A stretch of 64,000 bases of DNA from Botryllus schlosseri (taxonomy: Eukaryota), in assembly GCA_051294905.1 (NCBI GenBank), contig CM119371.1:16370001-16434000 (forward strand), read 5' to 3'. The notes under the pieces were generated by a model. That model ran no database searches. It saw only the letters and a program-made list of their open reading frames with translations, and was not told the DNA's origin. The position numbers and the translations under genes were made by a program. This document shows, piece by piece, positions 1 to 64,000 of this stretch. Numbering within the stretch: position 1 is the first letter of the stretch; each line of letters starts with the position of its first letter.

Positions 1-847
1 GAGGTGATCCCGGAACAGCGGTTATGCATATCACAGGAAAATTTGTTTTATTTTGCTCCAACTGCAACAAAACATCTCTAAACAGCACTCTATTTGTATT
101 AGTACGCTATTGACAATTTGACAATAAATGAGTTTGAACGGTAGGATATTTCATCTCTAACGACCAGTCTGTTTATATGGTTTATGAAGCGAAACTAAAT
201 CGTGCTTTCTACAATTCAAAAAAATAAAACGAAAATGAGGTTATCAATCAATATGCAAATTTGGAGGTTTCGCGGACCCTCGGTTGAGAACCACCGGGCT
301 AAACCTACCTCCGGTAACTACTTATACAGGAGAGCTATTTGATTCATTTTATACTTCCATTCGAGGTAGTTTTGACATGCCATGAAATCGTTACTTCCAC
401 TATTTCCAATTGCAATTGAGTAAATAAACATTCACGCTGATAGTTATATTTCTGCTTGCGTACCCGCGCTGACTACTTTGTCCCCTCTTCTCACGCGATA
501 GTGAGACTACACAGATCCGCGGAGAAAGTTACAGCTCAGTGTTCTCGTTTGTCGTAATGGGGCAAACTTGACTTGTTTTACTGGGCTTTCTCAATTCAAG
601 TTGGAAAGCTTAATCTACGGTTAATGTGCATGAGGCTGCGTATATGCATTCACCCAATTTTCTACTAACTACCCAAACTACCCAAATATAATCCAAGTTG
701 AGGTAAATAGGGGAGCTTCATTAAGTAGGCCTACCCATAGAACTAATTTTTACTCTAAATAAGCCCTTGTGATGAGCTAATTACCGCATAGGTCTATTGG
801 ATGAACAGAACACAAATTTCGACCCGAAAATTTGGTCCTGGTTTTAA

Positions 848-985
848 AGCGGCACTGCGCTCTAAAAATAATGTAGTCTCAAATTGAAGGGCACATCTAT
901 TTTTTTTTGGGCCACAGCCATTTTCTTCAGAAAGCCACCGTGATGGACCTGCAATTAAATGGAATTTTTAGAGCGCAGTGCCCCT
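848..985. mobile_element. Kolobok-like MITE (138 bp)
   Basis: TIR AG(C/G)GGCACTGCGCTCTAAAAAT, flanked by TTAA at 844-847 and 986-989. Confidence 0.7.
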
Positions 986-3223
986 TTAATCGGAAACTCG
1001 ACTGCAGACACCAGATGTTGATTTAGTTCAAAACATTACGATTTTGCGATTATGAGTGACTTCTGGGAGGTATGAATTTCGACTTCAAAATCAAACACAA
1101 TGCAGGATTTGTAATCGAAAATACGACTTGCAGATCAAACACAATGCAAGATTTGTCATCGAATACCCCGCTATAATCTTGGTGTGACGCTGTAAGAAAT
1201 AAGTTGAATCCTGTCAATTGAGTTACAGAACATACCGCAAGGCCGTGACTGTCGCACCTCCGAAACCCATATGGCGACCAAGGTCAACGGGGCCCACAAT
1301 CAATTCGTAAACTAAATATGAAGTAGAATATATGTAGGAAAATATATTATTGTCAATCAACAGTTGAATGACGTCAGCAGCATCGACCTCAACGAGATTT
1401 GTAAATCGAATTATTATTATCAATAAGACAATACTTTAAATTGGTGCGAGTGAATGCGAAAACGGTTAACAGGCTTTCATGCAATACTCACCGGAGGCTC
1501 TTTATAAGTATGAACAATCCAATTAGCACTTGCGTGGAGTATGGGGGGATGTAAGTTTGGCTCTAAAGGATTTGTGATTGAGAAAGTGATAATGAATTGC
1601 GGAATGAGGGCATACACGCCAATAAAACTAGTTGACCAAGGTAAAATTCACGTGCAGAGGAATTTTTTCAGCATTTGAAACATTTGGCTGAGAACAAAGT
1701 TTTAAATAAATGCTATTTCAAACATTTTCTGTTGTTGCATAGTGTATATATGGTCAATATATATTCGGGAAAATATAGTATCAACCTTTGGACGACCTGC
1801 ACAAGACATTGTCGACGTATGCGATATGCGAATATGGAATCATAAGACACCTTGATATTGTCGATGGTTCTGCAGTTATGACCCGCAGGATTATCTATCA
1901 CGTGAATCTATGAATGTTCCAATGATAACGGCAGCATGCCATGAACGCTGCATGGTGAGGTAATCCTGGCCTAAAAATATATTCTACTCATGAATACGAC
2001 AGGGACCGGAAACCTTTTTTCCAATGGATTCATATTGCCCCTGTACTCACAGTACTTTATTTACGCTAGATGTGAATTACTCACAGAGTTCGATTTTACA
2101 AATCCCATTGAATGACAAATTCGTATTTCTTGCTGTTGTTGCAAAGCTATTCGGTAATAACGTCATTCATTCGTGATAAACTTATGGAAAACCTCAAACA
2201 TAGGGTACGTTAACGGTAATCAATTACTATGGTTCCGTATCTACTTGTCGACTTGCAGCACAATCCACTTTTAGGCTTTATTAAGACACCGGCTATGCGG
2301 ATCTGATGGCGATCAGGAGTCTAGTTATAGTCTACCTACAACACTTGGGAAAGAGTTCGGCTGAGGACTTGAGCGCGCATCATATTGTGGTTGCAGCTGT
2401 GGATCAGTGGATGTTACTACTACGCTATCTCGCCACGTCTCGTGGTGTCCGTTTCTAGGTATTTCTGCAAACCTGTTCATAATGGATGTATGAATTAATA
2501 CAGCATGAATTTTCTCTGATTTCATATATATTACAGCATGATGTAGAGGTTGGATCCTTACCGACGTACATCCACAACGAAAAGCTAGTGATTTTTCACT
2601 AACCTGCAGAATAAACGAATACAATATGCATGCTGACCTTGCACCCTCATATCAACCATACCAACTGCGTTTACAGCAACGCCCTGCTTCAAGTCAGTTT
2701 ACAGGATGTGCATGAACTCCTTTTGTAGTCATGAGGTATGACTCGTATTGTCAAGCAACCCACTTGTCACACATACACATTCTTGCAACTGTCAAAAGCT
2801 GTAAATTATATTCCACCATGATCGATCAAAAGTACAACACGTATATCCAATTAGATATCGTATTTCGAGATAAATTTTCCTCAACCTTTTCCACTATAAA
2901 TGCCAGCTCCATGTTTATATGAAATATCGGAGAGTCTTCTGCCTGATTGAATAAACAACCACCGCGGGTACGAAAACGAATTCCTTGTTCTCGGATTCAA
3001 AGTAATCTCTAACGATAGACACTTAAATCTATGGTCATCTTCAACTAGTGATGTTTCTTTACTGTTTCCTGCATTGTCATATGTGAGGTGTCTATGGTAT
3101 ATGAAACTTTTACTTGATATTATAACATAAATACTATGTTGGAATTGGCTAGATCGATGATAACCCATAGATATAGTAGATAGTTGAAAGGTTAACTTTC
3201 CCAAACGAACTTAGTACCTTCTC

Positions 3224-4046
3224 CACTGTGAACCTTTTTCATATATTACAATTTTCACTTGATTATAACATCTTTGGTGAAAATTTATTGCATTTCAACA
3301 GCGGGCCGCTACATGCCTGGCGCTGGCAGCATAAAAAATCAACACTTAACGAGCATGCTTCTTGATAATCTCAAAAATTTTACTTGTTACAAAAGATTGC
3401 CCGAATATTTAGTGACTCTCTGTTGTGAGCTTGACCTGCAATCACACAGAGCGAAATACACGACATTGTAGGTAGGCAGCGAATGATGCTTATTCAACCA
3501 ACCAACCAACCAATGAAATTGATATCGTGGTCTGATGTAAGAAATCTACCACGTGTACGTGGTCAATCTTGATTTCATATGTTTATTGTATCATAAAAAC
3601 CAAACTCGTGCGATTGGGGTGTTGGATACGGCTTCATAACTTGTTAATGGGGTAATATCGGTAGCAAGTACAGAAACCTGTTGTACACCCTACTCAATAT
3701 CAACGTAGCAATACTCAGACACCGAATACATCTGGTCTGCAACAAGGGTTAAACCCGTTAAGGGGTTAAACCCGTTAAGGCGTACGCTTGTATTCCCTTG
3801 CAAGTCCTCGTCGACATTGTTGGCAAAGCGACGGAAGAAATTGATTTTATGGGATTATTTGGCGTCAATATGTAATTCAGCATTTGTACACTAATAAACG
3901 CTATCACTTCACTGCAATGTAGGGTTGAAACTAGCAATATGACGTCATGTGACGTCATGAGGTTCACGTTAACGTTCACACAGAACCTTTCAAAAAGGTT
4001 CGTGTTCACATGAACCTGAACCTCTCGGAGGTTCACACCATCCCTA
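3224..4046 (+). mobile_element. 5'-truncated copy of the hAT-type non-autonomous element at 20037-21049
   Basis: Colinear similarity to about 20134-21049. Ends in CACCATCCCTA. Confidence 0.75.
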
Positions 4047-5689
4047 AAACATACCTTGATCACTTCAGCCTATCAATAAGACATGCGTCACCTATTCAGT
4101 TAATTGTTAACAGGAACAAGCACCAACCAAGAATCGTTAAACAATTCAGATAACGAATGTAAATCACGCAGATGAACCATAACAGGAAAAAGGGAGGATG
4201 TTAGTTATAAATTGCGAATAAATGGTTGAATAAACTTTGTAGAAGAAGTAATGTTGTTTATTGACTCAGATTAGCAAGTTTGTGCATTACCAGTAGGCCA
4301 ATACGATGTGCAGAAACTGCTCATCGATTGGCCTAGCTCCAGCTTGTATTTTTAAATTGTTTTATGTGCCTTTTGTATGAAATTCATCCCAGGTTACTGT
4401 TAACTATATTCTGCATTAACGGTAACGTACCCACATTTCATAGTAATAAGCAAACAATATGACTTTAGAAACCCCTAAAATAGATCAGTGCTTCACAAAC
4501 TGTGGAACCACATTTTCAAGCGGTTAGCGACAGGTGCGGTGTTTCTGTATTTTGACTAGTCTGCAATTTGATTTCCTCTAGTTTAGCTAAAACCACAGTA
4601 ACAATTACGTAACAATTATTTCTGTTGTGCAATAATTTCACGTTGGTATTATTGTGTCACCCAAAGAGATTCACAGTCCAGCAAAAGAAACTAAACATCA
4701 AGTGATATTGAATAACTAGGCTCCTAGGGCTAAAGCAGTGGTTATTAACCTTTTCCCCCCTATATAGGACATACAATCAAAGGCCATAAATTCTGCAATG
4801 GGCAAATACTTGTTGGATAATCCCGCCTGCGCGAAAAATTATCTACACGACAGATTTTGCATACTTGGGAAGGGTCGCTCACACTTTCATTTGTGTGCCT
4901 TGGAGTCGACTTTTATCAAAATACACCAGCCAAGGCTGTGTTAACAAAAAGAGTTCGTGTATCATCCAAAAATAGTACATCGAACGCTCTCGTATTCGAC
5001 ATTTCGTGCTGGTGACGTCACATTTTGTGTTGCGATTGTTGGTTGACATACGATGTTCTTTTGAATTCTCTACTAGTTGCTGACGATCGCCCCTGACAAG
5101 TGTCAGCCGAAAATATTCGGGTTCATTTCAATATGAATATACTATTCAATTGTATATCTATATATATATACAAGAAACTGAATCATTGTTGAATTTTTAG
5201 AGCAATGAAACTTCACTGAGCAATGAAAATTCGTTATATTTTGTTAGGCGTTGGACCTTCGAATGACCATAGGCGCTGAAGTTAATGACTTATATTATAA
5301 TGATTATTAACTCAATCGCCCCATGCCGCATGCCTTATGCTGGCTGAAAGTTTATGTCTTCATGATTACTGCCGCGGAAATTGTCTCCGCCGCAATACCG
5401 GCACCTAATAGTCGCTAATCCGCCGGCAGCACATTCCTAGACTAAGGCATCCCAACGGCCCCAACGGTCTCAGACAAGACTAGAAATAGACCGTTATCTC
5501 ATAATTGCGAATACAGTTTGATACAACTCTGAAAATTATGTTTATTTTATAAAGATATTTTATTCGTGATGGGTAGCCATGTGAAAATCATGGAATGTAT
5601 ATATCGCACGATGTGCGCAGAAAAAAATCTGCCCATAAATCTCATATTATGAACATGTACGGAGATTCCCAAAGAACTGGGGTGGACAT

Positions 5690-6460
5690 AATTTGGAAAA
5701 TCTCAAAAATGAATCGTATCTATGTCTCATGTCTCATTGGATAAGAACCTTCAGTGAAGCTGCAATAAGGTCACAGAAAAGTCGTTAGGATTTGTCTAAA
5801 AGCGCTTGAAAGTAGCGGCCGTAGAGTGTGCGTATCAGCGACCATAGAACGTCGAGAAGGCTATTACGAGATCACGTCTCTTGATTCATCCATACTTGAA
5901 TGATCACGACCGCAGAGGCTTGCTGATTATGTGCTTCTACTACTTCAAAAAGTTCGCTAACGGCAATGATTCTATGAGCGCATTGTACGGATCCGGCCCG
6001 CGACGGGATTTTGTCCGGCCCGCGGACGGTTACCCGTCTTACATCATAATTTACCCGTAGCGGGCGCAGTCTGCCGAGATCCCCCACTACTTGCAAACTA
6101 CGTCAAATTTCAGTGACTGTGTGCTATTATATAAGTGTCTGCGCAGTAGGGTTGTCCAAAATTTGGAAAATCTCAAAAATGATGGGTATCAATGTCCCAT
6201 TCTATTGATTACTGATAAAAAAAAACAATGAGCCTGGAATAAACTCACAGAAAAGTCGTTAAGATTTGTCGCAAAGCGTTTGAAAGTAGCTACCGACGAG
6301 TGGGCGTACCAGCGACCATAGAACGGCAACAAGACTAGTAATCACGAAGTCACGACTTTCGATTGGCTAATCGGCTATGCTTCAAAGATCACGACGGTGG
6401 CGGCTCGCTGATCAGTTGTTGAAAGAGTCTGCTAACCGCGGTAATTCTCTAAGCGGAATT
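5690..6460. repeat. Diverged direct repeat of about 290 bp (about 5690-5980 and 6160-6455)
   Basis: Both start aatttggaaaatctcaaaaatga and share cacagaaaagtcgtta and cagcgaccatagaacg. Confidence 0.7.
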
Positions 6461-6599
6461 TACGTTGGTTTGGCAGATAACGATTTAAGATCTATTCAGG
6501 ACATGTTGAGTTACTAAATACATGATGATGTAAAACAGCAACTGCTTCACATAACCTTTTATAGCATGACTGGCTTATTGTGAAGGAAACTGCAGTAAC

Positions 6600-6940
6600 C
6601 TACAGGTCTGTTGTGACCGAGGGAAAGCACGAAGCACGCGGAGAAATATTGCAAAGGTGCTTATGCTAGTGACAAACTAATTTCTCGTTTCGTAAGAGAT
6701 GCACCATCATTAAATACAAATATAAAGCTTGACAATGACACTACTTTGTCTGATCTTATTAGGCTTTAGTCGCGGTATAAATTGAAGTCTTGAATGCTCT
6801 CAGGATTGGCTGAAACAGGAAAATGAATTCACTCGTAAGTGTTGTCAAAGTCCTCAATGATGCCGCAGAAAGAGATGTAAAGGTGAGCACAGACTAGACT
6901 AGCACAGACCCAGCTAGCATGACCATTAAAAAGACCATTT
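6600..6940 (+). pseudogene. Degraded DNA-transposase C-terminal fragment (hAT-related)
   Basis: 6841-6894 translates VVKVLNDAAERDVKVSTD, resembling the V.ND.AER.VK motif. Surrounding frames are disrupted. Confidence 0.45.
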
Positions 6941-8470
6941 TGATTGTACAGCGGGGCTGTTCAAAAATAACTTTTTTCTCCTGAATCTTGCTGGCTACTT
7001 GATTAAATCGTTAGGCTGCCTAAAAAAACGATGCACACCAAATTTGAATTCATTCCAACCAATTTTTGCGGGTTTCGTAGAGTTTGAAAATTTGACCTGT
7101 GACCGGTTGGTCGGTGGATAATCCAAGAATTATCAGAGATAAACTGAAATACCTCCGCTTCTACGGCTTGTAATTGAGTCAAATATGTTTTGCATAGTTT
7201 TTGAAGACATCCCAACAATTTCATGGGGTTGGCAGAAAAAATTTGAATTTTTTTTTTTTAAATGGCTTTGAAGTGACATTGCTGTCGTTACAATACATTC
7301 ATTAAATACGATTTATTCATTGTATATGTGGATAAATGGGCGATTAAAGCATCGATTGAGCAATTCGGCCAGCCAAGTACTCAATTTTCGTCTATCCGGC
7401 CCGTCGACTGGAGAAGTTGCCGGCCCCTGGGCTACGCTATACATGCAAACATACATGGGGTGATTACTTCATGAATGTAATCGATTACGATTACGATTAC
7501 TTCTGAATCTCGCGATTACGATTACGATTAAGATTACAGCAAAATCATGAAGTACTCGAATACCCACGATTACAATTACTTTGCTTCTTAGAACTTATCT
7601 TTGAAGAGATAATAAAGACAATATAACGATTGCGGTGAAAAGGCCTCATGAGTAGGGCGATTTTGGTTGACTACTTTTTTGTAAAATGAGGTGTCATGAC
7701 GTAATTTACTGTTTATGTCATAATATAACCATTGGTTAACTTTATAGCTGATGATTTTTCGCACCAAACAATCTTCATTCCAGCCAAGGTCGTAGTCAAA
7801 CCTCCCAATTTCATGAGGAAAGAGTCCGAAGCGGACACAAAATTATTTCGTAAATCAATATAAATTATAGATTATTTTTGAGAGATTTAATTACCTTGAA
7901 AATTTTGTTCACACTTCGCCATTTAATATCTCTAAATATCTTGATTTAGAAATGCATGCCTCCCCTCAAAAAAGAATAAAATATGTGTATTCAATAGAAA
8001 TAGGCATTTCGGTGCCGGCCATTACCGCGACATGACACATCAAGACATACACAGCTTCAGCCATCATTCGACTCCACGAAGTGTGCTACCACAGAAAGAC
8101 CATGGCCGAAACTTTGTGTGTGTGTCCATTGTCCATAACTGCGCTGGATGGGCGCGACTGATATTCCTGTCCTCCAAATCTGGGTCACACATACGAATGC
8201 CACCAGGGAATCCACAAAGTAAAATGATGCACGCCGTGAAGAAATGACAATTTGTGTGTCCGTCTGACGAAAGTTTTTCTTTTAGTTTTTTTTTCTTCAT
8301 AGTCTGTGGTCTATGTTTGGGTGACTCCAATCTCATTTGACCATTTAGCAGGTTCAGGAGGAGGTCACGAATTAGGAACATACAATATGAACTACCGGTA
8401 AATCTGACTGCGTGGGCTGAGTTAGGATCAAAAAGGAATAGTAATATATGCAATAATCAATACTATAGAC

Positions 8471-9140
8471 CAGGGGTCACTAACCTTTTTACAACCAAGG
8501 GCTACTTTTGGGTACTGATTGAAGCGACGGGCTACCATTTACTCCCGCTGTTTATCCGTGTTAGACACAATTTCCGCTTTGATATTTATAGCATTGGGCA
8601 GGTATCGCATAGCGGTAAGACTTCCATGAGATTCTTTTAAATCAAAACGTCTCATTTCAACCAGCTAGCCAGTAAGACTTTTTAAGCAATCACGAATTAC
8701 TCCGCACGGTGTTTATATAAATTATGAAACAACTGTAAGCTCAGATTTTGAAATAAATTTTGTCACACGTTATACTGGACATCATCTTATCTGTTTCTAA
8801 ACCAGTCAGTGGGAGGCCTGGCATTGCATGCTATCAACTAGTGCGCTGTACTCTGGTATGTAACTTACACTGCAACTCTGAGTGAGTGTTCCAGATGTGC
8901 ATTAGTGAGGCGTGTTCTGTGTTTGTTATTTGATGAATGTGGTGTCCGCAAAGGCTGATTCACAACGATAAGTTGAACCAGACACGCTTGCAACCTTCAT
9001 AGCTGCTGCGCATTCACCACTGTACTTTTCCGTGTCAACAAGGTACCAAAAGTTTGCTGCAGCCTTGTGGGCTTTGAGGTGGAGGTGATTTTGCAGTGGT
9101 ACAATTTCAATCTCTAACTGTTCAGCATCCAGACATCACA
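8471..9140 (-). mobile_element. hAT (Charlie/Buster-like) relic with hATC dimerisation-domain remnant
   Basis: Terminus CAGGGGTCACTAACC at 8471. About 8870-9140 is a reverse-strand homolog of 14336-14620. Confidence 0.65.
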
Positions 9141-9496
9141 GCTTTCATTATACCTGACAGCAGCATCGATTACAGAAAGTTAGAAACATGGTACTATAAA
9201 CTGCGTTGAGTGTAAGAGAGACAAGCTGTGTCAAAAGATGCAATACACATTGGGCGTAGGCCTACTGCATCTGCTAGTACGTCACCGCCATTTGCTACCG
9301 GATAGTAATGTTGTTTACTACTTTGGCACTGTCCATGCCGTCGAGCTACCATAACGGAACCCACCACCCTTTCAAGAAGACCGTGGATGGCATGCCGTCA
9401 TATCGCCTATTCTACGTCTTCGATATCTTGTTATTCTACTACATGTTGGTATATATTACTAATTGTAATTGGGGATATTTGATATCATCATTTTAA

Positions 9497-10575
9497 AGGG
9501 GCACTGCGCTCAAAAAATGATGTGGTCTTAAATTGAAGAAAAAAAACAAAGAAACATTTTGGCCGCAACCATTTTCTTTAGAACGCCACCGTAATGGAGC
9601 TGCAATTTACTGAAATTTCTACAGGACCAGAACGCTCCAGCGGTCGCGGCTGCGCGTCATTTCTTAACCCGTTACATGGCACTATCGAATGTAAACATTA
9701 CATTACATTCGATAAGGGCACGATGCCTTCACCGAGGCACTTGCTCGACGCGATTAGTCAGTCTCGCAGAGACTGAACTTTCGATAGTTGTCAGCCGATG
9801 TTATGAAGTAAATATGTTTACACGCCAAGGCGGTTTAAATACGGCTTTAAACAAATGATGTTGCGATGTTGTTATGAAAAGTTGCGCGTTACGTTTGCCA
9901 CCAATTCCACTCTGGCGATATATATGTTTTTTGGGTAGGCTGAGGAGTTGTCGGTTCAGGTTGGGTTTGCGTACCGTTGGATTACGGTTAGGGATGATGA
10001 ATTTTACTACAGTACCCGAACCCTAAACACAATTTCGAATGTCATAAATTTTGTCATGTTCATGGGGAACCCTGATTGGTGGTATTCGTGTTGTGAATAA
10101 GAAATTTCTGTTATCCTGAAAAAACGTCTACGGTATTGTCTTGCTCCACCCAGAATCTTCATAATAAGTTTGTTCCACTTTTTATTGAGGATATACCAAT
10201 GCATTGACATTATTGCAAGCTGCAATGACAAGATGTACCGTTACATCGTGTGAAGTTACAACGAATGACGCAACGCATACTCTTCATAAAAGTCCTTCTG
10301 GAATTGCACTAAGACGCCAGTGGTTTAATGCCATAGGAATCTCCTTGAACAAGATAGAGCAGAAAAAGATTCTTGTATGCAGTAGGCATTTCAAGATAGG
10401 CGATTATACTCGTCCCCGTAAAGGACTAGATCATAGCTCCATAATAGAATTCGTAGTGGTGGCTCGTCCCAATTGCCTTAGGGACAATCGAAGATTGTCT
10501 TGCGAAGAATCGCACAGTTTATCTTTGAATATTGCATTGCATTATGCATTTGCCGCGAAACTGAAATGCATTTGA
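9497..10575 (+). mobile_element. Kolobok-like transposon left end with THAP-domain remnant
   Basis: TTAA|AGGGGCACTGCGCTC terminus homologous to 848-985, followed by a THAP ORF. Right end not found. Confidence 0.55.
10225..10420 (+). pseudogene. THAP zinc-finger (C2CH) coding remnant
   Basis: MTRCTVTSC...LHKSP...RRQWFNAI...LVCSRHFKIGDY matches the THAP signature. Confidence 0.8.
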
Positions 10576-11440
10576 ATCTTGTTCTCTACCTTATCCAGAA
10601 ATATTGTAATTAGTATAATTATAATTATAAATAAAACGCCGGGGGTAGTGATGCTTATTATTCCCATTGACTTTTTGCGTCACGGAAAGAGATATAGGTT
10701 TAAGCAAGATTACATTCTAAAAATAATACGACAATAATACACTATATACCCGGTGTCGGAAACCTTTTTCGTCCAAAGAGTAATATTGACCATGGCCTGT
10801 ATATTTCATTATTATTATCAAGGAGCCACACATGTCAATAAACTGTTACGTCACAATCGAAAATTCGATTCGTCATGGTAACGCTAATTCGAAGTCACTA
10901 CATGGGATTCGTCGTGTGCTTCGTATTTTCTCTGTGAATTTCGTAGTTACCAATTTTACCCCCCTAATCACGCAATTTTTATATTTAATAAAATAAAGCG
11001 CAAAAGTAGAGGAAAGCCAATGGGGCGAAACAGCACTTCATGAGGCCCCGCCCAAAACGCTGGTCTTGATATCCAATTGCAATATTAACCAAGCCAGACC
11101 CCTTTTGTCCCGAACTCACCGCTGCTATAGACAAAATGTTGTGTTATGGAGAGTCGGGGTGTATTTTGTGTAGTCGCTACAATCGCGACAAAAATTTGAA
11201 AATTTCGAACTTCATTAGGTCTCCAAAACAGTGCATTTCAACTTTTCTGAGCTCGATTCGCACTTATTTTGTAAAATGAATTTCATTCACACAAACTAAC
11301 CGAACATTGTTATGCAAAAAGAAGCTGCTTGTTTTGTTCAGATGTGCAACAAACTGACCACTATGTAGCTTAGTGGCCCATGTATATTGTGGTAAATCAA
11401 TATCATTTCGCATTAGTCACTAGGATTCATATATCACAAT

Positions 11441-11954
11441 TAGGGCTGGGCAAAATCGAGTACCTGAGTGATTCGATTCTGAATCACGTAATATGCTTCG
11501 AGTCGAGTCGAGTAATCGAGTATCACTCATTATGACGTCACAACAGGATGTACTATGTCGAAGTCCAAATATGAGCCTTTTATGCCACCACAAAGAACTT
11601 AATGCCTGTTATCCATCACATTAAAGATACTTTAGTATTTTTTCGACCATACCGATTTCATTGCACTTCTTAACAATTTTGTTGGATGATAATGACTTCG
11701 GAAATGTGTTATTGCAGTAACGTTCGTAGCTTTAAACTGTGCCTGGTATGCTCAAACACGGCCAATCAAGTTTTCACGGCTTTCTCAGTGGAAAATAGTA
11801 TCAAAACTATAACTTTCGTCAGTAAATTAACTTTCAGTGGCGAGGACCGTATAATTTCAGTACTCGAAAAAATCGTCTTTTACTACTCGACTCGAATCAA
11901 TAAAATTACTACTCGATTCAGATTCGAGTACTCGAATCATTTTGCCCAGCCCTA
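11441..11954 (+). mobile_element. hAT-type MITE family A, copy 1
   Basis: TIR TAGGGCTGGGCA. TSD atcacaat/atcgcaat. Confidence 0.85.
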
Positions 11955-12141
11955 ATCGCAATAGCGAAAGTACCCCTCTCCGGTTAACTGCTGAAAAGGC
12001 AAGCCATTGACAAAATCTATTTACTGAAACTACGTTTTTGACTTCGACCACTTGAACTTCTAATTAGTTTTTAGACATAAGTAGCCTATATACAGGTGAC
12101 TATTCATATCCATACTCAATTGTAAACCTTGATGAAATAAC

Positions 12142-12661
12142 TAGGGCTGGGCACAATGATTCGAGTACTCGAATCTGAATCAAGTAATAATTTCAATGAT
12201 TCGAGTCGAGTAGTAAAATATGATTTCTTCGAGTGCTGAATTTATACGCTTCTCAACACTGAAAGTTTATTTATCAACGAGAATTATAGTTTCGATACTA
12301 ATTTTCACCGTTGAAGCCTCGAAACCTTGATTGGCGGTATCATAGCATCCGAAATCTATGGTACAAAGCTACGAAGGTTACTGGACGTAGCACATTTCCG
12401 AAGTAATGATTATCCCACAACATTGTAACCTAGTGGAATGAAATCGGCATGGTCGAAAAAATACGAAAGTATCTTTTATGTGATAAATAACAGGCTTTAT
12501 ATTCTTTATTGTGGTGGCATAAATGATACATCTTTGAACTTTGTCGTATTGCATTTTGTTATGACGTCACAATGAGTGATACTCGATTACTCGACTCGAC
12601 TTAAAGCATAATACGTGATTCAGAATCGATTCACTTAGGTACTCGATTTTGCCCAGCCCTA
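12142..12661 (-). mobile_element. hAT-type MITE family A, copy 2
   Basis: TIR TAGGGCTGGGCA. Perfect 8-bp TSD gaaataac. Confidence 0.9.
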
Positions 12662-13749
12662 GAAATAACACTAGTCGAAAATTGATCAAGATTTCATTTG
12701 AAAACCCAGCATGATGTAAACTCAGTCGGGAATCAAACATTAAGCGATCTCGCCGCGCCGTTTGATCGACATTTCGTGCCGGTGACGTCATATTTTGTGA
12801 TACGATTGTTCATATACGATGTTCTTTCCAATTCTAGTTGCAGACGATTACCCATGTAGAGTGGCAGCCGAAAATATTCGGGTTTATTTCAATATCAATA
12901 TAATGCCGAATACCTGCTAAAATATTAGACACGCGACCTTCAATATTGGTTTGAACTCCCAATTTGAGGATTGCAACGAGCACACATTGTATTCTTGAAC
13001 TGATTTGAGTCGACAGGGGGAATGTTTTGGTCGTTTGGCGCGTTGATTAGCAATTCACTTCACCCGAAGTCACTCTGCACATCTGCTTTGTTTATTCAGA
13101 TTCCACCTAACTGGTAAAAGTATATATAGGAATAGCTACTTTTGCTCCCGTTGCAATGTAACCTGGATATTAAAGTGACAAAAAAGTATTCAAAGGTACA
13201 ATCTGATGGCTATAGTGTCACTATATCAATCTAATTCAATGGTATGCAGCTTGGGATTAAATTTCTGTATCGTAGTACTCCTATCCACAAACAATGTTTA
13301 CTTTTGTTGAGCACTGCATTGCTGATAATCTTTACGTGGTACGCAGCAATCGTGAATAGAGCAGTAAACTTTACTCTCGCGCCAACACTACGATATAACT
13401 TTATTACGTAATTTATGACTGGAGCAACGGTTTTAATCAGAACTACGCACATATCCCGTGGCTCGTCAGAACTTGGTGGTAGTAGACAGAAACGTTGATG
13501 GATTAAATAGTATACTCATGTTTAAATAAAACGGAATAATGTCGGTGGACACTCGTTGGGGGACATCAGCTATTGGTACGGAATTATAAATACGACATTG
13601 GTAATCAGCATTGTATATCAGCATATATAACGTTGGTGTTTCTCAGTTTCTGACTCACAATTAAAAAGAACTCCAGCGATGTATCGGCTCGAGGTAACTG
13701 AACGTGCGTGTATACCACTTCTGTCGAGTAGAAGTTTACACAGTAGACC

Positions 13750-14620
13750 AGGAGTCACCAATACGGTGCCAGCGGGCCCCATAAGCAAGTTGTCCGCAAG
13801 GACCAGATGAGTAGCCCGCGAGCCTGTTCTAAAAATAGATCGAATTTCAGCACTTATCAGTGGGCTTATATCTATATAGATTGATTGACTTGTTTTTTTT
13901 GTTTAAATCACTTGTAACTTCCTAATGAAAATACATATACATTAATACTTACACTAATGATATCAAATATCCTCGCAATTACAATTAGTAATATACCAAC
14001 ACCAACATGTAATCGAATTGCAAGATATCGAAGACTGAGGGTACGGCACGCTGCCTATACAGGCGACATGACGGAATGCCATCTACGGTCTTCTTGAAAT
14101 AGCTGGAGGTTCCGTTATAGTAGCTCGACGTCCAGGACAATGCCAAAGGAGTAAACTACATTATTATTCGGTAGTAGATAGCCGGGAAACACTAGCAGAT
14201 TTTCAATATCTGTATGCCCATTCGTAGGCCTATTGTATTTTTTGACACAGCTTGATTGTTTTACACTCAACGCAGTTTAATACTATGTTTCTAACTTTCT
14301 GTAATCGTTTGTGTTGCCCGGTATTATGAAATCTATTGAGTCCGGAAGCTGAGCAGTTGGAGATTGAAATTGTAACACTGCAAAATCAACTCCACCTGAA
14401 AGCCCGCCAGGCTGCACCAAATTTTTGGTGCCTTGTTGACACGAAAAAGTGCAGTGGTGTATGCGCACATTCCGCTGCAGCTATGGAGGTTGTAAGCATA
14501 TTAGGTCCAGCCTATCGCTGTGAATCAGCCTTTTCGTACACGAACTTCATCAAAAACAAAGACAGAACACGCCTCACTGATGCACATCCTCAAGACTCAC
14601 TCAGAGTTGCAATGTCAAGT
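13750..14620 (+). mobile_element. hAT (Charlie/Buster-like) relic with hATC dimerisation-domain remnant
   Basis: Terminus CAGGAGTCACCAA. ORF 14336: FWCLV...YRCESAFSYTNFIKNKDRTRLTDAH.QDSLRV, typical of the hAT C-terminal domain. Interrupted by another CAGTGGTTCTCAA terminus at about 14622. Confidence 0.75.
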
Positions 14621-15115
14621 TCAGTGGTTCTCAAACTTTTTTAGACGCGCCTCATTGCCTCCTTTAATGACAGTGAAACATTTCGCCACCCCCTTGTCGT
14701 CATATAATATCAAAAATATTAAAAAAAACATAATGTATGCAATCCCAACGCATAGTCACATAGTGTGACAGCATGTCAGATTTTGACTGTTGAGAAAATT
14801 CTCAAATATGAAATTCGGACTATACACGTAGCAATACCTTAAGGTAGAGGTAAAAAGTGGCGTGACGCAAAATAAATTTAAGTTTACTCCAGCTCGTACC
14901 ATATAGCTATTTTTGCGACTTTGGTGTCTAATCCATTTTATTCCCCCACTTGAGCTTGGCTCACAAGTAAATCAATAACCGATGGCGCAGACCACGTGCC
15001 ATTAAAACTTGAAACTTTTTAACGGTGCAAACAATTTTTCTCTACGGTCGCAGGTGTTCGGCAATGTAATAAAGCAATAGAGTACTTTATGTCATCTTAA
15101 AATGCGCATCCTAAG

Positions 15116-18113
15116 CAATGTTCCCTCTAAGCTGCGCACGTGCGTAAATGCGCAGTGCTGAAACGGTCTCTGCGCACAGAAAATCTAGGCTGCGCACAAA
15201 AAATCCGAAGTGATGACTTTTTTTTAGTCGTTGCCCACTGTTGTCCAAGGGACCGCGCAGGCGCGCAGACTCGAGAAAAATTATAGGAAACATTGCCAGG
15301 GGCAAATACTGTTATCGCTGAAGTCTGAAACCGAGATACAAGTGTTGCACGCAAAGGTAGATATTGCGCTCCGCGAAGAAATGATAATTTGTAATCACGT
15401 GCGCCTCACGAAAGAGATTTTTCTTTTAGTATGGACTCGTACGCGTGAGCGATACTGATATCATTCCAGTAGCGCAATCTTTCCGGGAATGGCGAAATAA
15501 CCTGGTTTAACAAAGTTATAACTAACAATGCGCTAGCTCGAAGTTGATCTGCGAGAAACTAACGAATAGTCTTTTCCGCGTGGCATGAACAGTGCGTAAG
15601 ATTTACTGTACAATTACATGCCGTGGATTTTCGAAGTCATCACTTCCATCAGACTAATCTGATCACCTATGGCGAGATAGGATAATATGCAGAATATGCA
15701 AGTACAAGCACCAATATTGCTAAAAAAAATCCATCCCTTTGCAAACGTTGATCGGGAAATGCTGCAACTGTGCATTGCAGGACGTTGAGTTACATCAGCT
15801 TCTCATCAGCAGAAGTTTTGATTTTTTTTTCGATTCGTTTGAACGGGAATCTTCCGTCGATAAGGTCATACGCTGATATATTGTTCTTGCTTCAGTCAGA
15901 CTTGAATATTCGTATCATTAAATCTGAATGTATGTCTTGATACTAATGAGTGCAATGCCGGTATTAAGAAGTCACATCAGTGTTTTAACGCGGTAGGCCT
16001 ACATCGATCGCATGTATTGATTTGCAGTGCGTTCTCGTCACTCGTGCGTGTATGGATGTCTCATACTAGTAGTCCATAGTGAAGGGGTGGGCAATTATTT
16101 TTCTCCGCGGGCCAAATGAGAAGCAGAAAATATTTTGGCGGGCCGAGTTAGAAATTTTAGCTGTATTCTCCTGCGTATTGATTTTATTTCTAAATTGAAA
16201 GGAGTGAATTACACTTAATGGTGTTCAGTGGATGTGTTGATATTGGGGAATGAAAAAGTGACGGTTAATTACAAATATTTGCCGTCATATTTTGAAACAA
16301 TGTTACACATGATACATTATGATCTCTCTTTAAACCCCTATCCGCGTTGTTCTATAAATATATAAAAATGTATTTGGGATGGCTGAAGCAGCCGTTCGTC
16401 AGACTAAACCCAATCGGGATGCACGTTTTTAACACTGCTTCCGAGCGAGATTTATTTTATACACTGATTGGCAATGCTTTATGCCCTAATCTCGTGAAGC
16501 GCGGAATTTTTCCATGATTCTTGATTCAATCGGTCAATAATATTGGTAATTGCATATATATTGCTATATTTTTAATTCTCTCTCAGCCCACGTATTCAGT
16601 TTTACCGCTAGAGCTGAGTGAGGTGCTGTCTTGGAAATATTCGGGAGGTCCCGTTGGTACAATTACTTCGTTACATGTTGTTATTTCGCGACCTCCAGTC
16701 TGCTATGAGAAAAGATATTGAAATCGCCAAAGCGTACTAAACCAAAAGACGCACACGATTCCCAATTGCTATTTCTTCACTGACAAATATTGCCTATGGA
16801 CAATTGGACACCGGGGTTTTCGGTCAACATAAGCCCAGTCCTTTTCGGTCGAGATTTTCTCGCTGTCGGGCTTTTCTCCTTTACTTAGTTGCGTGAATAT
16901 TCGCTAATTCTGCTTAGCACTGTTTATAGTGAACGCTTTTAATCATGGCAAAACGAATGGGTAGTTTTTCATCCCTCACCAAGCCAAATTAACAAAGAAA
17001 TAAGGTTCGTTTAACATATCATGGTTGTCGGGGCATGTGTAAACGGAAGAAAAAACTGTAAAATTAGATAAGAATTTTTCTTTTTCCGAGCGAGAAAGGT
17101 CTGCTCTGCAAAAGATGCCGAGAAGCAAAATAGCAAACGAATAGCATTCATTTTCTTCGGAAAGCCACCACACTCGAACTGAAGCCAAAACACCCTCAAA
17201 ATATGCAAGCAAAATATGATGTCGAGGTTTATCGTCATTATTGCTCGTGAATGCTTTTCAACTCTTTGCGACACCACAGAGTAGCACGTGTGGTATGGTG
17301 CATATCCCGAAAATAGTTCAGCTGCAGCCAAAACGCGGTGGCTTTTTGAAAAAAATGCGGTGGCTTTTTGAAAAAAATGCCTTCAATGGCTTAACTTCAA
17401 TTCGAGACCACATCATGTTCACAGCGTAGATCCCCTTCTTCACTCATAATGTGATTATCTGGTGTCAATGCAATAAAACTAAATGTAAATGCTGTACTTT
17501 GATTCTATCAATGTCTTTGTTGATACGCACTGGACCGTAACTGCCGCACCCCAAACCCCCAATTAGGGGGCCCGAGCTCGAAGGGGAACCAAAATTATTT
17601 CGTGAATAAACATAAATCATGGAGTAATTTTTTTTTGAAATTTATGCAACTTTTTCAAAGAATAATAAAGAAATGACCTTTTGAAATCGAGTACGTCTTT
17701 TAGTTTAGTACTTTTGGGCGAATTCAATATCTTTTGACACAATAGACAAGAAGATGTTTGATATAATTATTTAGGGGTCCTACGCAGGTGAATCAGATTA
17801 CGTGAGCAGAGAGAGGATATAAATTAATAGCAATATGTATGCAATTCCCGATCACATTGACGATTCAATCATGAATTATATGAATTTTTCGCGCTTCGCG
17901 CGTCTAGGCCATACACCCGCCGGCCGGACACCCAATGTAGATGATAAGTAGCGCAAAAAAGTGTAGGGCCTGAGGGGGTCTGGGGGGCGAAGCCCCTCAG
18001 AAGATCGGTTTATCACCCTATGGGGAGGGGGCTGGTTGTGCACTGTTGTTCATGGGCCTGCGCAATGAGTTGGTGTGTTTGCGCAGACTCATGAAAAATT
18101 AGAGGGAACATTG
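15116..18113. mobile_element. Composite hAT-type element with nested repeats
   Basis: TIR CAATGTTCCCTCTAA, perfect TSD atcctaag. A related short copy lies at about 21370-21554. Confidence 0.8.
17531..18060 (+). mobile_element. Representative copy of a high-copy non-autonomous DNA element with CAGG(A/G)CCGTAAC termini
   Basis: Related segments at about 7760-8450, 16540-16850, 18696-19050, 21130-22520, 27974-28440, 30060-30520 and 34857-35800. Confidence 0.6.
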
Positions 18114-19768
18114 ATCCTAAGAGTGGCATTACACAGAATTTGTCCTAACTGAGTATACTTGGAGCCGCTGTAAGTTGTGAGCCACTTCGATCAAAATTCT
18201 TGTTTCAACAAAAGGTCTATTATATATGGCATATGGCATAGCCTTATAAGGAAATAACATATTTATCCGTACCTTTGTGCCGTTCTCCACACTCTACACC
18301 AGTGGTTCCCAAGCGGTGGTCAATGGTTTCTGGTGGGGAATAGACGCATTTGTTCAAAATTATATAGAGGACAGACGGCATATTCACGGAGACACATGCG
18401 CAATTACCGCTACCAGTTAACTGCTCTGGAATGTATGTATCGAAAATTACATTGTGTGTTGTTCACAAAACCTCATTTTTGACTCTGGATAGCGTCACAA
18501 ACGCTTCCAGCACGACTAATTTGACATGAAATAACGCTTTCGCGAAATTATGAGCGTTACTGGTATCTGTTCACAATTCGTTTTATGTTGCAGTTATAGG
18601 CGATTTTCTTGCGTACTGGTGTGGTTGTGTGTCTTGTGTAGTCAAACCAGCAAATAGCTGCTCTGTGACAACAAAAGTGCTGGGTAGTGGGGATCAGGAC
18701 CGTAACTGCCGCACCCCAAACCCCCCAATTGGGGAGGGGAGAGCTCGAAGGGGCCCAAAATTATTTCGTGAATTAACATAAATTAAAGAATTTTTTAAAA
18801 TTTATGCCACATTTTCGAAAAATTTTCGCGCTAGTTACGCGATTTAATATTGCCAAATATCTGATTATTGGGTACCCTTCCCCACGAAACTACGTAGAAT
18901 TTATGGAAATGGAGACTTCGGCGTCGGCCATTACTGCGCCACGACGCACTAAGGCATATGAAGTTATAGGCAATGTAACATGCATCTCCGAGAAGACCTT
19001 GGCCGAGAAGGAATGCCCTTGTGGTGACCCAAAACTTCGATATATATACAATATATATGTTTAATTGGCTGGCTTTAAATGGCTTGCGCCGGGTATTAAC
19101 AACCAGAGGTAATAAATTTTTTGGATATACATCGTTAAGTTAAGACGCGGAGAGAGTTCGTTCTCCATGTGGAATATCCAGTCAACTCATTTCAATACAA
19201 GTACGTACTGGCGAAACTTATGGTTAGGCTTAGAGTCAGCTCATCTGAAAAGTGCTCAAAGAGAAAGCTAGGTTCCGCTGTGTGGAAAAGTGTGCAACTA
19301 ACTTCAACACCACAATATAAATCGTACCGACGTTTTTGTGAGATCTAAAATCCAAAATACTAGAAAGGCATGGTAACTAAATGGAGAAAAAACATATAAA
19401 ATATATGAAACCAAATCCTATGCAAAAAGGCATTCTCAACTAGATAGGGTTGCCATACGTCCGGAATTTCCCTGACATGTCCGGAATTTCACTGTTCAAA
19501 CTATAGCGTCCGGGAGCAATTTCTAAAATATTCCAAATGTCCGGGATTTTGAAGACTTGACGTAGGCTCATAATTTTTTCGTAAATCAACAGAGAAATAT
19601 TAGTTAGATATCACTTCGTTACATAATTGATGACTGGATCAACAGTTTCAATTGGAATTACTAGGACATCCAGAGGCTTGCTATAACTTGGTGACAGTAA
19701 ACTGACTCGTATGTTTGGAGACTCATGAATAAAGATACCAGCTCAATTGTATCGGTTACAAGCTAAAC

Positions 19769-22635
19769 CAGTGGTTCTTAACTTTACCACCAGCGCCCCC
19801 CAAGGGGCGCTGGCGATTTTGAAGGGGGCGGAAACGCTCAGGGGGCGATATAGGGGCGCTGGGCTCAGGGGGCGGTATGGGGGCGCTGGAGAAAAATGGC
19901 TTCGCAGTAGATGATGTGGTGGTAGAACATATCCTTAATGAGTATTCAGAGCAAATTAACATCGAAAACTTCGTTATATATAGCCTACAAAAGACATATA
20001 GGTTTAATTGTCCATGGTCGCCTAAATGACTGGCACTAGGGATGGTGTGAATGCGAGGTTCACGTTCGCGTTCTGTGTGTGAACCTCGGAAATTTAGAGG
20101 TTCACGTTCACAACAGAACCTTGGCAGGTTCTGCACTGTGAACCTTTCGCGTATATTACAATTTTCACTTCATTATGACATTTTTCCGTCAAATTTATTG
20201 CATTTCAACTGCGGGTCACTCAATGCATGGCGCTGGCAGTATAAAAATCAACAGTAAACGACCAAACGACCATGCACCTTGACAATTTCAAAAGTTTTAC
20301 TTGCTTTGTTACAACTGTTTGCTCGAAATATCCAGCTTTATTACCCTTTGTGAACATTTAGTGACTCTCTGCTGTGAGCTTGACCCGCAATCGCACAACA
20401 TCACGAGCGAAATGCGTAGTCAGCAATGATGCTTACTCCCCCAATCAATGAGATTAATATCGTTTTCTGATGTAAAAAATCTAGCAGGAGTTCAGGTTCA
20501 ATCTTGACTGCATAGGTTCATTGTATCATTAAATCCAAATCCGTACGGTTGAGGTGTTGGCTACTGCTGTATAACTTGTTAATGGAGTAAAATCGGTAGC
20601 AAGTATAGAAACCTGTTTTACACTCTGATCGATATCAATGTAGCAATACTCAGACGCCGAATACATTGTCCGGTCTGGGCTGGACCGTTGAGGCCTAAGC
20701 TTTTATTCCCTGGTAAGTCGTCGTCGAAATTGTTGGCTGGACGACGGAAAATATTGATTTTATGGGATTATTATATCACTTGTTTGCCTGAGTTGATACA
20801 TTTAGCGACGTTTAAAACGCCAATATGTACCTCAGCATTGTGGCATTATGTGGCCCGAGTCGTCGCTAGGTATTGTGTACAGCTGTACACTGTACGATAT
20901 AGGCTATCACTTCACTGAAAGATAGGATTGGAATTAGCAATATGACGTCACGTGACGTCATGAGGTTCACGTTCGTGTTCACACAGAACCTTTCAATAAG
21001 GTTCGCGTTCACACGAACCTGTACCTTTCAGAGGTTCGCACCATCCCTAACTGGCACCGAATGTTCCTGTCTTGGCAATCTGAACCCCAGAAGACGAATT
21101 CCATCTGGCAGGGAAAAATTATATGCCAGTGAAGAAATACCAATTTTAAATGGTGTGCGTCTTTTAGTTTAGTACGATTGGCCGACAGGGATATCTAAAA
21201 CTACATATTCCTGTTGGGCGATATCCCTGTTGGGCGATTCTATATTTTTTTGATATAGCAGACAGGAGGTCACGAAATAACATCATGCAACGAAGTCATA
21301 CCAACGGGTTCTCCCGCCCGAATATGTTTAATTATTAGTTTCGGGCCCTACAGTTTCCAAGACACCTCACCATGTTCGCTCTAAGTTTTGATGAGTCTGC
21401 GCACACTCAACAACTCACTGCGCTGACCCTTGGACAACAGTGCGTAACGACTAAAAAAAGGTCATAACTTCGGATTTGTTGTGCACAACGTAGATTTTCC
21501 GTGCGCAGAGACCGTGTCAGCACTGTGCACGTGCGCAGCTTAGAGGGAACATTGCAGCTCACTCAGCTCTACCGGTAAATCTGGTAACGTGAGCAGAGAG
21601 GACAAGAAATTGATAGCAATAGATATGCAATTCCCGATCTTACTGACCGATTTTATCATGAATTGACGAAAGTTTTCGCACTGGCTCGCTAGACAGTACA
21701 GCTGATTCCGTGGCAAAAGCCAACAACGTGATGGGGGGCGGTCGGTTCATCACCCTATGGGAACTCAAGACCCAGGTTTTTTTCGGGGGGCCTGACGAAG
21801 TGCCGTTTCGTTCCTGCCAACGGGTATACGCCCGAAGATGTATAATTATTATTGGGGGGTTCTACCTTTTAAATCACACATCACTCAGCTCTACCGGTAA
21901 ATCTGTTTACGTGAGCAGAGAGAGGATAAATATTGATCTCAATATACATGCAATTCCCGATCATAATGACCAATTTTTCGCGCTTCGCGCGTCTAGGCGA
22001 GAATAGCTGCAACAGTAAATGGACACCCAATGTAGATGACTAGTATCGGCAAATAGCGAATAGCCGAAGAGGGGTCTGGGGGCGAAGCCCCCCGGAAGTT
22101 TGGTTTATCACCCGATGGAGGCCCAAGACCAACGTTTTTTGTTGGAGGGGGGTTGACGAAGTGCTGTTACGGCCCTGGTCACGAATTAATTGTACCTACC
22201 GGCACGTCCGAATATGTTTAATTAATAATTACGTGCCCTTTATTTTCCCATACAACAGCTCACTCAGCGCTACTGGTAAATCCGATTACGTGGGCTGAGA
22301 GGATAAAAAGTTTATAGCGACTTATATATGTAATTACGACCTATTCATTCATGCATTATAGAAAATTTTGGTACCTAGGGCGAACAGGCCACACAAACTT
22401 TGCTGACCATCGAAATCACGCTACGGGGTTCTTGGGGGCGAAGACCTCGAAAGTTTGGTTTATCACGCTATGGGTGCGCAAGGCAATCGTTTTTAGGGGG
22501 TTGAAGAAGTGCTGTTACGGCCCTCCCTCTTACTCATTGTCTTTATTGCATTCCTTACAATATGAGGTTGGGGGGCGCTGGAGCACGATAATTTTTGAAA
22601 GGGGGCGCTGGACGAAAAAAGGTTAAGAACCACTG
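19769..22635. mobile_element. hAT (Charlie-like) non-autonomous element with nested insertions
   Basis: TIR CAGTGGTTCTTAAC, perfect TSD agctaaac, subterminal GGGGCGCTG repeats. Confidence 0.85.
20037..21049 (+). mobile_element. hAT-type non-autonomous element nested in 19769-22635
   Basis: TIR TAGGGATGGTG, perfect TSD actggcac. Confidence 0.9.
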
Positions 22636-25600
22636 AGCTAAACTAATGTTCGTGTACAATTTTTGTTGAGCTGAAGTTTCACCTAATCGCAGTAGAAATT
22701 TAGGACAACGTAGACCGATATTTTACGTTTTTGATGTCGTTGCTGGGTTACTTGCCGACTTTCATCCCAAAAACTTACGTCCGTTCCGTCGCGCGGGGGT
22801 GCTAACGGCAACTGAAATTCTCCATTATATTTGATAGAGCTTAAATTTGGTATCCGAGTAGCGTGTGTCCACTATACGGCCGAAAGCAATCTCCGTATAC
22901 CACTCTTTCCCGTGGAAATTAAATATATTCATCGTTGTTTCTAGTGAATAATAATTTCCTTGGTACTAGTTAAGGCCGTGTACACTCACGGATAAAATGA
23001 ACAGAGTGTCGCGTGCGCCATAGCAAGTTTCAGTTGTCTTGGACAAGGATATAGATAAATAGGCCTACACGCATGTGAATTGCGCAATCTTGCTCGAATC
23101 TTCATTTATGCATAAAATGCAGCTTCGTTGGTGAGCCCGATCCATATTCAATTTGTTGCCTCAACGAATATAACATAGTGTTACCATACGACGATTTGTC
23201 GTCTTTTTTGACTTTTTTGAAAGTGTCCTCGGAGGACGCCTAAATGTCCTCTTTTTTGAGAATTATGGTAAACGTATGTGGAAATTGGACTGAGATACAG
23301 GACATCAGCGGGCAAGTAACGGGCGGAGGGTTTTTTTCGGGACTTGATCTAGACAAATGACCTTTTTTTAGTCAACCAACAGAAAATCTGCTACAAAGTC
23401 GGTATTACGGGACTTGAGATGGATATATTACCCTTTTTTAGTCAACCGACCCCGAACACGGTATAAATTACAATTTTTGGGATTTTACTCCAGTATATTG
23501 TAAGTCTGAAATTTTTGAAAACGTGTCCTCTTTTCACATTCCCAAAATATGGTAACCGTAATCCTAATATAACACTACTAATACTATGGCAATGGAAAGC
23601 GTTGTGAACACAGGAGATTGCGCTTCGCGTAAACACGATAGTGTTTTAGCCATGATAGAGCGGGTAATATGAATTTAAATACATTAATCTGGATCAGACG
23701 TGTCAAGACTACGTACTTTCGATTTATCGCTGGATAGGACCAGAGTTGATTTTTTGCCAACGTGAACACTGTGTATCATCGGGTTTTCGCATCCGGACGC
23801 GGAAGTTCGCACCCACCGTAGATTTTGAGCAAATATTGTTTTAAACTGGTGAAAGACACCCGATCCACGCAGCCACATTAATCGACGAATTCCGTGCACG
23901 CTCTTCTCCGTGTGGATAATAGTATGACTCCTTTCCGTCGGCGCTAAGGTGTTGACCAGAAAACAGGATGGATTTAGCCCCGCTGCCGTACGGTAACGAT
24001 AACAATCCAAATGGAGAAGGCGGCTTTGCCTATCTGGGAGGTGCATATTGATTTATACCTCGCTCATAGCCGAAGTCCAGTTGCGTCAACACCCGCGTAT
24101 CTTGTTGCAACGATATCGCTCGTATTTTAACGAATGCGTGCAAATGTGCAGATGTACATAATCCAGTTATATAAAAATATTGGACCAGTGTCGTACTTAA
24201 CTGGCTTTACACCTCTAGTTACGGATCGCGAGTTATTTCGACTACATGCGTTAGTATGCGGCCGGTGGGCCATATAAGTGCTTGAAATACGGCCAGGAAT
24301 AGCAAAATGGTTGACCACTACTATTGCTGAAGACTGTTATTGGGTATCGCGCGCAGCTCATAGTTCGAAATAACATTTAAGTGATGATCACGATATGTTT
24401 TGTTGAATATTATTTCTTTTGTAGTAAATATGCCTGTCGCCCATGTTGGAGAGCACAACGTTGTACAAGGCTCTTGTTTAAAACATGTTAGTTTTTGTTT
24501 TCTAATTTTTTTAAACCATGACGTCATAGTGGATTGACATTGACAATAGAAAATATAGGGTCAAAATAGTTACTTAGACACCTTTGACTGTTGAACCGAC
24601 TATTCTGAGGGTTGCAACCAACCCATATCGATATAGGTCGGCTATACCGGGGTGGTAATTGTCCGTAGGCTCATACAACATATTTTTTTGGAAAGTATTT
24701 ACACAAATATGTCATAATTTGACATCTTGAGAAAAACAGAATTTTGTATTATTTAAAAAGTCTTTGTTTAAAACACCGTTTAAAAATGCTTTGAACAAAG
24801 TGTTTTAAACAACCCATTTGTTTTAAATGAAACTCTAGTTGTACTGACGTAGAGTTATCAAAACGTAGTTGTTAAACTGCGTTGCCTATTTTTATCTTTA
24901 TATTGAAGGCATGCAGCCCGCGGCCTCTACGAATTTTAAAAATTGGCCCGCGACCCGTTTTCAGTTGGCGACCTCTGATGTAGAATGTAGATTCAATTAC
25001 ATTTCCATTCTGAAAAGAATAAAGCACAGCGTCAAATGTCATAGACCGCTCAACATGATCTATTAGGGTAAACCGATCAGTCGTATTTCTAAATGCCCCA
25101 TTGCATGATCACAGGCTATATATGTAGTACCCTACAAGTTAAATTTTACACCATGATTTTACGTTACTATGAAAATAATTAGGTAATACCTATAGCTGAC
25201 ACGTACTCCTTAACGTCGCTTTAATTAATGATACAGGTACCTAAAAATATTCCGCAACATTTCGAAAGTCAATTCATTGACGAGATTTTGCAAAAAGAAC
25301 TGAAATGAAGCGGAATCGCCAAGCTTTTGATAGGTCGGGGGGGGGGGGTTCTGCGTTATGTATCATGTCGCAAGCCATACGAGCATAATGGTCGCTCGCC
25401 ATCCTATAGTCTGTTTGCGTGCGGGGTGTTTGCTACATTGTCTGAGTGTGGAATGTTTGCTAGATTGTAACTAAATAACGGTCAACTGTCGATAGAAAAG
25501 ACAGCTGATGACCCACTTGACTATCACATTGCGATATTGCGGATTGCGTTTGAACCATTACAGGGAGGTAATATATAGCCGCAAATAGTTAGCTAGTGAA

Positions 25601-27137
25601 GGCGTATTGTTAATTAGAAGATAAGTCGGTTATCAAACTATTAGCGAGTTTTCCAGTAGTGTATTTCGCAAAGGATATGAACATTATATATTGATGCCGT
25701 AATATACCTAGAACGGATATTTGTTCTGATATCTACCTTTGTCACATTTCTTTCATTTCGAAGGCTCTGCATATTATATTGCCACTTTGGCGGAGCTCGA
25801 CAGTCATGGGTTTGAACATTTGTTGATAAACCTTGCAGAGTTACAATCGCAGTAAGAGCGCGTCTTCTTTTGTTTCGTTTATTGTTTCGATGTTCTCATT
25901 TTACTTCTAATCTCATTTCTGGTTTCCACGTAAATGCTACAGGGGTGTATAGTGCAAACTGTATAGTGCGAAATGAGCCCAGCTTGTTGTATTGACATGT
26001 CATGGTCAATTGGTCATGAAGGTGAGCTGTTATTTGACATGAGCTGAACTTATTTTAATGTGCTCGAACGAACCCAGGTTAATAGCCACTATAATTTACA
26101 GATAATATCCCAAAATACTATATTTTTCCACTGAAGGCAAACTACCTCTTTTTATGATGTTCCATTCCCCACCCCCCCCACCCCCCAAGGCTTACCGAGT
26201 AGAATTGGAACGACGGGTGTTGCTTGGATTCCGCTATCATGAACGTTTTAAGATATACTTTGCGTCTACGGGATCAGAAGAAGTGTGCGCGAATACAATG
26301 AATATCTATAACATCAATATCACTTAAAATGTATTTTTATCTGAACAAGACACACACAATGTACAATGCGTGTATACACTGTATAGTTTTAAGGGGGGCT
26401 GATAAAGTGCTGTCACGGCGCTCCCCCTTACCCATTGTCTTCATTACAGTCCTTACAATATTAGGTCCGAGGATATTTGTGTGTATCATATTTATATACG
26501 TCTCGAATCAGTACACACAACGAGTGCATCGCAAAGTCGAATGCCTTTGGTATCGGCGACATCGTTGTACAATTCTTGTAAAATACGTGCAAAACATGTG
26601 ATGAATTAACACCGTTAGAGTCTTCTGGCAAATCGCAACTGCGTGAATTACATCTAATTCAAATACATCAATGTAAATATTTTCACCTTCGGCTTAAGAG
26701 AGTACAAATTAGTGAGCTCGTCGGGATGTTATGTAGGACCTAAGATAACGACATGTTTAGCATGATGTTGCTCTCAGCTTTCTTGGGCTATCCAACTTAC
26801 CGGTTTTACACCTCGAGAAATATACTTTTAATGTATTCGATTTGATTTATCTCACTTTTGCCCGGTCATGTCACATAGATTGATCGCATGTTGCTCCAAA
26901 CTATTTGTTATAACACTCATCTTTTTCTAATAATATTGGAGGGCTACAAACTTTGAGCAAGTGTCTTTCGGCAGCTCATATTCATTAAATATATCGATCA
27001 GATATATTAGAATGGCTCTGGACTAATAATATCAACTGATTATTTGTTCAGAAAATGTTTCTTTATAAAACGTAATTGATCTTTGTATTTTCAGTATTTT
27101 CCTTTCGTTATCTAATTAGTAGCACCTGATCAATACC

Positions 27138-27198
27138 ATGGCGGAAGGTCAAAATCAAAATTCTGGTGTCGCCGATGTCATGCCTACATCATCAAGCG
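27138..27198 (+). CDS. NLR gene 1 coding exon 1 (MAEGQNQNSGVADVMPTSSS-G)
   Basis: accATGg start context, upstream acceptor ttttcag ending at 27094, donor G|gtatgt (phase 1). Paralogous to exon 31993-32076. Confidence 0.7.
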
Positions 27199-27414
27199 GT
27201 ATGTAATACTTACACTAATTGAGCTAAGCTTCCTTCAAAATCATATCAATATAACCCATATAAAACAGTTGTAAAGTTATTTGAATATAGCACATTTCAC
27301 TCGTTGTCTTTATAAAATACCGATAGGATTCGAAGATCATAACCGAATCTATAATATTTTATGGTAAAACTATGCATGAGTCCATACGCATTACAATGAT
27401 CACGTGTGTCTTAG

Positions 27415-27561
27415 GATTCGCAACTTTGGCCGGAGGTGAAAATGTCAATCTCGAGATTACAAAGTGTCCAGTTAACGTCGTAGCTGGTGATCAGATCCAA
27501 AGGAACAAGGTCGTCTACAACATTATCAGGGATAAAGAAGAAACGAGCCCTGCTGACCAAG
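27415..27561 (+). CDS. NLR gene 1 exon 2, first cRHIM/amyloid-like repeat (FATLAGGENVNLEITKCPVNVVAGDQIQRNKVVYNIIRDKEETSPADQ)
   Basis: Acceptor gtcttag, donor G|gtgagt, 147 nt, phase 1-1, open frame. Clear paralog at 32291-32440. Confidence 0.8.
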
Positions 27562-30500
27562 GTGAGTGCTGTTGAGAATAGAACACATCTCTTTGAATCC
27601 AAGGCTTTCACTAACTAAGACAAGCAATGAATGGAAACGCAATGGTTTAGATATACCTAGGCCTACAGCAGATAACGTTCAGGCGATCGACCATTCAAGC
27701 AATAATAACAAAACAGAAATGAGATGATAGCGATCGCCGCAAGTGTAACGCTTTTTGACTCAATATGGTGTCTTATGGTGACCCCTTTTGAAGCTCCACG
27801 CCGATCATTGTCCCCAAATATTGGGAACCGAAAATGGGAATACGAACTGGGATCACCGGCGAGTTGACTAATAAAAAATAAAGGTCAACTTTTCGGCTCG
27901 ACATTACACTTTTACAGCTAAATTTTCATGATTTGACTTTAAAAAAAGTCATTTTTCCGACTTGACTCCAATCAGGGCCGCAACAGCACTTCGTCAGCCC
28001 CACTAAAATAACGTTGGTCTTAGGCCCCCCATAGGGTGATAAATAAAACCCCAGACCTCCCATAGCAAAAAGGATTTTTGTCGCTACATATCGGCTACAC
28101 GTTATTTCATGTACCGCTTGGTCACCGTATTTCGCCCAAACGCGCGAAGCGCAACAAATTTTTTTAATTCATGATTAAATTGGTCAATATGGTCGGGAAT
28201 TTTTTATCCTCTCTCTGCCCCCTAATCAAATTTACAGGTAGAGCTGAGTGTGGTGTGTTTGAAAGGTAGGATCCCTAAATAGTAATTAAACATCTTCGGG
28301 CGGACTTCGTTACATGATGCTATTTCGTGACCTCTTATAGGCCTATCTGCTATATGTCAGAAGATATGGAAATCGCCAAAACGTACCAAACTAAAAGAAG
28401 CAGATGATTTCAAATTGGTATTTCTTTCTTCAAAGAAAATAGCGCACGTGGCGACGGCGTCCATATGTCAACACAGTTATCAAATACACATTGTCTTCTT
28501 GATCTACGGTGCGAATTGAACTGCCGTGGACGTGACATTCACAATTACAAAGAATGCCATAGCTATCCACGTTCTTGATTGATAAGTAGTTCTGTGGTAC
28601 CGGCGATAAAATGTAGGCGTGCAGTGCAACGTTATATATTACCGTCGAATACTTGAATTGAGAATTGAGAAATCGATCACTATTTAGTTTTTCGGAATAT
28701 GTGCAACAGCTATACATTCGATCAATAGATATTAGTTATAATAACTTTTAAACTATTTACCATGAATCGCGTTATCGATGGTGAGTCTAGGCCCGTCTGT
28801 GCCTTACCTGTCGTTTCGTGCTTTATTTTCGAACAATAAACATGCAACTTATGTGAATTCGGGAGAAAATGTTCAAAATCTCGTCATTCATAGTCATTCG
28901 TTCGCCTACCCTGACAACAGGTAAGGCACTGCCTCACTTGCCTCCCCCAACCCCGCGTCCCTGATGTATCACAGCTTACAGCGGGTAGGCCTATATACCT
29001 CTGCAGTGACCATGTTTGGCTCCACCTACGCATGTGATCATGAGTGCTCGCATTTAAAAGGATCATCAGGACTAGTAACTCAAGTATCACATGCTCAAAT
29101 AAGGCAACCAGCATGACTAGTACGAGTTTTTACAGAGAAAATGTGGCGCACACGACAAATCCCATGTATATAGTGAGTTCGATTTGGTGCTACAATGACG
29201 TCACGAATTTTCAATTGTGACGTAACACTTGATTTACATGTATGGCTCTTTGGGAGGTAAAATGAAAAAAATTGGGCCAATATGGCTCTTCGGACCAAAA
29301 AGGTTCCCGACCACTGTCCTATAGGCCGCTGTGGTTCTCAACCTTTTTGAGCTCGCGGACCGGTAAAATTTCAATAAATAGTCGGCGGACCGGTGTACCT
29401 TCAAAAATTGAATAAACCCGAAATGCAATTGCGATAAAACCATGCAACCATTTTTTGCAGGAATGCTACTGAAGAGTGACATTTTGAGGGTTTTATTTGT
29501 GTTTATGACGGAATCCATGATATTTTGCGGTAGTGTGTCGAAGGCCGAAGGCCGTTGATTAACCGACTACACCAGGGGTTTTCAGAGGTCGTTTTATTTT
29601 GTATTTTGCAAAATGAACTAAAATATTCAGAAATGAACTGCCGATACCACCCGGTTCAATGGCATTCTTGCAATGGTGATTGGTATACCATTTCTGTCCC
29701 CGCGACTCGGTAGAATAGGCAAACTGACCCGTTGGGGTCGCGACCCCTAGGTTGGGAACCCATGGAATAAACCAACTTGAATATTATTATTCTATTCGAT
29801 AATATCGAGAAAAGAAGCGTTTCGGAGTCGGGAAAAACACCTTTGCTCATTTCCAACTACCACCAGACGTACTACGACATGCGCAGTACGAATAAAATGA
29901 GGATGTTTTTATTCAGTTTTAAATGTGATGTGTTGCTTCCTTTATCAATTTAGAAGCCTTCAACCTTTTTTATCTTGCAATTGAAGTATAAAACTACAAA
30001 ATGTCTGGCGGACCGGCACCGGTCCACGGACCGGCGGTTGAGAACCACTGAGTATAGGGTTCAGATCCTCAGGACAGGAACATTCGACAAGAGCCATTGA
30101 GGCGCCTGCGGAAAATTACACATATGTGTATATGTATCGAAGTTTTCGGTCAGCACAAGGGCATTCTTTTTCGGCCAAGGTCTTCTCGCTGTTGATCGTT
30201 CTGGCACACTTCTCGGAGTCGCATGTTACATGGCTTATAACTTCATATGTCTTGGTGCGTCGTGGTGCAGTAATGGCTGACGCCGAAGTCTCCCATTTTT
30301 AGAAATCACGCGTATTTTTGTTGGGTGACGGGTACCCCAAAATGAAGATATATGACAATTTGAAATCGCGCCCAGCGGGAAAATTTTTTGAAAAAGTTGC
30401 ATGAATTTGTAAAAAAATACTCTATAATTGATGGTATTTCACGAAATAATTTTGGTCCCCCTTCGAGTTCGCCCCCCACCCGTATTTGGGGGTTTGGGGT

Positions 30501-31992
30501 GCAGCAGTTACGGTCCTGACTCCAATATAGCCGTTTAACCGCGCCATCGCCCCCCTATCGCCCCTATCCTTGTTTTTGACCCTAAACGCCTCTTCGTTAT
30601 TTTCGCCTCCCGACACCGCCAAATCGCCCCCTGGGGGGCGATATCGCCCACGTTGGGAACCACTGATCTGGAAGAAGAATATTATTCAAGGCACGTATCC
30701 AATCACGTGCAAAGCATCAAAAGAGATATCAGGCGGCCAACAAGTCATAATAATTTTGTTGCGGTAGTGGTGTATTAGTTTGATGATACATGAATTATGC
30801 GCAATGAAATCCACAAGCGTAATCCATATGAATAGATGTCTGATTAATCTGTCAGATCAATGACTACCCTGTAACATTATCTTGACTTAGACCATATATC
30901 CAATGACCAGGAACACAGAACGCTGATGCTAAAACTACTATTATATTAGCTAGACGTACAGATCAACAGCATCTCGGCAAATAAGGAAATGACAGTACCC
31001 ACGACAGCGGGTGTAATATAAGGCAGCGTAATAATTACTTAAACAATGACGTCATGACTTGAAATGACATAAAAAACTTTTTTTAGTTAGGGTCTTGTTT
31101 TAAACATGTTTATTTTGAATTGATTTTTTTAATGCGACGCTAATTAGGGGGAGATAGTAGTAAAACTGTTTAAACGTTTATTCAAATATAACTATGTGAC
31201 AATACCGGGTAAAAGTGATTTGATGTTTAGCAAACGACACCTTTTATAATGCGAGGGTCCAGAGGTCGAGAATAAAAAAATTCTGTAGTAACACTATAAC
31301 ATATAAATATCATGGTGACAATTTAATCGAATCGCTGCAGTCAACATATTTTATAGGCATTCAAATTTATTTTTGATAACGCTTCTTGGTGACTTTTTCG
31401 GCAGCACAAAATTGTTTTCGCGGGCCATAGTTTCCCCACCTTTAGTCCATAGCCTAGCTAGAAATAGATCGTAGCAAATTATTTACGATATTCATTTGCG
31501 CCAAATGTGATGGATCCAACCGTCTGGCATTGCAATTTTTGAAGCGGAAATTCGTGGCTACCGTAGACTCCGGCATCATGTGGGATTTTGGGACTTTTGG
31601 GACTTGATACCCAGTTAAACAAGATGATTTCGTTCCCGTCGTTATGTCTCGGTGGACGTGTTGACATTGCATATTTGGCATACACGATCCTTGGCATTCT
31701 AGTGCGATAAAGTCACAGGGTTAGCGTGTAAGAAGGGGAATTTTGTTCATCTTTTACTTATCTCATTAGGGCTTGACATTATCACATGTACCATGATGAA
31801 GGCTAATTTGTCAATTACTAAAACTTCAATTACAAATGGATAATGAGACTTGCATATTGGCAACTGTCATAAATATAAACAGAATGATATAGTTTTATGT
31901 CTCGACGTGTTCTGCTGATGAAATTCACAAAGTAAAGTTATTTGTATTCTAAGTATTGAGTGTTACAATAACTAGTTCCTTCCTCGCGGTAG

Positions 31993-32076
31993 TTATCGAG
32001 GAGAAAAGACATCGACATCAATATTCTGAAGTTGCTGATGCGCCTTCATCATCATCATCATCACCCGGGGCAAGCG
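31993..32076 (+). CDS. NLR gene 1 exon 3, Ser-rich linker (VIEEKRHRHQYSEVADAPSSSSSSPGAS)
   Basis: Acceptor ttcctcgcggtag, donor G|gtaagt, 84 nt, phase 1-1. QYSEVADAP resembles QNSGVADVMP in exon 1. Confidence 0.75.
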
Positions 32077-32290
32077 GTAAGTCAATTCGGAAATATTCGA
32101 CTAGCTATTCATTTCATCAATATTATCAATACCAATAGAATATAAGTGTAATGCAATTCGTCTGTTGCGTGACCTAATGTTAACAAATGAAACGTGCAAG
32201 GTTTCCATAATGATAACATGACTTGGTGAGCTATTACTTTTTGAATATCCATCGTAACATCGCACTTCTCAACATTCCAATGTGTTACAG

Positions 32291-32440
32291 GATCAGCAAC
32301 ATTGGCAGAAGGTGAAAACCTTAATCTGAAGATAATTAACAGCTTGGTTAACAGTGTGACAGGGGATCAAGTCCAGGGGAACATGAAAGTCATCAACTAC
32401 ATCATGAAGGCTGACAATGATCCGAATCGTGCAGATGATA
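32291..32440 (+). CDS. NLR gene 1 exon 4, second cRHIM/amyloid-like repeat (SATLAEGENLNLKIINSLVNSVTGDQVQGNMKVINYIMKADNDPNRADD)
   Basis: Acceptor gtgttacag, donor A|gtaagt, 150 nt, phase 1-1. Splices in frame into the NACHT exon. Absent from the ORF track. Confidence 0.8.
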
Positions 32441-33010
32441 GTAAGTGTAAGTTGCTTTATATAGTAGTAGCGAATTGAGATTTCTATAGAAATAAGATGG
32501 TCATCGTCGTTAAATGCCGGTCAATGCACTTTATGCAATAAAGGGAAGTTAACTATTTGCCACACTTTTCACGTCACAGCAGACTTAGTACAATTTCCAA
32601 ACGACAATGACCATCGGCAATTGTACGAAGTATTGATATTTGATATAGTCTTCCTTAAAGAAAAGTTATGATACTAGAATTCAATTACACTTCTTGTCAA
32701 TTACATTTTATATACCAATGAGGTGATACTGAATTCCGTATGATATCTCAGCAAAACATCAATAAATAATTTACTTGCAAATGCATATGCAGATGCTCAT
32801 ACATCACTAAGGTCTGGTAAAAATTGACCGCGAATAAACAAACATTTAAGCTATTTTTAATGAAAAGTCGGGCTGTTCTTGCCAATCATGTAATGTTAGG
32901 CTGGATTGCACAGATGCACATCGAAGAGTAATCTCGGGGATAATTTAATTTGCGAGCAAGGTCACCTGTTGGCCGTGTTGCACAGATACGGATTCCTCTT
33001 TGAGTTACAT

Positions 33011-33601
33011 TATAGAAATTAAACATGGAACGACAACGACCGATTTTGCAGCTTCGTTCCGCTTAGCTGAGGCTGGAGTGGAGAATTGTTTTGCGTAAGC
33101 GACTGTAGGATTTCTGGCAATCCAAAAGCTATCTTCTCGAGGGCAGAAATTACTGAATCTGGTCTTGATCGAAAGCTACTGTTGCACCCATTCCGGAAAT
33201 ATAAATTATAATATTGATCAGGCACTGATCCACCTAGAATCTGTCCTCCAAGTCTAAAATATCGGCATTGTTCAGAACAATCGGGTAACCGCAACACAAT
33301 GGCCATAACAATGACCCGCTGCGACTCTCCGATTGTTCGAACAATGCCGTTATTTCAGACTTGGAGGATGGATTCTAGGTGGATCAGCGCCTGATCGTTA
33401 TTTTAACTTATATTTTCGGAATCGGTGCACCAGTAGCTTTCGATCAAGACCAGATTCAATAATTTTTGCGCTCTGGAAGATAGCTTTTGGATTGCCAGAA
33501 ATCCTACAGTTGCTTACGCAAAACAATTCTCCACTCCAGCCTCGACGAAGCGGAACGAAGCTGCATAATCGGTCGTTGCAGTTCCATGTTTAATTTCTAT
33601 A
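33011..33601. mobile_element. Foldback/palindromic MITE (about 280-bp arms) in NLR gene 1 intron 4
   Basis: TATAGAAATTAAACATGGAAC...GTTCCATGTTTAATTTCTATA, flanking direct repeat (a)gttacat. The mirror-image ORFs 33019-33306(-) and 33333-33593(+) follow from the symmetry. Confidence 0.9.
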
Positions 33602-36332
33602 GTTACATATTCGCAGATCACTGACGCAAATTTACGCAAATGACGAAGTTGGCACCCAGGACAACTGAGGCATTGCCCCTCCTAAAACTTCCATTCAATA
33701 ACAATGATTTACCATTTATAGACGCACACCAATCAACATATACCGAAGTCACAGCAAAAATCGCATTCTTTTTGTGCTTTCATTTGCCAATGCCCATTTT
33801 TAGCGCGAAGTCTGTGCGAAAATCGAAACATCTTCTGTGTTTTCGCTTGGTAAATGCCTAGCCAGAGCATGCCTCGGCAGCGCTCATAACAAGCTTTTAC
33901 TCTCTGTTCTCTCAATGCCGCTCATAATAAAGAAACGGTGATTTACTCTCTCCTACCTGGTCACAGTTCCGGGTCCTTAACACGTATTTTATGAACTTTT
34001 TGTAAACACAATTTAGTCATTTATTATGAGACAAAAATTCCCCTATTTCTTATATTATGGAAGCAATATGCCAAACAGGTACATAACCAAAATTACCATT
34101 CCAAGGAGTTTAATTGCGGTGGACTCAACAAGCTTCGTCGTTCGTGATAGCAACTGAAATCCATCTAAAAATGTGCTGGCCGTCAATTTACATATCCACC
34201 AGATTCATCATTATTGTGGTAGCTGAAACAAGACTTTTTAAGATGTGAGGTCAAAACTACGGCGTATCCAGGGAATTTAGGGGCTCGAAACCGCCTCTTT
34301 TAAAATCCTACAAAATCCACAACTCCACCAATCCTAAAATTTATGTCACATACTACCTGCTGATAATTGTCCATTCATCAACATATTATTGGTTTTTCTA
34401 CAATAGGGAAACTACGATACTTTTGAGTTATTTAGGGATCTATATCGCCTAAATCGAATAGCCGAGTTCGATAGAAAGTTTGTATCATCGCAAAAACATA
34501 ATTGCTGTCGTGTCGACAGCAGACCTCACTCGCGAATTGGATTTGCTCATCATCGTACATCAAGGATTCTGGGATTGTAAGACGCGTTGATTGATTGGAA
34601 AGAAAATCGATTACTTATGACTTGAAATTGACTCGTAAATTTGGCTTCGAGTCACGAGTCAATCTGCATTTCTGAAGCGTCGAGTCAGGTCAAGTCAAGT
34701 CATTTTTGCAAAGTGACTCGAGTCAAGTCAAGTCATGCGAAAAAGGTGACTCGAGTCAAGTCATGACTCGAGTCATCCCAACACTGCTCGCTACTACAAA
34801 TAGAACGCGTCGCACGAAAACACCCGACAACAGCTATATCTGGCCATCCACAAAATCAGGGCCAGAAAAGCACTTCTTCAGCCCACCCCCAATGAAACGC
34901 TGGTCATGTGTCCTCCACAGGGTGATAAACCAAACTTCTGGGGGTTTCGCCCCCAATACCCCACAGTTTGATGGATGTTTTCATCAGGACTTGTGAGAAG
35001 TGAGCACATTCATTCTGCTCCGTGTATCCAGAGAGTTTATGTAACCTAATCGCACCAAGCGCAAAAATTTTCTATATTTTGTCACTGCATATTTATTGCT
35101 ATAAATTTTTTATCCTATCAGAATTATCGGATTTTCCCGTGGAGCTGAGTGAGGTGTCGTTTTGGAAAATTTAAACGTAATTAATAGTTTAACATATTCA
35201 GGTGGGCCTGTTGGAATAATTTACTCGGTTACATGTCAATATTTCGTGACCAACTGTCTCTCATATAGTGAATAGATATTGAAATCGCCCCAGCGTATTA
35301 AACTAAGAGACGCACACAATTCCATATTGCTATTTCTTCACTCGTAAATAATTTGTCCTGTGGGGTACAGATTGTCAGGACAGCGCGATTCGGCGGCAGT
35401 TATTAGGCGCTTATGGACAATTAGACATATATGTATCGAAGATTTCGGTCAACAAAGTACAGTCGTTTTCGGCCAAGGTCTTCTCGCTGACGAATGTTTT
35501 TACACACTTTTCGGAGCCCCGTGTTAGCCTGAACTTAATTATGTGTTGGTGCGTTGTGGTGCAGTAATGACTGACGCTGAAATGCCTATTTCTATAAATC
35601 ACGCGTATTTCTTGATGGAATGGCACCTAATAAGCAAGACATTTATAGTGATGCACAATCGCGCAAGGCGCGGAAAAATGTGAAAAAATTTGGATAAAGT
35701 TTCAAAATACATTCAATAATTTATGTTCATTCACGAAATAATTTTCGGATCGGTCCCGTTCCAATTGCGGGGTTTGGGATGTGGCAGATACGGTCACGCC
35801 CAAAATGAATTAATCGAAAACGAATGATCGCGCAAACCGTGAGGATTAGTGAGTCAGATTGTACTTGTCGCTTGCATGTCGTCAAATGGCACGGATGTAA
35901 CTTCAAGTCAAATCGAACATGTTTCTAGCCCTAATGTTACCTCACGAAGTTCTGAATCTGTCTAAAATTTGATGTTTTATTTATTTTATCAATGGACAAT
36001 CCTTCAACATATTGCATCTTGAAATTAGGGTATATTAAATTGTAATTGACCTCGCGGACCGGCAGTAACGTCGTCGCGGACCGGCGGTTGAGAACCACTG
36101 TACTAGACTGAAGTTGGCTGACTCCGTCCTGATGCGACTGTCAAATTCGGAGTATAAATCCTCTGCCAACACGGTTTTCCACAGGAAAGCAATACCGGGA
36201 TTTGTGTGCAAACGCGTCAGATGCGCAATGCTGGTCACCTTTATAACTCCATGCACAGTTGAATTACTATATCAAGAAAGGGAAACTATATATACTTGAA
36301 GGTATGAAATGACTCTATATTTTCCGTTCCAG

Positions 36333-37733
36333 GTATCAGATCCAGAAAATTAATTCAAATTTGCAACGATAATACCAAGAAATTGACGTCCATTGACATC
36401 CTCGACGACTTCAGATTTGAGAGCCTTGAACGACCCGACTTCGAAGTTTACCCGCAAATGCGAGAAATCGACGTGCAAGATTATTACAAAGGTCGCATGA
36501 GCATTCATCGATCTCAGCTGACAAAGGAAGTTGGTTTTTTCCGCCAAGAGAAAATTGGATCAAAAATTCTCGACTTTAGGGACTTAGTGGCATCCATATT
36601 TCGAAGAGAAAAAGCAAGCTCGCTAAAAACTGTTGGAGTAACCGCTATAGTGGGATCTGCTGGATCCGGAAAATCCACACTGACACGCAGAATAGCAAGA
36701 CATGCTCTCGGCATGACTGCAGGAGACGATATCAAAGATCAGCCCTCTTACAATCAAAAGATGGTACATTACATTGAATTGAAGGATATCGAAAATGTGA
36801 CCGATTTTAAACCATCTAAATTTCTCTTCGGCGGCCTGTATCAAAACGAAAATGAAGAAGATCAGGCATTCGAATGGCTAGATAACCACCAGTCTGAGGC
36901 CATTTTTATATTTGATGGGCTTGATCAAACAGGATGGGAAGTTGATGAGAAAAGTGTCCGAAAAATGAGAAAACATGAAAAAGCTAGCTTCTGGACAGTT
37001 ATGTACAACATTCTATCCCGCAATATCCTCCGTGACGTGAAAGTGTACATAACATCGCGCGAGTTCAAGGTTTCAGAGTTACCGGCGATGGCGCGACCCG
37101 AAACCATCATTACACTGAATGGTCTTACTTCGGAAAACGCGCGTAGGTTATTTGCGTTCTTACTCAAAGAGAAAGGCGAGGAACTCTGGCAGAAAATTGA
37201 ATATATGTCTCCAAGACTGCTGAATTTAGTTTCTGTACCCGTATTCCTGATCTTAACAGCAGTTGTGATGGGAAGGGGTCCCAACAAACCTCCACCGAAC
37301 ACGGTAACAGAACTATACAACAGAATTGTATTAGCTCTGCAAAGCGTAGACAACATTCGAAATAGGAAACAAATTTTTTCGATTGTCCACAAACTGAAGG
37401 CATTAGCATTTCAAGGCATGAAAGAAGGTAGGGTCGTGTTCAAAGAAACTGACTTGACAAAATTTGGAGTGTCAACAGTGGAAGTTCAAGATTTAATGAC
37501 AAAAGTTCCGGGGAGCAATCTACTTAGCCGGCATCTGATGCAAGGAGATTTCATATTCTTCTTCTGCCATCAAAGCCTTCAAGAATATCTGGCAGCGATC
37601 TTTATATCGCAAATGGAGCTCAGCGAATTCTCTCGCTTCGATGAAGAGCTTCTCCATCAAGAACGATGGTCCGTCGTGCGACGATTCGCGGCAGGTGTTG
37701 TCTTCGCGAAACCACAAAACGATCTTTATAGAG
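36333..37733 (+). CDS. NLR gene 1 NACHT exon (STAND P-loop NTPase, HD1, winged helix)
   Basis: Overlaps the 460-aa ORF 36383-37765. Walker A GSAGSGKST, Walker B IFIFDGLDQ, sensor-1 YITSR, xxVP motif LVSVPVFL, winged-helix FFFCHQSLQEYLAA, W..V.RF.AG. Acceptor ccgttccag at 36332, donor G|gtcaga at 37734. Confidence 0.93.
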
Positions 37734-38471
37734 GTCAGATATTTTACATTAACCTTGTTTGGTAATATTTGAAATTTCACTGCTGCAACATCCAATTAAT
37801 TCTTGGTTCGAAACCACTGGAGTTGACTCCCAAAATCTTGCTAAATGTAGGAGAGGCCATCCTGTCAGGAACGAAAGTTATCCCTGTTTTCAAGTCGGCA
37901 GATCATAAATCACTAAAATAAATATAGGCATGATGCAAAATGACCACGGAGTTTGCAACACTGTCAAGTGGCAACGGGTTCAGAAATCATGCAACACCCA
38001 CAAATTCGTTTATCAGGCGGCCTGCGTGGATCAATATTCCGTCGTTAAAATTGTATATTCATATCAAATTAGTAGGCCAACTTATTGAACTTGTTGAACC
38101 ACGTCACGTTGGTTACATGGCGACACTGGTTTAAATCGATAAAATTGTGGATTATATAGCATGGCAGTTGCGAGCTATAGTGGATGAAGTCGTGCCTAAT
38201 TTTTCATACAGATCGTCAGTATACCGGAGACCTCAATTGTTGTACATCGATGTTGGAATTATAGCACTGCCTAATTGATTTGAGAAATAATAAGAGAACA
38301 TATAAGACAGCCTAGAAATTAGGTTTGTCTGCGTAAGCCTGTTCCTGGTCTGTGAGAAGACCAACAAATCAAAATCTGTCTCAACAAGTTTCTAAATCCA
38401 TCAATTGTTACGTTACCGTCAAGGCCATGAACAAAACAATAACAACAACGATGTTGCTTGTTGCGTCACAG

Positions 38472-38812
38472 TCACGGATCAGACCAAGAAGCAAAAAATT
38501 TTCGCTCGATCGATTTGTTGGCTCGAGAAGAACAGCAGCCGCGACTACACACGTAAAATGTCGCGACGCATGGATGAGGGGCACATGCGCATGGAACTGT
38601 ACACAGCGATAGTTGAATCAGGCGACGACAATCTCATGAAACATCTTACTGTCATCCATGCACCTCGCCACACTTTGAGTCGCGATCAAGCTCATATCGT
38701 TGGATCGCTCGCAGCAAGGAGTAAGAGCCTTGATACGTTGATTTTATCCTACTGCAATATCGATGACGAGATATTGGGCATTATGGCAAGGTGTCTGGAA
38801 AGTCGAATTCAC
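38472..38812 (+). CDS. NLR gene 1 exon 6, HD2 and first RI-like leucine-rich repeat
   Basis: ELYTAIVES (HD2-like) and SLDTLILSYCNIDDEILGIMARCL (LxxLxLxxCxI). Acceptor gcgtcacag, donor CAC|gtgagt. An alternative in-phase acceptor would start the exon at 38424. Confidence 0.82.
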
Positions 38813-38867
38813 GTGAGTGGCTTTATTACATTATGACTTTCGAAGGAAAACAACGAACTCGTTTCAG

Positions 38868-38972
38868 GTGAAGAAAGTGAATTTGTTTGGCAACAAATTC
38901 TCAGCAACAGCACTCCGTTCATTTCTTGGACATCGTCGGATTGAATCGCTATCAGGAAATTTGTATTGGGAA
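38868..38972 (+). CDS. NLR gene 1 exon 7, LRR (VKKVNLFGNKFSATALRSFL...)
   Basis: gtttcag acceptor, GAA|gtgagt donor, 105 nt, phase 0-0, LRR pattern. Confidence 0.8.
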
Positions 38973-39530
38973 GTGAGTTCGATTCTATCATATTGGCCCC
39001 GAGCCGTAATTTCATGCGAGTATCCGGAGACTTGTGGCGTTACAATCGGTCATGATAGGTGACTTCATAGTCGCGACCGAAGGCATTTTACTACCATCTT
39101 ATCTGTGTGATTTGATGTTTTACAATCCTCACTGTCTCATTCATATCGACCTATGCAATCGAATTTAGTGATATGGTGGAATGTGCAGCGGCAGCAATGT
39201 CGCGACCTCAGCCATAGAATCAGCTTTCTGCTACATGACCCGGAGTAGTTTGAAATTTAGTGCTAGTGATACAAATCACATTGTCGGCATCGATTATATT
39301 CATAATTTGCAAATATTTTTGCGGAGTAAATCAATAATTCTATGCAGGTTTTTATAATAACTGTATACGAGCCCAGCTTTGACTAAAGTCGTTGCCGGCA
39401 AAAACGCAGTCTAAAATCAGTGAACCATGTCGATGACGTATGGCGCATGATGCTGTATGGCGCATGATGCTGTGGTTTTCAGTGTATGGCGTCACGATAT
39501 TTATTGCTCAACTCTATCAACAATATACAG

Positions 39531-39626
39531 GTTGTCTGGCTGGATGTACGCGGTGCTGATTATACGCGGAATGTTGAGTTGAGAAACGGAGAAGACGTCA
39601 TTGAGATTGCTGGTGTCGAATTCAAG
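39531..39626 (+). CDS. NLR gene 1 exon 8 (VVWLDVRGADYTRNVELRNGEDVIEIAGVEFK)
   Basis: atatacag acceptor, AAG|gttaga donor, 96 nt, phase 0-0, open. Confidence 0.7.
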
Positions 39627-39693
39627 GTTAGAATGATGACGAGATAACGTTTCCTTCTGCTTGGAGAGAGTCTCTGAGAGTTGATCTCTGCAG

Positions 39694-39858
39694 GATTACG
39701 AAGTACCATTCGAGATGGTTCTTTCCGTAGATGCAGTCGAAACAGCGGCATTTCCCGAGAAACTTTTTGGTGCAGGGTTTGTCAAATCGGAGAAGCGAGA
39801 AGAACTGTTTGCCAAGGTGGATGATTTACGAAAGATAACAGACTATAAATTAGAAAAG
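39694..39858 (+). CDS. NLR gene 1 exon 9 (DYEVPFEMVLSVDAVE...DYKLEK)
   Basis: ctctgcag acceptor, AAG|gttagt donor, 165 nt, phase 0-0. Confidence 0.75.
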
Positions 39859-40080
39859 GTTAGTTATGTATATTTTACTTCTCCTATTTATATAGCTTGT
39901 ACAATACATGACATATTCATAAGTAGATTGTAACAAGAAATCAAAGTCGGGTATGCGACTAAACCCGATCTGGTGTCTGCATTATATGCATATAACGAAG
40001 CAATATTCCACTGTAACGATAAGAAGGATGATTACGATGATGACAGTCATTTGATCTCACGAAACCTATATTGTGTTCAG

Positions 40081-40161
40081 ATAAATAAGATATTGCTTGA
40101 TTGCACAGAAGATGATGATATCGATTGGTCGTTGATTGAAACTTCGATGGAAAAGTATCAT
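40081..40161 (+). CDS. NLR gene 1 exon 10 (INKILLDCTEDDDIDWSLIETSMEKYH)
   Basis: tgtgttcag acceptor, CAT|gtaagt donor, 81 nt, phase 0-0. Confidence 0.75.
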
Positions 40162-40348
40162 GTAAGTTTTTTCATTCGATTTACGTGAATTTGTAATTGA
40201 TTTCATATTTTCATATCATTTTATTCGCCATTAAAGTCTATAATCGCTTCGGCGGAAGATGACGGCTAATGTCCGGGAATCATTGCTTCTGTAAATTTAA
40301 GTATCTTACGTTGAAACTGATTAACATCATCTGTCTTTCCCATTGAAG

Positions 40349-40516
40349 GTCGATCTCCTAGATATTGCTGTCAATGGTCAGATATCCGTCCACGATTACA
40401 ACAGAATTTTGGAGCACGGGAGAGCAATTTCCGTTTTTGGCAATATCCATGCGATGTTCCATGTTGGAGGAGAGACCGACTTCAAACAGTTACAGGAAGC
40501 TTTTCAGCAAAAGAAG
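40349..40516 (+). CDS. NLR gene 1 exon 11 (VDLLDIAVNG...FQQKK)
   Basis: ctttcccattgaag acceptor, AAG|gtaata donor, 168 nt, phase 0-0. Confidence 0.72.
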
Positions 40517-40765
40517 GTAATACTTATCATCCGGTATTATTGGTATAAGATAGACGTACTTCTCCCACCAAAGCCACTTTATCATTGAATTCTGCCGTGC
40601 AGTACGAGTCCCTGTCGAATGAATGAACTTATTATCATTACCCGATATATCCACCGTTGTTGGGGAGTTTGTGATTTATCTAGGTAGCCCATGTTAGAAA
40701 GGGAAACAATAGTTTCAAGCATCATTGTAATACACACTATTAATGGTTATGATCTCTCACCGCAG

Positions 40766-40987
40766 ATGAAATATATCAGATGCATATTTCACGGTGTATG
40801 TCGTATTTCACTCGATGACATATCGTCTCTCCTAAACAACTCTAATTTGAAGAAAGTAACATTGATATACTTGAGAAAACGTGATATGTTGAAAGGAGAC
40901 GAACTGCAGAAAGTCCAGAAGATTGCAAATGATCTCGATACTGAGTTGGAATTTTTAGAATGTGAGTCATTTTTTGTTACAGCGTAA
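40766..40987 (+). CDS. NLR gene 1 terminal exon (MKYIRCIFHG...NLKKVTLIYL...FFVTA*)
   Basis: ctcaccgcag acceptor, degenerate LRR NLKKVTLI, TAA stop ending at 40987. Confidence 0.75.
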   Translation: MKYIRCIFHGVCRISLDDISSLLNNSNLKKVTLIYLRKRDMLKGDELQKVQKIANDLDTELEFLECESFFVTA

Positions 40988-41269
40988 CTTACATAAGTTA
41001 CATTGTGTACAGGTGGTTGTCACCAATTTCCACAGTTTGCTTTCACACAATATTAGACAAACTATTGAAACGATGCAAAATCAATTCAGGCATGCTCTAT
41101 CAAGTTTAAAATGCACAATCTCATATTGTACGACTCTGTCAGCATACGTCGCCGAGTATTCCATAGTTTGTTTTGAGGTATTCATGGTGTTTGTCGACTA
41201 CTATGGTCATTTATACCAGGCCGATATTCTTTATTTTTATTCCGCAGCTGCCGACTGCGCGTCCCACTT

Positions 41270-41436
41270 CTAGGTTTTTGTTGTAAGACACCGCTTGCGC
41301 GGATGAGGTGGTGAGGAGACGCCTAGATAAACCTTCAACACTTGGGTATACGAATTCTGAAGTTGACCTCGGTCGGATTCGAACCCGCAACCTATTGGTG
41401 TGGCAGCCGCGTCATATACCACTGCGCTATCTCGCC
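41270..41436 (-). mobile_element. tRNA-derived SINE
   Basis: Minus strand GGCGAGATAGCGCAGTGGTA (A box) ... GGGTTCGAATCC (B box), followed by a non-tRNA body. Confidence 0.75.
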
Positions 41437-42989
41437 ACAATGCCACAGTTATTTTAAATTTTGTTTGGTTGGAATATAATTTGTATCCGGTTTATAAGAA
41501 AAAGATCATTCGCATTGAGATCGAATATCGATCTTATATTAAATGACAGAAATATCACAGAATCGAAACCAGTTTCATCACGGCCCGAATACTCCGCATC
41601 TTAAACCATATCGCTGTAACGCGATCACCGATCATGTTGCATGAAATGCTCATTTCACACAGCGGGCCTAATGCGTTACTAAGGCAACTACAAAACTTGT
41701 GCTATAGTTTCATTCATGACATCGCGTTGTTACCACAGGTACCTCATAACGCACCGTAGTAGTGAATATGTGTTAAATTCGATATCCTATGCCTAATACG
41801 ACTATTGGATGTAAAAAATTCAGGCATGATTTCTCATACCGTGCTGTTAGTGAACTTGTGTATGAATTCTCTCAATTTCGAAGCAAGAAGTAGTTGAAAG
41901 TCGTCAGAAAAAATACTTTTACTTGACAAGATCAAGTATGGAAAAATCCATACTTCAGCGTTAAAAAACTGTTGACGTAGAAATAGTATACAAACAAAAC
42001 TACTTGTGTAAGTGGAAGAGTCGCTTTAACCTAATTAAGTACTACAGAAAAGTAGAATTACTTCGCTGCTGATCATGCCCTTAGATACTAGGGGTGTGAT
42101 AAAGATATATCGAGCTTGATAAAAGGGCGATGAGTCAAAACATTTTGCGAATCGGGGGTAATAGTTAATACTCACGCATAAATAGAAGTTAGCGCCGTGA
42201 GATCCTACCGAAATACAAGTAGAAGTAGCAATTTCCAACAAAAAAACAAAATTTTCCCAAGTGGAGGTAGAAAATGTAATGTTCCGAAATGCGCTCAAGT
42301 AAGCAGTTTCAAAAAGTAGATTTGCTCGAAGAGTCACATACTTTTTGCAGTTAATAGGATATCTACATTCGAAATTGCATGATATATCTTCGCGGCTAAT
42401 GGGAAATATCTATCTGCAAATGAGCAGGATCTTTGAAAATATATACTTGTCGTTGCCGTGGTAAATGGGCTATTTCATACGGCTCCTATGACACTTTCAC
42501 GACAAAAACGACAAAACCTCATCTAGGAACTACTTGATACTATACAAATTCCAAATTCTATCAAGTAAGTACTTTTTACTAGCAACTGTTACAGCAAGTA
42601 GAAATTGAAGTAGTCTCCCTGAGTATTCTGGCAAAGTAAAAGTAGTTCGTTACTCACCACAATCTCTGAATGATCCGTAGTTTTCTGTCATACAGAATCC
42701 CACTTATTTTATCGGAAGTGATACGCATCATCTCATCGGGTAGAGACGTCATTGGAATGTGTATCCTCTGAATGTAAGTTGATGTACGTTGTTCCTTCTC
42801 TAAGTATAACTGAAATATAATGTGCGAAGTGTGAAATGAAAAAGAAGTGTTGAAAATAGCTTAACAAAGTAAGCGTTGTGCGGAACATGTTGATATAAGA
42901 AACTGATACGGATGTTCCGACGATAAATACGATAACAATATAAGATACAACTGATTTATATATGTTCACAATAAAAGTCGCTTCAAAGA

Positions 42990-44521
42990 TTCTTATCCAT
43001 GTTTGGTGTTATATGCGGATCTTTCTTCAAGTACAAACAGTAATCTGCAAACATGCTTACGTCCCTGTATCCTTGATACAGTTCTTCCATCTGGCAATAA
43101 TGGTCTTGGTGGAATCTATCTCCTTGTTTTTCACTGTAATCACCACAGTTGACTGGAAAGTGATCCTAATAAGAAATCTAAAATTGCATTTTCACAGAGA
43201 TCGGGGCTCCAAGGGATTGAAAGCTTTCAAACAGCTCTTTGACCTGTGTTTGCTAATCAGGGCTTCTATGCTTTCCAGGAAAGTTTAAATTACTACTCGA
43301 AAAGCTGTCCATGGTCTTTTTCTGCAGCACCCATTGATGCAGTGAAATCTTCGTCTTCGAACAGTTCACAGATCTGTGGCCTATCAAAGACTCCCTTGAT
43401 CGTAGCTTCACTTCAGAGATACGGGGATATTTAATTTGTAGAAAATTGAAGGTTGGGCCATCATTATCAAGTGCCCAGGTATACTTTTTTAAGAGGTCAA
43501 GTTTAACGTGGTGGCAAAAGAATATTTTGTGGATCAGATAAGTAAGCAGATTTGACATTTTCAGAACCAGGTGTAAAACTTGTCCTGTGTGGTCAGCTAA
43601 TTTGTGTGTAGTGGTGATCATCATACCTCGAGTTCTACAGACACAGAATAAAGATGTTTAGTGTAACCGGCCTGTGACCATGTGAAGAGTTCAACGAAAT
43701 CAATATTCAGTCCCTAAATATTTTCCATTTGTGTTGGCTATACTGAGAAGGTTTCAAAAAAATTTTCATATCTTCATAGCTTTCAGAGTTTCATTGAATG
43801 TCCAATTGTCCAACAGCAACAGAACCATTATGTCATTATGTAGTAATACTGCCTTCAAACTTTTTAGAGATGGGTCCAAAAACATCGCCGTTTTGCCGGT
43901 CTGTAGACTATGCTACTATATATACTACTAACAGTGTTGCCCTACCTCGCCCAGACATTGCTTCATTGATCATTTGCTACCATCGTTTAATTTTTATTCT
44001 ATTTTCCTATTTTAACTAAACATTTTTACAGCCAGACTGTTCAGAGTCAAGTGTACCTGTTTGATGCTGGTGTGATCAGACTAGATGACCTTCACAGTCT
44101 TATCGATCATTCCTATCTAATACCGAATACTGTGCATGCATATTTTCTGTACCACCATCGCTGGCGTTTGTTATGTATTTTGGTTGGATGAAAATAAAGA
44201 CTCTCTCTCTCTCTCTCTCTCTATGCCCAAAGCTAATATTATTCTTGAAAAATCTTTACAGTTTACTACAGGGAATGGTCTTCGTCATAATTGAATTATT
44301 TTCTAAACTCTTTCTCAAAACTTCTTTTCGAAATCCTTTTTATGACGTCACAAATCCTAATCGCACAACGCTGAAAGCTGCAGTTTTCGAAAATTGAAAT
44401 GCAATTTGCCAAAAAACTAGACCTGATTGAATAAAATGGATAAATGTTTAGGATTCAGCATCAAAAACTACACTACGAACCGTAAATATTTGAGTAAACT
44501 CAAAATTAACGCACCACAGTG
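42990..44521 (-). mobile_element. Degraded Chapaev(3)-like (CMC) transposon/transposase pseudogene
   Basis: Frameshifted minus-strand motifs QAGYTK, HVKLDLLKKY..ALD.DG..F.FL..KYPRISE.KL, SEKQGDRFHQD and SMFADYC. CACTG terminus at 44521. Family assignment is from memory of the motifs. Confidence 0.6.
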
Positions 44522-46993
44522 CTATTATGATGAGTTGAAAAAGGTCTTCAGCCGACATTATAAACGTGTTGTGTCTTAACAACGACGGCCATTTAATCAC
44601 GGTAAACATGGACGACGTTGGACGTGCATTAGGATTTGATGACTTTGGCCGGACCCTGATGGAAAATGGATTTATGATTCACTCGAAGATGGATTAGAAT
44701 CTACACTTCTGCATTAAATTTGCCGTAACATACAATTTTCGTGGTTCATTCGTTACCGCATTGGACGTGGATATGAACGTTAAGCAAAATTCAATCTGGA
44801 TTTGGATCCGGCCTTTAGTTTGAATTTCTCATCCGGAACAGGATTTGAAATCTAAAATTTTAGATAAGCGCAAGTTCCGTACGCCATCTTACCGTAATTA
44901 AACCTCCGTGTATAGCAAGACACAATTTCTTCAGATATTTCACATTATGTTCAACAACAGAACACAATTCATATGACGCATATATCTTGTACTAAAAAGT
45001 ATTTTATACCTTGTCAATTATTTGTCATTTCAGTGAGACGAGAAAGTGATGCCTGGGAGCGACTCGACTTCAACTTTTATTAAGAATTTCATCGGAACAG
45101 GTGAGAAAATGACGCGAAGTCTAATCGTTCCAAAATGAGAGTTGAGATTTATCCTTCCATTTCATGGTCGATCCATTCTCACACACATTCGGTTTCAAAC
45201 AATAGCATAGAGATATTGTGACGTGATCTGTGCAGGAAATAAATTCATATACATTTATTAAGTCGGATAGTGACGTCGGATGGTGACGTCAGAACGATAC
45301 CACACGAGGTATCAAAATTTTTTTCGTTCATTCTGCAATAATATAATAGCGTTGTCATGTATAATTTTATATCGAGTCACGACATACTTGTCACGTTACT
45401 GAAAAGTGATAAGTAGGAGTAAAAGTCGTATAAATTAATAACTACTTCAGTAATAGTGAAAGTTGGCGAAACTTACTTTTGGATATGTAAAAAGTAGAAG
45501 TAATTGATTACTGGCCAGCTCTGCCAATGTATGATACTAAAGTTGGTTTTCGGCAGTAATGCGTCACTTCAATGCATGGTTGCTTGCAAGAGTCAGCTGC
45601 AGTAAATCTCATTTTCATTGGATATTTGATTGTAAAAACAGAGATATCACGAGATACTCGCAGCATTATTTCGTTGATACTGCATCACTCGAAACATAAT
45701 CTGTCCGGATGGTTTAAATGCTGGAAGTGAAAAAAAAGAGTTGATAGACGGAATATGTATTAGAATGATTTGTAGAAACTATCGAAATAGGTATTGATTC
45801 GACTGGAACAAAAGCTGGTGTGATGCCTTAATTTTTTTACTCGGCTTTAAATTGTCTTAGGGTAAATCAAGGTTTCAAAATTACTGAAGTCTGTGAATTA
45901 AAAATAGTACTAACGAATTTTCTTAGTTTTATCGCAATGACAACTTACTAATTTTCGTACGCATCGCCTGTAACAACGTATATTAAAAATAGTGCCACAA
46001 ATAGATGCAAATTAGGAATTATATATTGCCGTTGCTTATGTCCCATTCATGGTGATGTTTTGACTTCTTGATCATATTACTCCAGCAGCCGGATCATCAT
46101 ATTATCAATTACAGAGCCGCCATCAGACATGACACCGGCTGTCAGCTGACAGCCAGCTGTAGTATAATAGCGGTAGCATGTTCAATTGTAGTCAGCAGAG
46201 CCACGTCTACCAAAAGAAACATGTCTAACTCCGTTGGTGTTGCTTGCCGGATACTGATCCTAAATAGACTCCGCTGGGTGAATGCTGTTATAAGCCACAA
46301 AATGGACTTCAACACACTAGAGAAAGTTCAAGGGTGCTGCGGCCAGAGTATACTTGACATAGCGGACGTAAATTTGAAAACGCGCGTTTTATGGACTGAG
46401 GTGAGCAAATTCCGAGCCATGAGAATTAGCAGCGCGAACAAATGTTGGCAATAGAACGCTTCGCCACTGCATACTGTTGAACATACACAATACAAGAGAT
46501 ATATAATTAAACATAGTTTCATGTAAGGTCAATCAGTTGTCACTTCGCCTGAATACTCCTATTCACTTTCCATTGCGATAACCTATATAGTAGCATTTTT
46601 AATACATGGCGAGACGACGCGGACCGCATGCATGTCAATTATGACCGAACGAAAAAGTTAAACTAAAATTTTACATAAATCTATTTGCTATGGCATTGAG
46701 TATGGTACTACCGCTGTGATGACCTGTACCGATCATCATCATCGATGTAAAACACTCCAGAACAGAGAAAAGAATTAAAAGATATAGTAACTTTCACCTG
46801 ACACCAGCAATAATCATTATGACAGGCAAAACTCCCGAACTGAGCCTGAAAATGAGATAGCACCATATTTCTGTTACATACTGGAAATCTCAAATATACA
46901 TACGCATTGAATCCGTATAATTTATAGGATTGTCGGCTGCGATCACCAACTATAATTTGTCTTTGATTTGGTATGGTGTAATGACGTACTCGC

Positions 46994-47400
46994 TAGGGCT
47001 ACCATATTTTAGAAACGGGAAAGGAGGACACTTTTTCAAAGTTTTCAGACATCCAATACTGGACTAAAATTCAAAAAAATGTTGAATTTACCACGAAACT
47101 GTTGTTGATTGACTAAAAAAAGGTCAACCTAACGGCTCAACTGCCGAAATACAGTTTTTTTCTTCACATTTTTCGTTGGTTGACTAAAAAAAAGTCGTCG
47201 ATCACGTTCGAACCACGAATTTCCTGTTTAGCGTCATTTATGTCCATTTTCGCACGGATCTATCCATCATCTTAGCTTTAACAGCTGTAAGGAATGATGA
47301 ATTGCCAAAAGAGAGGACATTTAGGCGTCCTCGGAAGAAATTTTCAAAAACCTGAAAAAGGAGGACAAATCCTCCTAAATGAGGACGTATGGTAGCCCTA
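46994..47400. mobile_element. hAT-type MITE (TAGGGCTACCATA TIR)
   Basis: TIRs, degenerate TSD gtactcgc/atactcgt. Inverse relative at about 23176-23560. Confidence 0.7.
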
Positions 47401-49281
47401 ATACTCGTACACTGTCCAACTCCGTCTTATTGTTCACATAGCATGCGTGTTCAATTATTGAAGATATTCATTTACTCGGGAAGAAGAACGGGATGTAGAA
47501 GATGGGAAACTTTAAAGTATGAGAAGAGGAAAAAATCCGTCATTACCAAAATTAACATTTCTCGAGAATAATGAATGTGTTACATTTTACAATTCGAGCT
47601 GACTATTTCGCTCATGATTGATGCTGCGACATGTGCTCAATTTTATGATCATATTTATATTGTACATTTTTCACTTCTGCAACCTCAAAAAGTGGGCCGA
47701 AGTTTGACAGCTCGACAAAAACCATGTTCATACCTGAAAAACGTCGTGGCGTTGTTCTTTTATTTCGCGGATGAATATTTTACGGCGTAATTTACTGAAT
47801 TATCGGATTTGTACAAAAATAATATTTCACGACAGTGGCGGTAAAGCTGCCATCATGTCATATTCCATTCTTTTGTACAGATTCCTTCGCAAGGTATAAT
47901 GGAATAGCGGAATTTTAGAATGGATATCGTTTTCTAGTATGACGAGTCCTTTCATATGGGGTATTTCGAAGTAGCCACCGTTGTTTTATTGTTTGAACCT
48001 GTCGAATCAAGAATCGACATACAATTATAATATCAATAATATCGGCCAACATTTGCATATGCTATCATGTATATTCGTGATGTTACTTTCTCAAGGTCAC
48101 TATTCCATTCTTGCAATCTTTCACAATTATTGTAGAATCAAGTTACATGTATATTGTATATAGACATTAAAATCCCATTATGTGTTAGAGTGCTTGTTCA
48201 GTACCTTTGAGATAATTGATTGCCAGAAAATGTACAAAAATAAAACACAAAATGATTGAAAGGAAAAACCGAAAAAAAAATTATGATAATCTTGCATGTG
48301 TAGGTACGTAGGTATTGGGGGGGAACGGGGTTAGCTACTCGGCGTTTTGCCTAAGGACGATATCTGGCGATAATTACTCCTGCCCATTAATTAGAGAAAT
48401 GGACATCAAATTTAAACTGATTCCAGAGGTGGTCAGTAACGAAGTACTTGTACTTTTTCGAAGTACTCAAGTCGTTTTCCGCTACTTCTGGTACTTACTC
48501 AAGTCGATCTTTTTTTGCTACTTCTACTTCGTATTATTTTGTGAACTACTTACTTACTTTTCGCTATTTTCAGTTTGTCAAGTAGAAGTAGTTTAATACC
48601 CCATTAAGAAGGATAGCCTAAGGAATTTCGGGGCTGTTTTCACGTAGTACCAGCATTTAATTGTCATAAAAGTCATGTAATACCCAGAATTTTTGTTGCT
48701 CTGCGCGCACAGTAGATATGGAGCGTCAAATATGGTTTACCGGAAGTATCGCTGAACATAATTTAGATACCGGGTTGCGTGGTTCCGTTCACACCGCGCA
48801 TTGTCGTCTAGGCTCTATCAAATATTCCATCACAGTAAGTATGCCCCCATACCGTTTGAAACTACCGTTTCGCAATCTAGAAATTACCTATTATACCTAG
48901 CAGCCCATGACGTGTCCTAATCTGGAAAAGTGGACTATTACTTTTTTAGGGCTAGATATGTTTTAGCAGACCACCGTTGAAACTTTCTGGACAAAAGACA
49001 TGAAATATATTTTCCACTTTTTAGAAGTATTTTTTTTTCAATTACGAGTATTATACGGTGAGTTCTAATTATAGTTTCAGTTCTTTTGTCTGGAGAACAT
49101 ACATGTTGAAGTATAAAAGCAAGTGTAGTAATGCCTTATATTTAACGAAAATACACGCTATATGGCATTTTTACGAACTGCCCTATTTTTAATTAACGTA
49201 TACTAATCGCGCGAAGTGTTGAAGCCGTATCCGACACAACTTCCCGGTATTGCTTTTCGATTGAACTAGTGGCCTTATAAT

Positions 49282-49798
49282 TAGGGCTTGGCACAATGAT
49301 TCGAGTACTCGAATCTGAATCGAGTATTAATTTTAATGATTCGAGTCGAGTGGTAAAAGACGATTTTTACGAGTACTGAAATTATACGTTCCTCGCCACT
49401 GAAAGTTAATTTAGCAACGAGATTTATAGTTTCGATACTAATTTTCACTGTTGGAGCCTTTAAACCTTGATTGGCCGTATCGCAGCACACGAAAAATATA
49501 GTACAAAGCTACGAACGTTACTGGAAATAGCACATTTCCGAAGTCATGATCATCCCTCAACATTGTCACCATGTGCAATGAAATCGGTATGGTCGAATAA
49601 ATACCCAAGTATCTTTAATGTGATGCATAACAGGCATTATATTCTTTGTAGTCGCATAAAAGGTATATATTTCAACTTTGACACAATACATTATGTTATG
49701 ACGTCATATTGAGTGATACTGGATTACTCGACTAGACTCGAAGCATATTACGTGATTCAGAATCGAATCACTCAGGTACTCGATTTTGCCCAGCCCTA
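49282..49798 (-). mobile_element. hAT-type MITE family A, copy 3
   Basis: Same TIR and body. TSD cttataat/cttatgat. Confidence 0.85.
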
Positions 49799-50046
49799 CT
49801 TATGATATAGGGGAGGGCGCCATGCCATGATATTCTCTAAAGCGGGGTGTTCGAGTAAACAAAGGATTAGTATCGCATTTCCATGTCAACAAAATCCATT
49901 ACATTCCATGATGTGGACGACTGCTCATTGACACATCCTGGGATGCATCAACATGAATCAAGCTCTCCACACCTTCCGCATAGCTCCATTTGCAGTCCAT
50001 GCGAACGAATTACGATCGTTTTTCACCACTACTTACTACCACACGC

Positions 50047-50190
50047 GGGGAAGCGAGTGGCGCAGTTGGTTAAACACTGCAGCCACGACACCAATGGTTG
50101 GTGGTTCGAGTCTCGGCTCTGCCATGTTTCTATGTGTCGGAGGTTTATCTGGGCTCCTCATCGCCGATCCCGCTGTAATACAGCGCATTG
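50047..50190 (+). mobile_element. tRNA-derived SINE, diverged relative of 41270-41436
   Basis: A box TGGCGCAGTTGG, B box GGTTCGAGTC, shared body AGGTTTATCT.GG..CTCCTCA. Confidence 0.65.
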
Positions 50191-52223
50191 AAAAGCTCAG
50201 ACGAAGAGAGAGCCGAACTCTTGAAAGATGGCAGCTAAAGAGCAAAAAGCAGAGCAAAAAGCAAAGAGACATCTGACATTTATGAATTTCATGTACTGGG
50301 CGCAAATGACTATAATAGCGATAAGCGCCAATGATGTAATAAAACAAACAAACCACTACTTACTTACTTGAGTAAATATAAAGTCAGTCAATTTTACTTC
50401 TACTTCAAGTAGTTTTAGGTTGCTTTTGTAAGAATTGCTTCCATTCGTACATGAGTAGATTTTTTCATCGCTACTTCTACTTTTACTTGAGTAGCTTTCA
50501 TGACTACTTCGACCACCTCTGATTGATTCCGAAATTTGAAACGAATGTTTCGTCACGCTGTCGTAATGTAGAGCTCATGGTATGCTTTGGACTTGGCGTA
50601 CGTTACAATGTCACAATGTAAGCGTTGTACGAAACCGTTTTTAAAAGCAGCTTAAAACTCGTTTAGGAACAGTCATACATAAATAAAGTTGGTTAAATTT
50701 CGACAGTGCAATTGAGTGATATTAGCACTAATTTACAGTCTCGAATTTTTTCAAAAGAAACTGAGCATCCGGCTCAAGTTAGTGGTTTATAACAGCACCT
50801 CGCCCCGCAGAAACGTCTATAGAAACACGTATACCACGTTTCATATCAAAATTCAATATTAAATGTAGTAATAAATATTTACTCGGGGCTCAATGTAGAC
50901 CACTGTTTTTAGATTATACTAAAAGTTCCTATTGTTAGTACAAATACAAATTAGGTTGGAGGATTTTGATAGAAGTCGACTTCAAGGTACATAAGTGAAA
51001 GAACGGACGACGCGAAATCTATCGTCTCGATATTTATTCGCACTCATACAAGTATCCATCAAATGTTTTCGAATGGAAGACGAGGACGGTTCCACTGAAC
51101 CGATGCCTATCGACTGAATCCAACCACTGGGTTCACCCGCCATTGTATTGTTTCTTTGAAACGTCGTGCAATCACATTTCTCGCTTCACGTCGTCTGTAT
51201 ATGATAATGATAACATCGCGAGCAGTATGATTTTATTGATAGTAGGTGGCGCGGACAATTCGTTCTATTTACATCGTCTGAATTTAGAATTTAAGAATTC
51301 CTATAGGGGTGTGAATACATTAAGAGGAGCTGCTGCGCTTAATTCTTCCATTAACGTAGTCTGTACATGATAATTGACACTGATATATGTATAATTGTAT
51401 ATCCGGTGACGCAGTTCGCGGTCGAACCCGGCGTGTTCGATCGCAAATCGTCGTAAACGCTACCCGCGTATATATACTTTTTCTTACAAAAATGAGCTTT
51501 TTAAGTCGCCAACCATCCATTCCACCACGAATCAATGACCAGATTTATTAGCCAGTTAGGTTTGATGAGCAGGAGTCCTGACCATACGTACAAATACATC
51601 CACGAACGTAATGATCCAATTTTGAGTGCTTACCGCATCACCGTGATAAACGATCGACGCGATAATGCCTTGCACACGGTATTCGTTGGTTGTATCTACC
51701 TTGCTATATGAATACCAAACTCTTCCGTATTAATAAATGTAAATTGGAACTGTTTGGGTTCAATTCTACTCTATCGGCTCAATTTACCATGGCCACAAGT
51801 TTTCTGCTTCTGATGCTAGCGATAGCTTGCTAAAGATGTAGGCCTACAACAGTATCTTCATGCCGTTCTCAAATATATAGTAGTTCGATTCCGCATGTAT
51901 TCCAATCCGCAGTCCTTAACTGGAAAATCCAAATATACCGATATATAATGTCGGTATATACGAATTCTCGAAGAGAAACCGATAGTGAAACGATTTGAAT
52001 CTTGAACCTCATAATCATGACCTGGCGTTAGAGTTGACAGTGTTTTTAGTGCTGCCAGATAACAAGGGAAATGCGGTCAAGGACTTGAAATCGTTCTAAT
52101 TTAAGACTGACTCAAACCTAAACTTGATTATATGGGACGGATAACAATGCACCCGCATCATACCCCACATAATATTAAAGTGTAATGTAAAAATATAACT
52201 TCGGGATTACTTGTTCCAACGAC

Positions 52224-52737
52224 TAGGGCTGGGCACAATGATTTAAGTACTCGAATCTAAATCGAGTATTAATCTTAATTATTGTAGTCGAGTAGTAAAA
52301 GAAGATTTTTTCGAGTACTGAAATTATACACCTCTCGCCACTGAAAGTTCATTTATCAACGAAAATTATATTTTCGATACTAATTTTCACTGTGAAGCCT
52401 TGAAACTTTGATTGGCCGTATCGTAGCATACGAAACATATAGTACAACGCTAGTAACGTTACTAGAAATAGCACATTTCCGAAGTTATGATCATCCCCCA
52501 TCATTGTCACCAAGTGCAATGAACTCGGTATTGTCGAAAAAATACCAAAGTATCTTTAATGTGATGGACACAGGCATTTTATTCTTTGTCGTCGCATAAA
52601 AGGTACATATTTGAATTTTGACATATTAATTATGTTATGAGGGCATAATGAGCGATACACGATTACTCGAATCGAATCGAAGCATATTGCATGATTCAGA
52701 ATCGAATCACTCAGGTACTCGATTTTGCTCAGCCCTA
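52224..52737 (-). mobile_element. hAT-type MITE family A, copy 4
   Basis: Same TIR and body. Perfect TSD ccaacgac. Confidence 0.9.
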
Positions 52738-53702
52738 CCAACGACGACGCGAGTGGGGCCATGTGTTAATCAAGAACGACCCGCAATAAATGAAATTGAG
52801 CTTCGTCAAATTTGTATCGCAGATTTATCTGTGCTTCTTATTTTCTACCCGACTATGCAGCAAAAAAGTCCAAACAAAGGATGGAAGCGAGCCGAGCGGA
52901 AGAGTGGGCAGCAAGGCGAGACAGAAATGGCGCATAGAAGCGAGAATGGCGATGGCTGGAAATGAGCTGACAGTCGTACGAACGTTTGCACAGTCAAAGA
53001 CCTGTGAAAATTCCAATAGTACAGAGTTGGGGTGCAAATGACCTTAAAAGCCAATACAGGAATCTGTGTAATGAAAAACAAGAACATAGAAAATGGAGGT
53101 TAGCAGGGAGAATGGGGGCTCTCGTAGATTCAAACCAGGTATCCGCCTACAAGTACGCCGTTACGGACTGCTTGCAAAACACAGTATATTAAACTTGCTT
53201 ACCATTTTCAATGTGTCATAGTTTCGATTGAAGGTAATGAATGATGACTGCTGATGAGTGTTAAGTTGTCATTTTTCTGCATCAATAGTGATGTAACCAG
53301 TGTTGAGATATCGTGTTGAGACTGATATTCTAGTTTCGAATACATAGGTTGGGACGAGAAATGCTTTAATGTTCTATTGACTATTGACTCTTACCAATAA
53401 TTATGATAATCATAACATCTTTTAACTACATACTTACTTGAATAACTCTTTACTTACTTTAGTTTTCTATTTCTAATTTTCTATAATGCTCAGAATATAT
53501 TTATTTCTACTTGTAGTATGGGGAAGACATTTGCTATATTACTTCTACTCCAACTTGAATAGAAACAGCGTCTACTATCACCACGTTTGCGTATTTCTTA
53601 ATTTGAAAATATTTTGGATTGGTGGGTGTTATTGTAACGATCAGAGATCAGGTTGCGACTGTATTGCAGTGATATAAACAGGGCAATATTTGACACGATC
53701 AA

Positions 53703-53738
53703 ATGTCCGATGTGAATCCAAACACCGAAGCATGGCAG
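53703..53738 (+). CDS. Putative first coding exon of NACHT gene 2 (MSDVNPNTEAWQ)
   Basis: ATG after an in-frame stop, CAG|gtctgt donor, 63-nt intron to the next exon (phase 0). Confidence 0.4.
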
Positions 53739-53801
53739 GTCTGTTGATAGACACGGAGCCTTTGAATAGAAATTGAACCCTTTAAATTTGTGTTTATGCA
53801 G

Positions 53802-53862
53802 CCTTTCACGCCTGGAGAAATAGAGCAACCTCCGCCAGTACCCATGAGGCCGATAATACGAG
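53802..53862 (+). CDS. Putative exon of NACHT gene 2 (PFTPGEIEQPPPVPMRPIIR)
   Basis: Strong acceptor tgtttatgcag and donor GAG|gtaagt. Phase 1 end joins in frame to the 57041 exon. Confidence 0.55.
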
Positions 53863-54266
53863 GTAAGTCCGAATATAAAGTCCCAAATTGTCTGATATAT
53901 TGTCAAAATAGCCTTACGAATATCATATCATGCACCAAATCTGATACGTGAGCAATGAGTTCGACCCGACTGACATCTTTGACAAAAACCTTCAGTATCA
54001 GTATTGAGTATCAGTTTGTTATTATTTTCATCATTTCAAAACACCACAAAACGGCGATACAATGACGAGATAGGAAGGTGTCGAAACGACCTTGAGTAGT
54101 CTTTGAAATCAGTCAGCCACCCTGGCCTAGGTGGACTAGAGAAGAGGCATGCACACTAAATGAAAAGTAAAGCAGCGAATATATAGAAGGCAAGCGACAA
54201 AATGAGGTGCCGTGCGGCGGAAGACGGGATCGATTTGTTATCTCGTGGTCTGGTAATCCTATAGGC

Positions 54267-55515
54267 CAGTGGTCGGGAACCTATGGCTCGCGAGCCATGT
54301 ATGGCTCTTCTGGGTATAATATATGGCTCTTTGCCAAATGTTTATTTTTGTACTGAATTGATCAATATTGCAGCGACTTGTTAGTAAATTTTCCTCACGA
54401 CCAGAATAATTATTCCCGTGGCAGTATAAACATGTATTTCAAAGGTATAGGATAGGTAAAGCCGTCTTCGGGTTTAGGGGCCCGAACTCTTCAAAATCTT
54501 CAAATTTAAGTTACTGTCGCGCCGGCGACCAATATCATTCGCGAATTCGATGTAGTCTACCCCGCTACCCGACTCGAGATCTTGGATTGCGCGATACGTT
54601 GATTGATCGAAGAGAATAGCACCAATATGACAACGCAGTTTTCAAATACACATTGTCTTCCTGATCTACTACTCGAAATGAACTGCCGATACAAACGTTA
54701 CAAACTCGAATCACAGACAACGACAGAGCTATTCACGTTGCTGATTGGCAAGTATAGCTCTACTGGCGATAAAATAGGCGTGTGGCGCAACGTTATATGT
54801 CGCCGCCGAATATTTTGAGAATCGAGAAGTCGACGAGTATTTAGATTTTCGGAATCAGTGCGTCAGTTACATTGGATTAATATCAGTTATAATAAATTGT
54901 AAGCTATTTATGGTGAATTGCGTTATCAATGGTGAGTTCTGGACCGTCTGTGCCTCACCTCTGCTTTTGCGCTTCATTTTTTAACATTAAAATGCAAATT
55001 GTGTGAATTCGGGAGAAAAATGTTCAAAATATAGTCATTAATGAACATCAATACAAATAATAATTGAAGGTTTCAAAATTTTCGCTAACAGCTTAGAGTG
55101 CATGGGTAATGAACATCAATACAAATAATAATTGAAGGTTTCAAAATTTTCGCTAAAAGCTTAGAGTGCATGGGTAGGCCTATATAGATTGCTGCAGTGA
55201 CCATGTTTGGGTGCACCTTCGCAAGTGATCATGGGTTCTCGCATTTAAAAGGAACATCACGACGAACCTACGTTCTCGTAATTCAAGTTTCGCATGCTCA
55301 ACCAAGGCAACCAGCATAATTAGTACGAGTTTTTACAGAAAAAATGGGGCGCACAAGACGAATCCCATGTAGTGAGTTCGAATTAGTGCTACCCTGACGT
55401 CAGGAATTTTCAATTGTGACGTAACAGTTGATTGACATGTATGGCTCTTTGGGAATTAAAGTGGAAAAAAATAGGCCAATATGGCTCTTCGAACAAAAAA
55501 GGTTCCCGACCACTG
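54267..55515. mobile_element. hAT (Charlie-like) non-autonomous element
   Basis: TIR CAGTGGTCGGGAACCT. Homologous partial copy at about 28440-29316. Confidence 0.8.
55039..55176. repeat. Tandem duplication, 2 x 68 bp
   Basis: taatgaacatcaatac...gagtgcatggg at 55039 and 55107, one mismatch. Confidence 0.9.
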
Positions 55516-57040
55516 CTATATAGGCTGACTAGTATTCATTTAGAACAGAGGTCTCAAACACGCGGCCCGCGAGTCCATTTTGTGCGGCCCGCGTCAGCAT
55601 TTTGGATTTTCAAGTATATTCTTCATTTTTTAACCGCCACATATCTTTTTAAGATTTGAGAGCTTGGAATTCACCCAAAACTGCCCAAAAACCCTAACCT
55701 ACTCGTCAAACTTCAATATAGCAACACTTTCAAAGGCTACCGTGCAGTGGCAGATCTGCTGTTATATCACGTTAACTGTTCATGATGATAAAACATGACC
55801 CATTGATGATTTGTGACTGAAAAATGTGATTTTGACTTATCCGGAATCGTCCATAGAATTACTTGTAATCGAACTGACTATGGGGTATCGTATATCAGAT
55901 GAAAAAGACTTGAGTTGAGTCGGTTCAAACGTTAAAATTAGAGTAGGACTTGTGACTTGGAACGCGGTGGGTTGGTAAAGCCATAGACACAACGAGCTAT
56001 CAAACTGTCATGATGAATACTAATATATAAGAGGGTCGTAGCCGGCGTTGCGTAGCGTGGGTAGCGGATTTCGTTATCGTAGCGTAGCGTGGGCAGCGGA
56101 TTTCGTTATCTAAGCAAGTCGTTGTCGGTATTGCAACCATTAGCAATATGTTGCCTCCTAGCCGCAAGCTTTAAAATTGTAACGCGACAGCTTTCACAAT
56201 GTCATGATGCATTTGTCCACTTGTACTGTATCTGCATCTCAATATTTTGACAAGTTATGCCAAGTACAACAACAATTTTATTCGATTATTTGAAAATGTG
56301 ATTTTTTTTCGTGTCAGGCGTGAATATTACGTGAATATCACATTTTCACGATGTGTGGGGAATGCCAGCAGTTTACAAGGTCCCGTCCGATAAGGCATAC
56401 TTGAAAATACATTTAATACCCTTTATTTGATGCTGCGGCTCGCGGCGTCATCAAAAACTAGGAAATTGGCCCGCGAGCACATTTGAGTTAGGTACCTCTA
56501 ATTTAGAAGAAATTGCTTGTATTTCGACTTGAAAGCCGACATGCTCGATGACTGTCGGATAGCTGGCGAGATGCTGTTCCACAATCGGGGTCCGGCATAC
56601 TTGATAGAGCAATGCATCTTTTTGTATGCAGTTCCGTGTTTTCCAACGAGTCACGGAAACCTATCTCAAGTAATTTAAGATGAGCTGCCGCGACACTATC
56701 GCTATGCGATGTCCATAGCATGGTAAATCGCTAGGCTGCGTTCTCAGGGACTGAAGGCGCATTGCTTTTAAACTTACTCTGTTGTGATACAAAGCTACTG
56801 AAAGTCCATTGTCTGTTTCATCGACTGCCTCGAGTACGTTTTCATCACCCAATTTGCATATAATTATCTCTGTGACAATAGCCTGTAAATGTTGAGCTAG
56901 GGACCTCAGCCAGTTGCAAAACGCACCCTTCGGCTCACATGTACTAATATACGAGCATGCGTACATTCTGCCACCGTGTAGAGTACCAGTCCCGATTGCT
57001 TATCAACGACTTTGAAAAGTAAAGTATTACTTCAAAACAG

Positions 57041-58197
57041 ATCTCGCCATAAAGATCAACGAAGAGACGAAAATGGCAGTTGAAAAATTGAAGGAGCACA
57101 AAGAAATTTCACAAACGGATCTCGCACCACTTACGAATGAGTATGACACGCGTTATCGACGCTTGGCACTAGGAGAATCGATGAGACGTAGGAGTCAAAC
57201 ACCGGATACGAAAGAAATCGAATCCTACTACGCTGTGTCACTAAATACAGTACATCTACGCCCGAACGGAAAAACCTCCACAACGGTGCTACTTGTTGGG
57301 GGACCAGGCGACGGAAAGACCACCACTGCAATAAAGTATACCACTAGAGCTATGAGACGCGAAATTATGGGACCCTCAGATGTGAAACTCATCGTCTTCA
57401 TTGAAGGAAAAGACATACAATGGGAACGCGAATGCAGACCTTTTGATCTGTTATTCAAAGATCAATTCGCTAATATTGTTACAAGTGCGCCAACCTCAAA
57501 ACCACTTGAAAAATGGATAGCTCAGAATCCATCTGAAGTTTTAGTGATCATTGACGGTATTGACGTAGCAAAAACAAAGTCTATTAGCCCTGCAAGAATA
57601 ACTTTGGATCAACGGGTACATCCAATTTTCATAATAATCAACCTTCTTCGGCGCGATATTTACAGGGGAATGTGGGTAATGTGTACTACGACACCGCAAT
57701 GGCTTTGGAAATTAACTTATGTTATTGATGATGTTGTTGTTGTCAATATCTTGGGGTTCGACGAAAAGGACGTTCTAGATATCCTGGTGCAACTCACGGG
57801 CGAGAGGCAACGTGTTGGCCTGCTCCTGCATTGTTATCCAGCTATAAAAGACATGTGCAAGACCCCAGCTATGCTGATACACTTGGCTGGTCAAATTAAG
57901 GAGAACGAAACAATGACTGATATAAAAATTCTCCTTGACGCTATAGACTTTTTCGACTCACATCATGCTGGCAATGAGGAGATTGTAAGCAAGCAGATGA
58001 AGTTTATAATGGCAGTTGCACACAAGGCAGCAACAACAGGAACAGTGGATTTAGAAATACAAGATTCTGATAAGAACACCGCTTATGCAATGGCTCATTA
58101 CATTTCGGTGACATATCACGAAAATGCCGGACGATTCGTTGGAAAGACGATACAGAACCACCATCTTCGTTACAAATTCATTAGTGTAGCGATGCGA
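57041..58197 (+). CDS. NACHT/STAND NTPase exon of a second, divergent NLR-like gene
   Basis: ORF 57073-58368. Walker A VLLVGGPGDGKTT, Walker B VLVIIDGID, ILGFDEKD, MCKTPAML. Acceptor caaaacag at 57040 (phase 1), likely donor CGA|gtgagt at 58198. The ORF tail after 58238 reads into a transposon. Confidence 0.85.
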
Positions 58198-58237
58198 GTG
58201 AGTAAAATATCAACTTCACATGAAGGTGTAGGCCTAC

Positions 58238-59403
58238 CAGTGATGAGCATGGGACCGACTCGGGTAGCATTTGCGCCGGATATTGAACAATTTGGTGACA
58301 GTCGGATAGGATTTGGATATTATCACGGAATTATTTTAGGATATTGTCGAATAGTTGTAATCGGATAGGATTTGGATATTATCACGGAATTATTTTAGGA
58401 TATTGTCGAATAGTTGTAATTTTTATATGGATAGCTGTAAACAGGAGTGAGTTTTGATTACAAGCTCACACAATAAAGTCATCAATTCGATAACAAAACA
58501 CAGACATTTGACAACTTGCAAAATGACTGGTAGCACTCCAAAATGTTTGTCAAGGGTCCAGGCAAATATAAATAAAAAAACACCTCTACCATTGGAGAGT
58601 GGAAAATACTATAAGGCCAATCGTGATATCATATTTATTTGGTAAAACAGATTAAGCCAAGGATACAGCACAGTTGAAGATAAGTCTCTTCTCTTCCAAT
58701 AAACAAGTTAGCGAAACAACTACTGACTTGCTACTGGTGAGAAAGTTTGGACATCTTTGGTTGGACCTAATTTCGGGATGGTGCTTTAGCATTATGTATA
58801 TTGACATTTTGTGTGACACGACTATAAGCGAAATTTGAGGTGTTTGTCAAAGGTATTATAAGCATCAGCAAGTTGTTAGTGAACATGATTTCACACCTTC
58901 CATTATTTGTTGGCAAAATGCGGCTTATCTGCATCCAATGCTGACGTGCTATAATTGTAAAATTCCATGATAACAATTAGCTTCTATTAGTTATTGATAT
59001 TTGTTGGGTAACATGGTTAAATACTCGGTTGTTTATATGTTGATGGCCTAATAATTTCGGTACTTTTTCGTATAGGCAACTTTCATTCGCACACGTACTT
59101 CAAATTGGTAGCGTTATCTCTTAGCGTTATCCTTCCAATAGTTAAAAGTCCAATTTTTTGTTATTTGTTTTTGTTGATTCCATTGATATACTATTAGTGA
59201 ACTTCCAGTGCCGAACTGTATCTCATATCAGTTGTACAATTGATACACCATCGCAACGTTTTCCGATACAATCTTTATTTGGGGATTATTGGAGATAGTC
59301 GAATAGTTGGATGAGATTCTTCGGAGTCGGACGGATAGCTTACCAGAAACTCAACCTGTCGGACGGATTCGGATTCTAAGAACTCAATATCTGCTCATCA
59401 CTG
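58238..59403. mobile_element. hAT-type non-autonomous element just downstream of the NACHT-2 exon
   Basis: TIR CAGTGATGAGCA. TSD aggcctac/aggcctaa once the nested 59407-59815 element is removed. Confidence 0.8.
58302..58420. repeat. Tandem duplication, 2 x 59 bp
   Basis: tcggataggatttgg...atagttgtaa at 58302 and 58361. Confidence 0.9.
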
Positions 59404-59406
59404 AGG

Positions 59407-59815
59407 TAGTGTTGGGATGACTCGAGTCATGACTTGACTCGAGTCAGACTCGAGTCACCTTTTTCGTATGACTTGACTTGACTCGAGTCACTTTACTAAA
59501 ATGACTTGACTGGACTGGACTCGGCGTATCAAAAATGTGGATTGACTCGTGACTCGGGGCAAAAGTTACGAGTGAATTTCATGTCATCAAGCAATGCAAT
59601 GACGTAAGCATGCCTCATACTTCGAAAATGCAACTTGACTTGAATTGTGACTTGACTCGTGACTTTACTTGACTTGTCTCGAGTCACCTCCAGAATTCCA
59701 GTGACTTGACTCGAGTCACCTTCGAAAGTCGATTGACTTGACTTGACTCGAGTCAAAATGTGCAATGACTCGAAATGACTCGTGACTCGAAGGTAGTGAC
59801 TTGATCCCAACACTG
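59407..59815. mobile_element. hAT-type MITE built of GACTT/GACTCGAGTC repeats
   Basis: TIR (T/C)AGTGTTGGGAT, perfect TSD cactgagg. Partial inverse copy at about 34600-34786. Confidence 0.88.
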
Positions 59816-60274
59816 CACTGAGGCCTAACTATATTTCAAAAATACTTTTTTGAAGCCATATTCACAATTCGGCACTCGGGGCTCTGACCACGTGACCAAA
59901 TAACTATTCATACAATCACAATCAATGATTTCATAGTGATCAACGGTCAGCGAGTTTGATATGATTTACTATCTTCGGACTCAATTCTATTTGCATATGA
60001 AGAGGGCAAAAATTTCAGTCGAGATTGATAAGGGGGCTATGAGTCAAAAAAGATTCATTGGTGTACCACTGGTCTAATGCCTTGATGAAGTGATCCTTTC
60101 TCCAGATTGTTGTTAAAATCAATTCGCAATTTCGCGCCATAAACTGCCGACTCCACATTTGATTTTTATGGGGACGATACTCTAAATTCATCTATGATTG
60201 CATATAGAAAGTAATGATTGATTGATTCATTCCGAATAAACTATGATAAAAGTAGTTAGTATGATCGCTCGTGA

Positions 60275-61035
60275 CCTGGCAGGGGTTCTTATGGGCGGGG
60301 TCGCGAGCGGCTGGGAAAGCGGGGGTGGCGAGCGGCTCTTATTTCTTATGGCGGGGGTGGCGAGCGGCTATTGCGTCTTATGGCGGGGGTGGCAAGCGGC
60401 TCTTATTTCTTATGGGCGCGGTCGCATGCGGCTGGAAAACCGGGGGTGGCGAGCGGCTCTTATGTCTTATGGCGGGGGTGGTAAGCGGCTGTTGCGTCTT
60501 ACGGCGGGGGTGGCAAGCGGCTCTTATGTCTTATGGGTGCGGCGGTGATGCGCCTGGAAACTGGGGTGGTGAATCGCCTTTTTAGACCTCCCTCTCGGCG
60601 GTGATTCGCCATGTGTTCTTATGGGTGCGGTCGTGATTCGCACTTTCAGGTATAGGTCGTGGTGGTGATTCGCCGTGAAAACTCGTGGTGGTGATTCGTC
60701 TTTTTTGGTATAGGCGGTGGCAGTGATTCGCCTGTCATGTATTCTTACGGGATCTGTGGTGACTCGCCATGTGTTCTTATGGGTGCGGTCATGAATCGCC
60801 CTTTCGGGTATAGGCATCTCTCGTGTGGTGTCTTATGGGTGCGCTCGCACGTCGTACTTTCAAGTATAGGCATCTCTCGCATGTCGTATTGGAAACTCGT
60901 GTTGGCACATCGTACTTTTAGGTATAGACATCTCTCGCACGTCGTACTTTCGCGTATAGGCTGTGGTGGTGATTCGCCATGTGTTCTTATGGGTGCGTCG
61001 GCATATCGTACTTTCGGGTATAGGCATCTCTCACA
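60275..61035. repeat. GC-rich degenerate tandem repeat array
   Basis: Recurrent CTTATGGCGGGGGTGGCGAGCGGCT, then GGTGATTCGCC and CGTACTTTCGGGTATAGG units. Confidence 0.8.
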
Positions 61036-64000
61036 CGGTGTTGAATATGTATCAAGTAAATAGTCACGTGATTGGCACTTCGTTAATGTGTATATCACAA
61101 ATTATTATATATGACCAATTTGAAGTAATCCCAACGTTTACGGGGAGTGCGGCAATGATATATCGTTATTCTTATGGATGCGGCGATGATTCGTACTTTC
61201 GGAAACTGCAGTGCATTGTGCGATTTTTGAAAAACAGATGTTTGCGCTTGCGTTTTGACATGTGTGACCCACTAAATACGTCCGGTTTGGAAACGCGGCC
61301 TGTTGTGCAAGAGGATTTCGATCGCGCGCGACCTATATTGCACATACAATCGTTGTATTTATTACTGGGAAATCAAACGCTTAACAAAAACACGCAACTA
61401 ATCATTTGCCAACTCTAACATTACCAAAAAATTCCAGTATTGTTGATTGAAAATCCTTGAGTCCTTATTATTAAGAATGTTATAGTGCGGTGTCGGAATC
61501 CATTCGCGGGATGTACTAAAGATAAATTCAGATAATCCAGAATGAAAAATTTGGACCTTGGCATAGTGTGAATTGAAATATGTTTGACAAACATGACTAC
61601 CAACTTTGATCCAGTCGCATTTCAAGATTATACTTTGAAACAATCCTTGAAACTTACAACTCTATTCGCGATCCAGTTTTCCGTTTGTCAAATAGAGTTT
61701 CAGTAAATACCATCGCGGTATTTTAATGTGTTACATCACACAATAGAATCAATCAATGAAATATCGCCCATTGTTGTAAACATTTCCAACTTGACAACCG
61801 CTTGCACATAACGCGATCGAGTTGCAATGCGATGAGTTGAATCGAAATATTTCAACCTACTTTGTCATATCGCGATTTGAAGTAGACTTGTCAGACATAC
61901 TCGCAAAATTTCCCTCCGTTGTATCTCAGATTAATTTATTCACACGACCACCATCGCTGTCTTCGCATTTACACAAGCGCCTACTGTTCCCGCTCGCAAT
62001 TTCAGCACGACATTTCAACTTGTCACAATAGCTGATTATTCACATATTGATTTGGAGCTAAAGAAATCTTGAACAAGTTATCGGGTTATGTTTTGTTGTA
62101 ATTGAGTGTACGGAAATAGTATCACGTGTCGACATCTTACCATCTTACCATATTCAAAGAGTCAACCACAAAAACATTATCAAGTAACTCCGTTTGTAAC
62201 TTACCCGACCAACTCAAACAGTATCAGTATGAAAAACAGCCAAGCATACACGAGTCCATAGCAACACTAAAACCTAAAATCCATAACAAGTTCGGTTGTA
62301 ATCATATGCCGCCAACTCGTCTTTTTTGTTCAACTGTAAAAGTCGTTACTATTCTGCGAAATTCTACTCGATATATTTTGTAAGACAAAAGTAATTACTA
62401 CTCGGTGCAGGTGACTTGAGATTATAACATAATATGTTTGAGTATACGAGATTTGAAAGTCCGACCAACGTAGTTGAGAATTCATTTCTTACAATCGAAC
62501 GGTGGTGTTATATTCAAAGTTATCATGCTGTGAACATAAGGATTGACACATTGATTTGACAAATGAGATTTTGTCATAGTTGATCAATACTTCATTTTTA
62601 AATTATTTGCGTTAATTAGACCCGGCGCTGTGGTAAATGTTATGACAACAATAAACTTTTCAGTGCAATTGTTATTAACATATTAAATTGTAAAACTATG
62701 CGTGTCTGAAATGTTCTTGATAGGAAAATTACTCCACCTTGGTAAAAATCACTCTGCGTATCGCGGATGTCAGGAAATATTTTACAAATGTAATTGTTTC
62801 CAGTAACCAAGACTAAAGACGAAACAACAATATCGATAATATTACATTCAACATCCAGTACAATTATTAAAATCTATCGTTTGCTATAACCGGTGCTAAA
62901 GATGTAATAATTCCATTATTCATGTATTGAACACCCGATACAAAATGCTTTATTATCACAATTCGTAACGAGTAATTGTAACGACTAAGTGTAGAGTCAG
63001 TATATCACAATGACACGTCGTTACTATTGAACCCAGCAATTGATACGATTTATTGTCGGGATTTGTGACAGCGCATTGAAACATACACAGCTTACAGAGT
63101 GTGAAGATATCACTTTGGGTATCGAGTACCGTTTGAAGCGTGCGATCAATACATAATTCCGTTCGCACTCTCTAAGACATTGTGAAGTCTACAGATTTAC
63201 ACTTCAAGACTTTCATCAACACAGAAGCAATTTGGAATATTTTTACTGGACGCATCCTGTTCTACTAGACTTGAGTATACGCAAAACTCATAGCATTAAC
63301 AAAAATCGTAATAGGCGCTACACCGAAATCTACAAAATGTGTTTGTATTGTTGCTCAAAGTAGTGATCATGAATTATCATTTGAATCTTCTAAAGTAATT
63401 GAAATCGTAAAACCAAACTTGTGAAAGTCATTACCATAACAAAAGAATATTGTAGGTTGCTTGCTAAATGTATGCCAGAAATTTTGTAGAACGCTCACGA
63501 CCAAAGAAATCGGAAATTTCCCCCCATTGTCATTCGTCAAAGTAAATGTCGTCACAATACTCAGTCAGTAAAAGACGTTACTTGTATGTGATTGAATCGC
63601 CGGTAATTAACTCGCTAAATCAAACCCTAAGGAAATTTCACTCACTCATCGGATATTAAACAGCGTCGCTTGATCGGTGTAGATCGTTTTTTCTAAATGC
63701 AAATCAGACCTAGCCAACAGAAAACAATTTTCACTCACCCGGTAATGACACCAAGTGGTGGGCTTTCTTTCAATATTTTGTTTGTGTCAAATACTTTGCA
63801 ATAAACACGCTGGAGTGGTTGAGCTTTACATCATCAAGCTGTCATCTGTAAATCGAGATTACATCCGACTTGTAACTCTATCGTTTAACTAACCGAGTTG
63901 TATGCACAGTTTGATATTTTGGTCATTTAGTGATTGCTGAACATACCAAACGATACACATTCACTTCCGAAATACTGCATTCATCTCAATTCCCTTTGTC

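Follow-up and report, generated by a model that had tools for sequence, protein, structure and literature searches.

What occupies the effector position of an NLR when neither a death fold nor a TIR domain precedes its NACHT? The question is raised by a predicted gene on the plus strand of the window, the whole 64-kb stretch of DNA analysed here. The coordinates of its five exons, as read from the sequence, are collected in the table below. All predicted introns are of the GT..AG type, every junction is in phase 1 and the ATG of the first exon stands in the context accATGg. The small exons (61 + 147 + 84 + 150 = 442 nt, that is 147 codons and one base) keep their reading frame across the junction with the NACHT exon, so that the gene model of a preliminary description of this DNA, in which four small exons coding for about 147 aa are spliced in frame to the NACHT exon, stands. 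The two motif strings quoted there are also present exactly, in the plus-strand frames 27327-27575 and 32245-32478, and are 48% identical over 49 aa; the Ser- and charge-rich linkers placed around the motifs were found as well, between the two conserved copies. On 36335-37765 Pfam detects NACHT (PF05729, E 1.9e-18, 67.3 bits with a cut-off of 26.7) and NOD2_WH (E 6.6e-06, 26.6 bits with a cut-off of 23.1). The gene is a NACHT-type NLR, a STAND receptor in which a NACHT with its Walker A motif is followed by a winged helix. The exons described here make up the 5' half of the gene, which has several exons and belongs to a large lineage-specific NLR family. In the open frame that follows (38396-38836), LRR_6 (E 0.13) and LRR_FBXL18 (E 0.022) match below their cut-offs, and four further downstream frames have no Pfam match.

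Features of the predicted NLR gene (positions within the 64-kb window)
Feature	Position	Strand	Remarks
In-frame TAG stop	27120..27122	+	18 nt before the ATG; read from sequence
Exon 1	27138..27198	+	start codon, 20 codons (MAEGQNQNSGVADVMPTSSS); donor GTATGT, phase 1
Exon 2, motif copy 1	27415..27561	+	147 nt, phase 1-1; acceptor AG, donor GTGAGT
Exon 3, Ser-rich linker	31993..32076	+	84 nt, phase 1-1
Exon 4, motif copy 2	32291..32440	+	150 nt, phase 1-1; acceptor AG, donor GTAAGT
Exon 5	36333..37733	+	pre-NACHT region, NACHT (Walker A GSAGSGKST), winged helix; donor GTCAGA
Open frame, probable next exon(s)	38396..38836	+	weak LRR-like signal only

We found that the effector position before the NACHT is filled by a non-globular motif of 35-40 aa, with no death fold or TIR domain, as had been claimed. 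Exons 2-4 match no Pfam family at E<=10, and 24 members of the motif family gave nothing against Pfam except two spurious single matches. AF2, run on the monomer with the family alignment, modelled the motif exon without helices or strands (pLDDT 60.2, pTM 0.21), and according to this model the motif is non-globular. The family consensus is SATLAEGENVNLKFINSxVNVVAGDQIxxNKxVxNI, in which A2, L4, G7, V19 and D25 are invariant and Asn and Gln near-invariant. Against the family profile copy 1 (exon 2) scores 80.5 bits and copy 2 (exon 4) 82.0 bits; their likeness exceeds chance, and copy 2 used as query recovers copy 1 from the whole 495-Mb genome with E 2.0e-4 and 54% identity. Some features ascribed to the motif beforehand need correction. 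The central "G-D" turn is right for the Asp, D25 being invariant in 24/24 aligned copies, but the Gly is not universal and is replaced by Arg in 3 of them. The motif was also called rich in N, Q, V and I: Asn (15.3%), Val (13.5%) and Ile (10.4%) are indeed enriched compared to the NACHT exon (4.3, 7.4 and 7.0%), whereas Gln is not (4.3% vs 4.7%); Pro makes up 0.6% and Trp is absent. Alternating hydrophobics exist locally, in the amphipathic stretches VNLKF and VNVV, but over columns 8-37 there is no significant alternation, the 180-degree hydrophobic moment being matched by 2900 of 5000 shuffles.

Is the motif exon peculiar to this gene? A genome-wide search gave 102 matches, 38 at E<=1e-3 and 64 at E<=0.1. 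The AG acceptor lies in the identical place in 29/30 loci, a phase-1 donor of the GT[AG]AG type follows in 29/30 (GT[AG]AGT in 28/30), and all the called motif-exon lengths are multiples of 3. The pooled dN/dS is 0.21, with pN<pS in 423 of 435 pairs, and identity at codon positions 1, 2 and 3 is 0.82, 0.86 and 0.61, compared to 0.32 in the upstream intron. By these comparisons the motif exon is a selected coding module under purifying selection. It also goes together with NLRs: on the same strand, within 30 kb downstream, a NACHT exon follows 29 of the 38 strong matches (about 0.14 of 38 expected by chance), 42 of the 64 at E<=0.1 and 60 of all 102, and the motif stands upstream of 56 among 126 known NACHT loci. 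A single, symmetric phase-1 exon codes for the motif, and directly before it stands a conserved start exon of 20-26 codons; by regular expression, a phase-1 start exon of the MAEGG... type was found within 1.5 kb upstream at 14 of 30 paralogous loci, and at 6 of 9 when 3 kb was scanned. The motif sits at the extreme N-terminus before the NOD region, as the amyloid motifs of fungal and bacterial NLRs do. In the cassette alignment exon 3 is colinear with exon 1, and it is an exon 1 duplicate that no longer has the ATG. The two motif copies, with the Ser-rich linker between them, arose when a cassette made up of the start exon and the motif exon was duplicated in tandem.

The closest named relatives of the NACHT region are two NLRs of Styela clava, LOC120326636 (P0005) and "NACHT, LRR and PYD domains-containing protein 2-like" (P0004), which makes an ascidian source probable. 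Both are 33-34% identical to the predicted product of 36398-37705 (pre-NACHT, NACHT and winged helix; E 1e-69 to 1e-72), and in tblastn neither matches the downstream region (38396-38836) at E<=0.01. They differ from the gene studied here in their N-termini. P0005 has a borderline Death-domain match there (22.5 bits with a cut-off of 22.6) where our gene has the motif, and P0004 begins with tandem repeats of another kind, about 300 aa in all, which have no profile similarity to it. When the motif profile was searched against 1.84 billion representative proteins, no protein of Styela came up at E<=1e-3.

How might a non-globular motif in this position act? That NLRs can pass on signals through amyloid is well founded for fungi and bacteria; among animals, to our knowledge, RHIM is the only example. 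We tentatively favour, at somewhat less than an even chance, the reading that the motif is an amyloid-like assembly element nucleated by NACHT oligomerisation. The motif would serve as a homotypic beta-strand assembly element; ligand-driven oligomerisation of the NACHT would gather several N-termini, the gathered motifs would stack into an amyloid-like cross-beta nucleus, and this nucleus would recruit further motif-bearing molecules. The logic would resemble that of NWD2/HET-s, the BASS/Bell pairs or RHIM, with a motif that stands outside all those sequence families. Among the points against it are the missing Gln enrichment, the insignificant hydrophobic alternation and the charges: in an in-register homo-amyloid, like charges would come to lie on one another at the invariant Asp and at the conserved Glu and Lys.

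The known systems are instructive for both their likenesses and their differences. The fungal NWD2/HET-s, HRAM, sigma and PP motifs and the bacterial BASS/Bell motifs are likewise described as short motifs at the extreme N-terminus of a NACHT or NB-ARC receptor. N-terminal NLR amyloid motifs of fungi and bacteria may occur as pseudo-repeats, and their described mode of action is the same proximity-induced nucleation that we propose; what marks these systems is that the motif recurs on the effector side, at the C-terminus of a separate protein that is usually encoded by the adjacent gene (Dyrka 2020 preprint). In contrast, our gene has no effector-side copy in the 64-kb window or in the loci examined and no sequence similarity to those motifs, and its motif is a candidate amyloid element. 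A further comparison is with the RHIM-NACHT-repeat proteins of Branchiostoma floridae, NLR-type proteins of an invertebrate chordate with a short non-globular motif in the death-fold position (Kajava 2014, PMC4262963). According to the same source, RHIM-NACHT proteins and tandem RHIMs occur in amphioxus and other invertebrates, some of these proteins having 2-3 copies joined by unfolded linkers, as our gene has two, and they form a large, heterogeneous, immune-related family like the one found here (Kajava 2014, PMC4262963). The Branchiostoma RHIM and our motif are nevertheless set apart by model and consensus, since the latter has neither a RHIM-model match nor the core signature. The cRHIMs of Drosophila PGRP-LC/LE and Imd are, as described, also divergent RHIM-like motifs of invertebrate immune receptors; they are detected by a RHIM profile, which our motif is not, their amyloid has been shown experimentally, and the receptor is a PGRP instead of an NLR.

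If the motif propagates an assembly, where is the partner that receives it? No third copy occurs in the 64-kb window, where the next best of 2224 ORFs scored 10.3 bits, and no effector-side copy was found in 20 10-kb stretches or among the 1.84 billion representative proteins. In the last search 16 representatives matched at E<=1e-3, 11 of them short ORF fragments with the motif and five longer; the two longer ones that were examined proved to be bacterial repeat proteins with coincidental stretches. Nine strong genomic matches have no known NACHT exon downstream, and the 9-17 kb following four of these held only junk or transposon-like ORFs. Two such orphan sites (C1:3643668 and C10:5002024) have an NLR-type start exon, and none of 116 Death-domain matches, compared by eye, lies near an orphan site. 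All carriers identified to date are NLRs paralogous to this one. Since no partner outside the NLRs was found and no RNA reads fell on the exons, we put amyloid-type signalling forward only as a plausible reading.

The same results would suit a non-amyloid docking element, a short linear or beta-augmentation motif which attaches either to a folded adaptor or to the body of the receptor itself, in the latter case as an autoinhibitory contact. Its stoichiometry would be defined, and no templated polymerisation would be involved. A short, conserved, non-globular stretch under purifying selection fits any short interaction motif, and the conserved charged positions with the invariant Asp, the insignificant beta-type alternation, the lack of a match to any known amyloid family and the lack of a motif-bearing effector in the window and the loci examined all point the same way. 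However, 35-40 conserved residues are long for a linear motif, and an N/V/I-rich, Pro-poor, Trp-free segment located N-terminally before the NOD is what the described fungal and bacterial amyloid NLRs have. The tandem cassette duplication also speaks against docking, for it is seen in RHIM and HET-s repeats too (Kajava 2014, PMC4262963). We regard docking as possible, if on the unlikely side.

Could this particular copy be silent or decaying, with a motif that functions elsewhere in the family but a gene that is unexpressed or becoming a pseudogene, its tandem layout without function? Three bulk RNA-seq runs, each sampled to 6-13 in 100, gave a depth of 0 for the bins that contain exons 1-2 and exon 5 and of 0.03 for that of exons 3-4, and none of the four predicted junctions was among the joints listed (15 of 24). 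Large NLR families usually contain many pseudogenes, few copies stand in tandem (4 pairs on the same strand within 10 kb among the 102 matches) and the exon 5 donor is weak. Against this, all five exons are open, the splice sites are canonical, and the start codon, its upstream stop and the Walker A motif are intact. NLR expression is often low or inducible, and with so small a part of each run sampled, zero depth is no evidence that the gene is silent. We consider silence or decay of this copy very unlikely.

A different mechanism would need no partner at all: the N-terminal motifs of an oligomeric ring might jointly enter the membrane as a beta-barrel-like pore, by a logic analogous to that of plant CC-NLR resistosomes with their N-terminal helices. 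The extreme N-terminal position, the local amphipathic stretches and the absence of a partner from the window and the loci examined would agree with such a direct executioner, but amphipathic periodicity is not significant over the motif as a whole, the motif is Asn-rich with several charges, and we know of no precedent among animal NLRs. This makes a pore highly improbable.

The motif had further been described as cRHIM-like, and here the evidence went against the preliminary description. The Pfam models for RHIM (PF12721), HET-s and sigma matched none of 24 motif copies at E<=10, and neither copy of our gene matched the RHIM model, with which scoring had been proposed. Genome-wide, RHIM gave three matches, none above the 20-bit cut-off (best 17.7 bits) and none at a motif site among the matches listed. 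RHIM, PP and BASS3 share a central G-phi-Q-phi-G signature (Dyrka 2020 preprint). The consensus core V-V-A-G-D-Q-I-x-[G/A/V]-N (VVAGDQIxGN) departs from it, having an Asp in place of the first hydrophobic residue, an extra residue before the second Gly and no conservation of that Gly. A profile search of all PDB chains returned only three unrelated matches (E 0.8-1.2). We therefore rejected membership in RHIM or cRHIM, and on these comparisons the motif looks like an undescribed, lineage-specific RHIM substitute. A true but highly divergent RHIM, sharing an ancestor with those of vertebrates, amphioxus and insects, is the least probable reading of all: the layout is similar (a hydrophobic/Asn stretch, then G-D-Q-I, flanked by disordered linkers), the death-fold position is that of amphioxus RHIM proteins and the insect RHIM consensus is also shifted, but model, genome search and signature all fail, and tunicates appear to be without RHIMs by generalised profiles (Kajava 2014, PMC4262963).

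The architecture was also said to depart from the vertebrate NLR norm. This is right, although the replacement of a six-helix domain by RHIM on NACHT proteins is already known (Kajava 2014, PMC4262963). If our favoured reading, amyloid-like assembly, is true, a second, unrelated motif family exists on chordate NLRs and the architecture arose repeatedly in animals. Perhaps, though we hold it rather unlikely, a RHIM-less tunicate lineage evolved its own NLR amyloid motif on more than 50 paralogues, and an activated receptor polymerises its sisters or an adaptor in a prion-like manner. In fungal heterokaryon incompatibility NLRs and amyloid motifs do the job, and in a colonial ascidian with fusion/rejection allorecognition such signalling, if true, would offer a parallel. 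A peptide of 35-40 aa is tractable for fibril, seeding and cell-based tests. Even a non-amyloid motif would be an unannotated effector-position module of at least 56 NLR loci, blank in current domain libraries. The motif is also no single-genome oddity: the motif-bearing ORF fragments P0014 and P0018, which come from other assemblies, match this genome with a best identity of only 49-64%.

The NLR gene with two motif copies on the forward strand of the window is confirmed and extended by our analysis. The preliminary description had placed the five-exon 5' half of this gene exactly, and both motif strings that it gave recur letter for letter in forward-strand frames. All exon junctions are in phase 1, and exons 1-4 total 442 nt, that is 147 codons plus one base, which continue in the same reading frame into the long ORF 36308-37765 with its Pfam matches to NACHT (1.9e-18) and the NOD2 winged helix (6.6e-06). 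A search of the 495.5-Mb genome with copy 2 of the motif recovers copy 1 (54% identity, E 2.0e-4).

Exons of the NLR gene in the window, and examples of inverted Death-domain pairs on contigs (C4, C5, C12) of the host genome
Feature	Position	Strand	Remarks
Exon 1	27138-27198	+	ATG in accATGg context; in-frame TAG 18 nt upstream; ends at GTATGT
Exon 2	27415-27561	+	preceded by AG; donor GT[AG]AGT
Exon 3	31993-32076	+	preceded by AG; donor GT[AG]AGT
Exon 4	32291-32440	+	preceded by AG; donor GT[AG]AGT
Exon 5	36333-37733	+	acceptor ...ttccag; donor GTCAGA
Inverted Death-domain pair	C4:20656892/20667428	+/-	
Inverted Death-domain pair	C5:25440527/25450416	-/+	
Inverted Death-domain pair	C12:17220158/17243607	-/+	

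Is the motif exon a genuine coding unit? The 49 aa encoded by exon 4 match the genome at 102 sites, 38 of them strong (E<=1e-3), and 24 copies align nearly without gaps across the first ~35 columns to give the consensus SATLAEGENVNLKFINSxVNVVAGDQIxxNKxVxNI, in which A2, L4, G7, V19 and D25 are invariant and S1, A5, N9, S17, N20, V22 and Q26 are at least 90% conserved. Of the 30 best loci, 29 share the position of the acceptor AG and 29 have a phase-1 donor of the GT[AG]AG type (28 the full GT[AG]AGT); the called exon lengths, 126-153 nt, are all multiples of three. Pooled pN/pS is 0.31 and Jukes-Cantor dN/dS 0.21 (30 codons, 435 paralogue pairs), with pN below pS in 423 of the pairs; identity at codon positions 1, 2 and 3 is 0.82, 0.86 and 0.61, against 0.32 in the upstream intron. 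Judged by these comparisons among paralogues, the motif exon is real, constrained and symmetric, neither a chance product nor a decaying repeat. An origin of the motif from a transposon or a chance ORF was rejected, as the conserved splice phase and the dN/dS of 0.21 speak against it.

The motif exon also keeps company with NACHT exons. Pfam NACHT gave at least 224 candidate sites in the genome, 94 of which were scored, and the NACHT exon of the window gave 216 candidates, 89 scored; merged with seven NACHT frames from other examined loci, these make at least 126 distinct loci. Of the 38 strong motif matches, 29 are followed by a same-strand NACHT exon at most 30 kb downstream, as are 42 of the 64 at E<=0.1 and 60 of all 102, with a median gap of 8.7 kb; by our arithmetic, chance with 126 loci in 495.5 Mb would give ~0.4% per random stranded site, or ~0.14 of 38. 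Seen from the other side, the motif lies upstream of 56 of 126 NACHT loci, at least 126 being known. In a crude pattern scan, a phase-1 start exon (MAEGG...NSGVADV.PTS...) was found upstream of the motif exon at 14 of 30 loci with 1.5 kb of sequence and at six of nine with 3 kb. The NACHT proximity and the conserved start exon therefore define a family gene plan of start exon, motif exon or exons, NACHT exon and further exons. Motif and NACHT loci are densely clustered towards the two ends of contig C1, at 0.18-4.5 Mb and at 39.4-41.6 Mb, with most of them on the minus strand, and these clusters are large tandem arrays of the motif-bearing NLR subfamily. In the window itself, a second long open frame of 450 aa at 57016-58368 (+) carries the P-loop GGPGDGKTT and weakly matches the NACHT region of Styela clava NLRs (20-22% identity, E ~8e-4); a further gene of STAND/NLR type probably lies here, 19 kb downstream, and the motif profile found no copy near it among the ORFs of the window.

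The motif had been described as cRHIM/amyloid-like, and membership of RHIM has to be given up. The Pfam models of RHIM, HET-s and sigma are absent in all 24 copies, among which there were two unrelated single Pfam matches (E 0.09-0.16), and exons 2-4 match no Pfam family. In the whole genome no Pfam RHIM match exceeds the cut-off, and the three weak ones are at none of the listed motif sites. According to the preprint by Dyrka et al. (2020), G-phi-Q-phi-G is the signature common to RHIM, PP and BASS3, whereas the present family has G-D-Q-I-x-[G/A/V]. Searched against the full set of PDB chains, the profile returned three unrelated matches only (E 0.8-1.2), the best score in the ESM Atlas was 0.77, below a useful level, and a word-indexed homologue search of longer proteins with the motif profile gave only three short fragments. 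AF2 with the family alignment predicted no secondary structure (pLDDT 60.2, pTM 0.21); therefore the motif is not a small globular domain either.

The architecture had been called unusual, and here a distinction is needed. According to Kajava et al. (2014), amphioxus RHIM motifs occupy the positions usual for CARD-related six-helix domains, the amphioxus protein BF82280 has an NWD2-like plan of N-terminal motif, NACHT and repeat, and tunicates appear to be without RHIMs. The plan is therefore already known from another invertebrate chordate. The novelty lies in the motif itself, which is a different one, undetectable as RHIM, and fills the same slot of a large NLR family in a lineage said to have no RHIM. 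The literature searched, a small part of that matching, held no description of a motif resembling RHIM or amyloid motifs on the NLRs of tunicates, and the genome paper of one ascidian makes no mention of NLR, NACHT or NOD-like.

How might the motif act? Of the explanations considered, a mode of action like that of an NLR amyloid signalling motif is the best one, and we put it forward tentatively. Consistent with it are the place of the motif at the extreme N-terminus before the NOD, its length of 35-40 aa, the conserved Gly, Asn and Gln positions, linkers that look disordered, the possibility of tandem repetition, and clear precedents in RHIM-NACHT proteins of amphioxus and NLR amyloid motifs. 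Of the N/Q/V/I-rich composition described earlier, the richness in Asn, Val and Ile holds and likewise counts in favour (the motif is also Pro-poor and Trp-free). Against amyloid, Gln is not enriched, and the alternation of hydrophobics is not significant over the motif, since 2900 of 5000 shuffles reach the observed beta-periodicity; the conserved Glu and Lys and the invariant Asp would also be expected to stack in register. A non-amyloid docking motif, a short linear or beta-augmentation element, comes next, and we regard it as rather unlikely.

A motif copy on the effector side was looked for in several ways, and none was found in the sequences covered. The window contains no copy beyond the two of the gene (among its 2224 ORFs, the one ranking next scores 10.3 bits), and in 20 examined 10-kb stretches the motif profile found only the expected copies. 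Nine strong matches are orphans, in that no known same-strand NACHT exon follows them within 30 kb; the four inspected over 9-17 kb show no recognisable domain, and the others lie at C1:994856, C1:1149360, C1:314008, C14:23542439 and C3:13119637. The orphans at C1:3643668 and C10:5002024 bear an NLR-type start exon, and an apparent fifth one, at C1:2139622, has a NACHT 19 kb downstream. None of the 116 Death-domain matches in the genome is near an orphan motif site. Many of these matches form inverted pairs ~10-23 kb apart with identical scores, which suggests a repeated palindromic unit carrying a Death-domain exon. Among 1.84 billion representative proteins the profile gave 16 matches at E<=1e-3. 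Short ORF fragments bearing this motif make up eleven of them; the other five are longer proteins, each matched over several short stretches, and the two examined are bacterial repeat proteins with coincidental stretches.

The origin of the tandem can be read from an alignment of 27100-27600 with 31955-32480, in which exon 1 is colinear with exon 3 and exon 2 with exon 4, and the introns between them (1-2 and 3-4) are short and of similar length. It follows that exon 3 is a duplicated start exon in which the ATG has been lost and an acceptor acquired upstream. The two motif copies derive from a cassette of two exons, ~4.9 kb in length, that was duplicated in tandem. Such an arrangement is exceptional in the family, with four same-strand pairs less than 10 kb apart, by our count, among the 102 matches. 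The beginning of the start exon (27138-27164) and its paralogues (MAEGG/Q..N..) resemble the beginning of the motif (LAEGENVN); the start exon could be a degenerate partial copy, and its match to the motif profile is not significant (E 3.8).

Among named proteins, the NACHT exon has just two strong relatives, the Styela clava NLRs P0004 and P0005 (33-34% identity, E 1e-69 to 1e-72), and teleost NLRs come next at 22-25% identity, which makes an ascidian tunicate the probable host. Where the B. schlosseri gene has the motif, P0005 has a Death-domain match just short of the cut-off (22.5 bits, cut-off 22.6), and in P0004 ~300 aa of unrelated tandem repeats precede the homologous pre-NACHT region. 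These N-termini support the motif as occupant of the effector position. The P0004 repeats (residues ~1-300), in the position equivalent to the motif, are rich in alternating V/I/T/S/A/E/Q (e.g. ...ITGAxVQDxSI...), match no Pfam family and show no profile similarity to the motif (hhalign probability 0.2); they may represent a further type of non-globular N-terminus on tunicate NLRs. Two motif-bearing ORF fragments, P0014 and P0018, come from other public assemblies and match the host genome at best at only 49-64% identity; the motif family therefore occurs in at least one organism besides the host.

Three bulk RNA-seq runs labelled as the same species, of which 6-13% each was read, gave depth 0 on the exon bins of the NLR gene (exons 3-4 bin, 0.03). 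None of the 15 joints listed, out of 24, is a predicted junction, so the spliced model is founded on sequence logic and family conservation only. The X1 contig 27430-27584 crosses the exon 2 donor unspliced, X1 possibly being DNA. The intronic RNA signal at the gene is on repeats. Within the exon 4-5 intron, opposite-strand open frames at 33019-33354 (-) and 33315-33593 (+) encode near-identical peptides, which indicates an inverted repeat or foldback element at 33019-33593, where RNA and contig depth are high. At 34510-35043 and 40918-41451 contig word depth is very high and the RNA reads have many loose ends; these are dispersed repeats rather than NLR exons, and probably expressed transposon families.
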